A stretch of 22,189 nt of DNA, taken from contig JAWBON010000013.1 in assembly GCA_038826135.1 (NCBI GenBank), positions 1-22,189 of the forward strand. The letters run 5' to 3'. Made by a program: the position numbers and the translations under genes. The first letter of the stretch is position 1. Every line of letters starts with the position of its first letter. This DNA is from Candidatus Odinarchaeota archaeon. Lineage in GTDB: Archaea > Asgardarchaeota > Odinarchaeia > Odinarchaeales > Odinarchaeaceae. Under the pieces are notes generated by a model that worked only from the letters and a program-made list of their open reading frames with translations, was not told where the DNA came from and ran no database searches. This document shows positions 1 through 22,189 of the stretch, in pieces.

Positions 1-2
1 GA

Positions 3-1703
3 GTAGCATCATGCTCTTTCTCTGGAGTTTTCGGCCCGTACACAGGAACTATATTTGAGCAGGCTATTTACACATATAGTTACAATAGTTCTAAACCGGT
101 AGTTTTTAAGAATAATATCACAGTCACCGTGATAAAAACATTTAATACAAGTTACGTGACTTACAATGTTGAGAACGGTAGCGCCGTCAGCTGGCGTGTG
201 AGATTTTACACCGATCTCAGCTTTAACAATGAGCCTAAAGGTAGCAATCCCACGTTTTATAGTAATTATTATTTTAACTTGACTTTTCCATTAGACTGGG
301 ATATTGGGAAAATAACTGATCCGGGAGGATACGACCATAGTGTTAATGAAACAAACTATATTTTGTATACGAATAGCACTGCTAAAATATTGTTTGTGAA
401 TGTTTCCGCTATAGGCTTGTACGGGCTTTATTCTGTGGAAGCTGCTTCACCTAACTATCTTAGAGAAATTTATCTTCAAGTGTATAAACCCGGAGTGGGC
501 TGGGTTAATGAAAGCTTTTTCAAGACAGGTGACTTGATAAGGTTTGCAGTTTCAATATCTGATGAAAACAGTATTCCACCAGCCGTTCCCGGTAACGCTT
601 CGATTACTGTGAAGGATCCGCGTGGAAACAACTGGCCGGGTGTGGGTTTGAATGTTTCAGTGATAGGGGGTTTAGCTGTTTCAGATAATTTAACAGCTCC
701 CAGCGGTATGCTGGTGGGCTCTTATCTTGTAGAATTTCACTGGTCTAACGGGTATGAAGCGGGGTGTTTGAAAACAGACAGGTTTGGTGTTCAAGGCCGA
801 GCTTTAGTCTCTGTGAAGCACCCTGTAGGGCAGGAGGCGTATATTCTCTCAGGCTCCAGCTTGCTGATAGAAATAGAATTATCGGATCCAGTTACAGGGC
901 AGCCGATAACGGATGCTATAGTTGAATACCGGTTCAGCTGGGATTCCGCGGGGGTTTGGCATCAGACACAGGCTATTAGTAACCGTTATATTGCAACCGC
1001 TGTGGTTCCTGAACCTCAGGTGGGGGAGCATACTATACTCATTCGTGTGAATCATACATTTTACACGTTAACCGCTCAGACTACTGTAAACATTAACGTC
1101 TGGCAGGAGTGGTATATCTACCTGCCTTGGGGTGGAAGAATCCTAGGCTGGTTGTTTATAGCATATGTTGCATTTGCGGGCTTGATAGCTGCCGGTGGAT
1201 TCACAGCTTGGAATTATTATTTCAAATATCCTAAAATGGTTAGGAAGATCAGAAGGATGATGAAAACTGTTAGAGGGGGTAGAGTGCCTAAACCCACTGG
1301 TGTAAGAGATAGAGCATCTATCTTAGAGAGGGTTAAAGCTGCAAGCCTGACCCCCGCTCTCAGTATAGAGTTACCTGAAGCGCCTACCCCATTGGAAGGG
1401 AAAGTTATTACACCTGTGGAGGAGCCGCAGCCGATTGAGGAGACGCCGTTGGAGCCTGTTGAAGAACGGGTTGAGGAGCATGTTGTAGAGGAGACGGCTG
1501 AGCCTGAAAAACGTGTTGAAATCGTTGAGGAAGCTTTGGAGCCTGAACTGAAATATTACGTTGAGGAGTTGAGTAAGCTGGAGGGGTTAACGGATAAAGA
1601 GATTCAGCAGATAATCCGTGAGATGAAGGAGCTGTCAGAGGAGGAGCGTGAAACCATGTTGGAAGCGTTGAAAGAGTCGTATTCTTCAAAAAAGGGGGGA
1701 TAA
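3..1703 (+). CDS. Large single-pass membrane-anchored surface (glyco)protein, 5'-truncated by the window edge; cytoplasmic basic segment, Pro/Glu-rich linker and C-terminal helical domain
   Basis: The frame is open from base 3 (VASCSFSGVFGPYTG...), so the GTG at 129 is internal. Beta-rich region with at least 11 N-X-S/T sequons, one hydrophobic span (ILGWLFIAYVAFAGLIAAGGFTAW, ~1138-1210), then a basic stretch KYPKMVRKIRRMMKTVR and an acidic tail. Confidence 0.8.
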   Translation, partial: VASCSFSGVFGPYTGTIFEQAIYTYSYNSSKPVVFKNNITVTVIKTFNTSYVTYNVENGSAVSWRVRFYTDLSFNNEPKGSNPTFYSNYYFNLTFPLDWDIGKITDPGGYDHSVNETNYILYTNSTAKILFVNVSAIGLYGLYSVEAASPNYLREIYLQVYKPGVGWVNESFFKTGDLIRFAVSISDENSIPPAVPGNASITVKDPRGNNWPGVGLNVSVIGGLAVSDNLTAPSGMLVGSYLVEFHWSNGYEAGCLKTDRFGVQGRALVSVKHPVGQEAYILSGSSLLIEIELSDPVTGQPITDAIVEYRFSWDSAGVWHQTQAISNRYIATAVVPEPQVGEHTILIRVNHTFYTLTAQTTVNINVWQEWYIYLPWGGRILGWLFIAYVAFAGLIAAGGFTAWNYYFKYPKMVRKIRRMMKTVRGGRVPKPTGVRDRASILERVKAASLTPALSIELPEAPTPLEGKVITPVEEPQPIEETPLEPVEERVEEHVVEETAEPEKRVEIVEEALEPELKYYVEELSKLEGLTDKEIQQIIREMKELSEEERETMLEALKESYSSKKGG

Positions 1704-1745
1704 GATAACGTGATGATATTTAAAAAAATTTGCAAGGTGAAATAG

Positions 1746-2837
1746 ATGCCTGAGGGTATAATAGTTGGGAAATGGGATGACGTGCAAGGCGTAGTGTTAC
1801 ACGCGAAGTATCCTGAAACAATTGAGATAGCTGACTATAATCTTATGAGAATATTTACAAGTCATGCTGTAGGGGAGGCGCAGGCGGGATTCCTCGCTTT
1901 AACTCTTGAAGAAGAGAAAATGAATGTTGCAAGCTATTTTACAGGGATAAGCCAGAAACCACAGTATTTTATTGCTCTGCTTCTCTCGAAAGATGAGGAT
2001 GCGAAATCATATGAAGAGAGTTTGTTAGATGTTTCAACCGAGCTGCTTGAAAAAGTGGATGCGCCGAATTTCACCGAGCTTTTAGCTGAAGCGTTTAGTA
2101 GACTTTCAAAAGCCATAGTGTTAAGTGACGAGCAGAGGCTTGCTCTAATATATAAGGATGAAATCCATAAGCTGGCTCATGAACGATTGATTAAAGGACC
2201 GGCTACTAGTAGTATGCTCGCCTCCTATATTCAGGAGAATGGTAATGTAAGCCGTGTGAACCCCGACTTGTTAGTTTCACCTTTAATAAGGTTAGGGCAT
2301 GTGACGCAGGGCTGGGTTCCAGGGTATCCTGAGCAGTTCATGTTTCTAATTAGAGATTTCTTCATCACCCGCGCTCCTTCCGAGAAAACGATTAAACTCA
2401 CTCTTAAAGGTGAACCTAACACTGAGATTGCTAGAAAATATTTGAAGACGGTTAAAGATTTCTTCACAGCTTATAATACTATGATCGATGAAAGCAGGGA
2501 TTTAGCTGAGATTCTGCTGAACCCTGAGTATTATGAGATAATAAAGCTGCTCAGGGAGAAACCTCGCCTTTTATCAGAGATTAACGCCTGCACTGGGCAG
2601 GAGAGACTTGGCTGTGAGGCTTCTGTCAGAAGGTTGGGGGAGCAGAATATTGTTGAAACCTATCAGATTGAGGTTGAAGGGGATATGTGGGTTCTACTTA
2701 AATCAGATATAGTTATCCACACATTCTTTCCAGAGTATCTTCTTGAAGTATTAAGATCTAAGCTAGCTTCAGGGGAGCTGTCCTCGGAGACAGCTATTAA
2801 ACACCTGGATCTTCTTCAACAAAACTATTCGCCTTGA
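1746..2837 (+). CDS. Longin/uDENN-like N-terminal domain fused to two winged-helix-like repeats (Asgard-type hypothetical protein)
   Basis: GGTGA SD before the ATG. N-terminus IIVGKWDDVQGVVLHAKYP has the longin/uDENN beta-hairpin pattern, followed by strands VASYF and YFIALLL. The C-terminal half shows an internal duplication. The ORF is solid; the fold call is by eye. Confidence 0.65.
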   Translation: MPEGIIVGKWDDVQGVVLHAKYPETIEIADYNLMRIFTSHAVGEAQAGFLALTLEEEKMNVASYFTGISQKPQYFIALLLSKDEDAKSYEESLLDVSTELLEKVDAPNFTELLAEAFSRLSKAIVLSDEQRLALIYKDEIHKLAHERLIKGPATSSMLASYIQENGNVSRVNPDLLVSPLIRLGHVTQGWVPGYPEQFMFLIRDFFITRAPSEKTIKLTLKGEPNTEIARKYLKTVKDFFTAYNTMIDESRDLAEILLNPEYYEIIKLLREKPRLLSEINACTGQERLGCEASVRRLGEQNIVETYQIEVEGDMWVLLKSDIVIHTFFPEYLLEVLRSKLASGELSSETAIKHLDLLQQNYSP

Positions 2838-3970
2838 ACCTGATTCTTATTATTAAATAAGTCTTTAGGTAGAAGGAACGCGGTGGCGAATCCTATCCAT
2901 ATAATTACCCCTAGTATTATGAATATTAGTGTTAGATCACCTAATATAAGAAGGGGTTCTAACACTGCTATTGTGATAAGTCTGCTCCCACCTAGGGCTA
3001 TACTTGTAAAAAATATTAGCGAGTTGTATTTATCTTTACTCATTGTTCTAGATAATAATCCAAAGAATGGCGCTGCTGTAAGAGCGATACCGAAAGATGA
3101 AGCCCAAGAGCCTAAAGTGAATATTTCAATAGATGTGGATATACCCATAATAATCATGGAAGCTCCTTCTATGAATAAAGCTGAGATCAGTATAATTCGA
3201 GCCCTGTTAAGGTCGAAGAAACGGCCAGCGGCTATGTAGCTTATAGATACAAGCAGGTTAACTATAGTCTGTATAATGCCCATGTTAAACTCGGTGCCTG
3301 CGAACCGGTTTAATAGAATAGGCTGATATATCCAGCTTGGAACGCTTATCACACCGTAGATTAACGTGAATAAGATTATTATTAAACCCAGCTTGTTATT
3401 GAAATATTTTTTTAAAAAGCTGAAGTCAACCTGTTTAAAATCCCAGTTAAAACGGCCTATTAAAAGAGCGGATAATAATGCGGGTATTAGCAGGAGAATC
3501 GCTGTGAAGAAGAGTTCACTGTATCCTATATATGAGATGATGAAACCGCCTATTATAGGACCGATCATGGAGGCTGTGTTCATTAAACCGTATAATATTC
3601 CAATTTTAAAGCCTCTATTCTCTTTTGGAATATATATTATAGCCAGATCCATAACAGACCAGTATAATCCTATAGCTAGACCGAATGTTAATGCCAGGAT
3701 ATGCCAGTTTAAATATGAGTAGAGTGAATAATAGAAGAGGCCTCTTACTAACAGTGAGAGAGCCATTAAAATATTCCCTTTATTCATGAAGAATAAGAGA
3801 CTCAGCACAGAGCTGAGTATGTTAAAAGCAAACATTACAATGTAAAATGCGCTAAGTTCAGCTACGTTAAGCCCTGTTTTTAAAAGAAATATAGGGAGGA
3901 AAATAGCGATAGAGCTGTGAGAGATACTTCTGAAAACCTCTGTTAAATATATTCTGTTTAATGTATTCAT
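2825..3970 (-). CDS. Major facilitator superfamily transporter, substrate unknown
   Basis: 381 aa with about 11-12 hydrophobic spans in two halves; motif-A-like AAGRFFDLNRAR in the C-terminal half. Confidence 0.85.
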   Translation of the reverse strand: MNTLNRIYLTEVFRSISHSSIAIFLPIFLLKTGLNVAELSAFYIVMFAFNILSSVLSLLFFMNKGNILMALSLLVRGLFYYSLYSYLNWHILALTFGLAIGLYWSVMDLAIIYIPKENRGFKIGILYGLMNTASMIGPIIGGFIISYIGYSELFFTAILLLIPALLSALLIGRFNWDFKQVDFSFLKKYFNNKLGLIIILFTLIYGVISVPSWIYQPILLNRFAGTEFNMGIIQTIVNLLVSISYIAAGRFFDLNRARIILISALFIEGASMIIMGISTSIEIFTLGSWASSFGIALTAAPFFGLLSRTMSKDKYNSLIFFTSIALGGSRLITIAVLEPLLILGDLTLIFIILGVIIWIGFATAFLLPKDLFNNKNQVQGE

Positions 3971-4074
3971 GGCTTATCAGTCTTACACTCAGTGGTAATT
4001 GATGCATAACTAATGTTCAATATTAAAGTTTTTCCTCGTAGATAGAGCTGAAACAACAAGCGTTGAAATAAAAG

Positions 4075-5349
4075 TTATGCTGGTTTTCCACTTACCGATT
4101 TTATAATTTGTTTAGCTTTTTCACCAGACAACCAGTTTATCTCATCCTCTCCAAATCCAAAATACATGGCTAGTTTAGCTGCTTCAACCTGGTTGTTTTG
4201 AAAAATTACTTTAAGAATAGGTAAGAACGTTGAGTGAGCTTTTTTAACACTTATATGACATTTAGACTTCACTTTCACGCATATATTTGTTACTAACTCT
4301 CTCTCTTTTTTCGACGCGCTTAAACGATTTATCCAAGATGGAAATTGATACTTTTTATAACCGTACTTGTCTGTAACTGATAAAGCCACACCAGCGGTCA
4401 TCAGTAAAATAAAGTATTTTAGAATACTCCAATTATTAGTTCTTACAATTTTGGAGAGAATTATATCCGCTTTTGAAAGATAGTCGTAGACGTTTTTAAG
4501 CTCTTCAGGTGTTTTAGCGTGGAGGAAAGCGTTCTCAACCACCCATTTGAAGAACATATCATAATCCATGTCAACAGTGTCATATGATGCTTTAGCTGAA
4601 TTAACCTCTTTAGCTTCGAAAAGCTGTTTAAGTGCTTCAAACACCTGAATAGTTCTATCTCTGCTGCCTGAGAAGATTATATCCCGCTCGCGGATATGCT
4701 TCACACCCTCAGCAAAGAACTGTAAATCATTGATCGCGGATCTAATATCCCCTCCACTAGCTTCAGCTATCTTTTTTAAAGCCGTCTCCTCGTATTCAAT
4801 CCCCTCTGAGCTGCAGACTTGTTTAAGAATGTTTATTATACTGTTGGGAGTAACCCGCCTATACTGTACCATTAAGCATAAATCTCTTATCGGCCTTAAA
4901 TTAGGAGACCAAGGGTCATTAGCCGTCATTATTATAGGGTTAATTGTAGACTTCAAGATTTTAAGAAGCTCATTGATTCCGCCTCTATCCTCGGTTCCAG
5001 ATATACCGTCAACCTCGTCTATTAATATTATTCTAATCTTTGACGAAAAAAGACTGGCTTGGAGTGAAGCGGCACCCACTATATTTCTTATACTCTCAGC
5101 GTTTCGCTTATCAGAAGCGTTTACTTCCAGCAGATCGATAGATAGTTGTCTGGCCACAGCGTGAACGGTCGCTGTTTTACCTGTTCCCGGAGGACCGTAT
5201 AATAGAAGTGCTTTCTTATCCTGTTTACCGTTAATCCAGTCTTCAACCCAGGTAAGCACTTCTTTAGCCTTTGCCTTGTTACCTGTTATGTCTTCAACTG
5301 TTTTAGGCCTGTATTTTTCAGCCCACAGGTGTTCTTTTTTACTGTTCAT
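4075..5349 (-). CDS. rfcL: Replication factor C large subunit
   Basis: WAEKYRP (RFC box II), Walker A GPPGTGKT, EVNASD, Walker B IILIDEVD, GGDIRSAINDLQ. Start moved from 5445 to the ATG at 5349 (MNSKKEH), which has a GGCGGTG SD-like element. Confidence 0.95.
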   Translation of the reverse strand: MNSKKEHLWAEKYRPKTVEDITGNKAKAKEVLTWVEDWINGKQDKKALLLYGPPGTGKTATVHAVARQLSIDLLEVNASDKRNAESIRNIVGAASLQASLFSSKIRIILIDEVDGISGTEDRGGINELLKILKSTINPIIMTANDPWSPNLRPIRDLCLMVQYRRVTPNSIINILKQVCSSEGIEYEETALKKIAEASGGDIRSAINDLQFFAEGVKHIRERDIIFSGSRDRTIQVFEALKQLFEAKEVNSAKASYDTVDMDYDMFFKWVVENAFLHAKTPEELKNVYDYLSKADIILSKIVRTNNWSILKYFILLMTAGVALSVTDKYGYKKYQFPSWINRLSASKKERELVTNICVKVKSKCHISVKKAHSTFLPILKVIFQNNQVEAAKLAMYFGFGEDEINWLSGEKAKQIIKSVSGKPA

Positions 5350-5430
5350 AACACCGCCGTATAAGTATAGTTTGACTTTCTTATTTATGTTATTATATTG
5401 TTTTTTATTTAAGAAGACCGATAAATTTAA

Positions 5431-5460
5431 AAGGATTAACCGCAATATTTATATATAAGA
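5431..5460. promoter_or_regulatory. Candidate bidirectional TATA region between divergent rfcL and tfb
   Basis: TTTATATA at 5448-5455 also reads TTATATATAAA on the minus strand; it lies in an AT-rich divergent intergenic region. Other TATA-like words are at ~5477 and 5545-5554. Confidence 0.4.
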
Positions 5461-5588
5461 ATGTAGGCGGGCGCCTAGTATATATTTTAGATATAGAGTT
5501 CTCTATCAACTTTTACAGTATGTGTTGATGCTAACTCTGTCTAAAGTATATACTAAACACCTGTTTATTAACATTTATGGGGATTTAT

Positions 5589-6530
5589 ATGTCTAAAGTT
5601 TTAGAGAAAAAAGATAAAAACCAATTAGGGTTAATCTGCCCCGAGTGTGGTAGCACGGAACTTATTCGCGATTACACTAGAGGGGAGAGTATCTGTAGTA
5701 ATTGTGGTTTAGTGATCCATGAACACATGGTTGACTCAGGGCCGGAGTGGAGAGCTTTCACAGCTGAAGAGAAGAATCAGAGAAGCCGGGTAGGAGCACC
5801 TACAACATTTAGAATGCCTGATAAAGGTTTAAGCACCATGATAGGTAAACAGAATACGGATAGCTTCGGTAAAAAATTATCAGCTAAGAAAAGGAGATTA
5901 ATGTACAGGTTAAGGAAATGGAATTTCAGAAGTATAATACACTCCTCTAAGAGGAGAAATCTAGCTCACGCCATGTCAGAGATGCAGAGGCTTGCAAGCC
6001 AGATGGGGATTTCCCGGGATATTATGGAGACAGCTGCTGTACTCTATAGAAAAGTGATTGAAAACGGTTTAACTAGAGGTCGCTCTATAGATGCTATGAT
6101 AGCAGCTTCACTATATCTTGCATGCCGGCTCCACAACTTACCCAGACCTTTAGATGAAATAGAACAATACTCCCGTTTCGATAGAAAAGAATTAGGCTAC
6201 TGTGTTAGAACAATATTATCCAAGCTGAGAATAAAAGTTCCAAGAGCTAAAGCAACCGACTTCATACCAAGATTCGGAAACGAACTCGGTCTTTCAGCTA
6301 AAACCCAGAGAACCGCTATTAAAATATTAGAGCAGGCTAGAGAGAAAGGTTTAACTAGTGGAAAAGATCCTACAGGACTGGCTGCAGCAGCGCTTTACAT
6401 AGCCTCCATGCTTGAAGGGGAGAGGAGAACCCAGTCAGAGGTTTCTAGAGTGGTTGCAGTGACAGAGGTGACTGTTAGAAACAGGTATAGAGAGCTTATC
6501 AGAGACCTTAACATTCAAATAGGTCGTTAA
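5589..6530 (+). CDS. tfb: Transcription initiation factor IIB (TFB)
   Basis: Zn ribbon CPECGS...CSNCG, B-reader DSGPEWRAF, two cyclin repeats (GRSIDAMIAASLYLACR, GKDPTGLAAAALYIAS), C-terminal HTH VTEVTVRNRY. Start could be 5577 or 5589. Confidence 0.97.
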   Translation: MSKVLEKKDKNQLGLICPECGSTELIRDYTRGESICSNCGLVIHEHMVDSGPEWRAFTAEEKNQRSRVGAPTTFRMPDKGLSTMIGKQNTDSFGKKLSAKKRRLMYRLRKWNFRSIIHSSKRRNLAHAMSEMQRLASQMGISRDIMETAAVLYRKVIENGLTRGRSIDAMIAASLYLACRLHNLPRPLDEIEQYSRFDRKELGYCVRTILSKLRIKVPRAKATDFIPRFGNELGLSAKTQRTAIKILEQAREKGLTSGKDPTGLAAAALYIASMLEGERRTQSEVSRVVAVTEVTVRNRYRELIRDLNIQIGR

Positions 6531-6575
6531 CTTAGAAATCCATTTAATATCGGTGAGCGATAATAGGCGGTTTAA

Positions 6576-6758
6576 ATGATATATCTGGTTTCAGCAATAA
6601 TTCTAATAATTTTAGGCGCATTCTTCACCCTTTCATTATTAAGCGACTTACCTGCGAAGGGAAACTTGAAATTACAGAAGACCCTGACTTTAACAATACT
6701 TATCAGCATATTATTCGGTTTTGGAGTACACTTTTTATTTCTAGCACTCGGCTTATAG
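6576..6758 (+). CDS. Small two-TM membrane protein (60 aa)
   Basis: AGGCGG SD-like element before the ATG; two hydrophobic helices separated by a basic loop; co-oriented with tfb. Confidence 0.6.
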   Translation: MIYLVSAIILIILGAFFTLSLLSDLPAKGNLKLQKTLTLTILISILFGFGVHFLFLALGL

Positions 6759-6880
6759 TAAAATATCAATAAGGAAGTTAAGGATTAACTGCGGATTTAA
6801 ATAATAGTTAAAGTATAACAATATAATGGACTTATTAAAATGACAGTGGAGTATTTATAATCCCAATGTAAGGTGGTTTT

Positions 6881-7072
6881 TTGACTTTTAAATACGCTAT
6901 TAAAAAAGACACTCTACCGGAGGATGAAATGATTCTTATAAAAAATGAGCTTCTGCCGGATACTAAATGCGGTGTATGCGGGGAAAAACTGGTAGCTAAA
7001 ATTTACTGGTTTAACGGGAAGCTTAAGAGAAAAATATGCTGCGATAAGTGTAAAGCAGAGGTCTGGAAGTAA
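6881..7072 (+). CDS. Small zinc/metal-binding protein, TRASH/YHS-like treble clef
   Basis: AAGGTGG SD before a TTG start; CGVC-x19-CCDKC fits the C-x2-C-x19-22-C-x3-C spacing, with an NGK turn. Confidence 0.65.
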   Translation: MTFKYAIKKDTLPEDEMILIKNELLPDTKCGVCGEKLVAKIYWFNGKLKRKICCDKCKAEVWK

Positions 7073-7184
7073 AACAGGCGCAGATCACAGACAGTTTTAA
7101 ATTATACACAGTATACTGCTAAAATAAGTAGCGGTTAAATATATAGTAATGAATATATAATGAATAATAATTAGGGGTGGTGGT

Positions 7185-7532
7185 ATGGTGGAGGAGATAC
7201 AGCCTTTATTTTTCGAAGTCTCCGGTTTAGAGGATCTTGTTAGATTAGCAATAAGTGTTTTATTACCCTCACCAACCCAGATTTTCCATTATAAAGAAGG
7301 GGAAAATCACATATATTTCTGTATGATTCCTGTCATAGGATTTACAGGCGGTAAACCTGTACCAGCCGTCTACTATTGTAAAACTTTGAAAGAGGTGAAA
7401 GGCCCTTACGCTCTTATAAAAAGCGACGGGGAACCTGAACAAGTAGAATTCGCTGACGCTACAAGAAGGGGATGGCATGCAACCGTGATAGTGAATCTTA
7501 AGAGAATACCGTCAACGTTTAAATTCTCTTAG
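7185..7532 (+). CDS. Conserved archaeal hypothetical protein resembling the crenarchaeal 'cren protein' family
   Basis: GGGGTGGTGG SD. The pattern EVSGLEDLVRLA...IFHY...HIYF...P.VYY resembles that family as I remember it. The ORF is confident; the family call is tentative. Confidence 0.55.
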   Translation: MVEEIQPLFFEVSGLEDLVRLAISVLLPSPTQIFHYKEGENHIYFCMIPVIGFTGGKPVPAVYYCKTLKEVKGPYALIKSDGEPEQVEFADATRRGWHATVIVNLKRIPSTFKFS

Positions 7533-7918
7533 TCAACGCGTCTTTTAACAATAACCCCTGTGCCTTTTTTAACATCCTTCAATAGATCGAATGGAGGTAT
7601 TAAACGACCGCATAGATTAACTTCAGAATAAGGTTGTGTTTTCCCGAAGAAGAGGCATAGAGCATCACCCATAGGCCAGTATGCGATGTCACCGCTACTA
7701 ACCGTTTTAACAGGTTTCTCCTTCCCCAAGTTGATTCCAGCCTTAAAATATATTTCTTCCCCGTAGAGGCTAACTTTATCCTTTATAGGTAGATTGTAAA
7801 ATATCGCTTCAGCTGTTCTAGGAGCCTTAGTTCTTATAAGCTCCCCTGAAACTTCACCGACACCTATAAATTCTATTATTATAGGATAAACGTTAATATT
7901 ACTATTCACGTTAACCAC
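7529..7918 (-). CDS. Cyclophilin-like fold protein (DUF369 type)
   Basis: APRTAEAIFYNLP, YGEEIYF, GDIAYWPMGDALCLFFGKT and SEVNLCGR motifs are typical of archaeal cyclophilin-like proteins. Confidence 0.85.
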   Translation of the reverse strand: MVNVNSNINVYPIIIEFIGVGEVSGELIRTKAPRTAEAIFYNLPIKDKVSLYGEEIYFKAGINLGKEKPVKTVSSGDIAYWPMGDALCLFFGKTQPYSEVNLCGRLIPPFDLLKDVKKGTGVIVKRRVD

Positions 7919-8128
7919 TAAAACAATATTTAAAAATTAAATTATAAAAGTTTTAGCTTAATTGAAATTTTAATATGTTCTAAGTAATATCCCGGATAAT
8001 TACACATCTTGATAAAATTTATATTTATGTGTGTTATTTAAAAATCTGCGAGGCTCACCCGCTGTTTAACACGTGCAGGATAAAATTTGCTTAATATTAT
8101 TTTTATACTGGTTTTGCAGGGTGGTTTC

Positions 8129-8680
8129 ATGCCTGAGGATAATGAAAAAAGCGAGAGTAAAATTAAGAAGCTAGAGGAATCTCTAAAGGAGACTAAGTTA
8201 ATGCTTGAAAAGGAGAAGAAGAATTCTGAGGATTATTTAACTAAACTGAAATATCTTCAAGCTGAATTTGAGAACATGAAGAAAAGAGTTTTAAAAGATA
8301 TTGAGAACAGCCGTCTCCAATACACTTGTAAACTGATTAAAAAAATCCTCACACCGATGGAAGAGCTTGAGCTGGCTATAGCAAGCTGCAATCAGAATTG
8401 TGATATGAACAAGTTTATAGAGGGGGTTAAAATGATTAGCTCCAAGTTAAAAAATATTTTAATCGAGGAGGGGGTTTCAGAGATTGAAGCTGAAGGTAAA
8501 ATCTTCGATCCAGCGCTTCATGAAGCTGTTCAATTTCAAGAGAGCAACGAGTACCCTGACAATTATATAGTATGCGAGTTACGTAAAGGTTACCGCTTGA
8601 ATAATTATGTGATACGGCCTAGTATGGTTACCGTGTGTAAAAATGTAAATGCAGTAAAGGAGGTGAAAGAGGATGGGTAA
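8129..8680 (+). CDS. grpE: Nucleotide exchange factor GrpE
   Basis: [40 protein letters not shown]. Start moved to the ATG at 8129 (GGGTGG SD); overlaps the dnaK start. Confidence 0.95.
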
Positions 8681-10523
8681 AATAATAGGGATTGATTTAG
8701 GAACCAGCAATTCCGCTGCAGCTGTTTTAGAAGGTGGTAAACCTAAGATAATACCGAGTGCTGAGGGAACAACCCTGGGCGGTAAAGCTTTCCCATCATA
8801 TGTTGCTTTTACTAAGGATGGTACATTATTAGTGGGTGAACCTGCTAGAAGACAAGCGGTGACTAATCCTGAGGGAACCGTATACGGTATAAAAAGGAAG
8901 ATGGGGACAGACTACAAAGTTAAAATATACGATAAAGAGTTCACACCTCAGCAGATTTCAGCATTCATCCTGCAGAAAATAAAGAGAGACGCGGAAACAT
9001 ATCTAGGAGAGAAAGTAGAGAAAGCGGTTATAACAGTACCAGCTTATTTCAACGATAATCAAAGGCAGGCTACAAAAGACGCGGGGCTAATCGCTGGTCT
9101 AGATGTTGTGAGAATCATAAACGAGCCAACAGCCGCCGCTTTAGCATACGGGTTAGATAAATCTGGTAAAGAGATGAAAATAATGGTTTTCGACCTAGGC
9201 GGCGGAACATTAGATGTCACTATAATGGAGTTCGGGGGAGGTGTGTTCGAGGTAAAATCTACCAGCGGCGACACGCAGCTGGGTGGAACCGACATGGATA
9301 ACGTTTTAGTCGATTACATAGTAGGAGAGTTCAAGAAGGAGACCGGAATAGATCTTAGAACTGATAAAACAGCTATGCAAAGGATTAGAGAAGCAGCTGA
9401 AAAAGCTAAAATCGAGCTTTCAACAATGCTTTCAACAGATATTAATTTACCCTTTATAACAAGCGATCAGAAAGGCCCTAAAAATCTTCAGATGACGATA
9501 ACAAGATCGAAACTAGAACAGCTTATAACACCTATAATAGAACGGTGTAGAGGTCCAATAAGACAGGCGCTTGCAGACGCTAAAATAACTGAAAAAGATA
9601 TTGAGAAAATAATTCTAGTAGGCGGCCCGACAAGAATGCCAATCGTTAAAAGATTCGTTGAAGAGGTGATGGGTAAACCCGTTGAAACAGGTGTGGATCC
9701 CATGGAGTGCGTGGCTATGGGCGCTGCTATTCAAGCAGGAGTGATAGCTGGAGAGATCACAGACCTCCTTTTACTGGATGTCACGCCTCTATCTTTAGGC
9801 GTTGAAACAGTTGGAGGGCTCATGACTAGAATAATCGAGCGTAATACAACAATACCCACAAGAAAAAGCCAAATATTCTCAACCGCATCCGATTTTCAAA
9901 CAGCAGTGACAATCCATGTTTTACAGGGTGAGAGACCTATGGCTAGCGATAACATTTCCCTTGGAATGTTTAATCTTGTAGGTATACCCCCAGCTCCGCG
10001 AGGAGTACCGCAAATAGAGGTTACATTCGACATAGACGCTAACGGAATACTTCATGTTTCAGCTAAAGACTTAGCTACTGGCAACGAGCAGAAAATAACA
10101 ATAACAGCTTCAACTAAGCTTACTGATGAGCAGAGGGAGAGAATGGTAAAAGAGGCTGAGAAATACGCTGAACAGGATAGAGTGAAAAAAGAAGAGGCGG
10201 AGTTGCTTAACAAAGCGGATAACATACTATACACTACAAATAAGACACTTAAAGACCTAGGGGAGAAAATACCTGAGAAAGAACGTCAGAACGTTGAAAA
10301 CATATCAAAAGAACTTGAGAAAGCGGTTAAAGATAGGAATATACCGGTTGTTAAATCTAAAATAGAAGAGTTAACCAATCTACTCCAGGAGGTAAGCACA
10401 AAAGTCTATCAGCAAGCAGCTCAACAATACGCACAGCAACAGGGAGCGCGCGATAAAGATAAAAAAGACAGTAAAGTGGTTGACGCAGACTACAAAGTAG
10501 TTGACGAAAAAGAGAAACAGTAA
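8673..10523 (+). CDS. dnaK: Chaperone DnaK (Hsp70)
   Basis: [52 protein letters not shown], and a C-terminal [10 protein letters not shown] motif. Confidence 0.99.
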
Positions 10524-10552
10524 AGATGAGTTTTAAAGGTGATCTTCTAGCG

Positions 10553-11629
10553 ATGAAAAGAGATTACTACGAAGTACTCAACGTTGATAGAAACGCTACC
10601 ATCGATGAGATCAAGAAAGCTTACAGACAGCTTGCTTTAAAATACCATCCTGACAGGAATAAATCCCCCGACGCGGAAGAAAAATTTAAAGAAATATCAG
10701 AAGCTTACGCGGTTTTATCAGACCCTGAGAAGAGACGTGCATATGATGCGTACGGACATGCTGGGATAGACGGCAGATACACTCGAGAAGATATTTTCAG
10801 AGACGTGGATTTCGAGAGCATATTCCGAGACTTCGGATTCGGAGACAGTATTTTCGATATGCTGTTCGGTGGAAGACGGGGTAGTAGAGTAAACTACGCT
10901 AAGGGAGATGATATCCAATACAATCTTGAGATAACACTCAGAGAAGCAGCCTTTGGCACTGAGAAAGAGATAACAGTTCCCCGGAGAGCTAATTGTACGG
11001 CTTGTAATGGAACAGGAGCCGCCTCAGAGTCTAGTATACTTAAATGTAAAACATGCAGGGGTTCAGGTCAAATACAGAATATACGGTTTACAGGCAACAC
11101 CCAGTTCATACAAATATTAACATGCCCGGACTGTAAGGGAACCGGGAGCTTTATAAAAGAACCATGCAGGAGATGTAAGGGAACCGGAGTTACAATATTA
11201 GAGACTAAAATAAAAGTTAATGTACCGAAGGGAGTTGACGACGGATACAGTCTTATTATAAGAGGCAAAGGGGAACCTAGTGAACGCGGGGGACCGCCCG
11301 GAGACTTATATGTAATTATAACTGTGAAAAAAGACCCTGTTTTCGAAAGAGTTGGAGATAACATCATATGTGAGATACCTATACCATTCACCACCGCCGC
11401 ACTAGGCGGAAAAATACAAGTTCCCACATTAGAAGATAAGAGGATTGAATTAAATATCCCGCCGGGAACCCAGAGTGGAACATTATTCAGGATAAAGTCT
11501 AAGGGAATACCGCACCTAGAAGGCGGGGGAGTTGGGGATGAACTTGTTAAAGTTGTTGTGAAAACACCTGAAAAAATAAATAAAGATGTTAAAGAACTTT
11601 TGCTTAAACTGCGTGAAATGGGTTTCTAA
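10553..11629 (+). CDS. dnaJ: Chaperone DnaJ (class A)
   Basis: J domain with HPD, G/F-rich region, four CxxCxGxG repeats, C-terminal domain. The likely start is MKRDYY at 10553 after a GGTGA SD. Confidence 0.98.
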
Positions 11630-11690
11630 TTAATAATCCCACCTGTAAATTAAAGAATCTGTTAACGTTAATATTATCAGTAATTATTTA

Positions 11691-12737
11691 ATGGAGTGCC
11701 TAACTTTGAAAGAGGCTATGCTTTACCGGGTGGAAAACAGCATAGTAAACTGTTATTTATGTTCAAGATATTGTAAGATATCCCCGGGTCAGCTAGGTTT
11801 CTGCAGGGTTAGGGAGAATTTAAACGGTAAACTTTACACATTAGTTTACGATAAAGTTGTGTCAGCTAACCCTGATCCTATTCAGAAAAAACCATTATTC
11901 CATTTCGCTCCCGGGACGATGGCGTTCTCCATAGCTACACCAGGCTGTAATTTCAGATGCGATTTCTGCTGTAACTGGGTTATAAGCCAGAGCAGGAACA
12001 TAGTTGGGGAGAACATCCCCCCAGAGCAGCTTGTAGAGATGGCTAAATCATCAGGCTGCCAGGGAATGTCTTACACTTATACTGAGCCTACTATATTTTT
12101 TGAACTAGCATATGAGACAGCGAAGATCGCTCACCAAGAGAATCTGTATAATATGTTTGTAACCAACGGGTATATGACACCAGAAGCTGTTGACACTATA
12201 TCACCCTATTTGAACGCGGTTACAGTTGATTTTAAGGGTTCAGGTAACACTGATTTTTACCGTAAACACTGCCAAGTTTTCGACGTAGAACCTATTTATA
12301 AAACCCTTGAAGCTTGTAAAGAAAAAAAGATATTCATTGAAATCACGAATCTTGTTATACCGGAAATAGGCGAATATAAAGATGATTTTAAAAAACTATG
12401 CAGGTGGATAGTTGAAAAAATAGGTGAAGAAACACCACTGCATCTTTTAGCATTCCACCCGAATTATAAGATAACAGATATCTCAGCAACACCTGTAAGA
12501 TTAATAGATGAATCGATAAGTATCGCTGAGAGCGAGGGGTTGAAGCATGTTTATTCAGGGAATATTCCAGGTCATAAAAACGAGAACACTTATTGTCCAA
12601 GATGCGGGAACATGGTTATTGAACGCTACAGTATATTTCTAAGAGAAAATAAGCTTAAAAAAGGTGTGTGCCCTTACTGCGGATATAAATTAAACGTTGT
12701 TGAATGGCCTAGGAGCTCAGATCCAGTCTCCGCTTGA
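11691..12737 (+). CDS. amrS: AmmeMemoRadiSam system radical SAM enzyme (PflA-like family)
   Basis: N-terminal CYLCSRYC...GFCRVR, DPIQKKPLFHF, radical SAM motif CNFRCDFC, YTYTEP, and a C-terminal CPRCG...CPYCG Zn motif. Confidence 0.9.
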   Translation: MECLTLKEAMLYRVENSIVNCYLCSRYCKISPGQLGFCRVRENLNGKLYTLVYDKVVSANPDPIQKKPLFHFAPGTMAFSIATPGCNFRCDFCCNWVISQSRNIVGENIPPEQLVEMAKSSGCQGMSYTYTEPTIFFELAYETAKIAHQENLYNMFVTNGYMTPEAVDTISPYLNAVTVDFKGSGNTDFYRKHCQVFDVEPIYKTLEACKEKKIFIEITNLVIPEIGEYKDDFKKLCRWIVEKIGEETPLHLLAFHPNYKITDISATPVRLIDESISIAESEGLKHVYSGNIPGHKNENTYCPRCGNMVIERYSIFLRENKLKKGVCPYCGYKLNVVEWPRSSDPVSA

Positions 12738-13901
12738 AAGCTTCTGGGGCAAATAAGTGTTAGTTAAAAACTCGAATCCATGGCTGCTGAGAGCTTGAAT
12801 TTCAGCTTTACGTTTAAGTTCTATCATAAGTTTCAGGTCAGCCACCCAATCCTTGTTTTTCTGAACGAAAGGCTCTTTTAAAAGTTCTTTAGCCCGTTTT
12901 ATATCAGTGTCGCTCATCTTCAACCAGCATTCTTTAGGTATCTTATAGCTATCAAGATCCCTGCTTAATACGCCTAGAAGTTTTAATTCTGGTGTGGCTA
13001 AAAACGGTGACTCATAGCTTAAACGCTTACTACCACGTAAATAAACACTGTAAATATAGTATCCGTATGGATCAGAATCCATTAATGCGAAGGCCGGGAT
13101 CTTTAATGTTTTAACAAGTTTTCGCAAAAAGCTTCTAGTCGCTATATCCGCTGAGCCCTTCCCAGTTAATATAATACACGGGTATTTATTCCACCATTTA
13201 GCCTCGCTAAGCCGTATTAACGCAGCGTCTTTCTCAACAACTAGTATAAATTCCGCATCACTATCCAAGATTTTAATCTTGTCTAAGAAGGGAGTTATAG
13301 ACCAGCCGCCGCTTCCCAGCTTGGTTAAATCAATCCTGTCACCGCTGTCTTGAATAATCAGTCTTCCAATAGCCATACCCTTAGCGCTTGCAACAATATG
13401 TGTTGAGTCGCGGGTTGTATTAAGTAAAGGTGGTATATCATCTATTATCTTATCACTGTTAACCTGGTCTACGAAAAGGTTAACGTCATTATAGAATATC
13501 TCTCTTTTAGTTGCGTGAATGTCTTTTTCAACTAATGTGTGAACGATTTCCAACACTCTCATAGTTCTTGTAACGTCAAGAGAGGTTGCCAAGCTTAAAA
13601 GCGCACGGATACTCTTCTTTTTACCTAGAAGAAGTAGATCATTTTCCTCATCATATATAATATTGTCACCGCTTCGTTGAGGTATAGATATTACCGGCGG
13701 CGTTCTATTTTTTATCTGGTGGAGCAGTTCACGAGCTGCACTGTGGATTTTTTTATGAATTTCTTCAGCGGAGAGTTCCTCAACTATTACAGCTCCACTG
13801 GGTGGATTAAAACTACCCCGCTTTTTTTCTTTTAACTCTCGTTTCAGTAAATTTAGCTTCTCGAAATTATATTTATCTTTAACAGCTGGATTTTTAGCCA
13901 A
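12717..13901 (-). CDS. top6A: DNA topoisomerase VI subunit A (Spo11 homologue)
   Basis: TKREIFY (catalytic Tyr), TOPRIM VVEKDA and DSDPYG, KAEIQAL. The start is probably the TTG at 13901 after GGGGAT; the ORF track gives 13931. Confidence 0.96.
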   Translation of the reverse strand: MAKNPAVKDKYNFEKLNLLKRELKEKKRGSFNPPSGAVIVEELSAEEIHKKIHSAARELLHQIKNRTPPVISIPQRSGDNIIYDEENDLLLLGKKKSIRALLSLATSLDVTRTMRVLEIVHTLVEKDIHATKREIFYNDVNLFVDQVNSDKIIDDIPPLLNTTRDSTHIVASAKGMAIGRLIIQDSGDRIDLTKLGSGGWSITPFLDKIKILDSDAEFILVVEKDAALIRLSEAKWWNKYPCIILTGKGSADIATRSFLRKLVKTLKIPAFALMDSDPYGYYIYSVYLRGSKRLSYESPFLATPELKLLGVLSRDLDSYKIPKECWLKMSDTDIKRAKELLKEPFVQKNKDWVADLKLMIELKRKAEIQALSSHGFEFLTNTYLPQKLSSGDWI

Positions 13902-13937
13902 TTTAAAATCCCCTATTAAACCATATTGCAATAATAA

Positions 13938-15773
13938 CTATGTTTTCAATGTTAACTGTGTTAGTTTCTCCTTAACCTTGACGGTGGGGGCTTGAACTTT
14001 AGGTGATTTATCGCTTACAATCATTTCCTGTATAATATTATATAATTCTTCAAACCTCGGTTTCATCGCCAAGCCCGTATCTGTCTCGATAATAGAGGTT
14101 AAAGACTTGGTGAATAGTTTAGCATATTGAAGCAGCTTCTCCGAGCGCTCCTTCTTCCTAGTTTCAATTTCGTGTCGAATTATATGTGCTTTTAATTTTC
14201 GACCCAACTCTTCTAAGGCTAATTTGATTTCCTTAACCAAGATGTCGTCTGCAGCTAAAGCCTGTTTGCTTTGAGCTTTAAACATTACGTGAACGAACGG
14301 GCCGCTGACGTTTACAAACAGTTTTACAGGTCCTTTAGGGAGACCGTTATCGTAACGGTCTAATTTATAATTTTTCCAGTTCACACTGCTTGCAGCCTTC
14401 CATATCGCACAGTCAGAGTTATCTCTAAGCTTAGGAGTTCTATTCGTAAACCTGTAGAGAACAGAATTATTATACTCGCTTAAATCAGGTTTATTCGGAT
14501 CATAGGCTATAGCAGCCTCCACTACAAAGGCCAGACCCTTACTGCTTGTAGGCTGGCGGGTGACGGCTTCAACGAATTCGACATTTAAACTCTTTTTTAT
14601 AACGTCAGCTAAGACTTCGCTGCCTACTGGTACAACTGTGTTTACAGGCGGTGAAGGATATTTTATACTGATGAATGCTTTGTATAAAGCGTTTATCTGC
14701 TCGTCTGTTAAAGATTTAACATTTGTGGACGGTGCGATCTTGGATTTAAGCGATTTATTAGCTATTTTAATTATTTCTTCAGCTCTTTTTTCACCTATTC
14801 GACAGAAAGATTTTGTGAGAAAATCAGTGATCTTTGATGCGCTTGTATTTCTGACTGCTTCTTGAAAGTCGCCGATACTAGTGGACTCAGGGTGAGGTTC
14901 CGTGTAAACCGGTTCAGCAGGGAATTGGGAGACTTTCCTAGGATACACCCAGATTTCGCTGTTAGGGTCTATGAATATTAAATTTACATGACTGTTAAGT
15001 AATGCTGATTGCCTAATATATTCGTCAGCATATCCCTTAACATATTTAACGTTGAGAAACCATAATTGAACATAGGTTCCGTGATTGAACGGAAGCCCCA
15101 CTGGTGTAGAGGGGACTGTGTATTTTTTCTTATTTTCACCTGTTGTATAGAACACTTGGAGGATACCTTTCTTCTCTTTAACGTGTTTGCTCACCACTGT
15201 TATCGGTTTACCTGTTGTATTCTGAGCGTCACTGAAAGCGCTGGGGGCTCCGAAGCCTTGACTTCCCCGGGTCTGTTTAAGCTTCTCGGATTTACTTGAA
15301 GCCAGGTATATCCCGAATTTTTCAACGTCAACCGGCTTCATTCCAACGCCGTTATCAAATGCTTCGAAACAATACATCTCTATATCTGAACCTTGAATGT
15401 CGTCTGGTAGTATTTCAGGTTTCTGAACTCTTTGCATTATAATTATTGCAACAGGCTCCTGGTTTATTACATCTTTTAAAGGTTCAATTATCTTGTTTAA
15501 TCTTGATAGAATAGCTTCAGGTTTCGCTTTTTCCAGAGAACTATCCCCCGGTTGAATCCGGTAATTTATATTGGGCTGTTCAGATTTCATATTTTTAAAC
15601 GCGTTGAACTGCCATTGAGCTGTTTCAATAGCGTCTAAAGAGTTATCTAGAAACTCAGCCACATACTGGGTGTGTTTATGTCTTTCTATTGAGAAACCTA
15701 CTAGCTGGGTTCTCTTCCTCATAAACTGGGCTATGCTACCTTCTTTAATAACACCTTCCGGGTTTGAGACCAT
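13938..15773 (-). CDS. top6B: DNA topoisomerase VI subunit B
   Basis: GHKL motifs EFLDNSLDA, DNGVGM, RGSQGFG, HGT; H2TH-like FLTKSFCRIGEKRA; transducer RFTNRTP and SKQALA; lies directly upstream of top6A. Confidence 0.95.
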   Translation of the reverse strand: MVSNPEGVIKEGSIAQFMRKRTQLVGFSIERHKHTQYVAEFLDNSLDAIETAQWQFNAFKNMKSEQPNINYRIQPGDSSLEKAKPEAILSRLNKIIEPLKDVINQEPVAIIIMQRVQKPEILPDDIQGSDIEMYCFEAFDNGVGMKPVDVEKFGIYLASSKSEKLKQTRGSQGFGAPSAFSDAQNTTGKPITVVSKHVKEKKGILQVFYTTGENKKKYTVPSTPVGLPFNHGTYVQLWFLNVKYVKGYADEYIRQSALLNSHVNLIFIDPNSEIWVYPRKVSQFPAEPVYTEPHPESTSIGDFQEAVRNTSASKITDFLTKSFCRIGEKRAEEIIKIANKSLKSKIAPSTNVKSLTDEQINALYKAFISIKYPSPPVNTVVPVGSEVLADVIKKSLNVEFVEAVTRQPTSSKGLAFVVEAAIAYDPNKPDLSEYNNSVLYRFTNRTPKLRDNSDCAIWKAASSVNWKNYKLDRYDNGLPKGPVKLFVNVSGPFVHVMFKAQSKQALAADDILVKEIKLALEELGRKLKAHIIRHEIETRKKERSEKLLQYAKLFTKSLTSIIETDTGLAMKPRFEELYNIIQEMIVSDKSPKVQAPTVKVKEKLTQLTLKT

Positions 15774-15844
15774 TATAGTTCACTTTCCTCCATTAATAAT
15801 TCGTGTTAGTATTCCACTCATTAAAATAATTAATTCATATAAAA

Positions 15845-15866
15845 TAGTTTGTGTATATAAATAAGA
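15845..15866 (-). promoter_or_regulatory. Candidate TATA box for top6B-top6A
   Basis: TTTATATA on the minus strand at 15861-15854, about 80 bp upstream of the top6B ATG. Confidence 0.35.
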
Positions 15867-15906
15867 GTAAAGGTTATAGCTTATACGTTTAAACCAACTT
15901 TTACAC

Positions 15907-16161
15907 TTAGCTCTTAAACTTGAAGTCACTGGGCTCGTTTCCTTCTTCAATAATCACTGGTTTAGTGTTAAACAATTTAAACTGTCTTTTTATTGTGATC
16001 GCCGCAGTGCTTGCCCTATACAGATCACTAGGTGAGGCCCCCGCTCCCCTCCATATCCAAAGCTTACTTTCTTTTTCATCAACTATTATTGCAGTGGAGC
16101 CGCTGTCTGGCTTCCGCTCTATTTCATTTAACCCGCTCTGTGTTACTTGAAAGATTTTCAT
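15907..16161 (-). CDS. Single-domain gelsolin/villin-family protein (Asgard 1DGel-like actin regulator)
   Basis: Strong AGGAGG SD. The 84-aa protein has the gelsolin core AIIVDE...LWIWRGAGAS, a long helix and a C-terminal IEEGNEPSDF motif. Confidence 0.85.
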   Translation of the reverse strand: MKIFQVTQSGLNEIERKPDSGSTAIIVDEKESKLWIWRGAGASPSDLYRASTAAITIKRQFKLFNTKPVIIEEGNEPSDFKFKS

Positions 16162-16394
16162 ATTATGCCTCCTGCTAATTTTATTTATAGATGATATTCT
16201 TCAGGTGGTTATTAAATTTTTTGTATTACCACTACATAAATCCAGTCATGGGGTGGTTGAAACATACCGATTTCTAAGATACTATCTAATTCTCAACTCT
16301 GACAAATCGGATAACTAATTAAATACGGTTAACATATAGATATTAATGGCCAGAAACGGCGGGGTGTTGGAAAGAGTTAATTAAAGGTGGTTTT

Positions 16395-16757
16395 TTGGGC
16401 GAATTTTATACCTATATCTCCGAGGCCCGGAAATATATTACTTTAAAAAAATATTATGAAGCCGCCTCAATATATGAAAAACTTGGCAAAACACTTTTTA
16501 AAACAGATGTTAAAACTGCTTTAAACTTGTTTAAACTTGCAATAAAATATTATCTTAAAAGTATAGTGGAATATGATAAAGCTAGAAAACTAGAAGAAAC
16601 AGCTCGATGCTACGAGTCTTTGGGGAAAATATATAAAAAATGGTTAAATGATACAAGTAGAGCGGCGGATTATTTTATAGCGGCTACAAAATATAGAATG
16701 AAGGCTTTAAAGACAAGTATAGCCTATAACAACGGTGAAAATACAAGTACAGTATAG
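16395..16757 (+). CDS. TPR-like helical-repeat protein resembling alpha-SNAP (NSF attachment protein)
   Basis: AAGGTGG SD plus TTG. Repeated helical hairpins: YYEAASIYEKLG, ALNLFKLAIKYY, TARCYESLGKIYKKWLNDTSRAADYF. Confidence 0.6.
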   Translation: MGEFYTYISEARKYITLKKYYEAASIYEKLGKTLFKTDVKTALNLFKLAIKYYLKSIVEYDKARKLEETARCYESLGKIYKKWLNDTSRAADYFIAATKYRMKALKTSIAYNNGENTSTV

Positions 16758-16833
16758 TATTTATTTCTAATTGATTAGCGTAATATAAAGATAGTAGAGT
16801 TAATAAAGAAAAGTTGTTTTTAGGTGTATAATA

Positions 16834-17853
16834 ATGAAGGTTAGAGCTTCGATTGGCAGCGCGATAAAACTTAAAAAACTTCAAGGCTGGCTTTCAGTCG
16901 AACCTACTACGATATATCTTATGACTTATTTTAAAAATAAATGCTTAGCAAACTGTTCTTTCTGCACGCAGGCCCGCTCAAGTTCAACTAATAATAATAG
17001 TTTATCAAGAGTAAGCTGGCCTGAGTTTGAGCTGGAAAAACTATTTGAAGACTACAGCGACGTAAAATTTAACTTTTTAAAAAGAATATGTATTCAAGCA
17101 ATGAATTATAAGAGTGTTTTTCGAGACATTGTGAAAATAGTCAGATATGTGAAAAACGTTTCGAAACTACCTGTTTCGCTTTCAATAAAACCGTTAAACA
17201 GTAAGCAGATCAGACTCCTTCACGAAGAGGGTGTTGAAAGAATCTGCTTCCCAATGGATGCGGCGAGCGAAAAATTGTTTAAAACGTTTAAGGGAGTTGG
17301 AGTAGGCGGCCCCTACGATTTTAAAACTCATTTAAACGCTTTAAACAAGGCTGTTGAAATATTCGGGAGATTTAATGTCACAACTCATTTAATTATAGGT
17401 TTAGGTGAGACTGAAAAAGAGGCTGTTGAATTCATTTTCAACATGAGACAGCTGGGTGTTAACGTAGGCTTATTCGCTTTAACACCGTTAAAAGGCACGT
17501 TCTTAGAAGATGCAAAGCCTCCTTTAAAAGAATCATACAGACGGGTTCAACTCGCCAGATATCTTATTTTCAATGAAAATTTGAGTCGCGAAGAGTTGAC
17601 GTTTGACCGAAACGGTTTAATAAAAGATATAAACCTACCGTTAAATCAGCTTAATAAAATAATTCAATCAGGGAAGCCGTTCTTAACATCGGGATGCCCT
17701 GGCTGTAATAGACCCTATTATAATGAGAGGGTTTCAGGCCCTGTTTATAATTACCCTTCCATGGATCTTGTTAAAAAAGACATTCAAAAAATTAAAACAG
17801 AGTTAGGTGAACTGTTTAATGAGTTGGAGAGTTATTCCGCTTGCAGTAAATAA
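16834..17853 (+). CDS. lipS2: Radical SAM lipoyl synthase subunit LipS2
   Basis: CLANCSFC radical SAM motif plus C-terminal TSGCPGCNRP, matching the TXGCPXC(N/D)RP LipS2 signature; adjacent to lipoate ligase genes. Confidence 0.85.
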   Translation: MKVRASIGSAIKLKKLQGWLSVEPTTIYLMTYFKNKCLANCSFCTQARSSSTNNNSLSRVSWPEFELEKLFEDYSDVKFNFLKRICIQAMNYKSVFRDIVKIVRYVKNVSKLPVSLSIKPLNSKQIRLLHEEGVERICFPMDAASEKLFKTFKGVGVGGPYDFKTHLNALNKAVEIFGRFNVTTHLIIGLGETEKEAVEFIFNMRQLGVNVGLFALTPLKGTFLEDAKPPLKESYRRVQLARYLIFNENLSREELTFDRNGLIKDINLPLNQLNKIIQSGKPFLTSGCPGCNRPYYNERVSGPVYNYPSMDLVKKDIQKIKTELGELFNELESYSACSK

Positions 17854-18583
17854 GGCGTCTTTAAACATGGCTATAGACGCTGCTATATTAGATGAGGTTT
17901 CAGCTGGCAGAAGCCCTCCTACACTGCGATTATACAGATGGAGGCCGTCAGCTGTTTCAATCGGATATTTTCAAAGCATAGTGGAAGAGGTTAATATAGA
18001 AGCGTGTAGAGAAAAAGGGGTTGACATAGTTAGAAGGATGACAGGCGGCGGCGCAGTATACCACTCCTATAACGGTGAGATCACATATAGTGTAATTCTC
18101 CCTGAAAAATATGAGAATATACCTAAAGACATAATTAGATCTTACGAGCTTATATGCGGTGGAATTGTTAACGCTCTTGGCGTGCTAGGATTAAAAGCAC
18201 AGTTTAAACCAGTAAACGATATTATCGTAGGCGGACGAAAAATCTCGGGAAACGCTCAGACTAGAAGGAAAGGCGTTATTCTGCAGCATGGCACGATATT
18301 ATTAGATTTAAATATAGACGAAATGTTCACTTTTCTAAAAGTTTCTAAAGAGAAAATATCTGATAAACTTATAAAATCCGTGGAGGAGAGAGTCACATCT
18401 ATAACGGCTGAAATCGGCAGCAAACCAGATTACTCTAAAATCTCAGAGCTGCTTATTAAAGGTTTTTCCGAGAGCTTAAAATTTAACTACAAGTTTAATG
18501 GCTTAACACGTATAGAGCAAAAGCTTACTAGAGAGTATGATGAAACCCAGTTTAATAATGAAGAATGGGTTTTTAGAAGGTAG
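17819..18583 (+). CDS. lplA: Lipoate:protein ligase catalytic subunit (small LplA)
   Basis: NMAIDAAIL, PTLRLYRW, VRRMTGGGAVYH, NDI...RKISGNAQ, LQHGTILL. The start is probably the ATG at 17819 (AGGTGA SD). Confidence 0.92.
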   Translation: MSWRVIPLAVNKASLNMAIDAAILDEVSAGRSPPTLRLYRWRPSAVSIGYFQSIVEEVNIEACREKGVDIVRRMTGGGAVYHSYNGEITYSVILPEKYENIPKDIIRSYELICGGIVNALGVLGLKAQFKPVNDIIVGGRKISGNAQTRRKGVILQHGTILLDLNIDEMFTFLKVSKEKISDKLIKSVEERVTSITAEIGSKPDYSKISELLIKGFSESLKFNYKFNGLTRIEQKLTREYDETQFNNEEWVFRR

Positions 18584-18588
18584 TAAAA

Positions 18589-18870
18589 TTGAAGACTTCG
18601 GAGCTTAAAGTTAAAGGCGGTAAACTAGTTAAATGCAGATTAGAGGTTGAAGACGGATGTATAAAAAGTATAAGGTATATAGGCGACTTCTTTCTACATC
18701 CAGAGGAGTCTATCGAGAGACTTGAAGCTTTATTAACCGGGGTTAAGGCTACTGGTGATAAAGTTAAATATATAATAGAAGATTTTTTCAAAGACAGCGA
18801 GTTGAAACTTATAGGCGCAGCGCCAGCTGATTTTATAACAGTAACATTAAACTGCTTAGAGGATTTGTGA
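18589..18870 (+). CDS. lplB: Lipoate:protein ligase accessory subunit LplB
   Basis: KVKGGKLVK, IRYIGDFFLHPEESIERLEALLTG match the LplA C-terminal/LplB domain; follows lplA directly. Confidence 0.9.
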   Translation: MKTSELKVKGGKLVKCRLEVEDGCIKSIRYIGDFFLHPEESIERLEALLTGVKATGDKVKYIIEDFFKDSELKLIGAAPADFITVTLNCLEDL

Positions 18871-19887
18871 ATGGAGCATGATCTTTTTTCACAAATTACT
18901 GGGGGAAATAAGAGAATCAATGTATGCGCTGCTGAGAAAATTTTTTTCCAAAACAAGTTAACAAACGAGGAGCTCAGTGAAGCTGCTAGAAATTATTTTA
19001 AAACAAATTTCAATAATGAGATTAAATTTTTTTATCCTGGTCTAAGATTTCCCGCAGTGTCGTTAACAAATCAATCTTGCCAGCTTAAATGTGATCATTG
19101 TAATAGGAGATACTTGGAGTATATGAAACCTATATCTGAATATCATTCTCTAGTCGAGTTCGCTAAGAAAATGGAGTCAGCGGGTGCTTTAGGAGCTTTA
19201 ATAAGCGGAGGGTGTGACCTGGAGGGAGCTGTGCCGCTTGAAGAGTTTTTAGAAGATATACGCAAAGTAAAGAAGGAGACCTCCCTAGTTTTAAATATTC
19301 ACACAGGGTTGATAAAAGATGAGGTTATAAATAAACTGGAAAGGACAGGCGCCGACATCGTCTCCTTCGAAGTTATAGGGGATAACACGGTTATTAAAAA
19401 AATTTTACACCTAAATAAGTCTGCAGCAGATTACTCCCATACTTTTAAATCTTTAAAGAAATCGATGATGAAAATTGTTCCGCATATATGTCTTGGATTA
19501 AATATGGGGTTAATAAAAAGAGAATTTGAGGCTCTAAAGATTATAGAAGAGTTTAACCCTGATATAATAGTCGTCATCATTTTCACACCTACTATAGGAA
19601 CACCCCTCCAGAATGTGAAACCACCTTCTATTTACTCTATAGAAAGGTTTTTATCAATTCTAAGAATTCTATTTCCTAAAAGCGAGTTAAGTTTAGGCTG
19701 TATGAGACCTAAAAAAGGATTAAAAACAGAGATTGAGAAGGCAGCGCTGCTTTCAGGGGTAAATAGATTTGTAAACCCGTCCTCTAAGATGAGTAAATAC
19801 GCTGCTGAAATGGGTATTTCTGTGAAAAAATATTACGGGTGCTGCAGCCTCCCGCAGGGTATACTATCGTCTTTTGAAATAATCTAG
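18871..19887 (+). CDS. lipS1: Radical SAM lipoyl synthase subunit LipS1
   Basis: CQLKCDHC radical SAM motif, ALISGG, GCMRP (the GC(M/A)R motif) and a C-terminal CC motif (YGCCS). The ATG directly follows the lplB stop. Confidence 0.85.
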   Translation: MEHDLFSQITGGNKRINVCAAEKIFFQNKLTNEELSEAARNYFKTNFNNEIKFFYPGLRFPAVSLTNQSCQLKCDHCNRRYLEYMKPISEYHSLVEFAKKMESAGALGALISGGCDLEGAVPLEEFLEDIRKVKKETSLVLNIHTGLIKDEVINKLERTGADIVSFEVIGDNTVIKKILHLNKSAADYSHTFKSLKKSMMKIVPHICLGLNMGLIKREFEALKIIEEFNPDIIVVIIFTPTIGTPLQNVKPPSIYSIERFLSILRILFPKSELSLGCMRPKKGLKTEIEKAALLSGVNRFVNPSSKMSKYAAEMGISVKKYYGCCSLPQGILSSFEII

Positions 19888-21120
19888 TATAATATCCATC
19901 AGCTTAGAGGCTACTTCTCTTTTATGGTTTAACGGTATATGGTGAACTTTCATCTGTCTGTCGATAACGAATAACTCGTTAGTCAGTGATTTAAAACCCC
20001 TACCTTCCTTTGAAACATCGTTTGCGGCTATTAAATCTAAAGCGGATTCTTGAAGTTTACTGTAAGCTCTTTTAACAAGCTCTTCTTCTGAGACAGCTGT
20101 TTCAGCTTTAAAACCCACTAAAAAAACATCTTTACCCATTTTTCTTATTTCATTAATGATTTTAGGTAATGGTTTAAGCGACACTAGCAGCTCGCTTTTA
20201 CCTGTAGGTATTTTAAATTTTTCAGTGTTCATAGGGCCGTAGTCTGACACCGCCGCCGGATGAATTATTATATCATATTTTCTTGTTTTAATCTCGTTTA
20301 ATATTGCGTTAAGCATCTCTTCACCTGTTTCCACCCTTATAGTTCTAATATGTTCAGGCGGTTCAACAGTGCCTACGCCGTATACAAGGGTTACATCAGC
20401 GCCTCTAGCCTCCGCTTCTAACGCTATTTCCACACCTGTTCTACCTGAACTAGCATTACCGATGAAGCGAATCGGATCTATGTATTCTCTAGTTCCACCG
20501 GCTGTTACTAAAACTCTAAGACCCTCATAATCATTCCTCTTAGTTAAAATATTGATAGTTCTAGCTATTATGCTTTCAATCGTCGCTATCTTAGCTTTCC
20601 CTTCTTCTAGTCTCGGGCTGATGAAGATCACACCAAGTTTTTTAAGTTTTTCAATGTTTTCTTGCACTACCGGATGATTATACATGCTTTCATGCATAGC
20701 GGGCACTATGGCTATAGGGATACCTGCACCGAACGCTGTGCTAACTACTGTGGTTACAGGTGTGTCATCTATTCCAGATGCGATTTTACTTATGGTGTTA
20801 GCTGTACATGGGGCCACTAAAACCAGATCCACATGACCGAGATGGGCCCCTGCTAATTCAACATGTTCAAGTAAGCCGCTGAGTTTAGTGACAACACGGT
20901 TACCTGTCGCCCATTGCATTAAATCCGCGCCTATAAGATTTAAAGCACTCGGACTCATTACAGCGAATACTTCAGCACCGTTACGCATCAGCTCTCTAGC
21001 TATTATAGGGCATTGAATAGCTGCGACGCTGCCTGTAATGCAGAGTGCAATCTTCTTATTTTTCAGGATTGTGCTTTTACTTCCAATTATATCTTTTGAT
21101 ATGTGACTGGTTGAAAGCAA
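19864..21120 (-). CDS. coaBC: Bifunctional phosphopantothenoylcysteine decarboxylase / phosphopantothenate-cysteine ligase
   Basis: CITGSVAA, VAPCTANTISK, PAMHESMY, VTAGGTREYIDPIRFIGNASSGRTG, AAVSDY, VGFKAET, AANDV; GGTGA SD before a TTG. Confidence 0.97.
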   Translation of the reverse strand: MLSTSHISKDIIGSKSTILKNKKIALCITGSVAAIQCPIIARELMRNGAEVFAVMSPSALNLIGADLMQWATGNRVVTKLSGLLEHVELAGAHLGHVDLVLVAPCTANTISKIASGIDDTPVTTVVSTAFGAGIPIAIVPAMHESMYNHPVVQENIEKLKKLGVIFISPRLEEGKAKIATIESIIARTINILTKRNDYEGLRVLVTAGGTREYIDPIRFIGNASSGRTGVEIALEAEARGADVTLVYGVGTVEPPEHIRTIRVETGEEMLNAILNEIKTRKYDIIIHPAAVSDYGPMNTEKFKIPTGKSELLVSLKPLPKIINEIRKMGKDVFLVGFKAETAVSEEELVKRAYSKLQESALDLIAANDVSKEGRGFKSLTNELFVIDRQMKVHHIPLNHKREVASKLMDIILDYFKRR

Positions 21121-21216
21121 ATGTTTTCACCTTTAGTTATAGGGTGACTTAAGTATCTATATACTTTTTGTTTATAATTTATATAGCTAAATATTTCTGC
21201 TTATAAAATATTAAAA

Positions 21217-21735
21217 CTATATAGATTTTTTTTCAGATAAATAGGCTTCTGCTAAATTCCAGTAGATTAACGCGTTTTCCTTAATCGCAGCCAGCTTATC
21301 TTTCGATAAAACACCCTTAACAATAGCCGGGACACCTACAACGAGACTATTATCCGGTATAATAGTTTTCTCTAATATCACAGCTCCAGCTCCGATTATA
21401 CAGTTTTCACCTATCACCGCGTTATTCAATACCACGGCCCCCATCCCCACGATCACGTAATCTTTAATCTTACAACCGTGGATTATCGCACCGTGTCCGA
21501 CAGTCACATAATCTCCTATTTCAACTCTCCCTTGAACATCTGAATGAATCACAGAGTTATCCTGGATATTAGTGTACTCGCCGATAATTATCTCACCCTC
21601 ATCCCCTCTTAGAACAGCGTTCGGCCATACGCTTGAAAAACGACCTATCTTAACATTACCTATTATTAAAGCGCCTTCATCCAGATATGTTTCATCAGCT
21701 ATTTGAGGAGTTTTACCACGGAATGTTTTTATCAT
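21217..21735 (-). CDS. Gamma-class carbonic anhydrase family / hexapeptide-repeat protein
   Basis: Left-handed beta-helix repeats; VLRGD, NIQDNSVIH, VTVGHGAIIHGC supply three His metal ligands. Confidence 0.92.
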   Translation of the reverse strand: MIKTFRGKTPQIADETYLDEGALIIGNVKIGRFSSVWPNAVLRGDEGEIIIGEYTNIQDNSVIHSDVQGRVEIGDYVTVGHGAIIHGCKIKDYVIVGMGAVVLNNAVIGENCIIGAGAVILEKTIIPDNSLVVGVPAIVKGVLSKDKLAAIKENALIYWNLAEAYLSEKKSI

Positions 21736-21743
21736 ATAGACCC

Positions 21744-22187
21744 CTACCAGTAAACAAGTAGCCCAGTGTTATTAATAGGTGTGGAAATAATTCTATTTTT
21801 CTCAAAAAATTTCTCCATTACACTAATAACAGAGGATTTTACACTCTCCTTCACAATCGTGAAAACCGTTTCACCGATCATACACATGCTTGAAGCCACA
21901 TTTATTTTATCCAATTTTTCTAAGACCTCTGAAACTCTTGATGTGAGGAGACCTGTTTTTTCAACAAAGTCACGTGAAAGTTTTAGAAAATTATCAATTG
22001 AAGGGGAGAATAATAGTTTCCTGATGCATTTGCCTCCATGCAGATTAATATCTTCAAATATGATTTCTCTACTAAGTATTGTCTTTGTAGGAATAGGGCC
22101 GAAACTAGCGGATATAATTATATACCCTGGAGGGGTGAAAATTTTATCAATAAGATTTCTACCAGGAGGCCCACCCCTCCTTGTGAT
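21744..22187 (-). CDS. pok: Pantoate kinase (GHMP family), C-terminal part, 5'-truncated by the window edge
   Basis: Not in the ORF track. Manual translation gives an open frame from 22187 to the TAG at 21744-21746: ITRRGGPPG...SFGPIPTKTILS...NFLKLSRDFVEKTGL...SSMCMIGETVF...INNTG. It lies upstream of coaBC on the same strand. Confidence 0.8.
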   Translation of the reverse strand: MTRRGGPPGRNLIDKIFTPPGYIIISASFGPIPTKTILSREIIFEDINLHGGKCIRKLLFSPSIDNFLKLSRDFVEKTGLLTSRVSEVLEKLDKINVASSMCMIGETVFTIVKESVKSSVISVMEKFFEKNRIISTPINNTGLLVYW

Positions 22188-22189
22188 TG

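What the first reader, a model, noticed from the sequence alone, without database searches (positions are those of the whole stretch)
1100..2837. Surface receptor-like gene tightly linked to the longin-WH gene: a possible surface-to-GTPase signalling module
Seen: the genes are co-oriented with only 42 bp between them, the second has its own GGTGA SD, and the unit ends at the convergent MFS gene. Inference: a membrane-anchored protein with a cytoplasmic tail co-expressed with a longin-type regulator could recruit GTPase or trafficking machinery to the membrane. I know of no described system with this arrangement.
Basis: inference. Interest (0 to 1): 0.6.

Follow-up and report, generated by a model that had tools for sequence, protein, structure and literature searches.

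The report
Asgard surface receptor with longin adaptor
An Odinarchaeon encodes a cell-surface glycoprotein right next to a cytoplasmic protein built like the eukaryotic GTPase regulators NPRL2/NPRL3, and because the two are fused into one protein in related archaea they very likely work together, linking the cell surface to the cell interior.

Summary
ORF1 (3..1703, cut by the contig start) is a type-I single-pass glycoprotein. ORF2 (1746..2837) follows 42 nt later with GGTGA 5 nt before its ATG. A convergent MFS gene overlaps ORF2's end by 13 nt.

ORF2 folds (pLDDT 88.7) as a longin domain plus two winged helices. Its best structural matches are GATOR1 NPRL2/NPRL3, but it matches no Pfam family.

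The linkage is not chance:
- The same gene order occurs in 21 of 30 best-hit loci across Asgard genomes.
- Uninterrupted 1,500-2,700-aa fused proteins (ectodomain, TM, linker, module) occur in at least 22 genomes.
- The basic juxtamembrane motif is shared by split and fused forms.
- The genome's second paralogue pairs with a second surface protein. That protein carries the only other copy of ORF1's tail motif.

Binding, co-transcription and GTPase activity remain untested, because the complex predictor was unavailable and no usable RNA was found.

I found no paper describing the surface link. Earlier notes of this scan reported the same module on other DNA (e1-2929080 and others).

Verdict: a real module, a new variant of a known kind, interest about 0.65.

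The parts
3..1139 (+). ORF1 ectodomain. This is the C-terminal 379 residues of about 680; the N-terminal part and the signal peptide lie beyond the contig start.
   Evidence: The frame is open from the window start. All 13 N-x-S/T sequons lie at visible residues 28-350, before the TM helix. The full-length orthologue L031:12354-14942 has 862 aa, an N-terminal hydrophobic signal or anchor, and 22 sequons. There is no Pfam or PDB sequence match.
1140..1196 (+). ORF1 transmembrane helix (visible residues 380-398)
   Evidence: My own Kyte-Doolittle scan (19-residue window, score 2.12) finds this as the only such segment in the visible protein.
1197..1328 (+). ORF1 basic juxtamembrane motif (F-K-Y-P-x-x-V-R-K-I-R ... 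K-P ... R-D-R)
   Evidence: The first 40 tail residues hold 12 K/R and 1 D/E. The motif aligns with the tails of upstream surface proteins of families f2, f19, f21 and f22; P10, R14 and K30 are invariant in 15 of 15 rows of A2. The same type of motif follows the TM helix in the fused proteins.
1329..1538 (+). ORF1 acidic, proline-rich, low-complexity linker of the tail
   Evidence: Composition is seen in the translation. The segment is poorly conserved among Odin orthologues.
1539..1694 (+). ORF1 C-terminal tail motif (visible residues 513-564). The helical character is inferred from the sequence pattern, not modelled.
   Evidence: The motif is conserved in Odin families f1 and f2. An HMM of it, run over all G000 ORFs of 50 aa or more, finds only ORF1 (E 7e-26) and C26_3_4052 (E 1e-4, two copies). 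C26_3_4052 is the surface protein paired with the second ORF2 paralogue.
1704..1745 (+). 42-nt intergenic spacer with the Shine-Dalgarno-like GGTGA at 1736-1740; an A/T run (TTTAAAAAAATT) lies at 1719-1730
   Evidence: Orthologous gaps are 0-43 nt, and each has GGTG or GGAGG 5-8 nt before the start codon.
1746..2060 (+). ORF2 longin domain (residues 1-105, beta-beta-alpha-beta-beta-beta-alpha)
   Evidence: AF2 model. VIA Z 12.4 (rmsd 2.6, 121 aligned) to GATOR1 chain 9o5d_D, and Z 12.1 to the lokiarchaeal Roadblock-Longin protein 8yqg_A. The search that does not use Foldseek gives Z 12.0 to 8fw5_B. This is the most conserved part of the protein (mean column identity 0.77). W10, G15, P23, H40, G48, S63 and G67 are invariant in 108 of 108 sequences.
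2061..2834 (+). ORF2 connecting helix (106-127), winged helix 1 (128-212), helical hairpin (213-249), winged helix 2 (250-330) and two C-terminal helices (331-363)
   Evidence: The PDB profile search hits winged-helix proteins at residues 251-311 (E 5e-4). VIA gives Z about 10 for residues 244-324 against ArsR/SmtB-type winged helices. Net charge is 0 for wH1 and -6 for wH2.
2825..3970 (-). Convergent MFS transporter gene that bounds the unit (context, not shown to be part of the module)
   Evidence: PF07690 at E 6.7e-12. It overlaps ORF2 by 13 nt. The same convergent polytopic gene is present in 7 of 7 Odin loci L001-L007.

Best explanation
ORF1 and ORF2 are the two halves of a split single-pass surface receptor.

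ORF1 is a type-I, heavily N-glycosylatable surface protein. Its cytoplasmic tail has a conserved basic juxtamembrane segment and, in Odinarchaeia, a C-terminal motif. This tail most likely docks ORF2 at the inner face of the membrane.

ORF2 is an acidic cytoplasmic adaptor with the architecture of NPRL2/NPRL3: a longin domain followed by tandem winged helices. Its longin domain is the most conserved part and most likely binds or regulates a small Arf/Ras-like GTPase. Candidates in this genome are C57:1947-2846 and C2:3512-4477. In this way events at the cell surface would be coupled to a GTPase switch.

Shown: the gene order, its conservation, natural fusions of the two proteins, the folds, and the shared tail motifs.
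Inferred: co-transcription, direct tail-to-adaptor binding (about 0.65), action on a GTPase (about 0.45), and the direction of information flow.
For: (1) Operon-like layout. The gap is 42 nt with GGTGA before the ATG. Orthologous gaps are 0-43 nt, each with an SD-like element.

(2) Conserved order. A co-oriented, sequon-rich, single-TM ORF lies directly upstream in 21 of the 30 best-hit loci (3 not assessable, 6 without it). In a maximum-likelihood tree of 39 family members that I chose, a clade with support 92/87 unites 14 rows: 6 Odin and 8 from families f19, f21 and f22. All 14 have this upstream gene.

(3) Fusion. In 9 of the best 150 representative clusters the module sits C-terminal to an ectodomain and a TM helix (P0048, P0052, P0057, P0059, P0063, P0067, P0074, P0076; P0121 is partial). 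Among the listed rows, uninterrupted frames of 1,571-2,698 aa occur in 22 genomes. About 20 further rows are collinear but interrupted by exactly one stop codon.

(4) Homologous tails. The juxtamembrane motif is shared by Odin, f19, f21, f22 and the fused forms.

(5) A second pair in the same lineage. The other full-length paralogue (G000 C95; G303 L031:3038-4123) is followed by a 140-aa gene and then a surface protein of about 1,552 aa. That protein's tail holds the only other copies of ORF1's C-terminal motif in the genome. The same three-gene unit is conserved in Atabeyarchaeia.

(6) Fold. The longin domain is closest to NPRL2 and NPRL3, a lokiarchaeal longin, Lst4, FNIP2 and FLCN.

(7) GTPase link in sister clades. 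The next gene overlaps the family member and encodes an Arf/Ras-like GTPase with an N-terminal extension in f16 and f15 (PF00025, E 2e-23 and 9e-24). A same-strand GTPase lies within 3 kb downstream in 58 of 69 Thor-type loci, and in 51 of the 52 that have at least 3 kb of downstream sequence. Divergent GTPase genes lie beside the Atabey members, the f19 surface gene and two tandem fused receptor genes of G180. G000 holds two full-length homologues of this GTPase type (E 5e-85 and 5e-77).
Against: No direct evidence of binding, co-transcription or GTPase regulation was obtained.

No GTPase gene lies within 7-12 kb of the pair in the three long Odin loci (L031, L032, L040). None lies on contigs C13, C95 or C26 of G000.

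The family matches no Pfam NPR2 or NPR3 model.

The proline of the 'GP' motif of GAP-type longins is absent; position 16 is A, T, L or V in 106 of 108 sequences. I could not place a conserved arginine finger.

Thor-type and Atabey-type members lack the upstream surface gene, so the surface link belongs to some clades and not to the whole family.

Genomes of one lineage are kin, so the locus counts overstate independent support. The TM helices come from a simple hydropathy scan.
Confidence: 0.6

Rival explanations
1. ORF2 is a dedicated biogenesis, sorting or anchoring adaptor for its surface protein. It would target, retain or tether the giant glycoprotein, for example to a scaffold. It would not relay a signal, and it might not regulate a GTPase at all.
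For: Each full-length paralogue pairs with one particular surface protein. Fusion into a single polypeptide fits a constitutive structural role as well as it fits signalling. No GTPase gene is near the Odin pairs. The operon-linked GTPase of f16 also scores on the SRP-receptor-beta model (PF09439, 25.8 bits against a cut-off of 25), which hints at a targeting-type GTPase. Longin domains such as those of the adaptor sigma subunits and the SNAREs, which also appear in the fold list at Z 9-10, are cargo and coat adaptors.
Against: The invariant residues cluster in the longin domain (W10, G15, P23, H40, G48, S63, G67). The best structural matches are GTPase regulators. Recurrent GTPase neighbours in five lineages are hard to explain by a purely structural role. 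This rival overlaps the main reading, since an adaptor could do both.
Confidence: 0.22
2. ORF2 is a winged-helix transcription factor that the receptor holds at, or releases from, the membrane. This would be a one-step transmembrane gene switch of the ToxR/CadC kind.
For: ORF2 has two winged-helix domains. Winged helix 2 superposes on ArsR/SmtB/MarR repressors at Z 9-10. The profile hit to PH1932 has E 5e-4. Weak MarR, TrmB and ArsR Pfam hits occur in 2-5 of the 16 family members. One homologue is named 'winged helix-turn-helix domain-containing protein' by NCBI. A protein with a TrmB-type winged helix is a neighbour in L035 and L036.
Against: The protein is acidic (pI 4.97). Net charge is 0 for wH1 and -6 for wH2. 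The helices at the recognition positions are hydrophobic or acidic and vary among homologues. Conservation peaks in the longin domain, not in the winged helices. The full-length structural matches are NPRL2 and NPRL3, whose winged helices, from my recollection of the GATOR1 literature, serve protein contacts. No Pfam DNA-binding model reaches its cut-off.
Confidence: 0.08
3. The two genes are neighbours without a shared function, that is, chance adjacency or a mere co-transcribed passenger.
For: No experiment links them. The neighbouring genes in the window are unrelated housekeeping genes. Some family clades have other neighbours.
Against: Adjacency is kept between lineages whose proteins are only about 30-50% identical. 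Natural fusions occur in at least 22 genomes. The tail motifs are shared. A second, independently arranged pair exists.
Confidence: 0.03

Closest known systems
NPRL2 / NPRL3 (yeast Npr2/Npr3), subunits of GATOR1/SEACIT, the GAP complex for RagA/B
   Same: Both have an N-terminal longin domain followed by winged-helix units in a protein of about 360-400 aa. These are the best structural matches by three searches. Foldseek gives full-length alignments at E 1e-4 to 1e-3. VIA gives Z 12.4 (rmsd 2.6, 121 aligned). The search that does not use Foldseek gives Z 12.0. Like NPRL2 and NPRL3, the family comes as paralogous pairs in one genome.
   Different: No sequence-level relation was detected: no NPRL chain appears among the 31 PDB profile hits at E up to 10, and there is no Pfam NPR2 or NPR3 hit. 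No Iml1/DEPDC5 match was found in the genome, although the control genomes were silent too. The GP proline is absent and no arginine finger was identified. The protein is encoded beside, or fused to, a single-pass surface protein, which is not known for GATOR1.
'NPRL2-like longin domain' proteins of Asgard archaea (asCOG annotation; Liu et al. preprint 10.1101/2020.10.19.343400, passages read; also listed for Lokiarchaeum ossiferum in PMC9834061, passage read)
   Same: Both are Asgard proteins with an NPRL2-type longin domain and a small C-terminal domain, described as abundant and as part of varied fusions. ORF2 very probably belongs to this loosely defined set.
   Different: [quoted passage not shown] They do not mention surface proteins, the basic tail motif or GTPase operons. 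I could not see Figure 5c or the supplements (bioRxiv supplements are closed), so such architectures may be drawn there. Membership in a given asCOG cannot be tested with the tools at hand.
FLCN-FNIP and C9orf72-SMCR8 (longin plus DENN GAP complexes)
   Same: The longin fold matches: FNIP2 Z 10.0-10.8, FLCN Z 10.0, C9orf72 Z 9.1-9.2. ORF2 has invariant W10 and G15 and near-invariant D11. This is the same W-D ... G spacing as W33-D34 ... G38 of human C9orf72, as given in PMC12290439 (section read).
   Different: The C-terminal half is two winged helices, not a DENN domain. The residue after the glycine is not proline.
Lokiarchaeal Roadblock-Longin protein (PDB 8yqg)
   Same: It is an Asgard longin domain with nearly the same structural score as NPRL2 (Z 12.1, rmsd 3.1, 125 aligned; Z 11.8).
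   Different: Its partner domain is Roadblock and lies N-terminal, not tandem winged helices. No link to a surface protein is known to me; I saw only the PDB title.
SRP receptor: the SRX (longin-like) domain of SR-alpha bound to the membrane-anchored Arf-like GTPase SR-beta (recalled, not from a call)
   Same: It is a longin-type domain working with an Arf-like GTPase at a membrane through a transmembrane partner. The f16 operon GTPase scores just above the Pfam SRPRB cut-off.
   Different: Here the membrane anchor is a giant surface glycoprotein and not the GTPase. ORF2 has no SRP-type GTPase domain. The resemblance is functional at most and was not tested.

Membership tests
NPRL2/NPRL3 (GATOR1) | N-terminal longin fold | tested here: met
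   AF2 model with pLDDT 88.7. VIA Z 12.4, 11.8 and 12.0 to GATOR1 chains 9o5d_D, 7t3b_B and 8fw5_B over residues 1-126.
NPRL2/NPRL3 (GATOR1) | C-terminal winged-helix units after the longin domain | tested here: met
   Two winged helices at residues 128-212 and 250-330. Foldseek aligns 338-455 columns, which is the full length, to GATOR1 chains. SEA-complex chain 8adl_S aligns over residues 1-309.
NPRL2/NPRL3 (GATOR1) | Sequence membership (Pfam NPR2 PF06218 or NPR3) | tested here: not met
   ORF2 has no such hit at E up to 1, and neither does any of the 16 family members. PF06218 finds nothing in G000. No NPRL chain appears among the PDB profile hits at E up to 10.
NPRL2/NPRL3 (GATOR1) | Catalytic arginine finger on the longin domain | tested here: inconclusive
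   The only well-conserved arginine of the longin domain is R35 (95 of 108), and it lies in helix 1. Without coordinates I could not superpose it on the known finger.
NPRL2/NPRL3 (GATOR1) | Partner DEPDC5/Iml1 and a Rag GTPase substrate | tested here: inconclusive
   PF12257 (IML1) gives 0 matches in G000, but it rang in no control genome either. Gtr1/RagA-model matches exist in G000 (10 places, best E 4e-9). Activity is not testable here.
GAP-type longins (FLCN, NPRL2, SMCR8, C9orf72), as defined in PMC12290439 | GP motif before strand 2 | tested here: not met
   G15 is invariant (108 of 108), but position 16 is A, T, L or V in 106 of 108 sequences. The motif definition was read.
GAP-type longins (C9orf72 type) | W-D motif four residues before that glycine | tested here: met
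   W10 in 108 of 108 and D11 in 94 of 108 sequences. The spacing from W to G is 5, as for W33 to G38 of C9orf72. This is a sequence-pattern match only; no structural superposition was made.
Asgard 'NPRL2-like longin' asCOGs | Assignment by the asCOG profiles | not testable with these tools
   No asCOG library is on hand, and the supplements of the preprint are closed.
Type-I single-pass surface glycoprotein (ORF1) | N-terminal signal, one TM helix, positive-inside tail, sequons only outside | tested here: met
   One TM helix at visible residues 380-398. All 13 sequons lie before it. The first 40 tail residues hold 12 K/R and 1 D/E. The signal or anchor is seen only in the full-length orthologue, because the window copy is cut. 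Glycosylation itself is not testable here.
Winged-helix transcription factors (ArsR/MarR/TrmB) | Reaches a family model; basic, conserved recognition helix | tested here: not met
   No model reaches its cut-off in ORF2. Some of the 16 members show weak hits. wH2 has net charge -6, and its recognition-position helix varies among homologues. DNA binding itself was not tested.
Operon (one transcript) | Short gap with an SD-like element; a transcript spanning the junction | tested here: inconclusive
   The gap and SD-like element are present and conserved. No read or contig bridges 1704-1745, and the runs are probably DNA.

The most novel reading that the evidence does not exclude
Asgard archaea possess a widespread, ancient transmembrane device. 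Giant surface glycoproteins carry, or dock through a conserved basic tail, a GATOR1-like longin and winged-helix module that switches Arf/Rag-like GTPases. This would be a prokaryotic forerunner of receptor- or cargo-coupled small-GTPase regulation at membranes, and the Odin pair in this window is its minimal split form.
Probability: 0.3. Interest if true: 0.85.

Novelty: new variant of a known kind. Interest (0 to 1): 0.65.

Why it matters
Asgard genomes hold many longin and Roadblock proteins and small GTPases, and it is not known which work together. One paper I read notes that their genes are rarely in operons, which makes it hard to match GTPases to regulators (PMC10933270, passage).

This module gives one such family a concrete membrane partner. 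In sister clades it also gives a specific GTPase partner. That turns a vague list of 'eukaryote-like parts' into testable pairs:
- the tail with the adaptor;
- the adaptor with the two Arf-like GTPases that have an N-terminal extension.

If the coupling is real, a GATOR1-type regulator was already tied to membrane proteins before eukaryotes arose. That bears on how membrane signalling and trafficking began. The Odin version is small and comes from a hot-spring organism, which may suit biochemistry.

Tried and rejected
- Complex prediction on the ORF1 tail (A2) with ORF2 (A1) was not available, so nothing was folded.
The retry came after 20 other calls, as the message allowed.

Expression:
- No RNA holder was listed.
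- Laying three runs gave only 151-274-nt contigs at low depth from runs marked 'probably DNA'. None bridges 1704-1745; one piece ends at 1695 and another starts at 1737. This says nothing on co-transcription.

Signals in the gap:
- The sigma-70 promoter and hairpin-terminator scan does not apply to archaea, and I ignored it.
- I considered the A/T run at 1719-1730 as an internal TATA box. It would give a near-leaderless mRNA without the SD, and its sequence is not kept in other Odin orthologues. It is not excluded.
- I considered stop-codon read-through, because ORF1 and ORF2 share a frame in the window. Two in-frame stops separate them, and other Odin orthologues are out of frame, so I dropped it for Odin.

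ORF1 ectodomain:
- No Pfam match and no PDB sequence match.
- The ESM Atlas lead to Ig-like Big_1 proteins scores only 0.77, below a trustworthy level.
- The word-based homologue search with the ORF1 C-terminus found only 4 proteins, all from Odinarchaeia. More distant tails were recognised only by alignment.

Literature:
- Seven searches found no paper linking these longin proteins to surface proteins.
- The search was too broad to be useful.


Full report
**Setting.** The window is the first 22,189 bases of contig C13 of a 1.26-Mb assembly in 105 contigs. The closest homologues of its proteins are from Odinarchaeia. The genes around the finding are housekeeping genes: an MFS transporter, the RFC large subunit, TFB, GrpE-DnaK-DnaJ, topoisomerase VI and others. 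No small GTPase gene lies in the window.

**Observation.**
- ORF1 occupies 3..1703 on the + strand and is open at its 5' end, because the contig starts there. Its stop is TAA at 1701-1703.
- ORF2 starts at ATG 1746 and ends at 2837 (363 aa).
- The spacer is 42 nt. GGTGA lies at 1736-1740, 5 nt before the ATG.
- An in-frame TAG at 1743-1745 fixes the start of ORF2.
- The convergent MFS gene (2825..3970, - strand) overlaps ORF2's end by 13 nt.

The only correction is that ORF1 is much longer than the stated coordinates suggest.

**ORF1.**
- A hydropathy scan of my own (Kyte-Doolittle, 19-residue window) finds one transmembrane helix at visible residues 380-398 (nt 1140-1196).
- All 13 N-x-S/T sequons lie before this helix. 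The first 40 residues after it hold 12 K/R and 1 D/E. The large part is therefore outside the cell, and a 168-residue tail is inside.
- In a complete genome of the same genus the orthologue has 862 aa, an N-terminal hydrophobic signal or anchor, and 22 sequons.
- No Pfam family and no PDB sequence matches the ectodomain. An ESM Atlas lead to Ig-like proteins is too weak to use.

**ORF2.**
- It has no Pfam match.
- With an alignment of 16 homologues, AlphaFold2 gives a confident model (pLDDT 88.7, pTM 0.73). The model has a beta-beta-alpha-beta-beta-beta-alpha domain (residues 1-105), a helix, a winged helix (128-212), a helical hairpin, a second winged helix (250-330) and two final helices.
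- Foldseek ranks GATOR1 and SEA-complex chains first, with alignments over the whole length (E 1e-4 to 1e-3).
- VIA-align gives Z 12.4 (rmsd 2.6, 121 residues) for the longin domain against a GATOR1 chain, Z 12.1 against the longin domain of a lokiarchaeal Roadblock-Longin protein, and about Z 10-11 for Lst4, FNIP2, VAMP7 and DENND1B. It gives about Z 10 for winged helix 2 against ArsR/SmtB repressors.
- The search that does not rely on Foldseek gives the same order (Z 12.0 for 8fw5_B).
The nearest known architecture is NPRL2/NPRL3.
- At the sequence level there is no link. No NPRL chain appears among the PDB profile hits. No NPR2 or NPR3 Pfam hit is found in any of the 16 members or in the genome.

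**The family.**
- A profile of the 16 homologues finds matches in 339 of 400 genomes of the phylum, and in 80 of the 90 high-quality ones. There are usually several per genome.
- It also finds 480 representative clusters at E up to 1e-3 among 1.84 billion proteins.
- G000 has two full-length members, ORF2 and C95:1313-2395, plus shorter longin-only relatives.
- Conservation is highest in the longin domain. W10, G15, P23, H40, G48, S63 and G67 are invariant in 108 of 108 distinct sequences taken from the loci, although about 65 of these are from one Thor-type clade.
- W10-D11 ... G15 has the same spacing as the W33-D34 ... G38 motif reported for C9orf72 (section read). The proline of the 'GP' motif is not present.

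**Is the pairing real? Five lines of evidence say yes.**

*1. Synteny.*
- Among the 30 best-hit loci (one per genome, the window's own included), 21 have a co-oriented, sequon-rich ORF directly upstream with a single TM helix near its end. Three loci end too soon to tell, and 6 lack it.
- The gaps are 12-43 nt in Odin families f1 and f2.
- In most f22 loci the stop codon abuts the ATG. All have an SD-like element.
- In a tree of 39 members that I selected, a clade with support 92/87 holds the 6 Odin rows and 8 rows from f19, f21 and f22. All 14 have the upstream gene.

*2. Fusion.*
- In 9 of the best 150 representative clusters the module sits at the C-terminus of proteins of up to 2,548 aa. 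Their layout is a sequon-rich ectodomain, one TM helix, a linker of about 85 residues, then the module.
- A search with one such protein finds uninterrupted frames of 1,571-2,698 aa in 22 genomes among the listed rows, often as tandem pairs.
- About 20 further rows are collinear with the fused form but broken by exactly one stop codon (150 of 245 matches were listed).
- In the tree, five fused forms and one form split by a single stop share a clade with 100/100 support.

*3. Homologous tails.*
- The segment just after the TM helix (F/W-K/R-Y/F-P-x-x-V/I-R-K/R ..., then K-P ... R-D/E) aligns between ORF1 and the upstream proteins of f2, f19, f21 and f22, with three invariant positions in 15 of 15 rows.
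- The fused proteins and the Atabey surface proteins carry a related K-I-P-x-F-V-K-K form.
- ORF1 also matches the ectodomain of the f19 surface protein (BLASTP E 4e-13) and the tail from locus L013, an f22 genome (E 6e-6).

*4. A second pair.*
- In the complete relative, the other full-length paralogue is followed on the same strand by a 140-aa gene and a surface protein of about 1,552 aa. That protein has a signal, one TM helix and a 208-residue tail.
- In G000 this unit is broken over contigs C95 and C26.

*5. An exclusive tail motif.*
- An HMM of ORF1's C-terminal tail motif, searched over all G000 ORFs of 50 aa or more, finds only ORF1 itself and the second surface protein (E 1e-4, two copies). 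The next hit has E 0.08.
- The three-gene arrangement (adaptor, small protein, surface protein) recurs in Atabeyarchaeia. The small protein there is 33-37% identical to the Odin one (E about 1e-21).

**The GTPase question.** The Odin loci show no GTPase gene within 7-12 kb. Other clades of the family do.
- In f16 and f15 the next gene overlaps the family member by 10 and 25 nt. It encodes an extension of about 135 residues plus an Arf/Ras-type GTPase.
- In Thor-type loci a same-strand GTPase lies within 3 kb downstream in 58 of 69 loci, and in 51 of the 52 that have enough sequence. The upstream gene there is thymidylate kinase, not a surface protein, in the three loci I scanned.
- In Atabeyarchaeia a GTPase gene lies divergently 182-310 bp upstream.
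- In f19 a Roadblock-Ras fusion lies divergently 269 bp from the surface gene.
- In G180 two tandem fused receptor genes lie 197 bp from a divergent 698-aa protein with two GTPase domains and a Roadblock/LAMTOR3-like region.
- G000 has about 16 Ras-superfamily genes. Two are full-length homologues of the operon-linked type: C57:1947-2846 (E 5e-85) and C2:3512-4477 (E 5e-77).

These are associations among related genomes, not independent trials, and none of them shows activity.

**Mechanism.**
- I commit to this reading: ORF1's tail docks ORF2 at the membrane, and ORF2's longin domain engages an Arf-like GTPase.
- The first step rests on fusion and synteny and is likely. The second rests on fold and on neighbours in other clades, and is roughly an even bet.
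- A membrane-held transcription factor is unlikely. The protein is acidic (pI 4.97), its winged helices carry no net positive charge, and the recognition-position helices vary among homologues.

**What is known.**
- The Liu et al. preprint describes 'NPRL2-like' longin proteins in Asgard archaea and their fusions to two-component domains (passages read).
- The Lokiarchaeum ossiferum paper lists 'NPRL2-like longin domain' among enriched ESPs and stresses numerous complex surface proteins (passages read).
- A 2025 paper links Asgard longins to GAP-type longins through the GP motif and the arginine finger (passages and one section read).
- Tran et al. note that GTPase genes in MK-D1 are generally not in operons with longin or Roadblock genes (passage read).
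- None of the passages I saw, and none of seven searches, links this family to surface proteins. Figure 5c and the supplements of the preprint were not visible to me and may bear on this.
- After I had reached this reading, look-ups in this scan's own notes showed that the same module had been reported by earlier agents on other genomes (an Odinarchaeum, Thorarchaeota, Loki-type and Heimdall-type archaea). They agree with my reading but are not independent evidence.

**Limits.**
- Binding could not be predicted.
- The fused linker could not be folded.
- No transcript data were usable.

Noticed in passing
window 2825-3970 (- strand); L001-L007: The convergent MFS-type permease gene overlaps ORF2's 3' end by 13 nt. 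A convergent polytopic membrane gene sits at the same place in 7 of 7 Odin loci from two genera. This is a curious neighbour for a protein built like the 'nitrogen permease regulators'. No functional link was tested.
   Followed up: partly
L014, L015 and other f22 loci; rows with '1 TAA': In many f22 genomes the surface gene and the adaptor gene are in the same reading frame and separated only by one TAA directly followed by ATG. This could mean termination-reinitiation coupling, a recent fission or fusion, or occasional read-through that yields both a split and a fused product.
   Followed up: no
G000 C17:4234-10404 (- strand): A longin-only relative of ORF2 (154 aa, E 2.6e-11) lies in a same-strand run with a 249-aa ORF, a 365-aa ORF with one TM helix, and a 1,298-aa protein that has 29 sequons and many predicted TM helices. 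This may be another surface-linked longin unit.
   Followed up: no
L035:5701-7656 (-); L036:4855-6759 (+): A 634-651-aa protein with an N-terminal TrmB-type winged helix (E 3e-6 and 2e-8) and a long region that looks like a coiled coil neighbours the surface-adaptor pair in two distant families.
   Followed up: no
proteins P0096, P0104, P0109, P0113; P0090, P0103; P0021, P0024, P0026: The family has other architectures. In some, the winged-helix half follows repeated N-terminal units of about 130 residues in place of the longin domain. In others, the full module is followed by a 650-aa region with TPR-like repeats, or by long charged tails that look like coiled coils.
   Followed up: no
window 1719-1730: An A/T run (TTTAAAAAAATT) inside the 42-nt spacer could be an archaeal TATA box for a separate, nearly leaderless ORF2 transcript. 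The sequence is not conserved in other Odin orthologues.
   Followed up: partly
window 16395-16757 (+) and 15907-16161: A 120-aa ORF gives a sub-threshold match to the SNAP (soluble NSF attachment protein) model (E 4e-5, 23.6 bits against a cut-off of 25).
   Followed up: no
L042-L044 against G298-G300: Records labelled 'Hodarchaeota' or 'Promethearchaeota' hold ORF2 orthologues in the same coordinate ranges as, and clustering with, loci of genomes that the genome collection places in the window's own order (family f2). The public labels may therefore be misleading.
   Followed up: no
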